Of a stretch of 51,342 bases of DNA, positions 1 through 51,342 are shown one piece after another. The translations under genes were made by a program, and so were the position numbers. Below the pieces are notes generated by a model. The model was given only the letters and a program-made list of their open reading frames with translations. It made no database searches and was not told where the DNA came from. The stretch is from a virus (Duplodnaviria > Caudoviricetes). Within the stretch, counting starts at the first letter, position 1. Each line of letters starts with the position of its first letter. The DNA lies in IMG/VR virus record IMGVR_UViG_3300037467_000112, positions 1 to 51,342 of that record. One strand, written 5' to 3'.

Positions 1-127
1 ACAATAAAAGAAGGGAAGACAAAATGTCTTAACGTCTTGAATAGTAAACAGCGAGACTAACTAACTGTGAAATGGTAACAGTTAAAGTTGTGCAACGCTA
101 ACTGCGTTAGCTACCAAGAGAGTAACC
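1..127. repeat. Terminal direct repeat, copy 1 (identical to 51216-51342); probably a circular-assembly overlap
   Basis: Exact 127-nt identity with the last 127 nt; 127 is a common assembler k-mer length. Confidence 0.95.
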
Positions 128-144
128 CTCTTCGTAATACTCTT

Positions 145-173
145 ATTATAACATATTTTATAGTAAAAGTAAA
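145..173 (-). promoter_or_regulatory. Putative sigma70-type promoter reading across the junction into the structural arm
   Basis: Minus strand reads TTTACT-17 nt-TATAAT with a TG extension (ATGTTATAAT); points toward the first structural gene (51117) on the circular map. Confidence 0.6.
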
Positions 174-583
174 TAGCTGGAAGACAGTAATTGAGAATAA
201 ACACATAAAAATATGGTATAGCCGCCAAAGAGTCCAGCAGTGAGGCCAGTCGCAAGACCCAGCCCGTTATTCCAGAATTTCTTGGAGAAAATTTTTGATG
301 ATAGAGTGCAATGATACGGCACCCCCGGCCCCCCGGCGTGGCCACTCATGTTTGTTCCGGGTGCGTTCTCCTCGCGTTCACGGTGCGTTCGCCTGTAACA
401 GTTCCAGTCACAGTTCCAGTTCGCTGTCCTTCAGTATTCCCACAGCAACAAACATCCGCTTTACTGTATTCATCAGCATCATCCAGCTTGATCGCCCCCA
501 CATATATGGTAGTCTCAACTTGTCACCAAAGAAGTGTGACAGCAACGGCCCAGTCTAATGGGCTTGAACAGGAGCAGACAGAC

Positions 584-811
584 ATGAGCGTCACCGTCGA
601 ACAAGCAATCGAATACGTCCGCAAGATGATGAGCACTGATGACTACGGTACCGTCGGTGAATTGGTGCTGACTCACAACAGCAACCGTGAGTACGAGAAA
701 GGTAAGCTGATGCGTACGATCAGGATGGAGGACGATACCGGAGTGCTCGGATATTGGGATGTGTGGATGGAAGACCTCGGCGATGGTCCGTTCGTCTACG
801 GTGAATGGTAA
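584..811 (+). CDS. Early hypothetical protein (75 aa)
   Basis: ATG 584 follows AGGAG; the ORF-track start at 311 has no RBS. Confidence 0.7.
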   Translation: MSVTVEQAIEYVRKMMSTDDYGTVGELVLTHNSNREYEKGKLMRTIRMEDDTGVLGYWDVWMEDLGDGPFVYGEW

Positions 812-842
812 AGCCTCTCACGTCTGACTGAAAGGAAGACAC

Positions 843-923
843 ATGGTCACGCTCTTTGAACAGTACGCCAAGATCAAGCAACTTCAACGCAAGGTGAAGC
901 AACAGCAACAGAAGAACAAGTGA
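843..923 (+). CDS. Small early peptide (26 aa, MVTLFEQYAKIKQLQRKVKQQQQKNK)
   Basis: AAAGGAAG RBS upstream; stop lies just before hammerhead 1. Confidence 0.45.
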   Translation: MVTLFEQYAKIKQLQRKVKQQQQKNK

Positions 924-933
924 ACATCGCTAG

Positions 934-996
934 TGTCGAAAGCGTCGTGAGACGCTCTGATGTAGCTGGCTACTGCATCACTGATGAGACAAGCCA
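934..996 (+). ncRNA. Type II hammerhead ribozyme 1 (predicted cleavage after C957)
   Basis: Stem II TGTC/GACA; GAAA 938-941; stem III GCGTC-GTGA-GACGC; UC 956-957; stem I TGATGTAG/CTGCATCA; CTGATGA 981-987; loop TGGCT can pair with 3' AGCCA 992-996. Confidence 0.92.
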
Positions 997-1014
997 AGAT
1001 GAGGCCTGACTACC

Positions 1015-1293
1015 ATGACTAAGAAACAACTGATGCGTGAAGTGAAGCGCATCCTGTCTCAGATCAACTACCGCATCGACCACAGTGTTGAGTACAATGA
1101 ATACAGGTGCGCTCCGACTGATGTGAACAAGGAGACTGCTGAACGCATTGCGTACTACACGGATGATCTTCGAGACTGTGCCGCAACTGCGATCATGAAC
1201 AGGAAGCACGAAAGCAATGTGAACAATGATCCGACCGAGTACGGCCGCCTTCATGAACTGTATCTGGAGTTGAACAACTACTTCCAAGACTAA
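1015..1293 (+). CDS. Early hypothetical protein (92 aa) flanked by the two hammerheads
   Basis: ORF with GAGG RBS; no recognised family. Confidence 0.75.
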   Translation: MTKKQLMREVKRILSQINYRIDHSVEYNEYRCAPTDVNKETAERIAYYTDDLRDCAATAIMNRKHESNVNNDPTEYGRLHELYLELNNYFQD

Positions 1294-1303
1294 ACATCAC
1301 TAG

Positions 1304-1387
1304 TGTCGAAAGCGTTGGAGTGTGGTTGTTACTGCACTCCTTCGCTCGGTTGACTGTTGGCTACAGCAACCCTGATGAGACAAGCCA
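1304..1387 (+). ncRNA. Type II hammerhead ribozyme 2 (predicted cleavage after C1347)
   Basis: Stem II TGTC/GACA; GAAA 1308-1311; extended stem III GCG..GGAGTGTGGT/ACTGCACTCC..CGC; UC 1346-1347; stem I GGTTG(A)CTGT/ACAG-CAACC; CTGATGA 1372-1378; loop TGGCT with 3' AGCCA. Confidence 0.92.
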
Positions 1388-1401
1388 CATGGAGACTAGT
1401 C

Positions 1402-1653
1402 ATGGCTAAGGGTTATTCTGTCTGCACCAATGAAGATGGGTACATGGTGGAGCACATTCACTGTGAGTACATCAGCGAGTCAGCAACGGCAGCGCATCAC
1501 ATCAGCGCTCGCCTGAACAAGCCGGTATTCGTGATCAACCTGTACTGTGGAAAGTGGGTTGTTGACGTATTCATCCGCGGTGAATGCGTACTGTCGGGTA
1601 AGTTCCACAGTCAAGAGGACGCTATGTACTGGTGTCTGTCGGTCACTCACTGA
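1402..1653 (+). CDS. Early hypothetical protein (83 aa)
   Basis: ATG 1402 follows GGAG; the ORF-track start at 1357 lies inside hammerhead 2. Confidence 0.7.
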   Translation: MAKGYSVCTNEDGYMVEHIHCEYISESATAAHHISARLNKPVFVINLYCGKWVVDVFIRGECVLSGKFHSQEDAMYWCLSVTH

Positions 1654-1740
1654 ACATCGTTAGAACACAGCACAGTAACGCAAGCATCTTGTATCTCTAT
1701 CATCAATCGAGCCCACATGGCGCAGCAAAGGAATACAGCA

Positions 1741-2010
1741 ATGCACGATAATCAATTCATGATCCTGGTGAAGTACAGGCGAGACATTACTCGTCCGGGT
1801 AAGGCGAGCAAAAGGTTTCGAGTTATACGGACAGGTCTACTCAAGGACAAAGCAATCGACATTATTTGTCAGCATGTGTATCGGTCTGCTGATTACGGTA
1901 TTCTTCCGTCTGACTGGCCTGTCCGTGACTGGAGAGTAGTGTTGGATATTGGTAGAACGTACAAGACAGTGTGGTCTTGGACGCATGGTGACTGGCCTGA
2001 ACAGGACTAA
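1741..2010 (+). CDS. Early hypothetical protein
   Basis: ORF; ATG 1741 follows AAGGA (1717 is an alternative start). Confidence 0.6.
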   Translation: MHDNQFMILVKYRRDITRPGKASKRFRVIRTGLLKDKAIDIICQHVYRSADYGILPSDWPVRDWRVVLDIGRTYKTVWSWTHGDWPEQD

Positions 2011-2027
2011 TCGAAGGAGAGACAACC

Positions 2028-2180
2028 ATGCTTAAGTTGAATGATCCCACAGTAATCTTGCTTGGTCTTTGGGTGCTTGGTTTTGGCGGTGCTTACGTCA
2101 AGACAACCTTGGACAAGCTGCAACAAGCCAAAGACGATGCAGCCCGTTACCGTACAGCGTACAAATTGGTTCGTCGTTAA
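2028..2180 (+). CDS. Small membrane-anchored protein (50 aa)
   Basis: AAGGAG RBS; hydrophobic VILLGLWVLGFGGAYV followed by a helical tail; not in the ORF track. Confidence 0.65.
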   Translation: MLKLNDPTVILLGLWVLGFGGAYVKTTLDKLQQAKDDAARYRTAYKLVRR

Positions 2181-2233
2181 ACCGTGCTTGCACTCAAGCA
2201 CACTAGCAACTCAAGTCGAAAGAACTGAGACTA

Positions 2234-2446
2234 ATGCAAATGAACCTGATCTTTGACAGCAAAGCCTGTCCGTCCGTGGTTGTTGACTACTACGATATAC
2301 CCGAATGGCTTAACTTGGGCTATCGTACATGGAATGTATTCGTCTGTACCGGATACGACAACTTACCTTGGATCGGTACACTTGAGCGCATTCAACATGA
2401 GACAGGATGCTTGACGCTTCTGTCTTTGCTCTATGGGGAGAAGTAA
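2234..2446 (+). CDS. Early hypothetical protein (70 aa)
   Basis: ORF tightly packed with its neighbours. Confidence 0.55.
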   Translation: MQMNLIFDSKACPSVVVDYYDIPEWLNLGYRTWNVFVCTGYDNLPWIGTLERIQHETGCLTLLSLLYGEK

Positions 2447-2448
2447 TC

Positions 2449-2574
2449 ATGTTTGGATTTGGCAACATCACCTATGACGACACAGTTGATCCTGACTTCG
2501 ACGACTTCACGGACATGAGTGAAGAAGATTTGTTGTTGTTTAAGGAACTCGAAGCTGAACTAGAGGAGAAGTAA
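2449..2574 (+). CDS. Very acidic small protein (41 aa)
   Basis: GGAG RBS; MFGFGNITYDDTVDPDFDDFTDMSEEDLLLFKELEAELEEK. Confidence 0.6.
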   Translation: MFGFGNITYDDTVDPDFDDFTDMSEEDLLLFKELEAELEEK

Positions 2575-2576
2575 TC

Positions 2577-2831
2577 ATGTCTAAGGACTGGAAATACCGA
2601 GTGCTCTATGTAGTACCGGCCGAGTACAACTGCCGTATTCACATACATGAGCGAAGGTTTCATGACTGGTATAAGTGTTTTGATTACGCATTTGACATAC
2701 TGAACTTCGGTAAAGCGTCAGTATGTATTCAGGAACGTGTGTCCCGTGGTCATTGGTGGAATAGATTCGCCAGTAAACCGGACAGTCATGGTGACGGTTG
2801 GGTGCATCCCGATACTGATGTAATACAGTAA
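2577..2831 (+). CDS. Early hypothetical protein (84 aa)
   Basis: GAGGAG RBS and ORF. Confidence 0.7.
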   Translation: MSKDWKYRVLYVVPAEYNCRIHIHERRFHDWYKCFDYAFDILNFGKASVCIQERVSRGHWWNRFASKPDSHGDGWVHPDTDVIQ

Positions 2832-2835
2832 CACG

Positions 2836-2877
2836 CTAGTTGAGGGGTAGTACAGATACAGTATTGCCCCTCACTAG
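2836..2877 (+). terminator. Long hairpin after the first early gene block (terminator or processing site)
   Basis: CTAGTTGAGGGGTAGTAC-AGATACA-GTATTGCCCCTCACTAG; no clear U-tract. Confidence 0.45.
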
Positions 2878-3009
2878 TCTGCCTTGCATCTCTATCATCA
2901 TTCACACGGCACGGGGCGGAGCACGGTAAGGTGTTGAAAAGGCACAGCTATTTGACTCCTGTGCTGCCTGCACACACGCGCGCGCGTTCCGATTCCCGCG
3001 CAATCAGGG

Positions 3010-3145
3010 TTTATCGTTATTCGATAAAGGTTTATCGTTAAACAATATCAAGTAACACCGTTGTTACACAAGGCACCCCTGATTTATCGTTTTTCGATAA
3101 GGGTTCGTCGTTTGTCGATAAAAGTCGATCACGCTTTCGTGATAA
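3010..3145. repeat. Array of TTATCG-N5-CGATAA palindromes (operator- or iteron-like)
   Basis: Copies at 3010-3028, 3084-3100 and 3104-3122 (imperfect), a half-site at 3031-3037, plus GTAACA-CCGT-TGTTAC and ATCACG-CTTT-CGTGAT. Confidence 0.7.
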
Positions 3146-3261
3146 CAAGCCTGTATCTTTCCTCGGCGGGGTATGAGCATATGGTCGGTGTCGGCGGCGG
3201 AAACGTCCCGGCCGCGCCGCGAGGGTCCTCCGGCGTGACTTCACATACCGGGAGGCGTGTC

Positions 3262-3720
3262 ATGGCCGCGAGGCTTGGCAAGCGCGAACGGGCGGCTCGC
3301 AAAGCGCTTCTCGATGAACGTCGGGCGTGCGTTGCGGCGAACCTGAACGCGCCTCAACCGGAACCGCAACGGGTTGCCGTCCGCACTAAGTCGGGCGCAC
3401 TCACGGTCATTCGTGATCGGTCGGGTTCCAGTCAATCAACCGAGCGTCTCGGCTCCTGCTACGGGTTGTTCAGCGATCCGCGCGGGAACGTGATTAACGG
3501 CCGCACTGTGAACGGCAAGATTGTGCGTGGTAAGGTTGTCAGAAATGACGGCCCGTCCAAGCCGATGCGGTTCCTGTGCGTCGATGCGGACGGCAATTCG
3601 TGGGGCGGTTTCGACCGTCTCAAGGATGCGACGGACGCCTGTACGCGACTGTCCGCCCGGCTCAAGCGGCCTATTCGGCTGCAAGAGAACCCTCTTGCCC
3701 TCGCTCGGGTGAAAGGGTAA
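3262..3720 (+). CDS. Highly basic protein (152 aa) with an N-terminal Arg-rich motif
   Basis: GGAGG RBS before ATG 3262; MAARLGKRERAARKALLDERR; stop codon abuts structured RNA 1. Confidence 0.75.
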   Translation: MAARLGKRERAARKALLDERRACVAANLNAPQPEPQRVAVRTKSGALTVIRDRSGSSQSTERLGSCYGLFSDPRGNVINGRTVNGKIVRGKVVRNDGPSKPMRFLCVDADGNSWGGFDRLKDATDACTRLSARLKRPIRLQENPLALARVKG

Positions 3721-4255
3721 GCTACCTCACAACTGGCGCGGGGCCTCACGGTCCTACGCCGCGTGTACGCTGCACGATAACTAAGCGAAGGTTAAAGGTG
3801 GAACCGCGCGTGCGGTGGATGCCCCTAGCTCACTTGTGGGTGTGGGGCTGAAGCTGCGCCGGACCGTGCTGCAATGCACCCTCTAGGTTCGTAAACCCTT
3901 GCCAGTGTTGCGCTTTCGCGCACATTGGTTCTCGCGCTCGCGCATGGTAAGGCTGCACACGCCAGACGTGTCTCCTTGCTTGCCCGTTCGTGTCTGCTGC
4001 TCCGCCGGTCTAGCACCCGGCGTGGGATGCACACAGGCACGCTCGGAACCGGTCGCACGTACGCTAAGGGACCCGCCCTCGAACTCTGGAGGGCGGGGAT
4101 ACCACGATGAATGCCGCACATGGCGCTATGCTGTGTGCGGTGTTTGTCGTTAGCGTTAGGGGCACACGTTGCGAGCGTGGCTTGGAACGGCTGTAAAGGC
4201 TTAACCATTGTTTCGTGTGCTCCTTACCCTAGCGACAAGCGTTGTGCTAGGTGGC
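3721..4255 (+). ncRNA. Large structured non-coding/leader RNA 1 (about 535 nt), family unknown
   Basis: The two ends pair (GCTACCT-CACAAC 3721-3733 with GTTGTG-CT-AGGTGGC 4241-4255) and enclose many G-U-containing helices; no credible ORF inside. Confidence 0.7.
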
Positions 4256-4275
4256 CAAACAAAGGAGACACCTAC

Positions 4276-4947
4276 ATGGCCGAACTGCCCAAACTGCTTC
4301 CCGCGAAGCAGATCTCCGCTCGCAACGTCACCATCGGCGAGACGGCGGACAACCTCGACAAGCTGGTGTTCGAGAACGCCATCCAATGCGCCCTCCACGC
4401 GCAGCAGCACGGTGACGTCACGCTCATGGCAGACCTGCTGAACCGCGTCGGCGGCACGAAGCGCAAGGGCTTCAACGCCGAAGGCTTCATCAAGTGGGTG
4501 TACGATCACACGCCCATCCGCGACGGCGGCAAGGACGCGAAGGGCAACCGGGCGCTCGGCTTGCTCAAGCGCGGCATCAACAAGGACTTCCCCGCGAAGC
4601 CGGACGAGCCGGACTCGGTGGCGTGGAAGATCGAGGAAATGATCGCCACGCCGTACTGGAACTACGCCCCGTCGGCGCCTCCGCGTGCTCGCCCGCCCCT
4701 GTCGGCGGACGAAATCCAGAACAACATCATCAAGTTCGCGGACCGGATCGAGACGGCCGTGAAGCAGGACAAGTTCGAGGGCGGCGAAGGCGAGGCGCGC
4801 AAGGCCATGACGGCGCTCGCCGCCGCGGTCAAGGCGTACAACGAGGCGATGCGGACCATGCAGGAAGCGCCCGACACGGCGCACCTGCGCGATCCCCGCC
4901 GCGAGGAGCACCCGTCCTTCAACCAACCCGTCGCCGGCACCGCCTGA
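4276..4947 (+). CDS. Phage protein (223 aa), probably highly expressed
   Basis: AAAGGAG RBS; very strong G/C-ending codon bias; HAQQHGDVTL segment reminiscent of conserved podovirus early proteins. Confidence 0.85.
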   Translation: MAELPKLLPAKQISARNVTIGETADNLDKLVFENAIQCALHAQQHGDVTLMADLLNRVGGTKRKGFNAEGFIKWVYDHTPIRDGGKDAKGNRALGLLKRGINKDFPAKPDEPDSVAWKIEEMIATPYWNYAPSAPPRARPPLSADEIQNNIIKFADRIETAVKQDKFEGGEGEARKAMTALAAAVKAYNEAMRTMQEAPDTAHLRDPRREEHPSFNQPVAGTA

Positions 4948-4998
4948 TCCAACTCCGCCTCCCAAGGGCAGAGAGTAGTGAGTAAGCACAAAGCGTAA

Positions 4999-5029
4999 GC
5001 CCCCGGTGCAACCGTGCCGGGGGTTTTCC
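4999..5029 (+). terminator. Rho-independent terminator
   Basis: GCCCCCGGTGC-AACC-GTGCCGGGGGT followed by TTT. Confidence 0.7.
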
Positions 5030-5057
5030 TGTGTGCTTAGCGGAAAGGGTACACGCT

Positions 5058-5303
5058 ATGTCTCAATTCAATGTGGCCCCGAGCTTGACGCCGGGGCTGT
5101 ATGTCGTTGTTCGCAACAATGGCGAGACGACGTACATGTCGCTGTTCGGGTTCGGCACTGGCCGCAGGGCCAAGTGGGTGACGAACAAGGAAAGCGCGTC
5201 ACACTTCCGTGAGGCTGAGGCCGTGCGGTGGTGCGACAGCCTGAACCTTTCGTTAAGGCGTGGGCAGGGGGATAGGCATCTCTATCATCAGCCCAATGCC
5301 TGA
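5058..5303 (+). CDS. Hypothetical protein (81 aa)
   Basis: ATG follows AAAGGG. Confidence 0.65.
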   Translation: MSQFNVAPSLTPGLYVVVRNNGETTYMSLFGFGTGRRAKWVTNKESASHFREAEAVRWCDSLNLSLRRGQGDRHLYHQPNA

Positions 5304-5496
5304 CAACGCGAAGGGCTACGTCATTAAGGCGGGACCGCGGTATGCGGTTCTGCAAGGGCGTGAAGTGCATCACTACACGTCTGACTGTCACGCCGCTACT
5401 CGGTTCAGCAAGAGCCGGGACGCGATGGACGTTATCTCCGAGCTTCCCCCGTCTGCTGTGAAGCATTACGTGGTGTTGTATCGGTCTTGCCTCTGA
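5296..5496 (+). CDS. Hypothetical protein (66 aa)
   Basis: ATG overlaps the end of the upstream gene. Confidence 0.55.
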   Translation: MPDNAKGYVIKAGPRYAVLQGREVHHYTSDCHAATRFSKSRDAMDVISELPPSAVKHYVVLYRSCL

Positions 5497-5500
5497 GTGC

Positions 5501-5876
5501 TACCGCACTTGGGGAATAGTGCGTTTGTTGAGTTGCGTACACTGGCCGAAGTGGCTGGTGGGTGCAGGTCGGGGGGACACAACCCCATACCAAAACGGTG
5601 TGGGGCCGACCTGAGTAAGCGGTAAGGGAGCGCCCCCGCGTCTTCCGAACCCGTCGGCAGAAAACTGCTCATTCTTTTTCAAGCCGGGTGCAACCTTTTT
5701 TACAACGTTGTTTGTAGTGAGTACACATGCGTGCCTCTTGGTGCATATCGAGAGGAAAGCTCGCTCCGTGTGTGTACTCTCTACAGCCAACGTGGCTGTG
5801 CGGTACGTAAGCCGTTGATCTTACGTCGTCTGACGGGGGTTGGACGTTAAACAACCAACTCCAACGAGGGTTGGCT
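5501..5876 (+). ncRNA. Structured non-coding/leader RNA 2 containing a c-di-AMP (ydaO)-riboswitch-like core
   Basis: TACCGCAC 5501-5508 pairs with GTGCGGTA 5798-5805; long helix 5705-5731/5767-5793; blocks GGGGGGAC, TGGGGCCGAC, GGTAAGGG and CCGAACCCGTCGGC occur in ydaO order. Confidence 0.6.
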
Positions 5877-5894
5877 AAACAAAGGATTATCCCT

Positions 5895-6053
5895 ATGAAC
5901 GCTGTGCGTTGGTCCGTTCGTGACCGTGTTACCGGTGAAGTCCTGAACCTCGCCGGTCCCGACCGCAAAGACAAGAAGGCGCAGGCTCGTTTCATGGACG
6001 GGCTGCGTGTGCGGTCGAAGCTGGGCTCCCGTGGCGGGTGCCTGCACGCCTAA
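5895..6053 (+). CDS. Small basic protein (52 aa) downstream of RNA 2
   Basis: AAAGGA RBS before ATG 5895. Confidence 0.7.
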   Translation: MNAVRWSVRDRVTGEVLNLAGPDRKDKKAQARFMDGLRVRSKLGSRGGCLHA

Positions 6054-6089
6054 TCGGCGGTGCTCTAAACCAGCCATAATCCAAAACCA

Positions 6090-6461
6090 ATGTCGAAAGA
6101 CAAAGCTACTTATACCCCGCGTGTCGGGGACATCGTGACTGTGCGTGCAACGATACAGCTCGACGGGCTGACCCCTATGGGGAACGTCCGAGGTGGTATT
6201 GACCGATCCAATGGTAAGGGCGGGGTGTACGCCAACGAACAGGTGTACTTCGATCCGTCGGCCATCGTGTCCGTCGAAGAGCGGCCGATCCAAGTCGGTG
6301 ACGTGTTCGCGCATGGTACTAGCCGGTGTACGATTGTCTCCGTCTTCGAGGCTGAGGGCAGGACTTATACAGCGTACATCTCAAGCTGTGTACTCTATCC
6401 CGTTGTCTGCCATGCTGAGAATTGGCCCAAATGGGGCTACAAACGGGAGCAACGCCCTTGA
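6090..6461 (+). CDS. Hypothetical protein, 'PIxVGD' paralog 1
   Basis: Two VGD modules (PRVGDIV, PIQVGDVF) that look like KOW/SH3-type beta repeats. Confidence 0.75.
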   Translation: MSKDKATYTPRVGDIVTVRATIQLDGLTPMGNVRGGIDRSNGKGGVYANEQVYFDPSAIVSVEERPIQVGDVFAHGTSRCTIVSVFEAEGRTYTAYISSCVLYPVVCHAENWPKWGYKREQRP

Positions 6462-6601
6462 GCGGCGCTTGGGAAGCTGGCTACGACGCCCGTGAATGGG
6501 GGGCGAGTCGCCACATCAACCCTTACTCGCGAGGTACGCAGGAGCATCGAGACTGGTTGGACGGCTGGATTGCCGCTGACCGACACATCAGGGGGGTTTG
6601 A
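6458..6601 (+). CDS. Ribosome modulation factor (Rmf/CrpP-fold)-like small protein (47 aa)
   Basis: TTG start after GGGAG; AWEAGYDA..G....NPY......WLDGW matches the Rmf GY.A..G..PY..W..GW pattern; not in the ORF track. Confidence 0.6.
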   Translation: MSGAWEAGYDAREWGASRHINPYSRGTQEHRDWLDGWIAADRHIRGV

Positions 6602-6930
6602 GCGTGATCCAGTTTGAAGACCTTCGCCCGGGCGACAAGCTAACCTTCGAAATCGAGAAGATTATTCGAAAGGCTTACGACGGGGATTATGTTATTCAAT
6701 TTAAGGGATCATTCCCTGTCGGAAATCACATTCGTCCGGCGTCCATCCTTCATCACGAGAGACCACCCATCAAGGTGGGTGACGTGTTCGAGAACCCGCG
6801 GGGTACCCATCTGACTATTCTTCAGATCGAGGGAGACACCTGCGTGTACTCGTTCATGCAGTCGGGAAGGCTGTATGGTACTACCTGCAGCACCGCTGCA
6901 ATGCGGAGCTTCAAGCGTGTCACCGACTAA
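6598..6930 (+). CDS. Hypothetical protein, 'PIxVGD' paralog 2
   Basis: LRPGDKL and PIKVGDVF modules. Confidence 0.75.
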   Translation: MSVIQFEDLRPGDKLTFEIEKIIRKAYDGDYVIQFKGSFPVGNHIRPASILHHERPPIKVGDVFENPRGTHLTILQIEGDTCVYSFMQSGRLYGTTCSTAAMRSFKRVTD

Positions 6931-7083
6931 GCGTGGTTACCTGTACCGCGACAGCCGCGGGTTCTACAGGGCCACGTCTAACCCGTTGCACTCTGACGAA
7001 ACCGTTGCAGAGTACGGCACTCTGCGTAAGGCCCGGGAAATCGCCGGGATTTTCAACAATCGTCTAAGGGGACGACTACACTA

Positions 7084-7215
7084 ATGGCTTTGTTCCAAGT
7101 TGCTGTAACGCTTCTGGCTGTCTGGGCGCTGTTAGGGCTGGTGGAGGGCGTGTCGAACTACCTGCACCGGCGCAAGCGTGAACACTACATCCAAATCGGA
7201 AAGGACTACTCGTGA
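7084..7215 (+). CDS. Small membrane protein (43 aa)
   Basis: ORF with a hydrophobic N-terminus (MALFQVAVTLLAVWALLGLV). Confidence 0.55.
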   Translation: MALFQVAVTLLAVWALLGLVEGVSNYLHRRKREHYIQIGKDYS

Positions 7216-7601
7216 ATCAACTGTCGTGGCTTCTGTATCTGGCCGGTGTGTCCGAAAACGTCGGGCTGTTGCTGACAATCATCGGCGTAATCGCCATGTT
7301 CGGTGCCGTCGCGGCGTGGTGCGTCTTCGGGGCCATATACTGCGAGTGGCATGAATACGGCAGGAAAGAGGGGAAACCTCCGAGTCCGTGGTTTGCAGCC
7401 GCTCTGACCCCGATCTTCGTCGTCCTCTGGGTGCTGGCCGCTATGTGCCCGTCCAAGACGACCATTTACGGCATAGCCGCGTCTCAGATGGGCGAGCAAG
7501 CCCTCAAGACCCCGCTCGCTGGCAAGGCGGGCAAGGCGCTTGAGGCGTGGCTGGACAAGCAGATCGCCGAGAACGAGCCGAAGAAGGCGGAGGCTTCGTG
7601 A
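7212..7601 (+). CDS. Membrane protein (129 aa, about 2 TM segments)
   Basis: AAAGGA RBS; two hydrophobic stretches. Confidence 0.75.
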   Translation: MNQLSWLLYLAGVSENVGLLLTIIGVIAMFGAVAAWCVFGAIYCEWHEYGRKEGKPPSPWFAAALTPIFVVLWVLAAMCPSKTTIYGIAASQMGEQALKTPLAGKAGKALEAWLDKQIAENEPKKAEAS

Positions 7602-7879
7602 TGCGATACCTCTGGAACTGCATCTGCGACATCTTCAGCTTTCTGTGGCTGCTGCTCGGGGCGCTGATGGTCATTCTGTGTATCCTCGCCCCCCTCGGTA
7701 TTCTGGTGTACTTCGGCAACAAGGCCGAGTGTCAGGAGACGTACACCAAAAGCCTGACTGTGCCGGTTCGCTGGTTCAACGGTCGGTGTCAGGTGAAGAC
7801 CAGCATCGGGTGGGTGGACTACGGTGATCACGGTCGGTACGGGCACAGCACGTACACCGTCACCAAGCTTGACAACTAG
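7601..7879 (+). CDS. Membrane protein (92 aa)
   Basis: GGAGG RBS; TGATG overlap; long hydrophobic segment. Confidence 0.7.
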   Translation: MRYLWNCICDIFSFLWLLLGALMVILCILAPLGILVYFGNKAECQETYTKSLTVPVRWFNGRCQVKTSIGWVDYGDHGRYGHSTYTVTKLDN

Positions 7880-7897
7880 CCATTTCGGCTATACAAT
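7869..7897 (+). promoter_or_regulatory. sigma70-type promoter
   Basis: TTGACA-17 nt-TACAAT. Confidence 0.75.
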
Positions 7898-7934
7898 ATC
7901 TCTCTAAGCGCCCAGGGAAAGGGGTACTATAACA

Positions 7935-8279
7935 GTGGACAAGAGCAAGCTTAAGATCGGGGACCGGGTGCAGGTCTCCTTCATCGGGACTGTTTCCTAC
8001 GTCTCAGCGTCTAGCGAAGGTGTTCGGGTCGATGTGGAGGACAGCGGTTGGTGTCGCTCCGGCACAGCTTACATCGGTGTCGGGCATATCACCGAAGTCC
8101 TGCCCGAGCCCATCAAGGTGGGTGATCGGTTCCAGTCCAAAGGGCACGGTGACACGGTGTATGAGGTCCTCAAGGTGGAGGGCAACACGCTGGTTTACGC
8201 TACGTACCTTGGCGGAATGCTGGGGATCGCAAGCACCTGTAATCTTGACGGCTTTAAGGGCTACACCAAGCTGAATTAA
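7935..8279 (+). CDS. Hypothetical protein, 'PIxVGD' paralog 3
   Basis: LKIGDRV and PIKVGDRF modules. Confidence 0.75.
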   Translation: MDKSKLKIGDRVQVSFIGTVSYVSASSEGVRVDVEDSGWCRSGTAYIGVGHITEVLPEPIKVGDRFQSKGHGDTVYEVLKVEGNTLVYATYLGGMLGIASTCNLDGFKGYTKLN

Positions 8280-8382
8280 ACCTCAGCCGACTACCTCAAA
8301 TTGGCACGGGGGTGCCACGAAGGGACACCAGCAGAAGCTCACAAAGGGCTCAGAGCGGTGTCCCTTCCATCTTTTCCCAGAT

Positions 8383-8802
8383 GTGAAACCACGCCGTCTG
8401 GCGTGTGTTGAAAGGGACAATCCAATAAATACCGCTGAGTTCCCGTACTGCTGCGGGATTCAAATCCTTGGTGGCTTCGGCCACACCAAGACTGCTGGCT
8501 TCAACGCTGGTGTTGACATACCGCTGCCCGAGATCGAAGCTTGGCTGGAACGCCAGATCGAGCACTATCGGGCCTTGGCTTATGCCGGTATGCTGGTCCT
8601 CAGCCTGAATCACCAACAGAAGGCTGAGATCGGGGCGACCATTGAAGCTGCTGGCTTCAAGATGGTGTCGAGCTGTCACCACGCCTACCACAAGACGGAC
8701 ATCTACCTGTACACGCTGTCCCTTGAGGAAGCCCTTGAGGATGAAGAACTCTTGGGTAAGAAGAACCAGCTCTATAACTACGGGAGGCTGAGCTACTGGT
8801 AA
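8383..8802 (+). CDS. Hypothetical protein preceding the ligase cluster
   Basis: 139-aa ORF with a CCG motif; start uncertain. Confidence 0.65.
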   Translation: MKPRRLACVERDNPINTAEFPYCCGIQILGGFGHTKTAGFNAGVDIPLPEIEAWLERQIEHYRALAYAGMLVLSLNHQQKAEIGATIEAAGFKMVSSCHHAYHKTDIYLYTLSLEEALEDEELLGKKNQLYNYGRLSYW

Positions 8803-9152
8803 ACCACATCATCGTCTATGGCACCCTGAAGCAGGGGCACAAGGCGCACCACTTTATGCGGGGCTGTGATTTTGTCGAGGACGTTGCTGTCTTCGGTGAG
8901 ATGTTCAGTCTCGGCGGCTTTCCGGGCGTCAAGCTTGGCACATCGTGCTGTGGCTGCTTCTTCCGTGGTGAACTCTACAAGCTGCCGGAGGGTGACCGGG
9001 GCATCTCTATCATAAGCACACTCGACGCCTATGAAGGGGTTCCCCACCTGTACACGCGTCAAACCATCGACTTCAACGGAGAGGACTGTTATATCTACGA
9101 ATACAACGGCCGGGACCCCGGGGGCGAACGCCTCGAAACCTGGGCCGCTTAA
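8796..9152 (+). CDS. Gamma-glutamylcyclotransferase (AIG2/GGACT-like); probable CTG start
   Basis: IIVYGTLKQG N-terminal motif, GELY and LDAYEG..Y.R; GGAGG lies 8 nt before CTG 8796. Confidence 0.85.
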   Translation: MVNHIIVYGTLKQGHKAHHFMRGCDFVEDVAVFGEMFSLGGFPGVKLGTSCCGCFFRGELYKLPEGDRGISIISTLDAYEGVPHLYTRQTIDFNGEDCYIYEYNGRDPGGERLETWAA

Positions 9153-9168
9153 GACCGCCCTTGAGCGG

Positions 9169-10089
9169 ATGATGAAGGACGCCGAGACCTGTAAGAAGGC
9201 AACTGCGGACAATCCTTGCAAGTACGGGTTCGTTGACGCCAAAAGCGAAATCTGGACCGACTACAGCGCTCCGTGTCACGCCAGCTTGGCTCGGTACGGT
9301 GACGACTGGAACGGTAATAAAGGGCGTAAGCCCGTCGCGCTGTACAACTTCAGTGCCATGAACGACATCAATCGTTCTGAAGCGGCTCTGGCGTTCTTCG
9401 ACTGGATCACCGGGGACACCCATCCGTGGGCCAAGGTGCTTGGTCTGACCGATCCGTTCGAGATCGACGGGATCGACATCAACACCAATGATTTCCGTCG
9501 GCAGTTCGGCTGGTTCTTTCCCGATCTGACCCTGTTCACCGGGAACGTGCTGGCGAACTTCCTGTTTGCTACCCGTCTGCACATCGAGCGCACTGAGTGC
9601 ACGGACCTGTGGCACAAGCTCGTTCGGGACGGGGCGGACCCTACTCTGGCTTTCATGTGGGCCAACCTGCTGTTTACTCGGTGGGATCGGCCCCGTGTAG
9701 TCGAGGGGTTCTACCGCTTCACGGCGTTCGATGCGGGCCACTCTGCTGTTGACGCCAGCAATGTGACCACGGGTGCTGTAGTCAACTTCTATGCTGGTAC
9801 GCCCGGCCGGAATGTGGACGTCGGCCCGGAAGCTGTAAATTCGTACGCCAAGAAGAGGTCGTACTATCCGGCCAACACCATCTGGCACGACAACTCTCGG
9901 AGTAAGTACAAAACCTTCATCCAGAAGCAGTACGAGGACATTCTGACTGCCCCGGCGGACCCGGAAGCCAAGCGTCCTGTGTTCGTGAAAGCGCAGGCTA
10001 CGGACATGTCGTACGAGACCGTGCTCAAGATCATCAAACTGGAGATGAAACGACTTGATGCTGTTCAAGCGAAAAAGAAAGCGGCTTAA
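9169..10089 (+). CDS. Hypothetical protein within the ligase cluster (start uncertain; ORF open from 9031)
   Basis: Long ORF with phage-like codon usage; no family recognised. Confidence 0.7.
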   Translation: MMKDAETCKKATADNPCKYGFVDAKSEIWTDYSAPCHASLARYGDDWNGNKGRKPVALYNFSAMNDINRSEAALAFFDWITGDTHPWAKVLGLTDPFEIDGIDINTNDFRRQFGWFFPDLTLFTGNVLANFLFATRLHIERTECTDLWHKLVRDGADPTLAFMWANLLFTRWDRPRVVEGFYRFTAFDAGHSAVDASNVTTGAVVNFYAGTPGRNVDVGPEAVNSYAKKRSYYPANTIWHDNSRSKYKTFIQKQYEDILTAPADPEAKRPVFVKAQATDMSYETVLKIIKLEMKRLDAVQAKKKAA

Positions 10090-10737
10090 ATGAAAGTTTT
10101 CATCCAAGGTCCCGGTGCTGGGGCATACATCATGATGTTCCTGCGGGCTGGCTTCAAGGGGGCAGCCAGTGTGGACGATGCGGACATTGTTTGCTTCACC
10201 GGTGGTGAGGACGTTCACCCGCATTACTACAACGAGGACCCCCTTCGCTGCACGTACTTCAACCTGAAGCGAGACGAAGAGGACGTCAAGGTCTTCAACC
10301 GCGCCAAGGAACAGCAGAAGTTCATGGTCGGCATCTGTCGTGGCGGTCAGTTTCTGAACGTCATGGGCGGCGGCAAGCTGTGGCAAGACGTGGACGAACA
10401 TGGCCGGGAACACTGGCTGCTGGACATGCTGACCGGGGCCAAGATTTGGGTCACCAGCACGCACCATCAGCAGATGATCCCCGGCGACAAGGCTGACGTA
10501 TGGGCCACTGCGAACTGCTCCAACAACAAGTACGGCTACGGCAAGGAGTGGTCCCGCAAGAGCCCTGAGGCTGATGCCTTTGACGTGGAGGTCTGCTGGT
10601 ATCCCCACATTCGTGCTCTGTGCTTCCAGCCTCACCCGGAAATGTACGGCGCTTCGGAGGGGTGTATCAACTACTTCTTCCAGTGCCTGAAGAACGCCAT
10701 GAAGATCGTTGAGGAGCAAGACGAATGTGTGGCCTAG
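10090..10737 (+). CDS. Class I glutamine amidotransferase / peptidase C26-like
   Basis: FTGGEDV, GICRGGQ nucleophile elbow, STHHQ, QPHPE. Confidence 0.9.
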   Translation: MKVFIQGPGAGAYIMMFLRAGFKGAASVDDADIVCFTGGEDVHPHYYNEDPLRCTYFNLKRDEEDVKVFNRAKEQQKFMVGICRGGQFLNVMGGGKLWQDVDEHGREHWLLDMLTGAKIWVTSTHHQQMIPGDKADVWATANCSNNKYGYGKEWSRKSPEADAFDVEVCWYPHIRALCFQPHPEMYGASEGCINYFFQCLKNAMKIVEEQDECVA

Positions 10738-12041
10738 TCGGCGTAGCCGGGTCAATCGACAATCAGGACATTGGAGCATTCAATGATCTGCTGTTGGCCA
10801 ACGTGGTTCGTGGAAAACACAGCACTGGTGTTGCTGGTGTGGATCGCGGCAATCGTTCCCACCTGATCAAGTGTGTCGGTGGTCCGCTGGACCTTCAGGA
10901 ACAGAAAGGCTACGACAACGTAGTTCGACAGGACAAGAAGGTTCTGATCGGTCACAATCGTCATGCCACCGTGGGCGGGGTGTCCAAGGTCAACGCCCAC
11001 CCGTTTGACTTCGACAATCTTGTTGGGGCTCACAACGGCACGGTCGACAAGTTCAGGCTCAAGGATCACAACGAGTTCCCCACGGACTCGGAAGCCCTGT
11101 ACAACAACATGAACCTGTTTGGCCCCGAAGAGACGATCAAACTGATCAGTGGGGCGTGGGCCTTGACGTGGTACGACAAGGGTTACAAGACCATCAACCT
11201 GATCCGCAACAAAGAGCGGCCCCTCTTCTACACGCTTTGTGACGAAGGGAAGTCGCTCTGGTGGGCCAGTGAAGCAGGTATGCTGCGCTGGTGCCTTGAG
11301 CGGAACCGCATCGAGGTCAGCAAAGTGTACTTCCTTGAGGAAGACATGATGCTGACTTGGGAGGTTCCAGCATACGGCAAACCCTTTTGCGAACCCGAGG
11401 CGACAAAGGTTGAAGGGTATAAGTACTTTCCACCAGTGGTGGATAGGCGGGCATCGTCTGCCGTAAACTGGAACCAACGTGGAGGTAGCCAACCCGGCGG
11501 CCCCCCTTTGTCCCTTCCCAAGGGGGCCTTGTCGACCCCGACGAACTCCCCTGGGACGATGAGATCGACGACATCTTCGGGACAGGATGGTCAGCAATCG
11601 AAGACGTCCTCCAACGTCGTGCCGCTCAACAGCTCGAACTTGCTCTCGAACAAGAAGTCGAGCAACGAAAGCGAGAACGAGAAGGACGGAAACCTGTCGT
11701 CTGGTGTGATAAGTACCATCGAAAGGGGAAGACAGGGAAAACCTTCGGAAGCCGAAGCTGGAAACGATGGTCAGCAAAGCACTGGCCGGGCCTTGACCTT
11801 GAGTGACCTGAAACTTCAGGAAGCTGGCCGAGGAACCAAGATCTATAAAGACAAGCACAACGGTCGTATCATTACGAAGAAGGTGTTTGCTAACCTGACC
11901 ATAAAAGGGTGTAGCTGGTGCTGCCGCTCGCCTGATTACGGCGAAGACTTCTATGTGTTCGGAACTCCGTCTGACAATGAGTTCCTTTGCGAGGACTGTT
12001 CCGTCGACCCGGACGTCCAAGCTTGTGCCCACATCCACTAG
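10725..12041 (+). CDS. Class II (Ntn) glutamine amidotransferase with a Ser-rich linker and C-terminal Zn-finger
   Basis: MCGLVG N-terminus, RG.HSTG, GHNRHAT, NAHPF, HNGT, TDSE; C-terminal CSWC..CEDC. Confidence 0.9.
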   Translation: MCGLVGVAGSIDNQDIGAFNDLLLANVVRGKHSTGVAGVDRGNRSHLIKCVGGPLDLQEQKGYDNVVRQDKKVLIGHNRHATVGGVSKVNAHPFDFDNLVGAHNGTVDKFRLKDHNEFPTDSEALYNNMNLFGPEETIKLISGAWALTWYDKGYKTINLIRNKERPLFYTLCDEGKSLWWASEAGMLRWCLERNRIEVSKVYFLEEDMMLTWEVPAYGKPFCEPEATKVEGYKYFPPVVDRRASSAVNWNQRGGSQPGGPPLSLPKGALSTPTNSPGTMRSTTSSGQDGQQSKTSSNVVPLNSSNLLSNKKSSNESENEKDGNLSSGVISTIERGRQGKPSEAEAGNDGQQSTGRALTLSDLKLQEAGRGTKIYKDKHNGRIITKKVFANLTIKGCSWCCRSPDYGEDFYVFGTPSDNEFLCEDCSVDPDVQACAHIH

Positions 12042-12074
12042 GTCTGACGACCTGATCATCACGAAGGAGAGTAA

Positions 12075-12902
12075 GTGGAAATTCTGATTGGTGCTGACCC
12101 CGAAGTGTTCGTGCGTAACCCGAACGACCAGAAGTTCGTCAACGCTCACAACATGATTCCGGGTGACAAGAAGACCCCGTTCGGGGTGAAGGACGGTGCT
12201 GTTCAGGTGGACGGCATGGCCCTTGAGTTCAACATCAACCCGGCCAAGTCGGCTGACGAGTTTGTCGGGAACATCAAGTCGGTGTACGAGCAACTCAAGG
12301 CGATGGTGCCCGGCTACAACGTCGTGGCCGAGCCGGTGGCCGTGTTCGACAAGGGTTACTTCGACCAACAGCCGACCGAATCCAAGGAGCTGGGGTGCAA
12401 CCCCGACTTCAATGCTTGGACCGGCAAGGTCAACAACCCCCCGAAGGGTGGCGACAAGCCGATGCGTACGGCGTCGGGTCACATCCACATCGGGTGGACG
12501 AAGGACGAAGATCCTAACGATCCGGTCCACTTCGCTGACTGCTGTGCGCTGGTGAAACAGCTCGACTACTTCCTCGGTCTGCACAGCATCCTGTGGGACA
12601 GGGACAACCGCCGTCGGTCCATGTACGGCAAGGCTGGTGCGTTCAGGCCCAAGCCGTACGGTGTCGAGTACCGGGTCATGTCAAACGTTTGGCTGACGAA
12701 CGAAGAGCTGATGCGGTGGGTGTTCGACCAAACCCACAAGGCTGTCGACACCCTGCTCAATGGGGAGAACTTCGCGGAAACCCACAACAGTCAGGCTGCG
12801 GGTATCATCAACAGCAACGAAGCTGGGTGGGAAGCGTACTACCGGTTCCCCGGTGTCGGAACTCTTCCCAAGCACCTGAGGAACCTGCAGAAGGCCGCTT
12901 AA
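12075..12902 (+). CDS. phiEco32-like COOH-NH2 ligase type 2
   Basis: IGADPEVF, DGMALEFN, GCNPDFNAW, SGHIHIG, YGKAGAFRPKPYGVEYR. Confidence 0.9.
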   Translation: MEILIGADPEVFVRNPNDQKFVNAHNMIPGDKKTPFGVKDGAVQVDGMALEFNINPAKSADEFVGNIKSVYEQLKAMVPGYNVVAEPVAVFDKGYFDQQPTESKELGCNPDFNAWTGKVNNPPKGGDKPMRTASGHIHIGWTKDEDPNDPVHFADCCALVKQLDYFLGLHSILWDRDNRRRSMYGKAGAFRPKPYGVEYRVMSNVWLTNEELMRWVFDQTHKAVDTLLNGENFAETHNSQAAGIINSNEAGWEAYYRFPGVGTLPKHLRNLQKAA

Positions 12903-12906
12903 CACA

Positions 12907-13527
12907 ATGCGATACGAGAACGTTGAAGAGGCCGAGTCCCGGCTGCGGTCCACTGTCGTCATGTACGACGGTAAGCCGGTCTGGGTTGATCATGTGGTCC
13001 GGGGAACCGGTCCGTCTGGGCTGTCCGTTCAGATCTATTCCCTGCCCCGGCTGAGGGAAAAGCGGGAGGTTGACCTGTTCGACCCCAAGCTGAACATGCG
13101 GAACATTCCGTTGGGGTATGTGAACTACGGTCATGACGCCCTGTACCTGACCCGGATGCCGGCCCGTCGTTTCAAGCAGGGTTTGAACTCCGAGAACGTT
13201 CACATCCCCCGGGACAAGATGTTCAACGAGCACGGGGACCGGATCAATTGGGGTACGATCTACTCCAGCCAGGGGTTTGCCGATTCGATGTCGGGTAAAT
13301 TTCCCAGCTTCGAAGAGGCTGCGAAGAAGCTGGCCGACGAATCTGAGTTCAAGTCTGTCGCCTTCAGTCGGGTGTTCGCGCTCTCCCGAAACCCTCTCGG
13401 CCTGAACATCTTGCTTTACAAGGGCAACGAGGTTGCTTGGTCTGAAAGCCACGCCTTCAAGCTGCCCGGCAACAAGAGTTTCCTGCAACAAGTGATCGAA
13501 CAACACGGAGTCAAACTCGCGTCATGA
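12907..13527 (+). CDS. Conserved-looking hypothetical protein of the ligase cluster
   Basis: 206-aa ORF between two ligases; LGYVN and R.P.R..KQGL motifs. Confidence 0.8.
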   Translation: MRYENVEEAESRLRSTVVMYDGKPVWVDHVVRGTGPSGLSVQIYSLPRLREKREVDLFDPKLNMRNIPLGYVNYGHDALYLTRMPARRFKQGLNSENVHIPRDKMFNEHGDRINWGTIYSSQGFADSMSGKFPSFEEAAKKLADESEFKSVAFSRVFALSRNPLGLNILLYKGNEVAWSESHAFKLPGNKSFLQQVIEQHGVKLAS

Positions 13528-14612
13528 GCAACAAGGCAAAGGGCTGGAACCTTCCTGTCACGGAGCTGATGGGTCAGCGTGGTGTCAAGGAAGGTGAGGT
13601 TGGCATCGAGATCGAAGCCGAAGGATACCTGCTTCCTGCCGCTGTCAAGGGTACGTATTGGACTGTACACGACGACGGCAGCCTTCGCCTTCCGCCTGCC
13701 AAGGTTGTCGGTGCGTTCCCTGTGGCCGGTAGTGCGTACGAGTACGTGCTCAGGCAGCCTGTGAAGCGGGACAAGGTTGAGGCGGCTCTGGACAATCTCA
13801 CTAAGGCCCTGACCGAGAGCAAGGCCGAAGTGGTCATGTCCAACCGCTGCAGCGTCCACATTCACCTGAACTGTCAGGGTATGTTGATGCGACAGGTGTA
13901 CAATCTTATCACTCTGTCGGGCATCTTCGAAAGCCTGTTGTCGGAATACTGTGGTGACGACCGGATCGGCAATCTGTTTTGTCTGCGACAAAGCGATGCT
14001 GAGTTCATGGTCAGAGCGCTGGCTGAATGTCTGACTACCAATCAGTACAATTGGTTTGTCAATGACAATCTGCGCTACGCGTTCCTGAACGTTACGTCTC
14101 TTCCGAAGTACAACTCGGTCGAGTTCCGTGGTCTGCGCGGTACTGTGGACAAGCCGACCATCGAGACTTGGGTTCGGATGCTGCTGTCCATGCAAGACGC
14201 AGCCAAGACGTACAGCAGCCCGGCTGAGATCATCCAAGAGTTCAGTGTCCGCGGTCCGGTGGCGTTCCTGATGAAGATCTTTCCGAAGGACTATCCGTGG
14301 TTCATGAACCGACAGAACTACGTTGATCGCATGTACGGCGGAATGCGCCTGATGCAGGATCTTGCCTTTGCCGTGGAGTGGGGTGAGGTCGTCAAGGCGG
14401 AGCCCGCCAAGGAATACAACGTCGTCGTCGAGCAGCAGGTGGTTGACGATTTAATGCCGGATTTTGATGAAGATGTTGATGATGGTCCCTTCCACTTCGA
14501 CATTGAAGCTGACCAACTTCTAGTGCAAGTTCAGCAAAACCCGATGCCGGGTTGGCGGCAAGTTCAAGTCCCGCCCGTGCTCCGTCGTGCAGTGGAAGAA
14601 GGAGACATTTAA
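13524..14612 (+). CDS. Putative amidoligase (amidoligase-2 family)
   Basis: GIEIE, DGSL, EYV, CSVHIHLN, RY..LN, VEFRG. Confidence 0.88.
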   Translation: MSNKAKGWNLPVTELMGQRGVKEGEVGIEIEAEGYLLPAAVKGTYWTVHDDGSLRLPPAKVVGAFPVAGSAYEYVLRQPVKRDKVEAALDNLTKALTESKAEVVMSNRCSVHIHLNCQGMLMRQVYNLITLSGIFESLLSEYCGDDRIGNLFCLRQSDAEFMVRALAECLTTNQYNWFVNDNLRYAFLNVTSLPKYNSVEFRGLRGTVDKPTIETWVRMLLSMQDAAKTYSSPAEIIQEFSVRGPVAFLMKIFPKDYPWFMNRQNYVDRMYGGMRLMQDLAFAVEWGEVVKAEPAKEYNVVVEQQVVDDLMPDFDEDVDDGPFHFDIEADQLLVQVQQNPMPGWRQVQVPPVLRRAVEEGDI

Positions 14613-15388
14613 TGCACATCTACGCTTACAACAACGGTGAGGGTTCCAAGAACCTTTCGGAAGCCCTCGGCTGCAAACGCATCAAGCACGAAGGCAGCAA
14701 GTTCGTGGGTGGTCCGGGCAAGGTGGTGATCAATTGGGGGGCGTCACAGCTCCCCAACTGGCGTGCCGGTACTCGGGTCCTTAACAAGCCTGAAAAGGTG
14801 AAGCTAAACTCTAACAAGCTTTCCTTCTTTAAGGAGATGGAAGAAGGGGACGATTACCTCCCCTGCCCCCGTATTCCCGATTGGTGTACTAATCCGGGCC
14901 ATGCCCGTAAGTGGCTCCAAGAGGGCAAGGTCGTCTGTGCTCGCCAGAAACTCAACGGCCACAGTGCCGAAGGGTTGGTGATCATGGAATCGGAGCTTGA
15001 CTTTGTGGAAGCCCCGCTGTACACTGTTTATGTCCCGAAGAAGATGGAGTTCCGCGTCCACGTCTTTAAAGGCAACGACGCCTCATTCATCGTGGACATT
15101 CAGCGCAAGATCAAGAAACCTGACGCTGAAGTCAAGGACTGGAAGATCCGCAACCTCGACAACGGTTTCATTTACGCCCGCAACGGCGTGGAAGAGATCG
15201 TGCCTGAAGACGTCCGTGTGCAGGCTAGGTGTGCCTTCGACCTGTCTGGACTGGACTTCGGGGCAGTGGACGTAATCTTTAACGAAGGACAAGGAAGGGC
15301 GTACGTACTTGAAATCAACACTGCCCCCGGGATCAGTGGAACCACTGTGGAGAACTATGCTGACGCGTTTCGTAAGCTTGTTGCATAA
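14612..15388 (+). CDS. ATP-grasp peptide ligase (RimK/glutathione synthetase-like)
   Basis: INWG, NKL.F, EFRVHV, GLDFGAVD, VLEINTAPG; ATG 14612 follows AAGGAG. Confidence 0.9.
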   Translation: MHIYAYNNGEGSKNLSEALGCKRIKHEGSKFVGGPGKVVINWGASQLPNWRAGTRVLNKPEKVKLNSNKLSFFKEMEEGDDYLPCPRIPDWCTNPGHARKWLQEGKVVCARQKLNGHSAEGLVIMESELDFVEAPLYTVYVPKKMEFRVHVFKGNDASFIVDIQRKIKKPDAEVKDWKIRNLDNGFIYARNGVEEIVPEDVRVQARCAFDLSGLDFGAVDVIFNEGQGRAYVLEINTAPGISGTTVENYADAFRKLVA

Positions 15389-15429
15389 AATGCAACGAGA
15401 CATTTTGTCGGGGCTCAAGCAGGAGTGGC

Positions 15430-15762
15430 GTGACCATGAGTAAGAAAATCATTAGTGCAGACTTCGACGGCGACTGCATTATCCTTCGGTTTGAGGGCGG
15501 CGGCGGCGTCTCCATCAGTGATGAAGGCCAGTCCTGCTGTGAACATCGCTACATGACGAGTGATGATAACGTCGGTGATCTGGTGGGTGGTGAGTATCTT
15601 GGCTTCGAGGTCAAGGATGCAGATTACTCCGACGATGATTACGGTGTTCACGAGATTCAATTTCTTGAAGTCAAGTCCACCAATGGGTCATGCGTCTTCG
15701 AGACCCACAACGAGCACAACGGTTATTACGGCGGCTTCTGGGTGGTAGAACGTGAACTCTAA
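15430..15762 (+). CDS. Conserved phage hypothetical protein (CCE...NGYYGG type)
   Basis: QSCCEHRY and HNGYYGG motifs; AGGAG RBS. Confidence 0.75.
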   Translation: MTMSKKIISADFDGDCIILRFEGGGGVSISDEGQSCCEHRYMTSDDNVGDLVGGEYLGFEVKDADYSDDDYGVHEIQFLEVKSTNGSCVFETHNEHNGYYGGFWVVEREL

Positions 15763-15934
15763 TCGCCCCTTTTGGTATCGTTCAGAGCAGAAGGGTCTGT
15801 GCTCAATCTGGTTCAAGGATCAACGAGTTCGTCCCTATGTTCTTTCAGACTTCAAGCACGAAGATGATACGTACCCCCTTGCTAAGGCTCGGGAGTGGGT
15901 CGTCGAGCGGAATGATGCTTGGAGCCTTGTATGA
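15752..15934 (+). CDS. Hypothetical protein (60 aa)
   Basis: ORF overlapping both neighbours. Confidence 0.5.
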   Translation: MNSNRPFWYRSEQKGLCSIWFKDQRVRPYVLSDFKHEDDTYPLAKAREWVVERNDAWSLV

Positions 15935-16119
15935 GATGTTACATCTGCGACACCCATATGGACGAGCTGCGTATCGACCGCCGAGACGGCAAGGTCCGCC
16001 CTTGCGGGACGTGTGAGTCTGAGATCGCTGAGCTAGTTGCTGACTACGACCGTGAGGCCGTCCACGTTTATGACGGCAAGGAAATTGACATCGGAAAGGT
16101 ATTGGAATTTGGCGTGTAA
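15931..16119 (+). CDS. Small Zn-finger protein
   Basis: MRCYICD...CGTC; GGAG RBS. Confidence 0.65.
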   Translation: MRCYICDTHMDELRIDRRDGKVRPCGTCESEIAELVADYDREAVHVYDGKEIDIGKVLEFGV

Positions 16120-16747
16120 AGTAAATTGGGTTACCCCGAACGGGGACGAACTGGTCACGTACATGGCGAAGGTGTCTAACCCTAAGCGTGAATTTGAGTC
16201 GTCCCCAAAGCTGCTTCGTTATCTGCTGGACCACAATCACTGGTCCCCCTTCGAAATGGTGAATGCCTGTGTTGAAATTGAAACAACTCGTGATATCAGT
16301 CGCCAAGTTCTGCGACACCGATCCTTCTCATTTCAAGAGTTTTCTCAACGTTATGCAGAAGTCAATGAGGTACGCTCATGCGTACGGGAGTTCCGATTAC
16401 AAGATAAGACAAATCGCCAGAACTCAATTGAAGTATTGGACGACGAACTACAGAAAGAATGGGAAGCCGCCCAACAGGCTGTTGCGACTCATGCTGAGAA
16501 AGTTTACCGAGAGTTTCTGGATCGAGGCATTGCTAAAGAACAAGCCCGCGTTGTACTACCCGAGGGACTAACCCCAACCACGATGCATATGAACGGCACG
16601 CTCCGTTCATGGATTCACTACTGGCAGGTCCGCTGCACGCCAGAGACTCAGAAGGAACATCGGCTCTTGGCTGAAGAGACGCGTAAGATGATCCTTCCTC
16701 ACTTTCCCATTATTCGAGAGGCACTCAACAATGACCAAGCTGGTTGA
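16109..16747 (+). CDS. thyX: Flavin-dependent thymidylate synthase
   Basis: HWSPFE, RQVLRHRSFSFQEFSQRY, ARVVLP, R...TQKEHR; TTG 16109 is the probable start. Confidence 0.95.
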   Translation: MACKVNWVTPNGDELVTYMAKVSNPKREFESSPKLLRYLLDHNHWSPFEMVNACVEIETTRDISRQVLRHRSFSFQEFSQRYAEVNEVRSCVREFRLQDKTNRQNSIEVLDDELQKEWEAAQQAVATHAEKVYREFLDRGIAKEQARVVLPEGLTPTTMHMNGTLRSWIHYWQVRCTPETQKEHRLLAEETRKMILPHFPIIREALNNDQAG

Positions 16748-17021
16748 AGCTCTTATCCCCAACACTACTCTATATGGCTATGAATCGCTTGAGGAGATCA
16801 AGCAAAAGATTGCCAGCATTGAAGAGTTGGTGATTGCTGAAACGTACACTGACGTTCATCTTGCGATAAAAGAGGACTATGGCGACACCGTAGTCTGCTT
16901 TTACGGAAAGCGACTAGAGACGGAACCCGAAAAGGCAGCACGTCTGAAGGCAGAGCACGCCAACCTTGACTGGAGACGTAGGCAATATGAAGTCTTGAAG
17001 AAAGAGTTTGAAGAAAAGTAA
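16731..17021 (+). CDS. Hypothetical protein (96 aa)
   Basis: ORF with GAGG RBS. Confidence 0.65.
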   Translation: MTKLVEALIPNTTLYGYESLEEIKQKIASIEELVIAETYTDVHLAIKEDYGDTVVCFYGKRLETEPEKAARLKAEHANLDWRRRQYEVLKKEFEEK

Positions 17022-18651
17022 GTTCGTTCGTCACGAAGCCTGCCCTAAGTGCGGCAGCTCAGATGCTTGTGCCCGTCATGACGATGGGCACAGGTACTGT
17101 CACAGTTGTAACACCTATTTTCCCGGAGACAATATTATAGAAAATAACGACGATTATGTCGTTGAACGCAGTCTGAACATTCGCCCTGTTCCCAAAGAGT
17201 TCCGGCCGCTAGCTGACCGCAAGATCAGTGAGGCGACCGCCCGGAAGTTTTTGGTAACAGCGGTGGCAGACGAGAACAACGAGGTCAAGCATGTCTATCC
17301 GTACTTTAATAAAGATGGTCAGCACGTCGCCAACAAGCTCAGAGCACGTTTTGATAAAGCATTTAAATGGGAAGGAGATGCGCGACAGTCTACTCTCTTT
17401 GGCCAAAGCCTATTCCCAGCTGGATCAGCGAAAGCTATCACTCTTGTTGAGGGTGAGTGCGACGCGATGGCTGCCTACGAGATGCAGGGTAGTCGCTATC
17501 CGGTGGTTTCAGTTCATTCTGCAGGTTCGGCAGCAAAAAACTGCGTAGACAATTTCGAGTACCTTAATTCCTTTGAAACCATTGTAATCTGTTTCGACAG
17601 GGACGAGGCTAAGGTTAACCCTAAGACGGGTGCCGTCCACTATCCCGGACAGGAAGCCGCGCTGACTGTGGCAGCGATGTTCCCCATCGGCAAGGTCCGC
17701 ATTCTGACCTTGAGCGACCACAAGGACCCCAACGACTACCTAGTTAACGGTAAGGCTGGTCAGTTCATCAAAGAGTGGTGGGCTGCTCCTTCGTTCACGC
17801 CTAGCGGGCTTAAGCTGGGCAAGGACATGTGGGAAGAGATCAGTACCCCGAAGAACTACGAGACGTGCCCGTATCCGTGGGAAGGCATGAACTACATGAC
17901 CTACGGTATCCGGTTGTCTGAGCTTGTTATCGTCACCGCTGAAACTGGTGTCGGTAAAACCAGTGTGCTGAAGGAGATCGAATATCATCTGCTTTCCACG
18001 ACTGACAAGGGCGTGGGTTTTCTCCATCTCGAAGAACCCAACTCCGACACCGCCCTCGGGCTTATGTCTATTGATGCTAATAAGCCTCTACATCTTCCTG
18101 ATGTGCGGGCAGAGGTAACCAAGGATGAACTTCGCAAGCATTATGACACGGTTATCAATAATGATCGTGTGGTTATCTGGGATCACTTTGGGAGCAACTC
18201 TGTCCATGAAGTGCTCAACAAGATTAGACATATGCACAATCTTGGCTGCAAGTACATTGTTCTGGACCACCTTAGTATTGTGGTCAGTGATCAGTCTGGC
18301 GATGAACGCAAACAGCTTGATGAGATTACTACAAAGCTGAAGACGCTCTGCATGGAGCTGAACATTGCGGTGATCGCAGTTATCCACCAGAACCGAGCAG
18401 GCCAAATTCGGGGCACGGCTGGTGTGGAACAATTGGCGAACATCGTAATCAAGCTGCATCGAGACAAAGAGGACCCTGATGAGTGGAGACGTAATGTCAC
18501 GAAGATCGTTGTCCAGAAAAACCGCTTCTGCGGACGGACCGGCCCCGGGGTGTATCTGTGGTACTGTCCTGAAACTGGACGACTTCTTGAACTGGATAAA
18601 GATCAAATCGTCCAATACGAAAGCGGAGCAACCGGAAAGGAAATGTGGTGA
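17008..18651 (+). CDS. T7 gp4-like primase/helicase
   Basis: N-terminal Zn ribbon (CPKCGSSD..CHSC), TOPRIM (EGECDA, FDRD, KDPND), Walker A AETGVGKT, LDHL, KNRF.G.TG. Confidence 0.96.
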   Translation: MKKSKFVRHEACPKCGSSDACARHDDGHRYCHSCNTYFPGDNIIENNDDYVVERSLNIRPVPKEFRPLADRKISEATARKFLVTAVADENNEVKHVYPYFNKDGQHVANKLRARFDKAFKWEGDARQSTLFGQSLFPAGSAKAITLVEGECDAMAAYEMQGSRYPVVSVHSAGSAAKNCVDNFEYLNSFETIVICFDRDEAKVNPKTGAVHYPGQEAALTVAAMFPIGKVRILTLSDHKDPNDYLVNGKAGQFIKEWWAAPSFTPSGLKLGKDMWEEISTPKNYETCPYPWEGMNYMTYGIRLSELVIVTAETGVGKTSVLKEIEYHLLSTTDKGVGFLHLEEPNSDTALGLMSIDANKPLHLPDVRAEVTKDELRKHYDTVINNDRVVIWDHFGSNSVHEVLNKIRHMHNLGCKYIVLDHLSIVVSDQSGDERKQLDEITTKLKTLCMELNIAVIAVIHQNRAGQIRGTAGVEQLANIVIKLHRDKEDPDEWRRNVTKIVVQKNRFCGRTGPGVYLWYCPETGRLLELDKDQIVQYESGATGKEMW

Positions 18652-18842
18652 GTAATCACGAAGAGTTTAAGAAACAGATCGAACATGAACAGAAAGAGCT
18701 AGACGATTTCAAGTGGGCCTTGCGTCACGCAGAATCTCATGGGCTGGGCCGCGAGTTCTTTCAGGATTTCGTTCATGAACTTAAGGGCGGTAACTCAGTG
18801 CATGGGGCCTATCAGTACGCCCTTTATGAGTGGGATCTCTAA
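18645..18842 (+). CDS. Hypothetical protein (65 aa)
   Basis: ORF between helicase and polymerase. Confidence 0.6.
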   Translation: MVSNHEEFKKQIEHEQKELDDFKWALRHAESHGLGREFFQDFVHELKGGNSVHGAYQYALYEWDL

Positions 18843-18845
18843 TTT

Positions 18846-20621
18846 GTGTACCTAAGACACAAAGACCTTAAAAGCTATTGGGTGCTAGACATCGAGACGG
18901 ATGATCTAGCCGCAACGGTGGTCTGGTGTGTGGTCCTGCAAAATGTGGCCACCCGCCAGATCATCAAGTTTCATGGAGATTTCTATAGTGAGTTCAGGCG
19001 TTGGGTGGCGGAACACCCTGAGGCGATCTTTGTTGGGCACAATCTGCTTAGCTTTGACGTTCCCACTCTTAATCGCCTGTGTGGCACTGACATTCCCCTT
19101 GATCGTCTTGTTGACACACTTGTCCTTAGCTACCTCTACGACCCGGTCATGCAGGGGGGTCACAGCCTAGAGGCTTGGGGCGAGCGCTTCAAGTTCCCGA
19201 AGGGAGACTTCAATGACTGGTCTCACTTCTCTGACAAGATGCTTAGCTACTGTGTTCGTGACGTTGAGCTTACTTGTCTGCTCTTTACCCGTCTCACTGC
19301 ACGCATGGCTGCCAGAGGGTTCTCGGAAAAGTCCTGCCAGCTCGAACACCAAATCCGACATGTAGTAAACAAACAGGAAAAGAATGGATTCTGGTTCAAC
19401 GTTCCTAAAGCGGAACAACTTTACGCTGAACTACGACAGCGCGAGCGGGATTATGGAGATCAAATTCACCGACTCTTCCCGCCGGAACTCAAGCTACAGG
19501 AAACCTATCGGTACCGGGTCAAAAGAGATGGGTCTCCTTACAGCACTTTTCTTAGACACACTGAGCAATATGAGAAAGTAGTCCGACGTGGTGACGAATA
19601 TGACGTCTACAGCTACGAAGAGTTCAACATCGGGTCTCCGATGCAGCGTGTCGAGAAGCTCCTTAGCTTGGGCTGGAAGCCTTCTAAGTTCACCCCCAAG
19701 GGTAACCCGCAGGTCGACGAAGAAAGCCTTGTAGCCTTCGCTAATGAGATTGGTTCGGCTGAAGTCCGGGCCATTGCCGACTGGCTTGTCGTTAATGGGC
19801 GGGCCAACATGATCAACACCTGGCTCAACAACGTCAGACCCGACAGCCGTATTCACGGTAAGGTCATGACATGCGGAGCCGGTACAAGGAGAATGACGCA
19901 CAGTGCGCCAAATACAGCCAACATCCCCGGCAATGAAGCCAAGTACGGTCACGAATGTCGGGAGTGTTGGGGTGCCACACCCGGGCGGCGTCGTCTTGTG
20001 GGATACGACGCAAAAGCCCTTGAGATGCGGATGTTCGGCCACTATCTTAACGATCCAGTCGCTGCCGAGCTGTACATCAATGGAGACCCGCACAGCGTCA
20101 ATGCTGCGGCTCTTGGACACGAGAGAAAGCCAGCTAAGACTGATTTCTACGCGTTCATGTACGGAGCTTCCGATGGAAAGCTGGCTCTGCCCCACGGCAA
20201 GGGTCGTGAGTACGGACGGTGGATGCGAGAGACACTCATGTCCAGCACCCCTGGACTTGAAGACCTCATCAAAGAAGTCCAAGCCGAACAGAAAGCCGGA
20301 TTTATTCTTTGTATTGATGGGGGTTTTGTACGCTGTCCCAGCCCTCATGCTGCTCTTAACTATAAGCTGCAGTCGGCAGGTGCCATAACCATGAAACAGG
20401 CTGCAATCTTTATCGACCAACGGGTTCAGGAACGTGGACTGGACTGTCTAAAAGTTGGAGACATCCACGACGAAGGACAACATGACTGTGCTGAAGGCGA
20501 TGCTGAGGAGTTTGGAAAGCTGGCTGTCCAAGCAATCCGAGATGCCGGAGAAGAGCTTAATTTCAGTGTTCCGCTAGACGGAGACTATAAGGTCGGTGGG
20601 ACGTGGGCTGAGACTCACTAA
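18846..20621 (+). CDS. Family A DNA polymerase with 3'-5' exonuclease (T7 gp5-like)
   Basis: LDIET, GHN...FD, DTL, YC..DV; motif A DAKALEMR, motif B KTDFYAFMYGA, motif C IHDE. Confidence 0.96.
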   Translation: MYLRHKDLKSYWVLDIETDDLAATVVWCVVLQNVATRQIIKFHGDFYSEFRRWVAEHPEAIFVGHNLLSFDVPTLNRLCGTDIPLDRLVDTLVLSYLYDPVMQGGHSLEAWGERFKFPKGDFNDWSHFSDKMLSYCVRDVELTCLLFTRLTARMAARGFSEKSCQLEHQIRHVVNKQEKNGFWFNVPKAEQLYAELRQRERDYGDQIHRLFPPELKLQETYRYRVKRDGSPYSTFLRHTEQYEKVVRRGDEYDVYSYEEFNIGSPMQRVEKLLSLGWKPSKFTPKGNPQVDEESLVAFANEIGSAEVRAIADWLVVNGRANMINTWLNNVRPDSRIHGKVMTCGAGTRRMTHSAPNTANIPGNEAKYGHECRECWGATPGRRRLVGYDAKALEMRMFGHYLNDPVAAELYINGDPHSVNAAALGHERKPAKTDFYAFMYGASDGKLALPHGKGREYGRWMRETLMSSTPGLEDLIKEVQAEQKAGFILCIDGGFVRCPSPHAALNYKLQSAGAITMKQAAIFIDQRVQERGLDCLKVGDIHDEGQHDCAEGDAEEFGKLAVQAIRDAGEELNFSVPLDGDYKVGGTWAETH

Positions 20622-20684
20622 TATATAGGCTCTTTCCCGGCCAACTCTAAAGATAGTATAACGTTGAAATGAAAGGTTGTCAAG

Positions 20685-20786
20685 ATGGATGATGAAGAGT
20701 TCGACTGGTTTACGGATCCTAACCGACGAACGGCAGACGACGATTTGTACGAAAACTGGCCGGACAACGCTGCCGATGAACTTTGA
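20685..20786 (+). CDS. Small acidic peptide (33 aa)
   Basis: MDDEEFDWFTDPNRRTADDDLYENWPDNAADEL; AAAGG upstream. Confidence 0.4.
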   Translation: MDDEEFDWFTDPNRRTADDDLYENWPDNAADEL

Positions 20787-20795
20787 GTGTGAAGC

Positions 20796-20966
20796 ATGAA
20801 CGCACCGGGACACATGACCCACTTCCGAGGGATGCCCCTTAAGGACCTATCTCGACAAGAGTTGTACGACGCAATTGAGTATCTCGATCAGATGTACAAT
20901 CAGTGTCTGAAAATCATGAGGCAATATCACCAACCAAAATCAGAACGTAACGTTTATTACGGTTGA
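20796..20966 (+). CDS. Hypothetical protein (56 aa)
   Basis: Short ORF filling the gap before the SSB promoter. Confidence 0.45.
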   Translation: MNAPGHMTHFRGMPLKDLSRQELYDAIEYLDQMYNQCLKIMRQYHQPKSERNVYYG

Positions 20967-20991
20967 CACACAACCTAAAGTTTGGTACTAT
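20963..20991 (+). promoter_or_regulatory. sigma70-type promoter for the SSB operon
   Basis: TTGACA-17 nt-TACTAT with a TG extension. Confidence 0.8.
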
Positions 20992-21061
20992 ATAAGAGTC
21001 GGGGGTGCAGCAATCCTGCACAGACACACTCGACGTTTTCTCAGAGAGGTAATTTTCAAAT

Positions 21062-21562
21062 ATGGCTATGATTCAAGGTAAAGCGTATTGGGCCAAGGTT
21101 GTTGGCGATCCCGTGAAGGGCTACAACCCGGGTGAGTTTGAGTGGAGCATCGACGTGACGGTTGACGCTAACACCAAGAAGCAACTCAAGGAACTCGGTG
21201 TTCTTGATCGGGTTAAAGACAAGGCCGATGAGCGTGGTGCGTTCATTACCTTCAAGCGTAAATCCGTCAAGGCTGACGGTACTCCGGCCAAGCCCATCCG
21301 TATTGTTGACTCGGATGGTAAGGAGTGGGACGGCAAGACCAAGATTGGCAACGGCTCGATTGTCAATGTTAAGTTTGCTGTCAACGAGATTCCCGCCTTT
21401 GGCGGCGGTAAGCCCCGGCTCAAGCCGTCCATTCTAGCGGTTCAGGTCTGGGACCTTGTGCCGTACGAAGGCAAGGGCGACGACTTCCCCCAGAAGAGCA
21501 ACAAGAGGGCCGAGGCGGAAGATTGGTCCGCTGAAGGTGACGACGTTAGCGAGGTTATGTAA
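21062..21562 (+). CDS. Single-stranded DNA-binding protein (T7 gp2.5-like)
   Basis: G.AYWAK, IGNGS.VNV, AVQV..LV.Y and an acidic C-terminal tail; replication context. Confidence 0.85.
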   Translation: MAMIQGKAYWAKVVGDPVKGYNPGEFEWSIDVTVDANTKKQLKELGVLDRVKDKADERGAFITFKRKSVKADGTPAKPIRIVDSDGKEWDGKTKIGNGSIVNVKFAVNEIPAFGGGKPRLKPSILAVQVWDLVPYEGKGDDFPQKSNKRAEAEDWSAEGDDVSEVM

Positions 21563-21723
21563 TGAAGCGTTATACTATGTACGCCCTGCAAGATTACAAT
21601 GGCGCTAGCAGCGAGAAGGTTCAAAACCTGACGGCTGTTGAGGCTGCTGATCTTGTTGAAGAGTATCTTGAGGGCGGCTTTGTAGAGCTGTCTATCTACG
21701 AAGAGGAAGACGTAAACGCGTGA
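21562..21723 (+). CDS. Small acidic hypothetical protein (53 aa)
   Basis: GAGG RBS; TAATG overlap. Confidence 0.55.
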   Translation: MKRYTMYALQDYNGASSEKVQNLTAVEAADLVEEYLEGGFVELSIYEEEDVNA

Positions 21724-22580
21724 AGTCAATTGACACACTGATCGACGACATCAAGGCTCTCTTTGAAGGGGAGCCTCATGAGTGCGATCAGGAGCGTGTC
21801 AAGGAGTTTGGTCAGGCTGTAGCCAACATGGTTGCAGCCCGCCTTGCCGAGGACCGCCGAGATGGGCCTAAGACCCTTAGGATGTCTAACCTCGGTAAAG
21901 GCGACCGACAGCTTTGGTATGAGATCAAAGGAGGCGAGCCCGGCGAGGAGCTGTCTGCCTCCACCAAGCTGAAGTTTCTGTTCGGTGACATTCACGAGCT
22001 TATGTTGATCTTTCTGGCAGAGGAAGCGGGACACACTGTTGAACACAAACAAACTAAGGTCAACGTTAACGGCGTGCTTGGCAGCATGGACGCTATCATT
22101 GACGGGGTTGTGGTGGACGTTAAGTCAGCGAGTCCGTTTGCTTTCCAGAAGTTCAAACAGGCAAAGCTTAAGGACGACGATGCCTTCGGCTACTACGAGC
22201 AACTTGCGGGTTATGTCGAAGGAGCAAATGTGGAAGCTGGAGGAGCGTGGTTGGCTATCGAGAAAGTTGCCGGCCACCTTACCCTCCTCAAGGCCCCTCG
22301 TGAAGAACTAGACGCGCTAAAAATCAGGGACCGCATCACCCACATGCAGGAGGTTCTGTCTTCGGATAACCTTCCTGAACGATGCTACTCAGACGAAGAG
22401 ATGGGCAAGTCCGGCAACCGAAAGCTGGGTGTCAACTGTTCGTACTGTCCTTTCAAAAAGAAGTGTTGGGCCGACAGCAATGGCGGTATCGGACTTCGAA
22501 CTTTTATTTACAGCAATGGGCCGGTGCATTTTACGCACATTGAAAAAGAGCCCAACGGACCTTTGGAGGTAACTTTTTAA
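21720..22580 (+). CDS. PD-(D/E)XK Cas4-like exonuclease
   Basis: LRMSNLG, GSMDAIID..VVDVKS, QL..Y, C-terminal CSYCPFKKKCW. Confidence 0.85.
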   Translation: MKSIDTLIDDIKALFEGEPHECDQERVKEFGQAVANMVAARLAEDRRDGPKTLRMSNLGKGDRQLWYEIKGGEPGEELSASTKLKFLFGDIHELMLIFLAEEAGHTVEHKQTKVNVNGVLGSMDAIIDGVVVDVKSASPFAFQKFKQAKLKDDDAFGYYEQLAGYVEGANVEAGGAWLAIEKVAGHLTLLKAPREELDALKIRDRITHMQEVLSSDNLPERCYSDEEMGKSGNRKLGVNCSYCPFKKKCWADSNGGIGLRTFIYSNGPVHFTHIEKEPNGPLEVTF

Positions 22581-22581
22581 T

Positions 22582-22815
22582 ATGAGCAACATTATCGGTC
22601 TAAATGGCAAGTCGGTTGAAACTACGGTTGAAGCCAAGCCTGAGTACAAAACTTACACCTTCCAGACTCGGAACGGTGACGAAATGACGGCTGAGGGCTA
22701 CATGGCTGTCACTGGTGCGTGGGTTGGTGTCGGTCGTGGTGACGGCGACATTCAATTGATCGTCCCGCTGGACAATCTGCACGCTGCATTCGTGCATCAA
22801 GAAAACTCCAACTAA
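22582..22815 (+). CDS. Hypothetical protein (77 aa)
   Basis: GGAGG RBS and ORF. Confidence 0.7.
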   Translation: MSNIIGLNGKSVETTVEAKPEYKTYTFQTRNGDEMTAEGYMAVTGAWVGVGRGDGDIQLIVPLDNLHAAFVHQENSN

Positions 22816-22857
22816 GATGTGTCGCGGACGCGATTGCGTAGCAACCCGTAGGGCACG

Positions 22858-23208
22858 ATGAACTTCCGGTCAGGGTTCGAAAGAACCTTGGCCACCCAAC
22901 TTCGCAGGTCTAAGATTTCTTGGACCTATGAGACTGAGAAGTACCCCTATGTCCTAAGTCGGACCTACTGTCCTGACTTTATCCTCGCTAATGGTGTGAG
23001 GATTGAGGCCAAAGGGGTACTGGATCAGGAAACTCGAACGAAGATGGTGGCCGTTAAGAAGGCCCACCCTGAACTCGACATTCGCTTTGTCTTCATGGAC
23101 GCCAGCAAGAAATTGCGGAAGGGGTCCAAAACCAACTACGGTGAGTGGGCAACGCGAAATGGGTTCCGGTGGGCAGACCGGGAAATCCCGGAGGATTGGT
23201 TGAAATGA
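22858..23208 (+). CDS. T7 endonuclease I-like Holliday junction resolvase
   Basis: FRSGFE, Y.PDF, IEAKG, HPELDIRFVF, YGEWA..NGF.W. Confidence 0.92.
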   Translation: MNFRSGFERTLATQLRRSKISWTYETEKYPYVLSRTYCPDFILANGVRIEAKGVLDQETRTKMVAVKKAHPELDIRFVFMDASKKLRKGSKTNYGEWATRNGFRWADREIPEDWLK

Positions 23209-23369
23209 TTACTATTACTGAACAAGAGTATAAGTACCTTCAAGGACGCTCCGCTTGGCTTGGTTGTCTTGAAGCTGCCGGTGTAGATAACTGGCAGGGC
23301 TATGACTACGCTCAAGACTACTGGAAAGATATCAGCAGCGACTACGAAGAAGACGACCAAGATGGCTAA
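23205..23369 (+). CDS. Conserved small phage protein (LEAAGVDNW type)
   Basis: GGAGG RBS; L.CLEAAGVDNWQGY. Confidence 0.7.
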   Translation: MITITEQEYKYLQGRSAWLGCLEAAGVDNWQGYDYAQDYWKDISSDYEEDDQDG

Positions 23370-24069
23370 AATTCTAGCTATCGACATCGAATGGAAACCG
23401 GCAGTCGCCTACGTCTGGAAGATGTGGGACGAGAACATCGCACCGGACCAACTGATAGACGAAGGTGGTCTGCTCTGCTTCTCAGCGAACTGGATTGGCG
23501 AAAAGAAGTTCATGTTCTACTCCGAGTGGGACGATGGCTTCGACAAGATGGTAGACGCAGCTCACGAACTTCTAAGTGAAGCGGACGCGGTAATCACCTA
23601 CAACGGAGACAAGTACGACATTCCGAAGCTGACCGGTGCTATGGTCCTTCGGGGTCTTGTACCGCCTCCACCGCTTACAAGCATCGACCTGCTGAAGACT
23701 GTGAAGAAGTTTGGGTTCGTAATGAACCGTCTAGCTTATATCGGTCCTTTGCTTAATGCCGGTCGGAAGATGAAGCACGAGGGTTTTCAACTCTGGCGTT
23801 CTGTGCTGGAGGGAGACGCTCAAGCCCAGAAGCGGATGAAAGAATACTGCATCCAGGACGTTCGGGTTCTGGTTGACCTGTACGAAAAGATCAAGCCCTT
23901 CATCAAGAACCATCCGCATCTTGGCGATAACTACGGTGAGTGCGGAGCCTGTGGATCTAATCATGTCCAAGCCCGGGGCTGGAGACGGACCAAGTTCTTT
24001 CGAATTAGGCGTCTCCAGTGTCAGGAGTGTGGCTCATGGTCTACTGGTGAGCGGGTGAAGGTTAAGTGA
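23362..24069 (+). CDS. DnaQ/RNase H-like 3'-5' exonuclease with a C-terminal Zn ribbon
   Basis: IDIE, YNGDKYD, IDL, YCIQDV; CGACGS..CQECG. Confidence 0.85.
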   Translation: MAKILAIDIEWKPAVAYVWKMWDENIAPDQLIDEGGLLCFSANWIGEKKFMFYSEWDDGFDKMVDAAHELLSEADAVITYNGDKYDIPKLTGAMVLRGLVPPPPLTSIDLLKTVKKFGFVMNRLAYIGPLLNAGRKMKHEGFQLWRSVLEGDAQAQKRMKEYCIQDVRVLVDLYEKIKPFIKNHPHLGDNYGECGACGSNHVQARGWRRTKFFRIRRLQCQECGSWSTGERVKVK

Positions 24070-24215
24070 TGCAGGACGTTGAAACGATTGACCTGTTCCT
24101 AAAACGCATCATCGACAAGTACACCGCCGAAGAGCTTTGCGAAATGCTTGGCCTCACGACGGAACAGATTGTTGATGCGTTCTACGAGCAGGTCCTGGAA
24201 CTTGAAGATGTCTGA
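24069..24215 (+). CDS. Small hypothetical protein (48 aa)
   Basis: TGATG overlap; ELCEMLGLTTEQIVDAF. Confidence 0.55.
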   Translation: MQDVETIDLFLKRIIDKYTAEELCEMLGLTTEQIVDAFYEQVLELEDV

Positions 24216-24513
24216 TCCGCTGACCAAGCAGGTCGGAGGCACTCACTACAAAAAACTAGCCATTCAGCCCATTGAGTACGTAATGCTTAATGGGCTTGGC
24301 TTTTGTGAGGGCAATATTGTTAAGTACATCACCCGATGGAAAGACAAGGGTGGTGTAGACGATCTTAAAAAAGTAATCCATTACACGGAATTTTTGATCA
24401 ATGAGTGGAATGAGAAGCATCAACCCCAAAGAGCGCCGCAAGGTTCGGCGGCAGAACCACATCGCGAAGGACCTTGGTTCCTCCCTTTACAGGCAGCGCC
24501 GCGTGGAGCGTAA
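24208..24513 (+). CDS. DUF3310 / T7 gp1.7-like putative nucleotide kinase
   Basis: QVGGTHY, IQPIEY, F.EGNIVKY..R...KGG..DLKK. Confidence 0.85.
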   Translation: MSDPLTKQVGGTHYKKLAIQPIEYVMLNGLGFCEGNIVKYITRWKDKGGVDDLKKVIHYTEFLINEWNEKHQPQRAPQGSAAEPHREGPWFLPLQAAPRGA

Positions 24514-24577
24514 GCGTCGGGAAGACGAGTGGGTGAATCCGAAGAAATTTTATCTGGAGAGTGAAGAGAGTGAATGA
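24410..24577 (+). CDS. Small basic protein (55 aa) overlapping the tail of the DUF3310 ORF
   Basis: NHIAKDL...YRQRRV pattern recalled from small podovirus proteins. Confidence 0.45.
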   Translation: MRSINPKERRKVRRQNHIAKDLGSSLYRQRRVERKRREDEWVNPKKFYLESEESE

Positions 24578-26471
24578 GTACTCGAAGTTCATTGCGCTGA
24601 GTCGTTACAGCCGATGGCTTGAAGACCAAAACCGACGTGAGACTTGGGAAGAGGTTGTTGAACGGTATATGCTGTTCATGGACCTGCATCTGCTGGACAA
24701 GATGAAGTACGGTATGCTGCAGAAAGATTACGATGATCTTCGTGCAGCTATCAAGAACCTAGAAGTTCTGCCGTCCATGCGGGCTCTCATGACTGCTGGC
24801 CCAGCTCTTGAGCGAGACAACACCGCTGGTTACAACTGCGCCTATCTGCCTGTCGACGATCCCCGTGCCTTCGACGAGGCCATGTTCATTCTTCTCTGTG
24901 GCACGGGAGTAGGATTTTCCGTTGAACGAAGCAACACAGAAAAGCTTCCCGTCGTCCCCGAACTGGTCGCCGGGTCTAGCTGTATCGTCGTTGGAGATAG
25001 CAAAGAAGGTTGGGCAGGGTCTCTTCGACAGTTGGTCGAATCTCTGTATGCGGGAGAAATTCCTAGCTGGGACACGAGTAACGTTCGAGCCGCTGGGGCG
25101 AGACTTCACACGTTTGGAGGTCGAGCTAGTGGCCCCGAACCTTTGGAAAGTCTGTTCCGTTTCGTAATTGAAACCTTCCTCAAGGCTCAGGTTCGTCGAC
25201 TAAGTGCCATTGAGTGTCACGACATCATGTGCAAGATCGGTGAAGTGGTTGTGGTTGGTGGCGTTCGACGCTCCGCTATGATCAGCCTCAGCGATCTTGA
25301 AGACGACAAGATGCGTAACGCCAAGTCTGGTGCTTGGTGGTCGGACAACGTCCAACGGGCCTTGGCCAACAACAGTGCAACTTATCTAAGGAAACCTGAT
25401 GTCTCAACGTTCCTCAAAGAATGGAGATCGCTCTACGACAGCCACTCCGGTGAAAGGGGTATCTTCAACCGTGAAGCCTCAGCCAAGCATGTACGCAAAT
25501 CTGGGCGACGTGATCCGAACCACGAGTGGGGAACTAATCCGTGTTCAGAAATCATCCTGAGACCGTACCAGTTCTGCAACCTGACCGAGGTTGTGGTGAG
25601 AGCAACGGACAGCAAGGACGACCTGAAACGCAAGGTCCGGTTGGCTACTATCTTGGGTACGTTCCAATCTACGTTGACGGACTTCAAGTATTTGAGGCCT
25701 ATCTGGAAAGAAAACACCGAAGCGGAACGCCTCCTTGGTGTCTCTCTAACTGGAATCTTGGATAGCCCTTGGCTCCGACATGATCCTGAGTTTCTGGAGG
25801 AAATGAAGCAGTATGCAGTTGAAGTCAACAAAGAGTTTGCCAGAAGTCTTGGTATTAACCCTTCTGCTGCTATCACTTGCGTCAAGCCTAGCGGTACTGT
25901 CAGTCAGCTTGTCGATAGCGCTTCTGGTATTCACCCTCGTTGGTCTGAGTTTTATATTCGGACAGTACGCGGAGACATTAAAGACCCGATGACGCAGTTC
26001 CTTATTGATCAAGGAGTTCCGAATGAACCTGATGTTACCAAACCGAACGATACCGTGGTATTCAGCTTCCCGCAGCGTGCGCCAGAAGGGGCAACTACTC
26101 GGCAAGATATTTCGGCCACTGACCATCTCAAAATTTGGAAAACCTTCCAAGAAAGTTGGTGTGAACACAAACCGTCCATTACGATCAACGTAAAAGAAGA
26201 CGAATGGCTGGACGTGGCAGCTTGGACGTACGACAACTTCGACATGGTGAGTGGCATCAGCTTCTTGCCGTACAGTGAGCACACGTACAAGCAGGCTCCT
26301 TATCAAGAGATCACCGAAGATGAGTACAATTCTTGGGTTGCTAGGATGCCTGACTCTATTGATTGGTCTAAACTTTCTGACTATGAAATTGAAGATACAA
26401 CGACTGGATCGCAAGAATTTGCTTGCACTGGCGGTGTCTGCGAGATCGTCGATCTTGGTAAAGTAAGTTGA
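24570..26471 (+). CDS. nrdJ: Class II (adenosylcobalamin-dependent) ribonucleotide reductase
   Basis: PSMR, YNC, GTGVGFS, GGVRRSA, NPCSEI, TCVKPSGTVS, C-terminal C.GG.C; no NrdB partner present. Confidence 0.93.
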   Translation: MNEYSKFIALSRYSRWLEDQNRRETWEEVVERYMLFMDLHLLDKMKYGMLQKDYDDLRAAIKNLEVLPSMRALMTAGPALERDNTAGYNCAYLPVDDPRAFDEAMFILLCGTGVGFSVERSNTEKLPVVPELVAGSSCIVVGDSKEGWAGSLRQLVESLYAGEIPSWDTSNVRAAGARLHTFGGRASGPEPLESLFRFVIETFLKAQVRRLSAIECHDIMCKIGEVVVVGGVRRSAMISLSDLEDDKMRNAKSGAWWSDNVQRALANNSATYLRKPDVSTFLKEWRSLYDSHSGERGIFNREASAKHVRKSGRRDPNHEWGTNPCSEIILRPYQFCNLTEVVVRATDSKDDLKRKVRLATILGTFQSTLTDFKYLRPIWKENTEAERLLGVSLTGILDSPWLRHDPEFLEEMKQYAVEVNKEFARSLGINPSAAITCVKPSGTVSQLVDSASGIHPRWSEFYIRTVRGDIKDPMTQFLIDQGVPNEPDVTKPNDTVVFSFPQRAPEGATTRQDISATDHLKIWKTFQESWCEHKPSITINVKEDEWLDVAAWTYDNFDMVSGISFLPYSEHTYKQAPYQEITEDEYNSWVARMPDSIDWSKLSDYEIEDTTTGSQEFACTGGVCEIVDLGKVS

Positions 26472-26644
26472 CGACTCTTCAAGAAGCCTTAGAGTACATC
26501 GGAGGCTGTGGAGATGGAGGATGTATTATACTTCCTCCCAAGGGTATGCACACCAACGGCGGTTGTCGTTGTAACAAAGACCCAATGAAAATGAGCCGTC
26601 TTGTCTTTGCTCTCAAACAAGAGATTAAAAGGCTCAGTACCTAA
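26468..26644 (+). CDS. Small Cys-rich protein (58 aa)
   Basis: GCGDGGC...GMHTNGGCRC; last gene of the + arm. Confidence 0.55.
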   Translation: MTTLQEALEYIGGCGDGGCIILPPKGMHTNGGCRCNKDPMKMSRLVFALKQEIKRLST

Positions 26645-26645
26645 T

Positions 26646-26689
26646 AAAAAAGGCCCCCTCGGTGTTACGCCAAGGGGGTCTTCTTTTTT
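26646..26689. terminator. Bidirectional Rho-independent terminator between the converging arms
   Basis: A-tract, GGCCCCCT..AGGGGGTC hairpin, T-tract. Confidence 0.85.
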
Positions 26690-27143
26690 ACTTCTTCGCT
26701 TGTCTATCTCCGAACCACCATGCTAGCGCCATACCGGTCATACTGGCCACCGCCTTAGCGATTGGCTCATGTTCAACGACAGCTAGCGTTGCCATCGTGG
26801 CCACCAGAAGCAAAGTAATGCCGGGCCTAAACAGAGCCAGAACGTCAGTAGCCCAACCATCGACCTTCCCGCTTAGTACGGTTTGGTCCGCGACTGTCGC
26901 TTGAAGCCCCGCGAAGGAGCCTTCGATTTCTTTGGCAACTTGGTCGATTTGCGACTGTTCTTGGGCAGTTTCGATCCCGAGCTTCGCAAGTTCTTTAGCT
27001 TGTTCATAGTCCACCTTCTTTGCCTCAAGGGCGTCCTTGGCCTTCTGCTTGTCGGTAAAGTAACCAAGGCCCTTGTTGATAATTGATCCGGCGATCCCGA
27101 CTACACCGCCGCCGACCGCAGCGTCAGCAAGTAAGTCAACCAC
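26688..27143 (-). CDS. Putative holin (3-TM type)
   Basis: Hydrophobic N-terminus, RP..T, two C-terminal TM segments ending WWFGDR; next to the endolysin. Confidence 0.65.
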   Translation of the reverse strand: MVDLLADAAVGGGVVGIAGSIINKGLGYFTDKQKAKDALEAKKVDYEQAKELAKLGIETAQEQSQIDQVAKEIEGSFAGLQATVADQTVLSGKVDGWATDVLALFRPGITLLLVATMATLAVVEHEPIAKAVASMTGMALAWWFGDRQAKK

Positions 27144-27555
27144 TGTAATCTTCTCCTGTTTCCATCATAGTCGCGAGCCGTTCTGCTCGCTTGCCAACTT
27201 GTTTGGCCCATAGGGAATTACGCATTCCCATTGCAGCCGCCGCATAGTCGCCTCGCTGCATCGCTGCCAGAGTGTTTCTGAAGCTCAGCAGCCCCTTAAT
27301 CCCCATATTGAAACACATGTCCAGCAAGACTTTCTGTCGAACTGGAGACATCTGCTCCCACCAAGGGCAGTTCTTGTTCAGAGCATCCTGAGCACGCTTG
27401 ATGTCATTGGTCAACAGAAAGTCAACCTCTTCGTCAGACAGGCCGACATCATCTAGGTTTCGGCCGACACCAATGGTCAACTTACCGACCGTGTCTTTGT
27501 ACGGTTTGTATTTGATACCCTCGTGAAGTCTAAGCTGTTCTAGAATACTCTTCAT
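27136..27555 (-). CDS. Endolysin, T4-like (GH24) lysozyme
   Basis: HEG....Y.DT.G..TIGVGRNL, M.FNMG, SLWAKQV..RA. Confidence 0.92.
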   Translation of the reverse strand: MKSILEQLRLHEGIKYKPYKDTVGKLTIGVGRNLDDVGLSDEEVDFLLTNDIKRAQDALNKNCPWWEQMSPVRQKVLLDMCFNMGIKGLLSFRNTLAAMQRGDYAAAAMGMRNSLWAKQVGKRAERLATMMETGEDYSG

Positions 27556-27689
27556 TATCGACATTTAGCCAAGTGGATGGCCCTCCGTACTGTTGCGTAA
27601 TGCTTACGGACTTGGGGGTAGACCCGTTGGAATAGCTCCTCGGGGTCGTACACACCTTCATCCAGTAGTTGCTTGATTAGTTTATCCAT
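27555..27689 (-). CDS. Small hypothetical protein (44 aa)
   Basis: ORF coupled to the endolysin start by a TAATG overlap. Confidence 0.5.
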   Translation of the reverse strand: MDKLIKQLLDEGVYDPEELFQRVYPQVRKHYATVRRAIHLAKCR

Positions 27690-30198
27690 CCTTGGCATAC
27701 CTCTTAGTCAGACTAAGCCTGTCGTTCCAGTGGTCAATTCCGCGGGGATTCTCCTTAGTCCATCCCTGAGCGCGTTCAAAGTTAGCCATAGCTTCAGCGG
27801 CCTCTTCAGGAGTCTTGGCAGCCATCAGCTTCTTATAGACGTCATGTTTCCGACCTTCAGCGCCCCTCAATTCGTGCAGCAGGAATTCAGTCTGCACACT
27901 GAGATCATTAGGCTGCTTGCCGCGTTGATCAGCAAACGCCTTCAGTTCGTCGAGACGGGGGCCAAGCCAGTTGGCAATACCGAAGGCACCGCTGTCCTTG
28001 TTCACCGAGTTGGGATTAACCCCACCGGATTCCCAATGAAGCGCACCAACAATAGCGGCCTGAGCAACGGGCGGGAACTCAGTGGTCTTCAGTACAGCCT
28101 GAACACTCTTTGCAGACTCGGTTGGATCAACGTCCTCCAGAGCCGTCGACTCAGCCTGCTGTTGGGCAGACTTAGCGACAACACCAGTCGACAGATTCAC
28201 CGTCTCAGCTTGAAGGTTTTGGAAGTCCTTAAGCCAAGCGTCGCGAGCCGAGTCAACCTTCTTGGTTTCACCCAGATCAAGCGGAGTGCCAAGAGCGTAG
28301 TGGTTGCGGATCGCCATGTCGGTCTGACTCTTCAGTACGTCGTCGAACTCTTTGAGACCGGTTAGGTTGTCAAGACTCTTGTTCAGAATGTCTACCTGCT
28401 TCTCAAGGGGTTCACTGCGAGTCTTGATGAAGTCTTCGTACGACATACCAGTTCCGCGCATGGCCTGATTAACAGCACCAACCCCGCCCCGGCTGTCCAT
28501 GTTGTCGACCAAACCTTGTTGCTGGCGCTTCATGAATGCAGCGTAGTCTTGGCGGGTGAGCTGAGCAATCCGATACTTGCCAGTGGCTTTGTCGTACTCA
28601 ACCTTGCGGACGATACCGAGGGCATTGTCGTTAAGCTGCATCTGGCCCTGAGTCTTAGCCGTAGTGAAGGTAAGGGCACTGGCACCCACAGTGGCGACAC
28701 CAAGGGCTCGACCGTCCTCAGCCGTGCTGGGGTTCTTGGCTAGAGCCTTGACGTAAGCCCGAATGTGAGGCTGAGCAATCATGCTGGTGGCAGTAGAAAC
28801 AGCTCCGGTGTCCTTAGTGTTAGGCGTGATGTTTTCCCTAACAGCATTGAGGAGCTTGGTCATGGGGACGACACCAGCCTGCAGAGTGGCAGGATCATTA
28901 ACCCCACCAGCAACCTGCTTAGACACAACGTCAACACCATTGGCCACCACCTTGAGAGCGTCCGACCGAATGTTGCCGTGGAACTCAGACAGCTCGGCCT
29001 TGCCACGAAGAAGACTGATCATGCGGGGCAGGAACAGTTCGGTGGAGGCGAGATCACTGAAGTCCACACCAGACGCCTCCTTCTTGAGTTGAGCGGTGGC
29101 TTCCTTGCTGAGCGGGTACATGCCCATGAAGACGGAGCTAGCCATCTGAGGACCAAGCGCCTTGTTGAGCGTCTGGTAGGCCGGGAAGGCTTGTTCAGCT
29201 TTAAGACCAAGAGTGTCGGTCATGAACTCAAACATCTTCTTGCGGTTCTCAGCAGGCATGTCTCGGATCGTGGTGAGCTGAGTCTTCCAGCCGTCAAACT
29301 TCTTGTTGATGTGGTCCAACACACTTTGGTCGGCTCCGGCCAGTTCCTGAAGAGCGGCATTGCGGCCAGTCTCGACAGCAGCCAAACCTTGGTCGATTGT
29401 TTTGGTCCAGTCGGGAATGTCTGCATCAGTTAGACCGTTGCTGACCAGCATGGCGTGGCTAGACAAGGCCCCGTACATCGGGTCCCATTTCTTGTTGACC
29501 ATCGTGATCGTGGCTTCGATGTTTCGCTCTTTGCGGAACTTGTACTCTTCTGACTCAGCCTTGGTCTTAGCCAAGGAAGCGTCCCAAGCCAGCTTGTTAG
29601 CCTCGGCTTGTTGCTTCTCCAGCAGATACTGGAAGCCCATCGTTACGGCTTTCTCGTCGTCAGCCTGAGGGCCAACAAGAACCCGGCCAATCTTAAGAGC
29701 TTGTTGACGTTGCTCAAGATCGACTTGTCGGTCCTGCTCGTCTTGCTCCATCTTGTTTTGGGTGTCGCGGAACAGATAATGGTCCCACTTATTTTTGGCA
29801 AGGTAATCAAAAGCAGCGGCAGCTTGGTCAGGATGCTGAGCGAGCGTACGACTGATGAAGTCTTCCATGTACATGTCGACAGAGCCAGCAGGACGTTGAC
29901 CCTGATCTTGTGCTTTCTGGATGATCGTCAGTTGCTTGTGAGCGTCTTCAGCGATCTTGGGCACGGTCATAAGGGGCCGACCCGAAGCAGCACTCAAGCC
30001 GGCCATCATTGACTTCACAGCGTCGTTTTGGGTAGCTCTATCATCAAGTGCTTGCTGAGACTTTTTACGGGTATCAGCAGCGTCCAGAAGCTGGCTACCG
30101 AAGTGAGCCAGCCCCGTTAGAAAGTTCGAACTAGTTCCCCGAGCGTCCACAACATTGCCGCGCGGAGAGGCGGGTTCAAGAGTTTCAGTTAGTGCCAT
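27682..30198 (-). CDS. Internal virion (ejection) protein with a C-terminal phage-tail-lysozyme domain
   Basis: 838 aa; C-terminal AAIVG.L..ESG.VNP...[10 protein letters not shown]...Q..FLLHEL..FER. Confidence 0.8.
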
Positions 30199-33100
30199 AG
30201 TTGGCAGACTCCTTTTGCATTTGAATCATCGCCTCTTCTTGAGCCCTCTTCTTGGTGAACGATTGGTTCACGCTGTCGAAGACACTTTGCGGCGTGTTGT
30301 GTTGAGTTTTGATCAGAACGTCTCGCTTGATGTCAGGGGGCAGCAGCTTCACAAACAGGTTGATCTGTTCACGAATCTCGTCTGCCTTGTCAGGATACTC
30401 AGCGTACTGTTGACGATAAGCGATCAGAACTTTGCTGGCTTCGTCCACAGACTTCTTGCGATCCTTCATCCAACCCATCATGGCCGACAGTTGGTCGATC
30501 TCACCGGGTTGAGCACCAAACACCAGGACGCCCCAAGCATCTTGCTTAGGCACGTCGTCAGCCATAATCGAACCAGAGTTATTCTGATACGTGCCGTACT
30601 TGAAGACCATGTAAGCCTTCAGGCCGTTAGACAGAGTGCTGATGTTCGACGCCAGCTTGAGAGCCGCATCTCGACTAAGCGGGTTGTCCAAGTTTCCCCC
30701 ACCTTCAGCCGTAGCGTACTTAACAAGATCAATGAAGGTCTTGCCAGTCGTGCCGACAATAGCCCCGGTAGCACCTAGACCCATCTCAGCCAAAGACTTG
30801 TCTCCGTACTGGTTCCAGCCAAAGAGACCCTTAATCAGGTCACCAGACCAGCTAGCCGTACCGAAACGCTTGCCGAGTTGAAGGTCTGCACCAGTCGTGT
30901 GGTACAGCATTTCGTCCAGTAGGCCACGGTCAAAGGCACCAGCAAGGGTGTCCAGCGGGTTCTTGCCGTCTTGTCCCGGAGGGTTGTGGTTCTTTCCAAG
31001 CTCACTGGCAACCGACAAGATCGGAACACCAGCCGTGCCGTAAAGCAGGAACTGACCGATAACCAAACGAGCCTTCTGCTCAAGCGAGAACTGTTTGCCG
31101 AAGATAGCTTCCATTACCCGAGCGTTGTACGCCCAGAATTGAGTAGGAACACTCAGCACCCCACGCTGCCACCAAGACTTGGACGCTTCACCCATGTTAA
31201 AGCTGAAGTCCTCAGCCCGGCCAGCAACCTTAGTCAGGAACTCGTTTGACTTCCAGCTAAGACGAGGAGCTTCTTCCTTGACAGTCTTCCACGCCATGTG
31301 CCAAGCAACCGAGCGGTTCCAGGCTTCACCTTCGTTGAAGAACCAGCGTCCGTGTTCTCGAACAGTCTTGACACCCTTAGTCCAGCCGCTAGAGAAGACG
31401 TTGGGTCCAGCCGACTGAATGAACTGGTGAGTACCAGCACCAACGTCGAAGAAGCCACTGTCCTTGGCAGAGCGCCACATGTGAGCCAGTTCCTCAGGAC
31501 CTTCGAAGCCGAGCTTTTCGGCCATCATGGTGTCTTGAGCAATGTGCTCGATCAGGTGTTCGCCACCCTTGGTCAGGTACGCCCTTAGGAACGGAGCGTG
31601 AACCATAGCGTCCAGACCCCGACGAGGATTGATGAGAGCCGAACTGAACATGGTCGCGCCCTGCAGAGCAAGCTGAGCGGGGTTGAACAGACCAAGCTTC
31701 ATGTCGAAGGCCCAGCCACGCAGCTTCATCAGGGGATTTTCAGTCTCCCACCAATTGGTCACAGCGTAGCCGAGCTTGTGTCTAACGGACTCAGGGTTGG
31801 GTCCCATCACCCAATTAGCCACATCTCGGGCATGTTGTTCAGCAGCCAAGTCGAAATCAGTCTTCCAGCCTAGGATGCTTTGAACAGCCTTACGCTGAGT
31901 CTCAGCCTGCTGGGCAATCAGATTGACTCGCTTGTTACCTTTGACTAGTTCACCCTTCATGAAGCGAGCCATGTTGGACGCATCAGCGGGCAGGTTGGTC
32001 TTGTCGATGTAGCGGTCGTACGTCTTGACCCAGCGCTCAACAGCCTGAGTCTTGAAGTCCGACATACTCGTCAGGTTGGCGATGTTCATAATCGACTTGT
32101 TGATGGTCTTGAACGGATCAATCGTCTTGGCGTCTTGTCCCATCCAGTTCGGAAGAATGTCACCCTTGCCGCTGTAGTACATCTTACCATTGCTTCGAAG
32201 CCAGCCAGCGAAGCCGGTCTCTTCGGGGTCATGGTAGTGCTCGACAGCGTTCTGCATAGCGTACTCATCCGGCAACTCTCGGTCGAAGTAGCCACGGATC
32301 GGAGTGTCGGCTGCAATCTCCTTGTTGGTGATCATAGCCCTGAACTCATCACCACTCGGAAGACCGGCGTGACCCTGGAAGATTAGTTCGTCCAGTTCAG
32401 CACCGGTGATGTCCGGGTTAGTGACAAGAGCTTGACGGGCAGCCTCCATGCGCCCAGCCCAGAACTCTACTTCAGCTTTGGTGCCAGTCATGAAGGTGTT
32501 GGGCGAAGCAAGGTAGCGATCTCCGGTGTCTTTCTGGAAACCGTAGCGAGCCTGCTTGGCGAAATACTTCCCCTCGTACATACGGTGGCCACCTTCACGG
32601 TAAGCCAGTTGAGTCCGACGAAGCGAGTTGACTTCAAGCTCATTCGGCTTAGCAAGGAAGTTCTTCACCACGGTTCCGTCAGCCAGTTCCATCGGGCGTT
32701 CCAGTTTAACAAGGATGTAACCCTGAGCCTTCAGACGGTTCCACTCCTTTTCAGTGAGCGGGTTCTGTCGGTTGTAGTGGAAGTTCTTGCTGACATTGTA
32801 CACACGGTCACGGGGCATAGTTTCCATAGCCCGATCAACCAGAGCGTTCTCACCGTCAGCAATACCGATCGGAGTGTGGAACGACACCGACTCAAAGCCG
32901 CGGATAGCTTTCTGCTTCCACAGTTCGTCGTTACGCAGAGCGAACTCAACGTCGTTGATGTTTACAGCAGCTTGGTACGCATCGTACTCACGGTCAGACA
33001 AAGGCCGACCCATGCGCTGATAAAGCACTTCAAGCTCGGAGCGGTTGAACCACTTGCCGTCCAGCTCACCCTTCTTCAGCACCTCACCGAGCAGAAGTTT

Positions 33101-35812
33101 CTGGTTATGATTAAGCTGGCTAAAGGTTTCGCTGTACATCTTCGACAGAGACGTGATGATCTTCTGTCGGGTGTTGGCCGACCGAGCAGCGACGTTGAAC
33201 AGGTGGTCATTCAGAAGCTGTCGGCTGCCCAGCACAAAGCGGCTGAGGAAGTTCTTGGAAGCCGTCGGGGTTTCCATCGTGAAGAAGTTGGTTTCAATCA
33301 TGTCACGATCAACAGTGACGTGCCACGTACCAGCCTCGTCTTGAACCGCATTGGTCACCACCGGAGCTTGAGTAGGCGCATCTTTGGGAGAAGGTACAGT
33401 TTCCAGCGGAAGATCGTTACCACCAACTAGCTCCTCAGTAGGAACAAATGTCTCTTTGCCATCATACTCGACCGGAGTAAAAGATCGTCCAGTTTTAGGG
33501 TCGATCTGAGCTTCGCCGGTGATCTTAACGGGATAGTCCGTATCCTTAGAGCGCCAGACAGCATCCCTACCGGCAGCAGTTCGCGCTTTCATATCTTTAG
33601 GGAACTGACTCGACTTGGCCTTCACCCCACCACGAGGACCGTGAGTGGTGTACGACAGCTTAGAGGTCTCTTCGACAACCTTGCTGGTGCCTTCGTGGAC
33701 TTCCATAGTGACCGGATGGTGAGTCAGCTTTTCAGCAGGCGTACCCGTGAAGTTGCTGATCACTTGACCGTTCTTGATGTCGTCAATCGGCCGCACTTCA
33801 CTCTTACCGAAGCGCAACACAACTCGACCATTGGGATACTCGGCCTTTAACTTCTTCCACAGGCTTTCAACCTGCTTGGCAGTCATGCCCTTGCCTTCGA
33901 GCTTGTGGGCAACCTTAACAGTCGGCACAAGCTTCTCAGTCTTGGTGACAGCAGGAACAAGGTCGTCGAGCTTCTTGGCAGCCGGGCTGGTTACACCGCG
34001 GCGCGACGTCTTGAGCCCTTCAGCAGCGTCCACCAACTCTTGACGGGGGCTGCCTGGAATGTGAATAACCTCGTGCTCACCAAAGCCAAAGCTGTGAGCC
34101 CAATTGCGGGCTTCCGCTTCCGACGTAAAGTCGCCGACAACAAACTTAAGGCGCTTGGTCGTGGAGCCGTCAGCCAGACGAACATCAGACTCAATGACGT
34201 CCTTGACTTCCCGCTTGATGATCGACTCAAAGCGTTCCTTGTTACCGAGGATAGCCGCCTTGATCTCTTCGTCGGTCAGACGACCAGACTGGCGGAGTCG
34301 ATTAAAGACCTCTGACACAGTTTTCTGGGCGTTCTCCAGACGGGTGGCAATGTCCACCGGAGCCGGAACCGTGCTGGCAGCAAGGTGGGGCTCAGGGTTC
34401 ACAGCAGTCGGCAGGGCATTGGCAACAGCCTCATCCATCGACACACCAGTCTTCTCAGCAGCCTTAGCAGCGCCTTCGGCCTCAATCTCCACGAAGGTCC
34501 GAGCAACCAGCTCACTGGCCTCCCTACGGGCACCAGCACGGGCCATCATGCCGGTCAGACTACCGACACCCTTGACCAGCTTCATGCCCTTTGCGACCTC
34601 AGCGGGGCCGACCCAGCCAAAGTTGTCCAGAGTGTCAAACAAGTTCTGGGCGGTGGCAGACGGAGTAGCGCCCAAGCGAGTCAGGATCTCCAGTTCTTGG
34701 GTTCGGCTTTCCAGGCCGAGGGTGGTAGCGTTCTGCGTGACGTTGGGGATTAGCTCCTCACGAACGTACTTGCTGAAGTCCTGAATGGGCATGTGCCACA
34801 GGCTTGCAGCTTCGTTCTCTTGACGCTGACCCGACGCAAGGAAGTCGTACCAGTGCTCAGCCACGTTGTCGGCTCGAACGTTCCCGGTGTTGCCACCAGA
34901 GTTCTTGAGCGGAATCATTCCCATCGCGAAGTCAAAGAGGTTCAGGTACCACGGGTGGTCGTCCACACGCAGCTTGGCCTTCTCGATCTCACGCTGAAGA
35001 ATTAGACGCTTGGCTTCAATGTCGGCAACAGTGTGCGTAGCGTCTCCGTACTGAAGGTTGTTCAGCAGGAGCTTGGCCTGTTGGTCGTCGCCAGCAGCCG
35101 CAAGGTTTTGAATGTTTTCGACAGCACGTTTCTCAGCAGCGTATTCGGCACGCTTCCGAATGTCTTCAGCCATAACAGCCTGAGCGACAGCAGCCGAACC
35201 CTGCAGAACAGTCGGGTCCATTTCCAAGCCAGTGCGTTGCTTCAGGATGTTGACCTGACTGTTGAAGGTGCGCTGCTGGTCTTCCTTGGCGATCTCAATA
35301 CGGTGGCCATAGTCGGTCTCACTGTTGATCGCCTGCTTGTAGACTTCATTAGCGCTGGACAGCGTGTCAATTACGTCTTGACCGTCTGCGACGTGTTTGT
35401 CGATATTGGCCAAAGACAGAACAGTAGCCTGACGATCCTTGGCTTTGTCGGGAATAGCTTCAGGCGTCACTTCGGGCTGGGGGATGGTTCCAAACACACC
35501 TCCTTGAGCAGTGTCACCCGGAATGGACGCACTGAACAGGTTAGCCTGATCTTCATGGATAGCCTGAGCCGCAGCATCAGCTTCAGCCTGATTGTCGTAG
35601 ATACCCATGTGCTTTCCAGTCCTTCTATAGGTCTCAATAGCCTCTTGGTCGGACATGATACGTCCATCGTCAGAGACAGTAGGAATGATGGTCTCACCCC
35701 TATCAGTTCCGATGGTGATGGACCTTACAGTACTAATTGTGCCGTCTGCATTGTGGACAATGGGACGATGTTGTAGATCAATATTACCGGGTTCAAGCAA
35801 AGCTCCGGCCAT
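30185..35812 (-). CDS. Large internal virion (ejection) protein, 1875 aa
   Basis: Size and position after the tail genes; Ala/Gly-rich, largely helical character. Confidence 0.75.
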
Positions 35813-36258
35813 TAGCCAGTTCCCTTGGGTTTGAACATATTGGTGAAACCTGGGTTGCTGTACGCAGTCAGGGCAAGATCAGAAACAGCCGAACCCAACT
35901 GAGCATTAGCGGCATAGCCAGCAGCGGCGATACCAGCCTGACTGGCCTTGTTGGTAAACTGATCGTATCGGTCAAGGAAGCTGTAGTTCGAGCTAGCCTG
36001 ACTAGTAATAGATCCAGCACCGCCAAGAGCACTGGACGACCCAGCAACACCTTGGTTCTCAGCAGACTGTTGGGCATTGGCTCTGGCGATAGTGCCAGCC
36101 CGAATGGCCTCACGCTTCTGTCGAGCCTGCTCTAGGGCGTTACGGTTGGCCTCAGCCCGCATGGCGTCTCGTTGGGCACCAGCAGCCTTCTGGCCTGAGT
36201 AAACGCTATAGCCGGTGCCCGCAGCAGCAATAGCAAGTGTAGCAATAGCGAGACACAT
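35812..36258 (-). CDS. Internal virion protein (T7 gp14-like)
   Basis: Hydrophobic N-terminus followed by an Ala/Gln-rich helix; position. Confidence 0.65.
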
Positions 36259-36259
36259 C

Positions 36260-36655
36260 TTAAATCTCCAAAACCATTATGTCGTAGTTAACCGGGGACC
36301 CCTTGACGGTCATGATCTCGCCGGTCGCCTTAAAGCCGTTGAACTGAGCGAACCGATACTTTGGAAGGGTGCCGACAAAAGTAAAGATGCGTTCAACCCC
36401 CCGATCCTCAAGTTCACAGAGCATGTCAGCCATGACCTCTCTGAAGTGTCGAAGTCGAGACTTGGTGAAAGGCCCGTCTACGTGAGCGTGCAACCACAGT
36501 CGGTTGTCGTACACACACATTAGAAGTTCGCCAGTCTCGTCCTTATAGACAGTAGTTAACTCATGGTTGGGTATTTCCGCTGTAGGTGACTGCCCAACCC
36601 AAGAGGTCGAAGTCTTTTCCGATTTGGTTGTTTTCGAATCTAAATTGGATTGCAC
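36260..36655 (-). CDS. Putative GNAT-like protein (T7 gp13 position); start uncertain
   Basis: C-terminal RFAQFNGF pattern; located between nozzle and ejection genes. Confidence 0.5.
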   Translation of the reverse strand: MQSNLDSKTTKSEKTSTSWVGQSPTAEIPNHELTTVYKDETGELLMCVYDNRLWLHAHVDGPFTKSRLRHFREVMADMLCELEDRGVERIFTFVGTLPKYRFAQFNGFKATGEIMTVKGSPVNYDIMVLEI

Positions 36656-38696
36656 GTCCAGTTCCTCTTACTTTATTTCTGGTCACCACAATTGGATAAC
36701 CGGTGTCGAAGGTCAGATCGCCTTCACTAAACATAGGTAGGCGAGTATGTCTGTACGCCTCAACCTTAGTCGACCATTTGTTTGCAGCAGTGCTGCTGGC
36801 CCAATCCCACTTTACCTGAAACAAACAGCTAGACGGTTTGTCTGCCGTATAGTTTCCACCAGAGCCGACGAAGTTCTCTTCAGTTCGCCTGAAGTAGCAC
36901 ATCACGTACGGCGTCTGTTTCTTCCTCATGACGTCTTCAAGCAACTCGTAGCCAGTCTCGACGAACGACATAAAGGCAAAGCCGGTGCCGTTAAAGGACT
37001 TCCAGTCGGCAAAGGTTTCGTCCCACTGTTCACTGAAGGTAAACTTCCAAGCGGGGCCAGCCACCGGAACAGCAGTCGTGTACTTGATTTCTTTAATCGG
37101 AGTCAGGAACAGCCCTGTCATGAACGGACGTCCTGCTGCACTGCTAATCGTCCAAGGGAAGAAAGCACCGAGACTGAGATCAAGGTTCAGGACCCTGTCG
37201 TAGAAGTACGGATTAAGCGAGCTTGAGCTTTGAAAGAGCCACTGAATGACGTTATTGACCGGATCGTAAACCGACTTGACACGAGCTTTCACTGTGTCGC
37301 TGATGTCGTTGTAAAAGCTCTGGATAGTTTCCTGAGACAGGTTGACCTTCTGGAGGTTCGACCCGAGCGGCCCAACTTGTTGCTGCCCAAGCACCAAACC
37401 TTGAATACCGGTCTGGCCCCACCAGAAGACGTTACCGTCAGCCATGACCACGCTGTTAGGGCTGTCAGTACCAACAGGGCTCATCTTGGTAACGCTGATG
37501 TCGGTAGCGCTGAAACCGTTCTGAGTGCCAGTTACGTACCACACACCATTTCGAGCCAGCACGACAATACCAGAACCCATCGGGAACAGACGAACAGCCT
37601 TGGTCATTTCAGGGATGGGGATCACCCCACCGTCAGTAGCAACCAGATCATTTTGGTTCTCAGCAGTCGGATCACCCTCTTGATAGCAGAGACCCACCTT
37701 CGCTTTGTCGTCCAGAATCTGACTGAAGTAGACGTTAGAGTTCAAAGCGTACCAGACTCTGCCGCTGAAGAACGCTACAGTCGGAGGACGTTCAGTAGTC
37801 GTTTCAATCGGAATACCAGCAGCAAGAGACGCAGTTGAGCGGTCCTTGTTAAAGGCGTCCAGAATGTAGTGACCACGAGGCGCTTGGGTGTTACCGAAGT
37901 ACATCAGAGCCAGTTGAGACGGCTTAAAAGTGTTGTCGGTAGCGTCTCGGGCCACCCACCACTGCTTGTTATTACCGGGGTAACGACTGGTGTTGTTGTG
38001 GTACTGAATGATCGGAGACGAGTCCGACGTACCGTCTGACGTCAGCACAGCAGTCTGTTTGCCGCTAGGCGGGTTCCAGCCTTGGTTCTGCAGGTTGTAC
38101 CTGTGTTCGGTGCTCAGGGTAGTCGGCTCAAGGCTGTTGTCGAGGCCGTCGTCCAAGCCAAACAGATCTCGGATCTTGATGGTGATCTTGGAGGCCGTAA
38201 TCGTGTCTGAACCAGAATTGTATTCGACAAAGATAGGTTCGATGCGTTCACCGACAATGAAGAGGTATCCCTTGCCAGAGGCCATCTGCACAGGGCTGGC
38301 GCTCGGAGTTGCAGCGCCGGGAGCCTGAAAGCTGGTGAGGTCGACAGTAAAAGACTTGATGCCAGCACCGATTGGGGTGGCGCTCAGATCAAAGAAACGA
38401 ATAGTCGATCCGATCTGCCTGACAAGGAAGTTCAGAGTAGAGTTAGCTCCGACCGACTCCCAGACATATTCCTGCAGGGCGTACGTGGTAGCCTGCACGT
38501 CGGTAATAGAATACGAAGAAAGGGCAAATGATGGTTCGTAGTTAATTCCTTTACGACGAGACCGGTTGCCCTTGCGATATAGAATGCAGTTGTCCTCGTT
38601 AATCGAGGCGTTCTCAGGGTACGTAAGGGCGCTGGCCTCAGTAATGAGACCCTTTACGAAAGTCCTGTAGACTTTAGTTGAGCTGGCTCTTGACAT
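36561..38696 (-). CDS. Tail nozzle (tail tubular protein B-like)
   Basis: 711 aa beta-rich protein; F.KGLITE N-terminus, FFSGRVWY, VRG.GR..QFRF C-terminus. Confidence 0.8.
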   Translation of the reverse strand: MSRASSTKVYRTFVKGLITEASALTYPENASINEDNCILYRKGNRSRRKGINYEPSFALSSYSITDVQATTYALQEYVWESVGANSTLNFLVRQIGSTIRFFDLSATPIGAGIKSFTVDLTSFQAPGAATPSASPVQMASGKGYLFIVGERIEPIFVEYNSGSDTITASKITIKIRDLFGLDDGLDNSLEPTTLSTEHRYNLQNQGWNPPSGKQTAVLTSDGTSDSSPIIQYHNNTSRYPGNNKQWWVARDATDNTFKPSQLALMYFGNTQAPRGHYILDAFNKDRSTASLAAGIPIETTTERPPTVAFFSGRVWYALNSNVYFSQILDDKAKVGLCYQEGDPTAENQNDLVATDGGVIPIPEMTKAVRLFPMGSGIVVLARNGVWYVTGTQNGFSATDISVTKMSPVGTDSPNSVVMADGNVFWWGQTGIQGLVLGQQQVGPLGSNLQKVNLSQETIQSFYNDISDTVKARVKSVYDPVNNVIQWLFQSSSSLNPYFYDRVLNLDLSLGAFFPWTISSAAGRPFMTGLFLTPIKEIKYTTAVPVAGPAWKFTFSEQWDETFADWKSFNGTGFAFMSFVETGYELLEDVMRKKQTPYVMCYFRRTEENFVGSGGNYTADKPSSCLFQVKWDWASSTAANKWSTKVEAYRHTRLPMFSEGDLTFDTGYPIVVTRNKVRGTGRAIQFRFENNQIGKDFDLLGWAVTYSGNTQP

Positions 38697-38878
38697 CCTG
38701 GATAGATTGCCCTTCCTAGAAAATCTTTAGATTTGAGAAAACGGATTAGGGTCTCCTCACAGAGACGGTGAGACGTGAAGCGGTGGTTCAGCTCTTTGGG
38801 GATTTTCCCGCCCCTGTACTTCTGAACCACCCAGAATCCGTCCTTCTCCTGAACGATGGTGTACTCTTGTCGACCCAT
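38654..38878 (-). CDS. Small hypothetical protein (start uncertain)
   Basis: 3' part of the 38654-39205 ORF; GG.IP.EL...FTS. Confidence 0.5.
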   Translation of the reverse strand: MGRQEYTIVQEKDGFWVVQKYRGGKIPKELNHRFTSHRLCEETLIRFLKSKDFLGRAIYPGCQEPAQLKSTGLS

Positions 38879-38963
38879 TGCTGTAACGTATTTAGCGTCA
38901 GGCCGACACTTCGGGTACTTGTGAGGCTCTGCAGCCCATTTAGGGGGACGCCCTCCTTTGTTT

Positions 38964-39716
38964 TTAACGTTGGCGTCCGTAGTTCGGGAGACGGTCAATG
39001 GGCCGCCGAACTGCTGCGCGGAATTGGTCATTCTGGCTTTTGACACGTTGACGAAATGCCTTTCGTTGTTCGTTTTGGTTGGCGGTCTGCTTGAAGTTAA
39101 CGAAGCAGGTGTTCTTGGCCTCAGCGAGAAGTTGCGGGAACATGTTGGCATCAAGAAGCGGAATGAAGTCGTCTTCAGTCTGCCACGATAGTTCCTTTTG
39201 AACATACGCTAAGCTTTTGCTCTGCTGGAGCGTCGACTCGATGTCTGCATCGTAAGAGTCGGTAATGATGTAGTTGTCGTCAAAGCTAGTCCAGTAGGTC
39301 GGCTGACGATTGGAACCAACGTAAAGACGAATACCGTTCTCGGTCACCACCTCAATGGTGTTGGCTTGCCCAGCCTGAGAGGCGGTATAGTCAAAGAAGC
39401 TGTGAGGCGGAAGCGGGATCAGCTCTTTGTAGTTAGTCTTGTCTTCAGACCTGTCGTCGTACTTTACCCACAGGATCTTCCGAACTGAGTCGGGGATCTT
39501 GAGGTAGTTGGGACGGTTAACGTCACTGACCGACTCAAGTTGAACCAGGGCTCGGTGTTCAGGGATGTCAGCGTTGGTGAACAGTTCGAAGTAGGTCTCT
39601 TTGAGTACCTCAGCGACCTGCAGACTTTCGATGGTGTCGCCGATGCTGTTCACTTCATCGCTGTCCATAGCCGACAGGATGTTCTGAACCATTTCGAGAA
39701 GAGTTAGTTTAGCCAC
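38964..39716 (-). CDS. Tail adaptor (tail tubular protein A-like)
   Basis: TLLEMVQ.ILS.MDSDEVNSI.DT.ES.QVA N-terminus; position after the capsid genes. Confidence 0.8.
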   Translation of the reverse strand: MAKLTLLEMVQNILSAMDSDEVNSIGDTIESLQVAEVLKETYFELFTNADIPEHRALVQLESVSDVNRPNYLKIPDSVRKILWVKYDDRSEDKTNYKELIPLPPHSFFDYTASQAGQANTIEVVTENGIRLYVGSNRQPTYWTSFDDNYIITDSYDADIESTLQQSKSLAYVQKELSWQTEDDFIPLLDANMFPQLLAEAKNTCFVNFKQTANQNEQRKAFRQRVKSQNDQFRAAVRRPIDRLPNYGRQR

Positions 39717-39958
39717 GGAATCTTATCCTTAAAGAAAGCGACAAGAGACGCGATACCCGCAATCAGCCAGAGGACACCGTGGACAAAGCTTTTCTGCAAG
39801 TCCAGCTTGTTTAGTCGACGTTCGTGGTTCTTGAGGGTTTCTGTAATCTGCTCGAACAGCTTTTCGTTTGACGCGGTGTTCTGCTTAAGCGTGTCGATCA
39901 TCGCGTCTTGTTTGGTTTCAAGCTGCCCCAGCTTATACACAATAATTTCCTGATCCAT
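39704..39958 (-). CDS. Coiled-coil protein with a C-terminal TM segment (XhlA/holin-like)
   Basis: Helical N-terminus and a hydrophobic GVLWLIAGIASLVAFF tail. Confidence 0.55.
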   Translation of the reverse strand: MDQEIIVYKLGQLETKQDAMIDTLKQNTASNEKLFEQITETLKNHERRLNKLDLQKSFVHGVLWLIAGIASLVAFFKDKIPWLN

Positions 39959-39979
39959 TATAAGGCCCCTTTACATGGC

Positions 39980-40017
39980 AAAAAGGGCCACCCCACGGGT
40001 TAGGCAGGATGGCCCTT
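39980..40017 (-). terminator. Rho-independent terminator after the capsid genes
   Basis: Minus strand AAGGGCCATCC...GGGGTGGCCC followed by TTTTT. Confidence 0.8.
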
Positions 40018-40045
40018 CTGAACTCTAAGACTCGCTTAGAGGTAA

Positions 40046-40609
40046 TTAGTCAGCAAGAGCCTCAGCGCCAACATCAATGTACTCGATGATGAGCTTGCCC
40101 TTACCGGCCGTAAAGGTGCCGGTGGTGGAGATGCCGACGTACGCGTTAGCGGTGCCAACGCCAGCCGTGCCAGCCGCAGAGGCCACAAGAGAGCCAGCAC
40201 CGAAGACTCGCTTACCAATCGCGTTCACGTTGGCCAGCACACCTTCAGTCGCCGTCACAAGACCGGTAGCAGCAACAGCCGTACCGTCCTTCTTGTAGGT
40301 GCCGACAGTAAACGAAGTACCGCCAGCCGCAGCTTCAGACATGACCAGAGTAGCACGAAGGACGCTGGCGTTCGCCGGAAGACGACAATCGCCGTCATGG
40401 AAGCCGTCAGCAGTGCCGTCGTTGTTCAGGTCGGCAGAGTAAGAGACCGTGCCGGTGGGGATAAGAGACAGATCAAAGTCAACCTGAATCTGCTTAATCG
40501 CACCAAGGTCATTAATCGCCCACGCCTTGTTGGCAAAGTTAGTTTTGTCGGGCCAATAGTTTGCAAACTTAACTTGCAGACCGTCAGCATTAGTCCAAGG
40601 TTTAGCCAT
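40046..40609 (-). CDS. Capsid-associated/decoration protein
   Basis: Directly after the MCP and before a terminator; small beta-rich Ala/Gly/Thr protein. Confidence 0.65.
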   Translation of the reverse strand: MAKPWTNADGLQVKFANYWPDKTNFANKAWAINDLGAIKQIQVDFDLSLIPTGTVSYSADLNNDGTADGFHDGDCRLPANASVLRATLVMSEAAAGGTSFTVGTYKKDGTAVAATGLVTATEGVLANVNAIGKRVFGAGSLVASAAGTAGVGTANAYVGISTTGTFTAGKGKLIIEYIDVGAEALAD

Positions 40610-40624
40610 TATTAATAACTCCTA

Positions 40625-41638
40625 TTAGCCAACAGCCGACGGGTCGGTCAGGACGGTGATGAAGTTCTCGGGACGGTAGATCTTGACGCCGTAGCGGCAG
40701 GTCGTCACGAACTCTTCACGCTGGAAGTCCTTGTTGTACTCACCTTCGACCTTGGGCATCTGACGCCACGCACCGATAAACGGAAGCAGGTCTTGGGTAG
40801 CGCTGAAGAACAGGTTACACACCGAGTTCGCACCAGCAGTGGCAGCACCAGCAGGGCCAGTGATCGCTTCCGACGCACCAGTTTGGTTCGCACCACACAG
40901 AGCGAGGCGGTTAGACACGTACACGTCAAAGCCATAGATGTTCTTGACGAACTTCATGTCTTGAGCGATACCGTCAGCAACGATGCCTTCCCAACGCGGG
41001 TTGTTGGAGATGTTGGTGATGTTGGTCAGGGTGTTGAGCACGTACTCAGTCGACGGGTCAACAATCGCGATCAGGTTCGAATCCGGCACGTTAGCCTTCT
41101 TCAAGGAGTATCGCGCATAGGCGAAGTCCTTGACGTCGATCACGGCCTTGGTGTTCAGAGTGCCTTGGCCAACCCAGCGGTGACAGGCACCGTTGATCTT
41201 GTTGGCGTTAGCAGCAACCTGATAGCCAGCCGGGTTACCGGTCTTCGGTTGACCTTCCTTAAGGATGTTAACCTCAAGGTCTTCGTGGATAGCTCGGGCC
41301 ATCTTCGGCACAAACGAAGCTTGCAGTTCAGCCATATAGAAGCCGTCTTGCTTAGCCTTGTTGGTGATGTAGGTCGCGCTGGACTTGTACTGGTTGATCG
41401 AGAACGAATACTCGCCGGTATCCATCGCGGTGTACTCGACAGCCTGATCTTCCACGTAGTCTTTAGCATCCAGAGTGCCAATCGACGGAATGGTCAGGGT
41501 GTTGCCGTCAGGGAAATTGTCCAGCCAGCGCACGTATTTCTGCGCCATGAGTTCGTCTTGAAGAACGTCCTTAAGTTGATTCGACCACAGCTCGGAGCGA
41601 ATCAGGGCGTCCATGTTAGCGGTATTATGACCAGCCAT
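40625..41638 (-). CDS. Major capsid protein
   Basis: 337 aa; LIRSELWS..L, FPDG.TL.IPSIG, RYG....RPEN; follows the scaffold; strong RBS. Confidence 0.9.
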   Translation of the reverse strand: MAGHNTANMDALIRSELWSNQLKDVLQDELMAQKYVRWLDNFPDGNTLTIPSIGTLDAKDYVEDQAVEYTAMDTGEYSFSINQYKSSATYITNKAKQDGFYMAELQASFVPKMARAIHEDLEVNILKEGQPKTGNPAGYQVAANANKINGACHRWVGQGTLNTKAVIDVKDFAYARYSLKKANVPDSNLIAIVDPSTEYVLNTLTNITNISNNPRWEGIVADGIAQDMKFVKNIYGFDVYVSNRLALCGANQTGASEAITGPAGAATAGANSVCNLFFSATQDLLPFIGAWRQMPKVEGEYNKDFQREEFVTTCRYGVKIYRPENFITVLTDPSAVG

Positions 41639-41658
41639 TTAAAATAGACTCCTAGTGA

Positions 41659-42354
41659 TTAAGTGTAAAATGCGTCGCCAAGTCGCTTAGCGTCCGCAAT
41701 CATTTGGTTTTGGATGGTCCGCGAGAAGTATTGGGACGGATTGCTCTTACGAATTGATTCGTAGAAAGCATACGTACCGGGTTTCGCGGCGGTATTCGGC
41801 ACAGACACCACATCCGAGCGAGGAACGCCGGGGGTGGGCCGAGGAGCAGAATCTGCAATACCGAGAGTAGCCAGAAAGGCTTTGGGCGACTGAGCGGCCG
41901 AACTCTTGAGGAAGTCTAGACTGACCTCTAGTTCTTTCGCCTTTGCATTGATTACTTCGTTAGCCTTATCTTCCGACCCAAAGGTTTCGATAAGCTTTTG
42001 GGCAACGAAATCAACGTTGCGTCGAATTTTTTCCTGCTCGCGGTCTTGCTGCAGTTCTTGTCGAATACGGGCAACCAAATCATCTTCAGAGAAGCTGGTA
42101 TTAGCCGAAGGCGGATTGTCGTCCACCGGAGGGGTGACCGGATTTTGTTCCCGAGGTTGACGGAGCAGTTCTTCAACTCGAAGCCGGGCGTTGATCTCTT
42201 CACGAGCCTCAGCCAGTTCACGGTTCCGATCTTGAATAGTCGCGTCAGCATGGCTGTACGCCTTAGCAAGATCTTCTACCGACTTGTACTTCTTACCCTC
42301 TCCAACCAGGTTTTCGAGGTAGTTAACTTCTTGTCCGTCTTCAAACAGCGCCAT
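41659..42354 (-). CDS. Capsid scaffolding protein
   Basis: LVGEGKKY..VEDLAK, coiled coil; between portal and MCP. Confidence 0.8.
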   Translation of the reverse strand: MALFEDGQEVNYLENLVGEGKKYKSVEDLAKAYSHADATIQDRNRELAEAREEINARLRVEELLRQPREQNPVTPPVDDNPPSANTSFSEDDLVARIRQELQQDREQEKIRRNVDFVAQKLIETFGSEDKANEVINAKAKELEVSLDFLKSSAAQSPKAFLATLGIADSAPRPTPGVPRSDVVSVPNTAAKPGTYAFYESIRKSNPSQYFSRTIQNQMIADAKRLGDAFYT

Positions 42355-42377
42355 TGGTCGATGGTCCTTTTATTAAA

Positions 42378-42629
42378 TCAGTCTTTTGTCAAGACTAGTA
42401 AATCAAGTAATTCTTTGTGGGCACGCAGGTAACCATTACGGTCGGCCTGCTTGTACGCCCAGCTTGGAGAATCATAGTCTGCTGTCGGCAGATTAGATTC
42501 CTGAGTATATACTTTATTATATAGTATTTCTCTCAGTCTGTCAAGTACTTTTGTAGAACCAAGAATAGTTTTCTTAAATTCTTCTCGTTCTTCTTGAGTA
42601 TTTAAGTGTTGAGTCCAAATAGTCTTCAT
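42378..42629 (-). CDS. Small conserved head-module protein
   Basis: PSWAYKQADRNGY; between portal and scaffold. Confidence 0.7.
   Translation of the reverse strand: MKTIWTQHLNTQEEREEFKKTILGSTKVLDRLREILYNKVYTQESNLPTADYDSPSWAYKQADRNGYLRAHKELLDLLVLTKD
42516..42544 (-). promoter_or_regulatory. Consensus sigma70 promoter for scaffold/capsid, inside the upstream CDS
   Basis: Minus strand TTGACA-17 nt-TATAAT. Confidence 0.85.
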
Positions 42630-44422
42630 TTCTGCTGCTGAGCCTGCATCATGGCCATTTGACCAGCCGCTGCCGGATCTTGGGGAGCAGTTTGCTCTTG
42701 CAGAACCTGTTGAGCCGACGCTTGAAGACGCTGAGTCTCCAGCATTTCAGCAATACGCACGTTGTCCGACACAAGCCCAAAGCGTTCCAGACCCATCAGC
42801 TCCTCAACAAGGTAGGCCATCTTCTTGCCGCTGATGTGGGCGTTAATAGCCGGATCAGCACCAAGGGTTTGACCAAGTTGGGTCAGGTTCTGAATGACGT
42901 TGGCGTTACGGGCAAAACGACGGGCACCAATCGGACGAATCTTACCGCGAGCGGTGAGGTCCTCCTTGGTGATGTTCATAAAGTTGACGACACCAAATTG
43001 ATCGTCCACAACCCGAATAACGTCAGAGGTTCCCATATTGCGGCGGGCAAGCTCAAGCATGGACGACAGAACCGGCTCAAGGAACATTTCTTCATAATAA
43101 CTGGTCTTGTTAATAAAGATGCGGTTAGAACCGTTTTCCAAGATTTGAACTTCATAGGCCGTCTTTTCACCCGGAGTACGGAAGCCCATAGCCTGCTTGG
43201 GAGCACCAGCCATTTCTTCCATCTTCTGCTCAAGATAGGCGATCTGGGTGTCGGCATTCAGCATAGTAGTGTCGGGTCGCATGAACTCGACCTTACCCTC
43301 TTCGCCAGCATAGATACGCTCACCGGGGCCGTACTCAAAGTCTTCGACATATCCAGTGATCTGCATGACAGGGTGGATGATCAGATCGAAGGCGTCAGAC
43401 TTGGCGTTCTCCAAGTGGTCAATGCGGTACTGCATACCCACAAGGTTATCGAGCGGACCCATAGCGTACAGGTTGTCGGGCCTCAGACGCCAACCACAGT
43501 GGAAGATGTTAGACCGACCGAACCAGCTTGGGTTGGCCATGTTGCGGATAACGAAGCAACGATCCACCACAGTGATGATTTGGTTCTTGTACAGCTTGTC
43601 TTCCTCAGCATCGTACCAGTCACCATAGAAGTCCAAAATCTCTACGTAGTTAGACTGGAAGTATTGAAGCCAGCTACCAAAGCCGTCGATCTGGAAAGCA
43701 CTGTCCTTCTTCACCTCACCGGCCGACAGGCTAGTCATTCGCCTGCGGGTTTCGATCATGGTCGTGAAGACGTCTTTCAGATAGCCAGACTCAGGGTGAT
43801 CTTCGATCTCAGCCCGAATGGAGCCAAGGGTCTTGAGCGACCGGATGATCTTCGGGGTCTCAGCAAAGGACGACGCAGTGGGGTTAAACACAACGTCCAG
43901 CGGGCTCAGGCGAACCAAGCGGGGGCCGACGTAGCCGGGGCTAGTCTCACCTGTCTCGTCCTTGTTCTGCTCAGCCACGAACTCGGTCATGGCAATGCAG
44001 TTGCCGTAGTCAATCCAGTCGTACACAAGTCGACTGACTTCAGCACGGAACTGACTCATACGCAGCTTGTTGTTGATGTACGACTCGATCACTTCGCGCT
44101 TGTCTTTAGCTTCAGCAGTCTCGTCGTCACCTTCCCAGGCAATGCTGCTGTCGTTCGGGAACAGAGCCGCCATGTAGTTAGCATGGAGGTTGTCTCGAAT
44201 CTGACACAGCTTGGGAATGTGGACACTGTTCTTCCACGGCAGACTGGCGTTAGTCGTACTCCGGGTGTCAGTAGCAAAGATGTACTCACGAATCTCGGCA
44301 ACCTGCTCCAGCCAAGGCTGTCTCAGCATTTCCCACTCTTGGTACATGTTTGCGATGGTCTTGGCGATCCTGTCCGGTTGAACAAGATCTTCAATGTCTA
44401 GGACTCTATTACCTGACGGCAT
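42626..44422 (-). CDS. Portal protein
   Basis: 598 aa after the terminase; GPLDNLVGMQYRIDHLEN, GEKTAYEVQ. Confidence 0.88.
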   Translation of the reverse strand: MPSGNRVLDIEDLVQPDRIAKTIANMYQEWEMLRQPWLEQVAEIREYIFATDTRSTTNASLPWKNSVHIPKLCQIRDNLHANYMAALFPNDSSIAWEGDDETAEAKDKREVIESYINNKLRMSQFRAEVSRLVYDWIDYGNCIAMTEFVAEQNKDETGETSPGYVGPRLVRLSPLDVVFNPTASSFAETPKIIRSLKTLGSIRAEIEDHPESGYLKDVFTTMIETRRRMTSLSAGEVKKDSAFQIDGFGSWLQYFQSNYVEILDFYGDWYDAEEDKLYKNQIITVVDRCFVIRNMANPSWFGRSNIFHCGWRLRPDNLYAMGPLDNLVGMQYRIDHLENAKSDAFDLIIHPVMQITGYVEDFEYGPGERIYAGEEGKVEFMRPDTTMLNADTQIAYLEQKMEEMAGAPKQAMGFRTPGEKTAYEVQILENGSNRIFINKTSYYEEMFLEPVLSSMLELARRNMGTSDVIRVVDDQFGVVNFMNITKEDLTARGKIRPIGARRFARNANVIQNLTQLGQTLGADPAINAHISGKKMAYLVEELMGLERFGLVSDNVRIAEMLETQRLQASAQQVLQEQTAPQDPAAAGQMAMMQAQQQK

Positions 44423-45994
44423 TTAGAATGCGATGCCTCCAAACTTTCTATTAAAGGGAATGACGTTTCCAGACAGACGCTCCCGAGCCGCATTGGCAGT
44501 CGGGGGAATGGCGATCTCAATAGCGTTCGCCAAGCTGTCCATAACGTCGTCGTGGACCGGATGGGTCGAGATAAGTTCGTCCTCAAGGACCTGACAGTTA
44601 CCGCCTCGATAGTGCCAGACCGACAAGTTGTCGTAGCGAGGCTCTAGGATGGCCGCTAGACGCTCCTCTTTGGAACCTTGGTGTCGGGTAGGCTTCATCT
44701 CTTGAATTGAGATGTACAGACCATACTGACGGATCAGATCTCTAAGCTGGTTGACGATAGCCACCTGAGCAGCCGTCACTTCTGCAGCCAGCTTCCTGAA
44801 GTCCCACTTGATGTGCAGTTGCATCAGGTGTTCGAAGTAATCCATGATGCGGTCGGTCTTGAAGCGGTCGATGTCTAAGACGTAGATGTTGTGTTCTCGG
44901 TCCATGCCGATAACGACAATAGCCGTATAGTCGGCTCGCTTAGTCATGCTGTACGCGAAGTCAACAGCAGCAAAGACATTCAGCTTTCGATCTCGATAGT
45001 ACCAGCCACCGTTCGATTGAGTGATGTGGGCTTGGTCAAAGTATTGGAACTTGTCTCGACCAATTCTCAGTTCTCCGGGGTCGTTGGGATCGTTGTAATA
45101 CTGAGCCCGAAATTGTGTGCGATCAAGATACTGACCACGCTTTTTAGCGAGGATTTGCTGGTCAAAACCGAACCATTTACCATCTGACCGCTGCTGTCTC
45201 GGCCAAAGAAACTGACCAGTTCCGTCGCCTGCGTCCTCGACCTGTCGCTCGAAGATTTCGTAAATGGGCTCAGAGCTGACAACATCTCCGTCTTTGTCAT
45301 AGATGTCCTCCCGCATTTCAGCCATTTCGCTATAAAGGTCTTTAGGATGGTAACGAGTACCGCAAACCCACTCTTCAGCGTCAGCCCCTTCAATCGAGCT
45401 AAGAAGGGAGTATTGGGACTTAACCTTAGTCCGGCCTTCTTCAGTGTACGCGTTCTCAAATACGACAACGTCGTCCAGCACAGCCACGTCACAGTGAAGA
45501 CCAGTAAGGCTAGTGGTAAGACCGCCAGTGAAGACAGTAGGGTCACGAATCGCTTCGTCTTTGCGTTTGGGGTGGTCGACACTGATTTCACTGTTAGTCC
45601 ACTTCTCGCGCTTCCCTTCGTCGGGGTTGATCATCTCCGGCCAGTAGCGCGCGTAGATGGACGACGTAAGGATGTCTTTGATGAACTTAAGCTGCTTCTC
45701 GGCAAGGTTGCTGGTAGCCGAGATGTACAGGATACGGACCTCGGGTTTGCGGGTGATCTCCCAAGCGACCCTGAAGGCGATCATACGGCTTTTGCCGTGG
45801 TCTCGTGGAAGCAGGACCATCTGGTGTGACTTCTTGGTCTGACGGGTCCACCAACGACAAAGCTCGATGTGGACAGCCCCCAAGACTTGCTTAGGGGCCA
45901 CCAGACGGATAAAGGTCTCTAGATCGTTCTCGGCTGCCTCACGGATAAGCTCCGTCTTGCTCTTATTAATCGCGGGGGTTTTTCTTGTGACCAC
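44423..45994 (-). CDS. terL: Terminase large subunit
   Basis: Walker A PRDHGKS, Walker B VLDDVV, GTRY, nuclease VDFA..D, HDD..D. Confidence 0.93.
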   Translation of the reverse strand: MVTRKTPAINKSKTELIREAAENDLETFIRLVAPKQVLGAVHIELCRWWTRQTKKSHQMVLLPRDHGKSRMIAFRVAWEITRKPEVRILYISATSNLAEKQLKFIKDILTSSIYARYWPEMINPDEGKREKWTNSEISVDHPKRKDEAIRDPTVFTGGLTTSLTGLHCDVAVLDDVVVFENAYTEEGRTKVKSQYSLLSSIEGADAEEWVCGTRYHPKDLYSEMAEMREDIYDKDGDVVSSEPIYEIFERQVEDAGDGTGQFLWPRQQRSDGKWFGFDQQILAKKRGQYLDRTQFRAQYYNDPNDPGELRIGRDKFQYFDQAHITQSNGGWYYRDRKLNVFAAVDFAYSMTKRADYTAIVVIGMDREHNIYVLDIDRFKTDRIMDYFEHLMQLHIKWDFRKLAAEVTAAQVAIVNQLRDLIRQYGLYISIQEMKPTRHQGSKEERLAAILEPRYDNLSVWHYRGGNCQVLEDELISTHPVHDDVMDSLANAIEIAIPPTANAARERLSGNVIPFNRKFGGIAF

Positions 45995-46232
45995 GCTTCG
46001 TCCTCGGATAACTGCGATTGTGCCGCTTGGTGCCCATGCGCCAGTTGCCGGGGCGATTGTCTAGAGCATTGCCATTGATATGCTCAACGTCCATACCGTC
46101 GCCCTTGTGGGCCTTACCAGCCTTGATCATGTGACGACGGGCCTTGTTACGGGCAGCCCGCTTCTTCTTCTGAATGGCGGAACTTTCGTACTTGGTCTGT
46201 GCGCGCTTCTGCGCTGCCGACATGTGACCCAT
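45966..46232 (-). CDS. Small basic HNH-like protein
   Basis: DVEHINGNALDN...N......HNR. Confidence 0.6.
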   Translation of the reverse strand: MGHMSAAQKRAQTKYESSAIQKKKRAARNKARRHMIKAGKAHKGDGMDVEHINGNALDNRPGNWRMGTKRHNRSYPRTKRGHKKNPRD

Positions 46233-46774
46233 TAGCCTTTCCCCCCTTTGACCAGTCTAAGGCCAATTCGCTTAAGGTCTTCATCCTCTTGGGTGATTGC
46301 CTTTACTTCAGCCTTGATCGCTGCACTGCGTTCAGACTTGCTCGGGCGTCCAGCCTTGCGCTTGTCCCAACCTTCTTCAGCAATGAACTTGGCTGCCGAA
46401 ATGGCTTGAGATGTGTCGCCAGCGGCGATCTCTCGAATGCGGGCCACAGCCTCAGCCTTCAGCTTCTGGTTCAGTTCGTGAATCCACTCTTCGTAGGCTT
46501 CGCGAAACCAGTCCAGCTTCATGAGCCTGATCCAGTGGTTGTAGTCACCGAGGTACTGAATAGCCCACTTGTAGCCGGTGGGATCACCAATCTCGACAAA
46601 GGTTTTGCGAGCACTGATCAGACCGGGTCTGTCTTCGTAAAGCGTGAAGATGGGTTCAGCCACACGGGTCTCAATCGGAGTGTCACGAACCATTTCGTGA
46701 AAGAGAGACAAGGTAAACCACCGACCACCAGAGTCCTTATACGGAGGCTTGGTCAGCTCGTATTTGAGAGCCAT
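46232..46774 (-). CDS. Putative terminase small subunit
   Basis: Upstream of terL; DPTGY.WA..YLG...HW..L, AAKF, GRPSK. Confidence 0.65.
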   Translation of the reverse strand: MALKYELTKPPYKDSGGRWFTLSLFHEMVRDTPIETRVAEPIFTLYEDRPGLISARKTFVEIGDPTGYKWAIQYLGDYNHWIRLMKLDWFREAYEEWIHELNQKLKAEAVARIREIAAGDTSQAISAAKFIAEEGWDKRKAGRPSKSERSAAIKAEVKAITQEDEDLKRIGLRLVKGGKG

Positions 46775-46789
46775 TTTAGATTTTCCTTC

Positions 46790-47035
46790 TTAATTCCACC
46801 AAACACGAATGCCGTGGTTGATCGGGTTTCTTAACCAGAGAACAACCTCAAGGTCTGCAACCGACAGTTTATCTGAGGGTGGGGCTAACCACGCTGCTCC
46901 TTCGAGGTCTGCAACTGACAGACTATCTGAGGGTGGGGCTAACCACGCTGCTCCTTCGAGGTCTGCAACTGATAGACTATCTGAGGGTGGGGTTAGCCAC
47001 GCAGCACCCTCAAGTTTAGATACATCAGTAGACAT
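46790..47035 (-). CDS. Small protein built from 18-aa repeats
   Basis: LEGAAWL.PPSD.LSVAD repeated three times. Confidence 0.65.
   Translation of the reverse strand: MSTDVSKLEGAAWLTPPSDSLSVADLEGAAWLAPPSDSLSVADLEGAAWLAPPSDKLSVADLEVVLWLRNPINHGIRVWWN
46848..47014. repeat. 54-bp tandem repeat, about 3 copies
   Basis: AGGTCTGCAA recurs at 46851, 46905 and 46959. Confidence 0.9.
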
Positions 47036-48024
47036 TAAACCGCCTGCACGCCCTTTTCAGCGTTATTGAACGTAGTTGCGGTCCAGCGACTGCCCGTAGC
47101 CGGGTCGGTTGTCCAGTTACGTGAGCGCGGCTCAAAACCACTGTTCAGGCCAAGCGCTGAGCTTAGATAGTTGGTTCCAGACGACCTAACAACAAACTTA
47201 CCGTCTGTCGGTCCTGCACCGTTTATGCGACCCCGCCCGTTGATCACCATAGAGTCTATGACCATGCTGCCGGGCACAGTAATTGCACCATGAGTGTAGG
47301 TTTCAACATCACCGCTGTTTGCAAACGAGATAAAATCAGTCTCGTCAAGAACGGTTTCGTCAATTTCAGTAAATCCGCCCGTAGCGCCTGTGTTAGTTAC
47401 ACTATTACCAGTCATTAGTTTGGGAACTAAACGACTGTCGCGAGTGTCAAAGTTAGCTCCAAGAATCTGTGAATAGTAGACACCACTACCGCCGAACCCC
47501 CTCAAACGTACTTTAGCGATATTGTTGACAGCAGCATTCAGACCTGCACCAGCAGACGATGATACGAGAGTTCCGGCTAGGTATAGTTCGAACCCACCGG
47601 CCGCACCACACACGATTTTCACATCAATACGTGTCCGCCCACTGTTGGTCGGCCCCGCTGGAGTTGCCCCTTGGTTCACGAATGCTGACCCATTCCAATA
47701 GGAAAACTGCATGGTGTTGGAGTTGGCTGAAATTCTAGCAACCTCTGTTCCAGTAGAATTGTAGAAACTTAGCCACGGCAATCCGGTGTTGAACGATGAG
47801 GAGCTATTGTAGAAATCAAAATGTATCCAGAACGTCGTCGTGGACGCTGCATCCATAAATGCAGGCGTCTCGATGTAATCGGTCGTAGTAAGAACCACAA
47901 TGCTGTTTGATACAAAGGTGTTGTCAAAAGAACCGGCTGTGGTTTGACCGTCAAGCACGTTTAGAGTACCGCTTCGAAAAGCACCGGCCAAAGTATTAAA
48001 GGCAAAATAGCGTTCAGCGGCCAT
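47035..48024 (-). CDS. Putative tail/virion protein (beta-sandwich or lectin-like)
   Basis: 329 aa rich in Thr/Ser/Gly/Asn; located among fibre genes. Confidence 0.6.
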   Translation of the reverse strand: MAAERYFAFNTLAGAFRSGTLNVLDGQTTAGSFDNTFVSNSIVVLTTTDYIETPAFMDAASTTTFWIHFDFYNSSSSFNTGLPWLSFYNSTGTEVARISANSNTMQFSYWNGSAFVNQGATPAGPTNSGRTRIDVKIVCGAAGGFELYLAGTLVSSSAGAGLNAAVNNIAKVRLRGFGGSGVYYSQILGANFDTRDSRLVPKLMTGNSVTNTGATGGFTEIDETVLDETDFISFANSGDVETYTHGAITVPGSMVIDSMVINGRGRINGAGPTDGKFVVRSSGTNYLSSALGLNSGFEPRSRNWTTDPATGSRWTATTFNNAEKGVQAV

Positions 48025-48026
48025 TA

Positions 48027-48983
48027 TTAACGAGTCCCATAAAAAGTAAACGACAGACCAGCAATACCATTTAGGTTGCTCGGGCTGACTACCTGAAAGC
48101 GGTTACCGACAGCAAAAGCAACGGGCGAAGTGAAGGTAAAGGTTACGACACCTCCAGTGCTGATTGAAGCGGAGCCGATTGACACGCCTTCCTTTTGAAG
48201 AGTAAGAACGGTGGTTGAACTTGGGTTGGTTGTCATTTTGATCGTGCTGTTGGTCAGACCAGCCGGTAAAGTAAACGCATACGGGGCCGGGGCTTCGAAG
48301 ATGGTTGCACTGGTCGGAATCACAGCCGAGGTGTCCCAGAAAGCCCCAAAAGCACAATCAGCAGTTCCAGGCGGTCCGGTTGGTCCGGTTGGCCCTGTAG
48401 CGCCCGTGGCACCACTATTTCCTGCTGGCCCTGCTGGACCAGTAGCTCCCGCGGGTCCGGTGTCGCCAGGAGGCCCCTGAAGACCACTGACCATAACGAT
48501 CCAAGAACTGTAAGAGCCGGTTCCAGATAGGGCTGACACCAAAACCTGAAGTACACCAGTGTCCCGGCTGTACGACAAACACTGGCCCCACATCCAGTTG
48601 GAGATGGGATTCATCGTGTTTGCAATCAGAATGAACTGGCCGACTTGAAACTGTTTAAGAGTCTCCACAACAAGAGTCTGGGTGCCAAGCCCGATGGTCA
48701 AAGACGTCGTCGAGCTGGAAGACAGAATAGTCGTCAGACTAACATTGATAATGTCTCGAACATCAACCAGACGAACAGCATCAGTGCTGGCTACCGGAGT
48801 GGCCAGATTGATGATCCGGTGGCTGTTCATGTCAAGGTTGGCCTCCATCGCGTTTGGAGCCGTGCCGTCCCGCGACAGGGTGTTCTCGAAAGCCGTCTGA
48901 ATGTTAGTTAAGTTGGCATTGATTGTCGCAGCGGGGCTTGGGTCGAGTCCCCCTGAGACGGGGGACACAGTGAGTTTTGACAT
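48027..48983 (-). CDS. Tail fibre protein with a collagen-like segment
   Basis: N-terminal anchor shared with 48988-51117; about 13 Gly-X-Y triplets. Confidence 0.8.
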   Translation of the reverse strand: MSKLTVSPVSGGLDPSPAATINANLTNIQTAFENTLSRDGTAPNAMEANLDMNSHRIINLATPVASTDAVRLVDVRDIINVSLTTILSSSSTTSLTIGLGTQTLVVETLKQFQVGQFILIANTMNPISNWMWGQCLSYSRDTGVLQVLVSALSGTGSYSSWIVMVSGLQGPPGDTGPAGATGPAGPAGNSGATGATGPTGPTGPPGTADCAFGAFWDTSAVIPTSATIFEAPAPYAFTLPAGLTNSTIKMTTNPSSTTVLTLQKEGVSIGSASISTGGVVTFTFTSPVAFAVGNRFQVVSPSNLNGIAGLSFTFYGTR

Positions 48984-48987
48984 TGGA

Positions 48988-51117
48988 TTAGTTTATTAAG
49001 CCGTGGGTTCGACACATATCTTCCAGAGCCTTGATCCGTTGGCTAGCGCTCTGCAGGGCGGTCATGACCGACTGAAGCTCTGCTTGGACGTACGAACCTG
49101 AGGCCGTACCAGCCGTATAGGTGGCGTAAGCAGTTTTGAGGGCCGTACCGGTAGCAGCCGTCCAGCCAGTGTCACGAGCACCAAGGACCTTGGTTCCGTT
49201 GACGTTGTACTGAGTCTTGGCGTCCCAGGTGTAGCTGTAGCCGTCCTTGAAACGCAGAGCCGACGTACCGAAGTCAGTAGCGTTGTCCAGAGAAGGAGCA
49301 ACCCTGGCTGCGATAGCAGTCAAAAAAGCCGTGCCCGTGACTGCCCAGCTATGGCCACCAGAGCCCGCATTGTACGAGATACTGCCCGTACTGGAGCCGT
49401 GACCAAGAAAGACACTGTCTGAGCCTTGAGCCAGACTAAGAATAGTCAGGTCAGCACTGTTGGCGTTATTGCGAGCTTTGTAACCGGCGAAGCCGTTCGC
49501 CACGTTAAAGGTGTAACCGTAGCTGTCCTTGAACCGAAGCGTGTTGCTGCCAAGATCGGTGGTGTTGTCAGTGGACGGTGCCACTCTCGCCGCCAGTGCC
49601 GTCAAGAAACCCGTACCAGCAATCGACCACGTATGACCACCAGTTCCTGCGTTGTACGCGATATTGCCTGTACCTGAGCCGTGGCCGAAGAAAACGCTAT
49701 CAGATGACTGTGCCAATCCGATAACCGCTAGATCAGCAGTGTTGGCGTTGTTTCGAACGTTGTAGGCCCCGAAGCCGTTGCGGGCCATGAACGGCCAGTT
49801 ACAACGCAAGCCGACGCCACTTTCGTACGACAACTGAACTGGTTGTGCAGCAACAGCATACTGCATAATCGGGAAGCCACCGGCCGAGACCTGACGAGCC
49901 ACGTAGTTGTTGGCGTTGCCGTTATTGACGAAGGTAACGCCAGTGGTGATGTTGCTGTCGTCAACCGAACTCAGAGACGTGCCACCAGCGAAAGTAAAGG
50001 TAAGACCAACAGACCCAAACTGGTTGGCGGTGAATACCGCGCTTGACTGCTCGACCGTAATGTCGCCGAGGATACGGCTCTGAGAGGTCATGCCGCCGTT
50101 ACAGCCAGCAACAGCCCCGCCGGGAGTCAGTGAGTTCTTGATGTATAGCTTGCCGAACTGATTGCCCCCGGTAATGGCATGGGAGCCGGTGTCGAGAAGC
50201 ATAATACCGCCGGTCGCCTGAGACGTATAGACGCCCTCCAGGCGGTGATAAAGGGTTGCAGTACCAGACTTGCCAACCTCAATGTCGTAGCCAGCAGATG
50301 TGGTGTCGGTGGTGTTCCAACTGTACGTAGTGCCGATAACGTAAACTTTGTCTGACTGAGCCTTGAGGGCTCGTCCAGCAGCCGACATTGAACCACACCA
50401 GTGAAACGTGGGGCGGTTACCAGTCGTTACAATGTTGTCGCCGGTGTACGGAGCTTGACCCCGAAACACAACAAACTTCGCAAGGAAGTCGTCACCAGTC
50501 GACGTAAGGATGGGGCCGTTGGCATTCTTGATAATGTTGGCTACGCCAGCCGACGAAAAGAGAGCCCGCTGGTTGGTCGAGTGGGTCAGGTTGTTGGCGT
50601 AGAAGGTCAGGCCCTGCAGGTCAACATTCTTACCGCTGTTGAGGGCAGCTTGAAGCCAAGCCGAGGCATCGTTAGTGTAGGTGCCCGCAAGCACGGCTGC
50701 ACGGTTCGGCTCGGGAATGTAATCAATAATGGACACCCAAGCGCCCCGGATAACGAGGGCAGCACTGGTGGCAGCAGACTGAGCGCTACTGGCAGCGCTA
50801 GAAGCAGAAGTCGCAGCATTCAGTTCCGACGTATGAGCAGCAGTAGCACTGGCAGCAGCGGCGGTAGCGTTAGACTGAACGTCAGCCTGAATGACGTCTA
50901 GGTAGCCCTTAGTGGCCGCATCAGTGGCCGCAGTGGGGGTACCGACGTTAATGATTCGATTGGACCCCATGTCAAGGTTGGCCCCCATAGCATTAGGGGC
51001 AGACCCATCACGACTAATAGTGTTATCGAAGGCAGCTTCAATGGCGTCAAAGTTAGCGTTCAGCTTGTTGACCGACGCATAGTCCGACGTTAAGTCCGAC
51101 AAAGAAAGTTTAGACAA
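48988..51117 (-). CDS. Tail fibre/tailspike (receptor-binding protein)
   Basis: N-terminal anchor, Ala/Ser-rich linker, beta-helix-like body, internal duplication of about 94 aa, C-terminal coiled coil ending HGLI. Confidence 0.85.
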   Translation of the reverse strand: MSKLSLSDLTSDYASVNKLNANFDAIEAAFDNTISRDGSAPNAMGANLDMGSNRIINVGTPTAATDAATKGYLDVIQADVQSNATAAAASATAAHTSELNAATSASSAASSAQSAATSAALVIRGAWVSIIDYIPEPNRAAVLAGTYTNDASAWLQAALNSGKNVDLQGLTFYANNLTHSTNQRALFSSAGVANIIKNANGPILTSTGDDFLAKFVVFRGQAPYTGDNIVTTGNRPTFHWCGSMSAAGRALKAQSDKVYVIGTTYSWNTTDTTSAGYDIEVGKSGTATLYHRLEGVYTSQATGGIMLLDTGSHAITGGNQFGKLYIKNSLTPGGAVAGCNGGMTSQSRILGDITVEQSSAVFTANQFGSVGLTFTFAGGTSLSSVDDSNITTGVTFVNNGNANNYVARQVSAGGFPIMQYAVAAQPVQLSYESGVGLRCNWPFMARNGFGAYNVRNNANTADLAVIGLAQSSDSVFFGHGSGTGNIAYNAGTGGHTWSIAGTGFLTALAARVAPSTDNTTDLGSNTLRFKDSYGYTFNVANGFAGYKARNNANSADLTILSLAQGSDSVFLGHGSSTGSISYNAGSGGHSWAVTGTAFLTAIAARVAPSLDNATDFGTSALRFKDGYSYTWDAKTQYNVNGTKVLGARDTGWTAATGTALKTAYATYTAGTASGSYVQAELQSVMTALQSASQRIKALEDMCRTHGLIN

Positions 51118-51215
51118 AAATCAAATCCTTTTTCAAAAGATGTATAGATGTCTATAGCGCCGCTAGGGTAGCGATGCCAGGCTGAACATCGAGACAAGGA
51201 GAAGAATGAATAAAG

Positions 51216-51342
51216 ACAATAAAAGAAGGGAAGACAAAATGTCTTAACGTCTTGAATAGTAAACAGCGAGACTAACTAACTGTGAAATGGTAACAGTTAA
51301 AGTTGTGCAACGCTAACTGCGTTAGCTACCAAGAGAGTAACC
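51216..51342. repeat. Terminal direct repeat, copy 2
   Basis: Identical to 1-127. Confidence 0.95.

Follow-up and report, generated by a model that had tools for sequence, protein, structure and literature searches.

Two pseudoknotted type II hammerhead ribozymes were found near the left end of a complete phage genome, one on each side of a single small gene. The arrangement probably serves the self-processing of an early polycistronic RNA into single-gene mRNAs with hairpin-capped 5′-OH and 2′,3′-cyclic phosphate ends. Judged from their sequences, the two elements (HH1 and HH2) are genuine, active-type hammerheads on the coding strand. In what follows, "the window" denotes the whole stretch of DNA that was analysed, 51,342 nucleotides in length. 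The ribozymes and their parts were assigned as follows.

934–996, + strand: HH1, type II hammerhead, recognised by the motif pattern, RF02276, covariance model R1 and folding
934–937 (UGUC) and 988–991 (GACA), + strand: stem II of HH1
938–940, + strand: GAA of HH1 (G12, A13, A14)
941–946 and 951–956, + strand: stem III of HH1, with loop GUGA
957/958, + strand: predicted cleavage site of HH1, between C957 (2′,3′-cyclic phosphate) and U958 (5′-OH), placed by the H17 position in the family alignment
958–965 and 973–980, + strand: stem I of HH1
967–971 (UGGCU) and 992–996 (AGCCA), + strand: pseudoknot of HH1
981–987, + strand: core CUGAUGA of HH1
1304–1387, + strand: HH2, type II hammerhead with a long stem III, recognised by the motif pattern, R1 and folding
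1304–1307 and 1379–1382, + strand: stem II of HH2
1308–1310, + strand: GAA of HH2
1311–1314 and 1343–1346, + strand: stem III of HH2, extended by a 10-bp hairpin at 1317–1340
1347/1348, + strand: predicted cleavage site of HH2, between C1347 and G1348, placed by the family alignment
1348–1352 with 1367–1371 and 1354–1357 with 1363–1366, + strand: stem I of HH2
1358–1362 and 1383–1387, + strand: pseudoknot of HH2
1372–1378, + strand: core CUGAUGA of HH2

The conserved core was complete in both copies. It comprised CUGAUGA (C3–A9), G12, A13 and A14, the A15.1–U16.1 pair (A941–U956 in HH1, A1311–U1346 in HH2) and an H17 other than G (C957 and C1347). Stems I and III were capped by loops, the 4-bp stem II was open, and standard pairs adjoined the core. 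Moreover, loop I (UGGCU) paired with AGCCA 3′ of stem II, forming a 5-bp pseudoknot in both HH1 and HH2. For such a pseudoknot, Perreault et al. required four or more base pairs joining loop I to the stretch that directly follows stem II on its 3′ side, and they reported type II hammerheads with exactly this interaction to be common in bacteria (PMC3088659). Between the two copies, stem I showed compensatory differences (UGAUG/CAUCA versus GGUUG/CAACC), and the variable stem columns were 28% alike. The motif pattern that joins both ribozyme halves matched twice in the window, against 0.00 matches expected from 100 shuffles. In ViennaRNA, the hammerhead fold was the minimum free energy (MFE) structure of HH2 (−35.2 kcal/mol) and lay 0.5 kcal/mol above the MFE of HH1, with the pseudoknot not counted. 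The copies are 370 nt apart, start to start, with one ORF between them, and share the strand of all flanking ORFs. The two hammerheads of the original prediction are thus where it had put them, with core, helices, pseudoknot and covariance model in agreement.

Rfam, applied at its gathering score to the whole window, gave no match, and a search of 850–1450 (601 bases) with E up to 10 returned nothing relevant, only a chance snoRNA match. HH1 matched RF02276 with 26.3 bits (E 5e-4), below the cut-off of 37 and only when 76 bases were given; in that alignment, the UGG...AGCC letters of the pseudoknot were also present in the Rfam consensus. HH2 has an extra 28 nt in stem III and drew no hammerhead match from Rfam. 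Both copies share with RF02276 the circular permutation (stem II open, stems I and III capped), the core, and the pseudoknot between loop I and the 3′ tail. They differ from it in scoring below the gathering cut-off and in having G-C as the 15.2–16.2 pair, which is usually C-G; the stem III extension is a further difference in HH2. Four of 13 clear relatives (L006, L027, L040, L052 and nine other loci) reached the Rfam Hammerhead_II cut-off. This links the family to RF02276 and, at the same time, indicates that the Rfam model is insensitive for the present subfamily. In a survey run at the cut-off, the Rfam type II model would therefore miss most of its members.

Relatives were collected by a pattern that spans loop I, the core and the pseudoknot tail and that matched 108 viral contigs. 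A motif script then picked out 172 sites resembling hammerheads, in these contigs and the window together, and covariance model R1 was built from alignment A2, composed of 125 distinct, well-formed phage hammerheads. Searched over all 51,342 bases on both strands with filters off, R1 scored HH1 at 68.1 bits and HH2 at 53.1 bits, partly by construction, as both are in its seed; the next match had 12 bits. We considered 8406–8428, 6091–6111 and 2214–2242 as collapsed hammerheads, but their R1 scores (12.0, 9.7 and 9.3 bits, E 0.31–1.6) were at chance level, and an ORF starts at 6091. A site on the minus strand, 35150–35228, was rejected as a chance match. It has a 2-bp stem II and a CUGAAGA core, lies inside a 1875-aa ORF and drew no R1 signal; it is still counted among the 172 motif hits. 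BLAST of HH1 against cultured phages returned short, chance-level pieces only.

Over the 108 viral contigs, R1 found 179 further copies, giving 181 with the window. The loci had been picked by a pattern derived from the ribozyme of this window, so the family statistics describe one subfamily only. In the alignment made by the model from the best 150 copies (124 distinct), 91.4% of cells were paired, against 31.8–36.1% when the partners were slid; the alignment method favours the three R1 helices, whereas the pseudoknot is absent from the model. Changes on both sides were seen in 18 of 21 pairs, pseudoknot included, among the 124 distinct members. For the pseudoknot itself, four of five pairs had changed on both sides and 93.1% of cells paired. 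Among 500 shuffles, none reached the observed values for four of five measures, and the remaining one, further pair types, was reached by three.

The placement of the ribozymes was also consistent. All R1 matches within any one locus were on the same strand. Copy numbers, which are lower bounds because the loci are partial, were one in 69 loci, two in 24, three in 10 and five in 2, with one locus each for six, seven and nine copies. The 72 neighbour pairs were spaced 266–6235 nt apart (median 488 nt), and the 370 nt of the window pair is typical of the family. Exactly one ORF of at least 30 aa filled the interval in 55 of these pairs; 13 intervals had two ORFs, two had three, and one each had four and eleven. 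Overall, the median coding fraction was 0.92. Among the 172 motif hits, an upstream ORF (at least 40 aa) ended no more than 30 nt from the hammerhead in 151. For 125 of the hits, the distance from stem II to the start of a downstream ORF was at most 30 nt, and for 149 it was at most 60 nt. A same-strand ORF of at least 40 aa spanned 39 of the 172 hits, so the family may not be intergenic throughout. In five whole records, the copies were confined to a single block of 2–4 kb.

The original prediction had proposed comparing phages for different genes between homologous hammerheads, and such differences were found: the 160 ORFs directly downstream of hammerheads fell into 91 clusters. The commonest downstream gene encodes a MoxR-like AAA ATPase (phrog_1297, PF07728) and accounts for 25 of the 160 ORFs (L007, 12443–13432 on the − strand, and 24 other loci), while most other clusters have no assigned function. 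The longest arrays with one small ORF per interval were seen in L094 (10000–13416, − strand, at least nine hammerheads) and L061 (at least seven); L080 has at least six, and L044 and L072 at least five each.

The phage record is a complete virus of 51,342 bp with direct terminal repeats, an exact 127 bp at positions 1–127 and 51216–51342, and no tRNA genes were found in it. It encodes a T7-type primase-helicase, a family A DNA polymerase, a ribonucleotide reductase, a T7-type portal and a terminase. By polymerase, the closest cultured phages are marine Pelagibacter and Roseobacter podophages (34–40% identity), with Pelagibacter phage HTVC115P as the best match by both bit score and identity (40%). 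Genes run in the + direction up to ~27 kb, and the hammerhead pair lies 0.9–1.4 kb from the left end, within a row of small + strand ORFs. None of the eight small early + strand ORFs tested had a Pfam or PHROG family, and BLAST of 500–3000 gave no match. The genes around the pair, and the RNA between the two predicted cuts, are the following.

584–811, + strand: upstream small ORF, 75 aa, in the same gene string, with no family match
843–923, + strand: mini-ORF, 26 aa, with its stop codon 10 nt ahead of HH1
958–1347, + strand: unit of 390 nt released by double cleavage, with the HH1 stem I hairpin first and the HH2 stem III hairpin last
1015–1293, + strand: ORF of 92 aa (public gene call from 1033, 86 aa), with no Pfam or PHROG family
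1402–1653, + strand: next ORF, 83 aa, with GGAG at 1389–1392 directly past the HH2 pseudoknot

A sigma-70 promoter scan of the + strand over 1–4200 found none, so a single transcript spanning both ribozymes is an assumption of what follows. Hammerhead cleavage leaves a 2′,3′-cyclic phosphate and a 5′-OH. Cuts after C957 and C1347 would free exactly the 390-nt RNA that the original prediction had calculated, 958–1347, with one gene (ORF 1015–1293), a 5′-OH and a 2′,3′-cyclic phosphate. GAGG is present inside the unit at 1000–1003, ahead of the ORF. In the predicted fold, the stem I hairpin starts at nucleotide 1 and the stem III hairpin forms the 3′ end; 55% of the bases are paired. At −104.4 kcal/mol, the MFE of the unit is no different from the average over 100 dinucleotide shuffles (z = 0.00), and its first 45 nt formed no pair with its last 50 nt, whether the RNA was folded as linear or as circular. 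On these folding predictions, the unit looks like an mRNA and not like a viroid or a retrozyme.

The 92-aa protein has almost no relatives. A full HMMER search gave four distant hits, three of which are credible remote relatives with a common YNEYR...AYYTDD motif; the fourth (P0002) was repetitive and of low complexity and was dropped before alignment. A word-indexed protein search returned only the protein itself, and no relatives of this ORF or of ORF 4111–4947 were found in the viral contigs. The structure model of the protein was of low confidence (pLDDT 0.56, best feature score 0.75) and gave nothing usable.

We infer cleavage in vivo and its consequences for the mRNAs from the motifs, their conservation, their covariation and their placement. 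During the synthesis of a + strand polycistronic RNA, each ribozyme would cut it after its own C17. The gene ahead of HH1, the 92-aa gene and the genes that follow HH2 would thereby end up on separate messages. At its start, a message would have a 5′-OH directly where the stem I hairpin begins; the core would come next, then the pseudoknot tail and the ribosome-binding site. Its other end would consist of the stem III hairpin that belongs to the following ribozyme, with a 2′,3′-cyclic phosphate. Ends of this kind, defined, structured and of unusual chemistry, would make the stability and translation of adjacent genes independent of context, and the ribozymes may thus stabilise or insulate the messages. 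Single-gene self-processing fits the one gene per interval in 55 of 72 cases, the stop codon abutting the ribozyme, the start codon past the pseudoknot, and the covariation of stem II within ribozymes.

The early genes of phage T7 offer a parallel: their transcript is cut at RNase III sites between the genes, and each of the resulting single-gene mRNAs retains a hairpin at its 3′ end. RNase III is a host protein enzyme and leaves a 5′-phosphate and a 3′-OH at the T7 sites, whereas the RNA of the window would cut itself and leave a 5′-OH and a 2′,3′-cyclic phosphate. Engineered ribozyme insulators do a like job in synthetic operons. If the processing and insulation reading is true, the phage elements are natural counterparts of these insulators, and phages could express freshly acquired accessory genes regardless of context.

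Cleavage could also act in the opposite sense, as a timed shut-off that mainly destabilises or down-tunes the flanking early messages, possibly under regulation, rather than protecting them. Regulated cleavage of phage hammerheads was raised by Perreault et al. (PMC3088659), and the ribozymes are confined to the first block of small genes, the kind that a phage needs briefly. We nevertheless regard a shut-off role as quite improbable. Fully consensus cores with a stabilising pseudoknot are described as the hallmark of fast, constitutive cleavage (PMC3088659), hairpins at both new ends argue for protection, and neither copy has an aptamer-like extra domain, the long stem III of HH2 apart.

The original prediction took the 390-nt unit as a possible circular mRNA, i.e. 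a stable circular message for the 92-aa protein made by end-to-end ligation, with host RtcB or a chimeric hammerhead working in reverse as the ligase. A 5′-OH and a 2′,3′-cyclic phosphate are the substrate of RtcB-type ligases, and the chemistry fits, since a single RNA would carry both. The unit contains a complete gene with its ribosome-binding site, and the same stem II strands occur in HH1 and HH2, so the ends could rebuild a hammerhead. The chimeric hammerhead of copy 2 and copy 1 is therefore correct as it was drawn, but trivial: with identical stem II strands, any 3′ half fits any 5′ half. Perreault et al. also named the circular possibility (PMC3088659). The remaining evidence, however, makes it very unlikely that the unit is circularised. 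It has no structure that would join its ends (z = 0.00, with no end-to-end pairs), and after cleavage these would be held by the 3–4 bp of stem II only. The window itself is uninformative on the chimeric stem, its stem II strands being identical, but 27 neighbour pairs of the family differ in stem II. In the ten of them in which both own stems are fully Watson-Crick (fewer than ten independent events, as some arrays are related), the chimeric stem was never fully Watson-Crick; it was mismatched in six and wobble-only in four, which points to selection on the stem within each ribozyme. Moreover, 27 loci were covered for 2.5 kb or more past the outermost copy on each side; of these, 20 had a single copy and seven had two. 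No other ribozyme class was found at the Rfam gathering score in the 13 of these 20 single-copy loci that were scanned. With solo copies this common, the element appears to work without a partner.

The phage has no match to PF01139, PF09414 or PF13563, and thus no RtcB, Rnl-type ligase or 2H ligase of its own was found. According to Perreault et al., circular or spliced products were sought and not detected (data not shown; PMC3088659). In Desulfovibrio vulgaris, unligated ends of the same chemistry were recovered in vivo: linear RNAs with 2′,3′-cyclic phosphate and 5′-OH termini were captured by cyPhyRNA-seq (PMC8782182). Among the titles and abstracts that full-text searches of open-access papers and bioRxiv preprints brought up, none reports circular mRNAs from phage hammerheads. 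The circular-mRNA part of the original prediction was therefore not borne out by the fold, the stem II covariation, the solo copies, the ligase search or the 2011 work. There is in our estimate only a very slight chance that hammerhead-bounded single-gene units of phage early operons, 958–1347 included, are joined by host RtcB during infection into translatable circular mRNAs that outlast host RNA decay. If they were, RtcB-joined units would be the natural counterpart of engineered ribozyme-assisted circular RNA expression.

Retrozymes, viroids and engineered ribozyme-assisted circular RNAs (PMC6765202) rely on type III or type I hammerheads, repeated units, and strong self-complementarity or a designed end-joining stem. 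The unit of the window lacks these traits: its hammerheads are of type II, it is not made of repeated units, and its ends do not pair. The likeness lies in the ligatable termini that cleavage at both ends would leave on one RNA.

A further reading concerns gene exchange. The ribozyme sequence, being common to unrelated phages, could be a portable boundary for the exchange of early accessory genes, either as its main function or as a by-product, and the ribozyme would let an acquired gene be expressed independently of context. Such a module could coexist with transcript processing. This is close to the mobile cassette that the original prediction gave as an alternative. The flanked genes are diverse, as the 91 downstream clusters show, and the median identity of variable stems was 0.54 within a locus against 0.36 between loci, though common base composition could account for part of this likeness. 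The HH1 and HH2 spacers share blocks of 23 nt (96%) and 30 nt (90%), which include 11 nt upstream of stem II without a role in the fold. In addition, a third spacer keeps both flanks and has no ribozyme:

1654–1716, + strand: third spacer, with the flanks AACATCGTTAG (5′) and AGCCCACATGG (3′) as in the HH2 spacer, a repeated motif GTATCTCTATCATCA and no hammerhead

This spacer may represent a replaced or lost ribozyme. The flank pattern is, however, not rare when up to two mismatches are allowed (7 matches versus 3.6 expected). No duplication of a hammerhead-plus-gene unit within a locus was seen (0 paralogous pairs at E < 1e-5), and no transposase, integrase or target duplication adjoins the units. 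The three metagenome loci with distant relatives of the 92-aa protein had no hammerhead (best 9.2 bits), nor did nine contigs related through the glutamine amidotransferase, in the parts covered. HTVC115P, the nearest cultured relative tested, showed no ribozyme, only a 17.7-bit hit inside a CDS. Diverse genes, within-locus likeness and spacer blocks speak for the cassette idea, the lack of duplicated units within loci and of hammerheads beside the 92-aa relatives against it; on balance, we think a recombination module unlikely.

One motif of the third spacer recurs elsewhere. The 15-nt motif G[C/T]ATCTCTATCAT[C/A]A occurs on the + strand at 1691–1705, 2886–2900, 5276–5290 and 9001–9015, in spacers ahead of ORFs. 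With up to three mismatches, it was matched six times, against 0.94 expected. It has the appearance of a promoter specific to this phage, or of a regulatory site of another kind.

The layout of hammerheads flanking single phage genes has been known since 2011, and the present pair adds members to a known class. Perreault et al. described hammerheads around single prophage genes and proposed a role in mRNA processing; among the clustered prophage hammerheads, three tandem arrangements cleaved in vitro and one triple arrangement did so in E. coli (PMC3088659). As in the window, several same-strand ribozymes bracket genes or short blocks in the triple arrangement at ardA of A. tumefaciens and in C. 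scindens and A. caulinodans (PMC3088659). In these clusters, too, the identity of the flanked gene varies, and the same processing reading applies. The published clusters are prophages, whereas the window is a lytic-type podophage with terminal repeats, and its two copies, the minimum for such a layout, flank a gene that has almost no relatives. A comparable pair is that of D. vulgaris, with type II hammerheads at loc 2 and loc 3 that are ~310 nt apart and surrounded by phage-like genes. Cleavage of these two was demonstrated in vivo as well as in vitro (PMC8782182), while the window pair is known from sequence. A 2019 review (PMC6765202) presented the same processing idea as still unproven and called for more work, and published sources call the biological purpose of phage hammerheads unknown. 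The window offers a compact test case, a complete phage with two consensus ribozymes and one 92-aa gene between them.

Two other regions of the genome may be mentioned. A long non-coding stretch past the small-gene block has iteron-like direct repeats at 3008–3133 (TTTATCGTT.TTCGATAA.GG, three copies). Further along, 10090–14612 (+ strand) encodes a glutamine amidotransferase (phrog_7218), a class II amidotransferase-like gene, a COOH-NH2 ligase (phrog_3815) and an amidoligase (phrog_7469), a type of gene set that is associated with modification chemistry in phages.

Follow-up and report, generated by a model that had tools for sequence, protein, structure and literature searches.

We report two elements in a virus genome that, read from their sequence, are type II hammerhead ribozymes of the pseudoknot subclass (HH_A and HH_B), and whose most likely function is to divide a polycistronic mRNA into pieces of one gene each, every new end bearing a hairpin. 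They add two examples to a ribozyme class known in phages since 2011. The window, by which we mean the whole stretch of DNA analysed (51,342 bp), is a complete virus record with 127-bp direct terminal repeats and a G+C content of 53%. Both elements lie in spacers between co-directional + strand ORFs, 0.9–1.4 kb from the left genome end, and are made up as follows.

934–996, + strand: HH_A, predicted type II hammerhead with pseudoknot tail (direct reading, descriptor, Rfam 26.3 bits, R1 67.8 bits)
934–937 / 988–991, + strand: HH_A stem II, UGUC with GACA
938–941, + strand: HH_A GAAA
942–946 / 951–955, + strand: HH_A stem III, with GUGA loop
957/958, + strand: HH_A predicted cut site at the hammerhead consensus position, after C17 (C957), with U956 before it
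958–965 / 973–980, + strand: HH_A stem I, with loop cUGGCUa at 966–972
981–987, + strand: HH_A core CUGAUGA
967–971 with 992–996, + strand: HH_A pseudoknot, loop UGGCU with tail AGCCA
1304–1387, + strand: HH_B, predicted type II hammerhead with pseudoknot tail (direct reading, descriptor, R1 49.1 bits)
1304–1307 / 1379–1382, + strand: HH_B stem II
1308–1311, + strand: HH_B GAAA
1312–1345, + strand: HH_B stem III, long (34 nt), with a UU/UU internal loop
1347/1348, + strand: HH_B predicted cut site at the hammerhead consensus position, after C1347, with U1346 before it
1348–1371, + strand: HH_B stem I, with A1353 bulged
1372–1378, + strand: HH_B core CUGAUGA
1358–1362 with 1383–1387, + strand: HH_B pseudoknot, loop UGGCU with tail AGCCA

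From 5' to 3', both copies run UGUC, GAAA, stem III, UC, stem I with its UGGCU loop, CUGAUGA, GACA and AGCCA, which is the type II permutation: stems I and III are loop-closed and stem II is open. Direct reading places the core C3-U4-G5-A6-N7-G8-A9 between stems I and II in each copy, and this CUGAUGA aligns to the core of the Rfam model as well as to that of the covariance model R1 described below. Both copies also have G12-A13-A14 followed by the A15.1-U16.1 pair and a non-G (C) at position 17, and the G10.1-C11.1 pair is formed by G988-C937 in HH_A and G1379-C1307 in HH_B. Helix lengths from the descriptor were 4 bp for stem II, 8 and 5(+4) bp for stem I, and 5 and 3(+) bp for stem III. The MFE fold of HH_B contains stems III and I, and that of HH_A contains stem III and the pseudoknot pairing. 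When both strands of the window were scanned with a generic type II descriptor that leaves the pseudoknot aside, HH_A and HH_B were the sole matches; 100 dinucleotide shuffles gave a mean of 0.01 sites and a maximum of 1, with two or more sites in none. The conserved 5' and 3' blocks each occur twice in the window.

A sequence-only reading of this DNA had described two intact type II hammerheads with CUGAUGA, GAAA, a CUC triplet and stems I–III; direct reading bears this out, and the descriptor, the Rfam alignment and R1 agree. The pseudoknot it proposed between a UGGCU loop and an AGCCA tail is found in both copies (5 bp) and covaries in the family, and the cuts it predicted at 957/958 and 1347/1348 match the consensus placement. 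Its statement that stems I and III differ completely between the copies and still pair is right as to the pairing and too strong as to the difference. The copies have in common their first three pairs of stem III (GCG/CGC), several pairs of stem I and the entire stem II and pseudoknot sequences; the remaining stem I and III sequence differs, with pairing kept. Pair 15.2-16.2, next to the cut site, is G-C in both copies, giving the CUC triplet.

An Infernal search with the Rfam Hammerhead_II model (RF02276), the check that had been suggested for this assignment, did not recognise either copy at the Rfam cut-off. There were no matches at the gathering threshold over the whole window, none in the search of the phage record, and none at E <= 10 in window 800–1500 (701 nt). 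In an 83-nt search with laxer filters HH_A scored 26.3 bits (E 5.7e-4) over the full model length, below the gathering cut-off of 37 bits, which is an operational limit and no structural criterion of class membership; a 105-nt search at E <= 10 gave no match to HH_B. As a positive control, RF02276 recognises 26 hammerheads at 37–52 bits in 14 related viral loci. The shortfall is likely due to the rare G-C swap at 15.2-16.2, which makes the CUC site, and to the long stem III of HH_B. We also scored the window with R1, built from 87 aligned sequences out of 94 non-redundant viral (IMG/VR) sequences, window excluded, that a pattern based on the conserved blocks (GTCGAAA...TGGCT...CTGATGAGAC) had retrieved. 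Run unfiltered across the entire window, R1 gave 67.8 bits for HH_A (933–999, E 9e-16) and 49.1 bits for HH_B (1303–1390, E 7e-11), the third-best match being 11.2 bits; these scores are partly circular for the conserved blocks, since the pattern that brought in the training relatives came from the window itself.

The conserved-block pattern matches at least 119 viral contigs, together with 32 stretches in bacterial genomes of highly diverse phyla, and R1 run over 87 loci plus the window yields 159 matches at E <= 1e-3. By these matches the pseudoknot type II subclass is abundant in viral contigs. Covariation was counted on the best 150 of the 159 R1 matches, aligned to the model, so that helices 1–3 are judged on a model-fitted alignment; the pseudoknot is absent from the R1 model itself. 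In these 150 sequences 94.4% of cells are paired versus 68.7% when shuffled, and the covariation score is 0.646 versus at most 0.123 with the partners slid. Both sides have changed in 21 of 23 pairs, including 5/5 pseudoknot pairs, and all four helices covary. For the pseudoknot, 92% of cells are paired and 130/150 sequences have 5/5 bp, with matched variants such as UGGUU/AACCA, UGACC/GGUCA and UGGGU/ACCCA. Pair 15.2-16.2 is C-G, corresponding to a GUC site, in 144/150 sequences and G-C in 3/150; a CUC triplet occurs in 2/150, namely HH_A and HH_B alone. The stem III hairpin ranges from 11 to 34 nt, and HH_B has the longest.

This alignment bears on whether HH_A and HH_B are decayed look-alikes whose cleavage has been lost, a reading that we judge very improbable. 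Both copies lie under the Rfam threshold, but all required core positions are consensus in each. The G-C pair with its CUC site is rare, but the swap is compensatory and kept in both copies, and hammerheads do cleave CUC sites: the available part of one study (PMC11875169) gives CUC as a working triplet, cut by a hammerhead in vitro and in cells. Likewise, stem III of HH_B is unusually long and interrupted by a UU/UU internal loop, but the length of this stem is unconstrained in the family (11–34 nt), and stems I and III have diverged between the copies with pairing intact. A possible internally deleted relic at 2201–2233 would fit a history of decay. Given the intact cores and the compensatory changes, inactivity of the two ribozymes appears unlikely.

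The relatives also show how these ribozymes are spread along a genome. Among the loci listed, 54 have a single copy and 2 have the maximum of 10, none has ribozymes on both strands, and the intervals between successive copies (n=65) span 258–1895 nt (median 418); HH_A and HH_B are 370 nt apart. One-strand arrays were observed in L070 (873–4610, 10 copies), L091 (809–6037, 10 copies) and L089 (9827–12350, 7 copies), with a spacing of ~300–450 nt and about one ribozyme per small gene. Arrays of 7–10 copies exceed the three-ribozyme tandem clusters described in the available text of Perreault et al. 2011 (PMC3088659).

In the window itself, the two hammerheads alternate with three small ORFs.

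843–923, + strand: putative 26-codon ORF 5' of HH_A, TGA at 921–923, RBS-like GAAAGGAAG at 830–838; no Pfam match
1015–1293, + strand: 92-aa ORF between HH_A and HH_B, GAGG at 1001–1004, ATG at 1015, TAA at 1291–1293
1402–1653, + strand: 83-aa ORF 3' of HH_B, GGAG at 1391–1394, ATG at 1402; no family match

The location between cistrons on the coding strand, as claimed by the sequence-only reading, is thus seen directly, with + strand ORFs on either side of each ribozyme. So is the arrangement in which both start about 10 nt after a stop codon behind a common leader and end just before an RBS: each begins 10 nt past the stop, and each tail lies 4–5 nt 5' of an SD-like GAGG or GGAG. One correction is that the putative gene upstream of HH_A is just the 26-codon ORF (843–923). 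The 92-aa ORF has no PHROG or Pfam match. The small ORFs around the two ribozymes in general gave no Pfam and no PHROG match, and no relatives among the ORFs beside other hammerheads.

Proximity to a stop codon is common across the family. Of 137 evaluable members, 99 are preceded by a frame, open for 40 codons or more, whose stop overlaps the first base of stem II or is no more than 3 nt away from it, compared with 3/137 on the opposite strand and 29/750 at random positions. We found no statement of this adjacency in the phage-hammerhead literature as far as its available text extends; the supplementary alignments and gene-context figures of Perreault et al. may show it, and larger arrays as well. 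A downstream ORF starts within 80 nt of 130/137 ribozymes versus 538/750 random positions, a weaker signal because random positions are also often near an ORF start. The ORFs downstream of the relatives' hammerheads have a median length of ~102 aa; among 124 of them, a PHROG_1297 ATPase accounts for 14 and anti-restriction, anti-repressor or methyltransferase/methylase genes for a few, and most have no match (E <= 1e-5).

Such spacing raises the question of whether the ribozymes chiefly control translation, and not mRNA stability, either because cleavage frees or standardises the downstream 5' UTR or because a terminating ribosome gates folding. Ribozyme insulators are used to standardise 5' UTRs in synthetic operons. 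The pseudoknot tail ends 4–5 nt from the SD-like GAGG/GGAG, and the leader CAUC can pair with the core GAUG in the HH_B MFE fold. Where the stop codon abuts the ribozyme, as in the 99/137 relatives, a terminating ribosome would cover the ribozyme 5' strand; in the window, however, the stop codons are 10 nt upstream and do not abut, and tight gene packing could alone give stop adjacency. In some eukaryotic RNA viruses self-cleavage drives translation initiation, according to the available part of that report (PMC13725137), but this precedent is eukaryotic and cap-related. We consider translational control improbable as the chief role of the two ribozymes.

The 10-nt leader ACAUCRCUAG between the stop codon and each ribozyme belongs to a 13-nt unit (stop + ACATCRYTAG) that recurs, 370 and then 360 nt apart, behind three successive small ORFs.

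921–933, + strand: stop + ACAUCGCUAG, copy 1, the HH_A leader
1291–1303, + strand: stop + ACAUCACUAG, copy 2, the HH_B leader
1651–1663, + strand: stop + ACAUCGUUAG, copy 3, with no hammerhead 3' of the repeat

Within it, RAACATCRYTAG occurs in three exact copies at 922, 1292 and 1652. Allowing 1 mismatch this sequence has 5 matches, a number reached in 0/100 shuffles, and R1 gave no match behind the third copy (1651–1663). The repeat might mark a cassette boundary, be left over from the end of a donor gene, or take part in anti-core pairing. That the leader TAG is an ancestral in-frame stop is a guess; among ORFs of 30 aa or more, none terminates at 933 or 1303. A leader-plus-ribozyme pattern had 2 matches in viral contigs, which we rejected as AT-rich chance matches without a hammerhead, and a window-specific pattern had 0 matches in metagenome contigs. 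Farther downstream, the spacer before the ATG at 2234 contains, at 2201–2233, CACTAG followed by AGTCGAAAG-AA-CTGAGAC. This may be a hammerhead relic from which stems I and III were deleted; R1 gives it 9.9 bits (E 1.2), a score possible by chance. A 7-bp hairpin at 2185–2202 comes after the preceding stop codon.

On sequence grounds the window is an uncultured soil podophage related to Zobellviridae. Its terminase is 58–69% identical to those of podophages of Roseobacter, Celeribacter and Lentibacter (Zobellviridae), and DNA of the hammerhead region is present in soil and rhizosphere metagenome runs, those listed being all of DNA type. The left half of the window encodes, on the + strand, a primase/helicase, a DNA polymerase, a ribonucleotide reductase and numerous small ORFs without family; the right half encodes terminase, portal/adaptor, major head and tail proteins on the - strand, where a 1875-aa ORF also lies (30185–35812). 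No tRNA genes were found in the window, a promoter/terminator scan of 1–3000 gave no signal above shuffles, and a DNA search with 1–6000 found no match among deposited phages. Searching viral contigs for related loci with the 166-aa and 83-aa neighbour proteins gave 0 confirmed loci.

Some further features of the genome were observed. A glutamine amidotransferase-like gene (PHROG 18128/4736) lies near an amidoligase gene (PHROG 7469) on the + strand, at 10725–12041 and 13524–14612, an accessory pair that is unusual for a podophage of ~51 kb. A 21-nt motif, CTTGYATCTCTATCATCAWTC, is present in three copies (1688–1708, 2883–2903 and 5273–5293), two of them ~25–30 nt 5' of + strand ATGs (1717 and 5296); it may serve the small-gene block as a promoter or regulatory site. 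At 3008–3133, TTTATCGTT/TTCGATAA repeats are clustered and in part palindromic (TTATCG...CGATAA), resembling operators or iterons.

Five deposited relatives were found via the terminase, which is 58–67% identical in them, and RF02276 had no match in any of them, a test of limited sensitivity since the same search missed HH_A and HH_B. A pattern search matched the five in two places only, neither of which is hammerhead-like when the sequence is read. As these relatives are without the motif, it appears dispensable in this phage lineage.

This absence is one of several observations suggesting that the ribozymes may be carried along largely as passengers, or may mark the boundaries of gene cassettes that can be exchanged, with cleavage neutral or secondary; the conserved blocks (23 nt 5' and 16 nt 3') would then act as short homologies for swapping small early genes. 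Metagenome contigs point in the same direction: those from two soil runs (X5 and X6) follow the window to 1387, the last pseudoknot base, and past it share one unrelated sequence with a new RBS and ATG, while one contig has 483 other letters in place of 874–1346 and keeps 1346–1387, the 3' half of HH_B. These junctions come from few, low-depth contigs, however, and contigs of four metagenome runs showed such junctions only, with no variant letters within the ribozymes. The genes beside family members vary, and the leader repeat stands at three successive gene ends. Homology alone, though, would not sustain covariation of four helices and a near-invariant core across 150 sequences, nor would it explain that HH_A and HH_B stay paired through different stem sequences. 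We think it unlikely that cassette exchange is the main reason for the ribozymes, and it is compatible with a role in processing.

Under the favoured processing reading, a multi-gene RNA would be transcribed from the + strand, and each ribozyme would fold and cut itself, after C957 and after C1347, so that the cistrons are separated. The upstream piece would end 3' in the stem III hairpin plus an unpaired C with a 2',3'-cyclic phosphate; the downstream piece would begin with a 5'-OH and the stem I hairpin from nucleotide 1, a few nt before the ribosome-binding site. Computed folds of the cleavage products agree: their 5' ends are paired in stem I, and stem III lies at the 3' terminus. Hairpins on both ends of a piece follow from the type II topology and, of the three permutations, type II alone would leave a closed hairpin on both new ends. 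Each gene would thereby obtain its own defined, hairpin-capped mRNA, independent of upstream context. In E. coli mRNA decay, RNase E is stimulated by a 5'-monophosphate; on this model, such ends would resist both 3' exonucleases and 5'-monophosphate-stimulated RNase E. Transcription across HH_A and HH_B, their cleavage in vivo and any effects on mRNA stability or translation are inferred.

The same two cuts would release a 390-nt RNA (958–1347). Since the copies do not differ in stem II or in the pseudoknot, the HH_B 5' half at the 3' end of this RNA and the HH_A 3' half at its 5' end can form a hybrid hammerhead that keeps the two ends together. The 5'-OH and 2',3'-cyclic phosphate ends of the RNA might be joined by the reverse ribozyme reaction or by a host RtcB-type ligase. 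That the excised RNA circularises into an exonuclease-proof mRNA for the 92-aa protein is highly improbable, we believe; if true, phages would have an equivalent of the circles formed by viroids or retrozymes. Perreault et al. sought spliced or circular products of the prophage clusters and, by the available text, saw none (PMC3088659).

Much of this has precedent. The available text of Perreault et al. 2011 (PMC3088659) describes natural type II hammerheads with a pseudoknot between loop I and the 3' tail, including its importance in mutants, reports that several hammerheads flank single genes in prophages and that clustered ones cleave in vitro and in E. coli, and already proposes a role in cutting long phage transcripts. 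The sequence-only reading arrived at this standing hypothesis and added to it the RNase E stability argument as a conjecture. A 2019 review, in the part available, repeats polycistronic processing but calls it unproven, asking for more work on the purpose of phage hammerheads (PMC6765202), and three type II hammerheads near phage-like genes of Desulfovibrio vulgaris cleave in vivo according to the available part of another report (PMC8782182). As far as these texts go, HH_A and HH_B share with the type II hammerheads of Perreault et al. and RF02276 the open stem II, the core, the loop-I/tail pseudoknot and the occurrence as multiple copies flanking single genes in phage or prophage intergenic regions. 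The prophage clusters of Agrobacterium tumefaciens, Azorhizobium caulinodans and Clostridium scindens are likewise tandem ribozymes on one strand bracketing small unassigned genes, again by the available text (PMC3088659). They differ in being integrated in cultured bacteria, with cleavage shown, whereas the setting here is a free, complete phage genome and cleavage is predicted.

Within their class the two copies depart from the usual form in several ways: they have G-C/CUC instead of C-G/GUC, HH_B has a 34-nt stem III, a 10-nt repeated leader follows the stop codon where in most relatives the stop abuts, and unlike Hammerhead_II members both fall below the Rfam gathering threshold. A complete phage genome in which two ribozymes bracket one 92-aa gene, with a rare compensatory G-C/CUC change missed by the Rfam threshold, makes a clean test case, and stop adjacency, one-gene spacing and hairpins on both ends lead to testable predictions on mRNA end protection and translation coupling. 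Outside the class, the closest likeness is to phage T7, whose RNase III sites between early genes are cut by a host protein enzyme that leaves a 5'-phosphate and a 3'-OH. Those sites are likewise structured and intercistronic and leave hairpins on the products, by analogy only and without homology; unlike them, the RNA of HH_A and HH_B would cut itself, giving a 5'-OH and a 2',3'-cyclic phosphate.

Follow-up and report, generated by a model that had tools for sequence, protein, structure and literature searches.

A conserved hairpin with covarying pairs precedes a phrog_1448 gene in SIO1-like soil phages: a candidate cis-regulatory RNA motif

The locus and its phage

The window, which is the whole stretch of DNA analysed here, comprises 51,342 bp and corresponds to a complete virus record. 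A 127-nt repeat is present at its ends and is most likely the assembly overlap of a circular or permuted assembly. Plus-strand genes extend to about 27 kb and include those for a glutamine amidotransferase, an amidoligase, a primase-helicase, a DNA polymerase and a ribonucleotide reductase. Minus-strand genes for tail proteins, portal and large terminase begin at 27.7 kb. The large terminase shares 64-69% identity with those of Roseobacter phage SIO1, Celeribacter P12053L, Lentibacter ICBM phages and CRP phages, and the window is therefore regarded as an SIO1-like podovirus. The stretch occurs in listed sequencing runs of soil and rhizosphere metagenomes, none of them RNA. No tRNA was detected in the window, nor was a phage RNA polymerase found among the large ORFs scanned in it.

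The segment studied here consists of two genes, called A and B below, the spacer between them and some adjoining elements. The following features are referred to throughout (coordinates are those of the window).

3010..3143, strand not assigned: candidate control region 5' of gene A, read from the sequence
3262..3720, plus strand: gene A, encoding a small basic protein of 152 aa from ATG that starts MAARLGKRER (BLASTP, shared N-terminal motif)
3721..4275, plus strand: non-coding intercistronic spacer, the leader of gene B (no codon periodicity, no family or Rfam match, folding z)
3721..3733, plus strand: 5' arm of a 'closing' helix that pairs with 4241-4255 (pair probability 0.97 in the window's sequence)
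3968..3977, plus strand: possible anti-Shine-Dalgarno sequence GTGTCTCCTT, a perfect 10-nt complement of the Shine-Dalgarno region 4262-4271 (inverted repeat I8)
4072..4097, plus strand: 9-bp G+C-rich hairpin CCCGCCCTC/GAGGGCGGG (pair probability 1.00)
4104..4150, plus strand: G-U-rich hairpin with 12 bp at 4113-4141 and up to 21 bp at 4104-4150
4142..4240, plus strand: conserved long hairpin with 38 predicted pairs (folding z, homologues, covariation, covariance model R1)
4262..4267, plus strand: Shine-Dalgarno sequence AAGGAG, 8 nt before ATG 4276, read from the sequence
4276..4947, plus strand: gene B, 223 aa, phrog_1448 (function unknown; E 2e-12)
5000..5027, plus strand: intrinsic-terminator-like hairpin CCCCCGG-N10-CCGGGGG followed by TTTT, read from the sequence

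The spacer comprises the gap at 3721-4255 that was singled out in a preliminary description of this DNA, together with the ribosome-binding stretch that follows it. No GenBank phage matches 3000-5200 by DNA similarity, and no gap sequence of at least 13 nt occurs a second time in the genome. The order gene A, gap, gene B is found in five IMG/VR records: the window and those designated G001, L014, L017 and L027. Their B proteins are about 30% identical to one another. The primase of G001 is 66% identical to that of the window, and the terminase of the record holding L027 is 72% identical.

The flanking genes

The ORF listed for gene A starts at TTG 3061, and its conserved part starts at 3262. 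Judged from the sequence, the start of the gene is the ATG at 3262 (MAARLGKRER) and not TTG 3061. A BLASTP comparison with the ORF 5' of the G001 gap aligned RLGKRER at the N-terminus (E 2e-4), and an N-terminal RxGKxER motif starts the pre-gap ORF in all four relatives. Five columns (R, G, K, E and R) are invariant among the five proteins, and more basic residues follow the motif. GC content by codon position in gene A is 0.66/0.54/0.69. Searches of PHROG, Pfam and PDB with the protein gave no match, tblastn gave nothing, and searches of IMG/VR proteins for close relatives of A and B were equally empty.

The candidate control region upstream of gene A contains TTTATCG-N5-CGATAA(A) palindromes at 3010-3028 and 3083-3100 and a hairpin, ATCACG-CTTT-CGTGAT, at 3128-3143. 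This small hairpin is identical in L017. The sequence CGATCACGCTTTCGTGATAACA is also found 5' of gene A in L017, and CGTTTGTCGATA is common to G001.

Gene B has extreme codon bias, with a GC3 of 0.92. An earlier start at the in-frame ATG 4111 was rejected, as the GC3 of 4111-4275 is 0.58 against 0.92 in the gene. Among the five phages that carry the hairpin described below, GC3 of B ranges from 0.71 to 0.92 (locus GC 0.51-0.55), compared with 0.47-0.53 at two other B loci, L015 and L016. This bias in the hairpin-bearing phages fits very high expression. Protein B has 286 relatives at E<=0.001 among 1.84 billion representatives, none of them more than 50% identical. Its AlphaFold model has a pLDDT of 84, and a fold search of this model against PDB returned no match with E<=0.001. 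With B as query, tblastn found only Cd1 and a word-index protein search found only B itself, on five contigs. The terminator-like hairpin at 5000-5027 lies 53 nt 3' of the B stop codon, inside a strongly folding window (4971-5070).

The spacer is non-coding and unusually stable

The gap was described at first as non-coding, and this description holds. GC content is flat across codon positions (0.62/0.64/0.62, compared with 0.64/0.44/0.92 for the gene at 4276). ORFs within the gap have no match in PHROG or Pfam, and comparison of 72 open frames from five related gaps across loci gave nothing significant (lowest E 0.033 in 30 cross-locus rows). A small gene hidden in the gap was ruled out because there are neither family matches nor a significant cross-locus match between frames.

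The predicted plus-strand fold of the gap has a free energy of -263.7 kcal/mol, compared with -223.7 +/- 6.1 kcal/mol in 100 dinucleotide-shuffled controls (z -6.51), and none of the 100 shuffles is as good. The strong folding expected from the preliminary description is therefore borne out. The minus strand gives z -3.24, with one of 100 shuffles as good. A genome background was built by folding 535-nt windows at 191 positions on each strand, 382 in all, and regressing folding energy on composition. The gap lies 3.9-4.3 SD below the composition expectation, and the extreme background window reaches -3.4 (GC regression) or -3.2 (base-composition regression), so that the gap is the most extreme 535-nt window in the genome. 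The helices listed in the preliminary description can be read in the sequence where it placed them, and the minimum free energy fold uses six of the seven, swapping CCTTGCCA/TGGTAAGG for a helix of 3901-3913 with 3918-3929.

On a shorter scale, the plus strand of 4061-4160 is the most extreme of about 10,250 genome-wide 100-nt windows. It holds the 9-bp hairpin at 4072-4097 and the G-U-rich hairpin at 4104-4150, whose extended form overlaps and competes with the 5' arm of the conserved hairpin at 4142-4240. Most of the 25 strongest 100-nt windows are on the plus strand of the plus arm, and early transcripts of this phage are thus probably hairpin-rich in general. One natural variant is available: a single contig from run X6 that covers 3004-5300 and differs within the gap only by 4073 C>T and 4094 C>T; contigs from runs X5 and X7 do not reach into the gap. 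Each change converts a G-C pair of the 4072-4097 helix to G-U on the plus strand. As support for a plus-strand RNA this is suggestive but weak, in that a C>T change at a paired C always gives G-U.

Known RNA families do not account for the gap, as the preliminary description had supposed. A search of the whole window with Rfam 15 (4227 models) gave no match at the gathering score. When 3500-4500 was searched at E<=10, five chance-level matches were returned, the best of which was sucC RNA with 21 bits against a gathering score of 50. Among the four related loci, a search that included the models of large phage-associated RNAs found only two tRNAs, elsewhere in L014.

Spacers upstream of gene B in other phages

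The upstream stretch was inspected at 13 loci that carry gene B: those of the five phages with the A-gap-B module and eight others (L015, L016, Cd1, RSB1, phi80-18, Brevundimonas BC, JG068 and Paso). Six further B-carrying GenBank phages (GY3, vB_VpaP_G1, fHe-Yen3-01, Arno160, Babayka and Brevundimonas AA) were left out. Nine of the 13 loci, the six measured below together with Cd1, Brevundimonas BC and Paso, have a stretch of at least 380 nt free of ORFs or annotation directly 5' of B. The gap upstream of B measures 555 nt in the window, 576 in G001, 657 in L014, 584 in L017, 382 in L027 and 573 in phi80-18, and the spacers of the five module phages, 382-657 nt long, are all ORF-free. The gaps of L015 and L016 are uncertain, as they hold ORFs of at least 60 aa, and RSB1 and JG068 have no such gap before B.

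These spacers share little sequence. In pairwise blastn comparisons of 11 gaps, only those of Brevundimonas BC and Cd1, two close relatives, could be aligned, and a MAFFT alignment of the gaps was uninformative. No short motif shared by the five module gaps rose above a shuffled null. Some 8-mers are shared among gaps, for example AACGCTAG, but they are promoter-like boxes of alphaproteobacterial phages that are absent from the window, and they were set aside.

At the left end of T7-like phages the B-family gene comes first, and the gap might, like that region, be a promoter cluster combined with a leader. In Cd1, Brevundimonas BC and Paso no annotated CDS comes before the B homologue, which lies 1.4-1.5 kb from the left end. 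Cd1 and JG068 have annotated promoters upstream (in JG068 the homologue is preceded by gp1 and gp2), and the phi80-18 gap has sigma-70-like boxes and islands conserved with Pectobacterium phages. The window's spacer differs, however. No sigma-70-like promoter scoring 9/12 or better is present in 3721-4275, nor is a match of the alphaproteobacterial type (TTGAC-N-GCTANAWC), and the candidate control motifs sit 5' of gene A instead. In addition, the Autographiviridae loci do not have the hairpin. A promoter cluster is thus a far-fetched account of this gap. The absence of a sigma-70-like promoter makes read-through from upstream plausible.

The preliminary description envisaged the entire 535 nt as one closed, multi-helix non-coding RNA, held together by pairing between its two ends. 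The closing helix does not survive comparison with controls. A duplex of the first 45 nt with the 35-nt tail has -18.2 kcal/mol, which is equalled or bettered in 65% of 500 shuffles of the 5' end, and the helix is not conserved in the four relatives. The larger architecture fares no better: no sequence or arrangement of helices is shared 5' of the hairpin at 4142-4240, and the spacer varies in length from phage to phage. We therefore consider it very unlikely that the 535 nt are a free-standing large RNA with its own function, despite their extreme overall z of -6.5 and the long ORF-free stretches that precede B-family genes in many phages. Neither a promoter nor a terminator brackets the stretch, and the models of large phage-associated RNAs do not recognise it. 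A very strong folding score for a whole region can stem from one local element rather than from a large RNA. When 3721-4141 is folded alone, z is only -2.72 on the plus strand and -1.61 on the minus strand. The remaining approximately 420 nt of the gap are lineage-specific stable helices and not a conserved fold.

A conserved hairpin directly before gene B

The one element that the five module phages share is a long hairpin at the 3' end of the spacer. In the window it occupies 4142-4240, and folded alone it gives z -5.48 on the plus strand and -3.4 on the minus strand. It consists of a lower helix (4142-4153 with 4229-4240), a 1x1 C-C mismatch (4154/4228) 12 bp from the base, and an upper helix that starts with GU.A/U.AC. 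Across the five phages the hairpin is 93-140 nt long with 31-48 predicted pairs, and it ends 35, 34, 31, 42 and 20 nt 5' of the B start codon. The lower helix is near-identical in all five, with ..(U/A)(A/G)UCG(C/U)UAG in the 5' arm and CUAGCGA(U/C).. in the 3' arm. Above it lies one C-C or C-A mismatch, replaced in L014 by a 2x2 loop. The upper helix opens with GUUA/UAAC, beyond which the sequence diverges fully while pairing is kept. The base of the hairpin is better conserved than either flanking protein.

Covariation among homologues had been proposed as a check on the whole structure. It is found for this hairpin, in its upper stem, in the five phages; elsewhere in the spacer nothing is shared among them. 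With the mismatch as anchor of a pairing ladder, standard pairing holds in 106 of 110 cells, and both partners have changed in 13 of the 22 pairs. The corresponding figures for slid registers are 37-47 cells and 2-5 pairs, and none of 1000 shuffles reaches either value. An alignment fitted to covariance model R1 has 95.7% of 70 cells paired, with 6 of 15 pairs changed on both sides; slid registers give 21-43%, and none of 500 shuffles reaches these levels. Both counts come from five sequences, with registers taken from their own folds or from the model fit, which favours pairing.

Model R1 finds exactly these five sites in 16 sources. Whole-record searches with it found one site per genome in the window, G006, G007 and G008. 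No hairpin was found with R1 in the Autographiviridae loci or in L015 and L016. L016, a related phage (TerL 60% identical), carries gene B and lacks the hairpin, a point against the leader reading proposed below. An IUPAC pattern for the hairpin base matched in IMG/VR only the two records used to draw it. Gene A and the hairpin occur together in all five module phages, and both are absent from the eight other B loci searched with the model.

The role of an intrinsic terminator, a G+C-rich hairpin with a U run directly after it, was considered for the element and rejected. A U-rich run directly 3' of the conserved hairpin is found in none of the five sequences, and the terminator scan lists no terminator there.

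The hairpin is a candidate for a new phage cis-RNA motif, and its sequence has no Rfam family match. The preliminary suggestion of a regulatory leader for the gene at 4276 agrees with what is found: the gap is non-coding, folds best on the plus strand, belongs to a conserved module and ends in a covarying hairpin before B.

RNA versus DNA function

G-U pairs had been taken to favour an RNA structure on the plus strand. A fold-free comparison of the two arms in the five hairpins supports this modestly, with 23 G-U-type mismatches read on the plus strand and 9 on the minus strand. The minus strand also folds beyond shuffled controls, as inverted repeats can on either strand. The free energy of the hairpin is lower on the plus strand in all five phages. 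Spacer z values are -6.5, -3.1, -6.6, -4.7 and -4.6 on the plus strand and -3.2, -3.1, -3.4, -2.7 and -2.5 on the minus strand, which makes the plus strand more extreme in four phages and equal in one. Together, free energy, G-U mismatches and spacer z favour a plus-strand RNA.

The same element could instead work as DNA. Its inverted repeat, with CTAG-containing arms, might bind a protein, form a cruciform or serve as a signal for replication or packaging, and RNA folding would then be a by-product. The conserved base is a near-perfect DNA palindrome, and the element is present in a single copy, as an origin or packaging site would be. Minus-strand hairpins have z values of -3.4 to -7.8; both strands thus fold well beyond shuffles, and they do so equally well in L014. 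With model R1 the reverse strand scores 22-31 bits. Against these points stand the strand differences in G-U-type mismatches and free energy given above. Furthermore, pairing is kept over 31-38 bp while the sequence of the upper stem changes fully and the length of the tip varies. Because pairing outlasts this sequence change, selection appears to act on a folded single strand rather than on a pair of duplex sites. A role in B expression is also suggested by the fixed distance to its start codon. For these reasons a function at the DNA level seems quite unlikely to us.

Gene A as a possible hairpin-binding protein

The hairpin might serve as the RNA target of a phage protein that switches on read-through or translation of B, either by antitermination of the N/nut type or through a translational operator. 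Gene A is the candidate for this protein; in a variant of the idea, B would bind its own leader. Lambdoid N proteins carry arginine-rich RNA-binding peptides, and the conserved RxGKxER motif of A with its basic residues resembles them, a likeness that is compositional in kind. The basic N-terminus of A co-occurs with the hairpin, and this is what makes A a candidate binder. A base more conserved than the flanking proteins is what would be expected of a specific site. A hairpin with GUUUGUCGUU after it, at 4113-4150, could be a weak terminator just upstream.

Several observations weigh on the other side. Searches for families, folds and PDB entries gave protein A no match. What is conserved in the hairpin is a 1x1-mismatched stem and not a small loop of the boxB kind. 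The joint occurrence of A and the hairpin may only reflect the common descent of the five phages. On balance we regard a protein-target function as possible but unlikely. A more specific form of the idea, in which A, the hairpin and B constitute an undescribed phage ribonucleoprotein switch, is more doubtful still. The conserved stem (CUAG / C-C mismatch / GUUA) would be bound by A through its arginine-rich N-terminus, or by B itself, and this binding would gate the extremely codon-biased early gene B at the step of processing, read-through or translation.

Comparison with known systems

T7 and lambda provide the classic cases of long structured leaders that contain processing hairpins; to our knowledge, hardly any have been reported from phages other than the models. 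The closest parallels to the hairpin described here are the RNase III hairpins of the T7 gene 0.3 leader and the lambda N leader. The T7 genome has an irregular hairpin at about 843-911, which stops 13 nt short of the gene 0.3 start; we take it to be the R0.3 RNase III site, although the T7 record carries no such annotation. Like the T7 and lambda structures, the hairpin is long and irregular, lies in a long untranslated stretch and ends a few tens of nucleotides before the RBS of an early gene, highly expressed or, as for B, predicted to be so. T7 gene 0.3 also fills the position of the B family as first early gene. The stem has at least 20 bp, which is enough for a double-strand-specific nuclease, and a stem of at least about 20 bp with a mismatch or internal loop is present in the hairpins of the window and its relatives. 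As the long duplex sits just 5' of the RBS, its layout can be likened to that of RNase III sites in phage early messages. RNase III cleavage can free an occluded ribosome-binding site, and the sites in lambda, T7 and T3 RNAs are established (PMC5371410).

There are also clear differences. The hairpin has no sequence similarity to the T7 and lambda sites. T7 carries a series of sites between genes, whereas one R1 site per genome is found here. The sequence of the stem base is strongly conserved, something that RNase III does not need. The sequence specificity of RNase III is loose, and processing by this enzyme alone therefore does not explain 10-12 near-invariant base pairs at the base. Stem-base conservation and single copy are more readily reconciled with a site for a specific binding protein than with a generic RNase III site.

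Other known elements resemble the locus in part. The lambda N/nut system and the T4 RegA and gp32 operators share with it a small basic early protein beside a conserved hairpin before the next gene. Unlike them, A has no homology to N or any family, and in contrast to nut there is no small loop of the boxA/boxB kind, the conserved part being an extended stem that carries a C-C mismatch. Large non-coding RNAs in Rfam, among them ROOL and GOLLD, are comparable in size class (500-800 nt), phage context and high predicted stability, but the spacer matches none of the Rfam models and its relatives have no conserved multi-helix architecture. Stabiliser hairpins of the ompA type are short hairpins at the very 5' end of bacterial mRNAs. 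They offer the precedent of a stable structure in the long leader of a very highly expressed gene, whereas the stem here is about 100 nt. A full-text literature search, which returned mainly listings and abstracts, gave no description of the element.

Proposed mechanism

The explanation that we prefer, and to which we give about an even chance, is that the gap is transcribed as an intercistronic leader and that its conserved hairpin governs how the B message is processed, how stable it is or how well it is translated. The locus would form a short early operon in the order candidate control region, gene A, spacer, gene B, terminator, and the gap would be transcribed as part of an A-B message. 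The hairpin at 4142-4240 would be the one conserved functional element of the gap. It would act at the level of RNA by at least one of three routes: as a double-strand-specific processing site of the RNase III type, as a stable structure proximal to the 5' end, or as an operator bound by a protein. By separating the B message from the upstream leader, the hairpin would set stability and translation of this message and so permit very high B expression. Cleavage at the hairpin could also uncouple the RBS from an inhibitory leader (the anti-Shine-Dalgarno sequence at 3968-3977 in the window).

The B family opens the early region of many T7-like phages, and its product may be a host-takeover or anti-defence protein. 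The phrog_1448 gene is the first early gene in many Autographiviridae and has no known function; in SIO1-like soil phages it is preceded at a fixed distance by a covarying hairpin. If this hairpin controls B, it would give access to the means by which uncultured podoviruses time their first host-takeover protein and raise its output, and it would add a new family of cis-regulatory RNAs.

Complements of the Shine-Dalgarno region

The perfect 10-nt complement of the Shine-Dalgarno region at 3968-3977 is a side observation, confined to the window among the A-gap-B phages compared (G001, L014 and L017, with L027 left out). A complement of this length was reached in 1 of 300 shuffles. G001 has no counterpart, L014 has one of 7 nt (110 of 300 shuffles have one as long) and L017 has one of 8 nt (35 of 300). 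An anti-Shine-Dalgarno sequence was therefore rejected as a conserved feature, as no significant counterpart is present in these relatives. At L015, a locus without the module, the Shine-Dalgarno sequence has a 12-nt complement, a length reached in 1 of 300 shuffles.

Gene B homologues and codon usage

Homologues of gene B, the phrog_1448 family member that follows the intergenic gap (4276-4947), occur as the first or an early left-end coding sequence in six Autographiviridae from GenBank. The homologue is CDS 1 in Cd1, Brevundimonas BC and Paso, CDS 2 in phi80-18 and RSB1, and is split between gp3 and gp4 in JG068. In T7, the left-end position held by this gene in these six phages is occupied by gene 0.3. 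A gap of 573 nt precedes the phi80-18 homologue, and its folding z-score is -4.4 on the + strand versus -0.6 on the - strand.

Gene B is also set apart by its codon usage, with a GC3 of 0.92 compared to 0.46-0.78 for other genes of the same phage. The gene B homologues of the four other phages that carry the conserved long hairpin before this gene have GC3 values of 0.71-0.84, and those of two relatives without the hairpin have values of 0.47-0.53.

Early region and variation in gene A

The G+C content of the window steps up near 3100-3150, from approximately 0.45-0.50 (1-3100) to 0.60-0.69 (3150-5000). The low-G+C portion includes a block of small ORFs at 311-2831. In the related phage G001, only about 640 nt separate the start of the + arm from gene A, the small basic protein gene upstream of the gap. 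The small-ORF block may be an additional early module of the window phage.

A natural variant contig from sequencing run X6 differs from the window at 26 positions over 2.3 kb. Most of these differences (21 of 26) fall in a 45-nt stretch inside gene A (3295-3339), directly past the conserved N-terminal motif, and this stretch looks either hypervariable or like a patch acquired by recombination.

Candidate control motifs

Several short elements lie upstream of gene A, and one 15-mer recurs in the window.

Short sequence elements near genes A and B
3010-3028, palindrome TTTATCG-N5-CGATAA(A), upstream of gene A
3083-3100, second palindrome of this form, upstream of gene A
3128-3143, small hairpin ATCACG-CTTT-CGTGAT, upstream of gene A
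2886-2900, + strand, 15-mer GCATCTCTATCATCA
5276-5290, + strand, second copy of this 15-mer

The 22-nt context of the small hairpin has an identical copy upstream of gene A in L017, and CGTTTGTCGATA is common to G001 and window region 3010-3143. The palindromes and small hairpin are possible operator sites. In L014 and L027, GATCTATCA(T/C) strings resembling the window 15-mer lie upstream of gene A; the repeated 15-mer may represent the -10 region of a phage promoter.

Other features

A second ORF-poor stretch with many strong + strand hairpins is found downstream of gene B, at approximately 5497-5850.

Features within the second ORF-poor stretch
5504-5523, terminator-like site
5656-5669, terminator-like site
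~5700-5790, long hairpin

In the related record L014, two tRNA genes (4300-4461) are located about 1.9 kb 3' of gene B. The replication arm of the window carries a glutamine amidotransferase-like gene clustered with an amidoligase gene (10725-14612).
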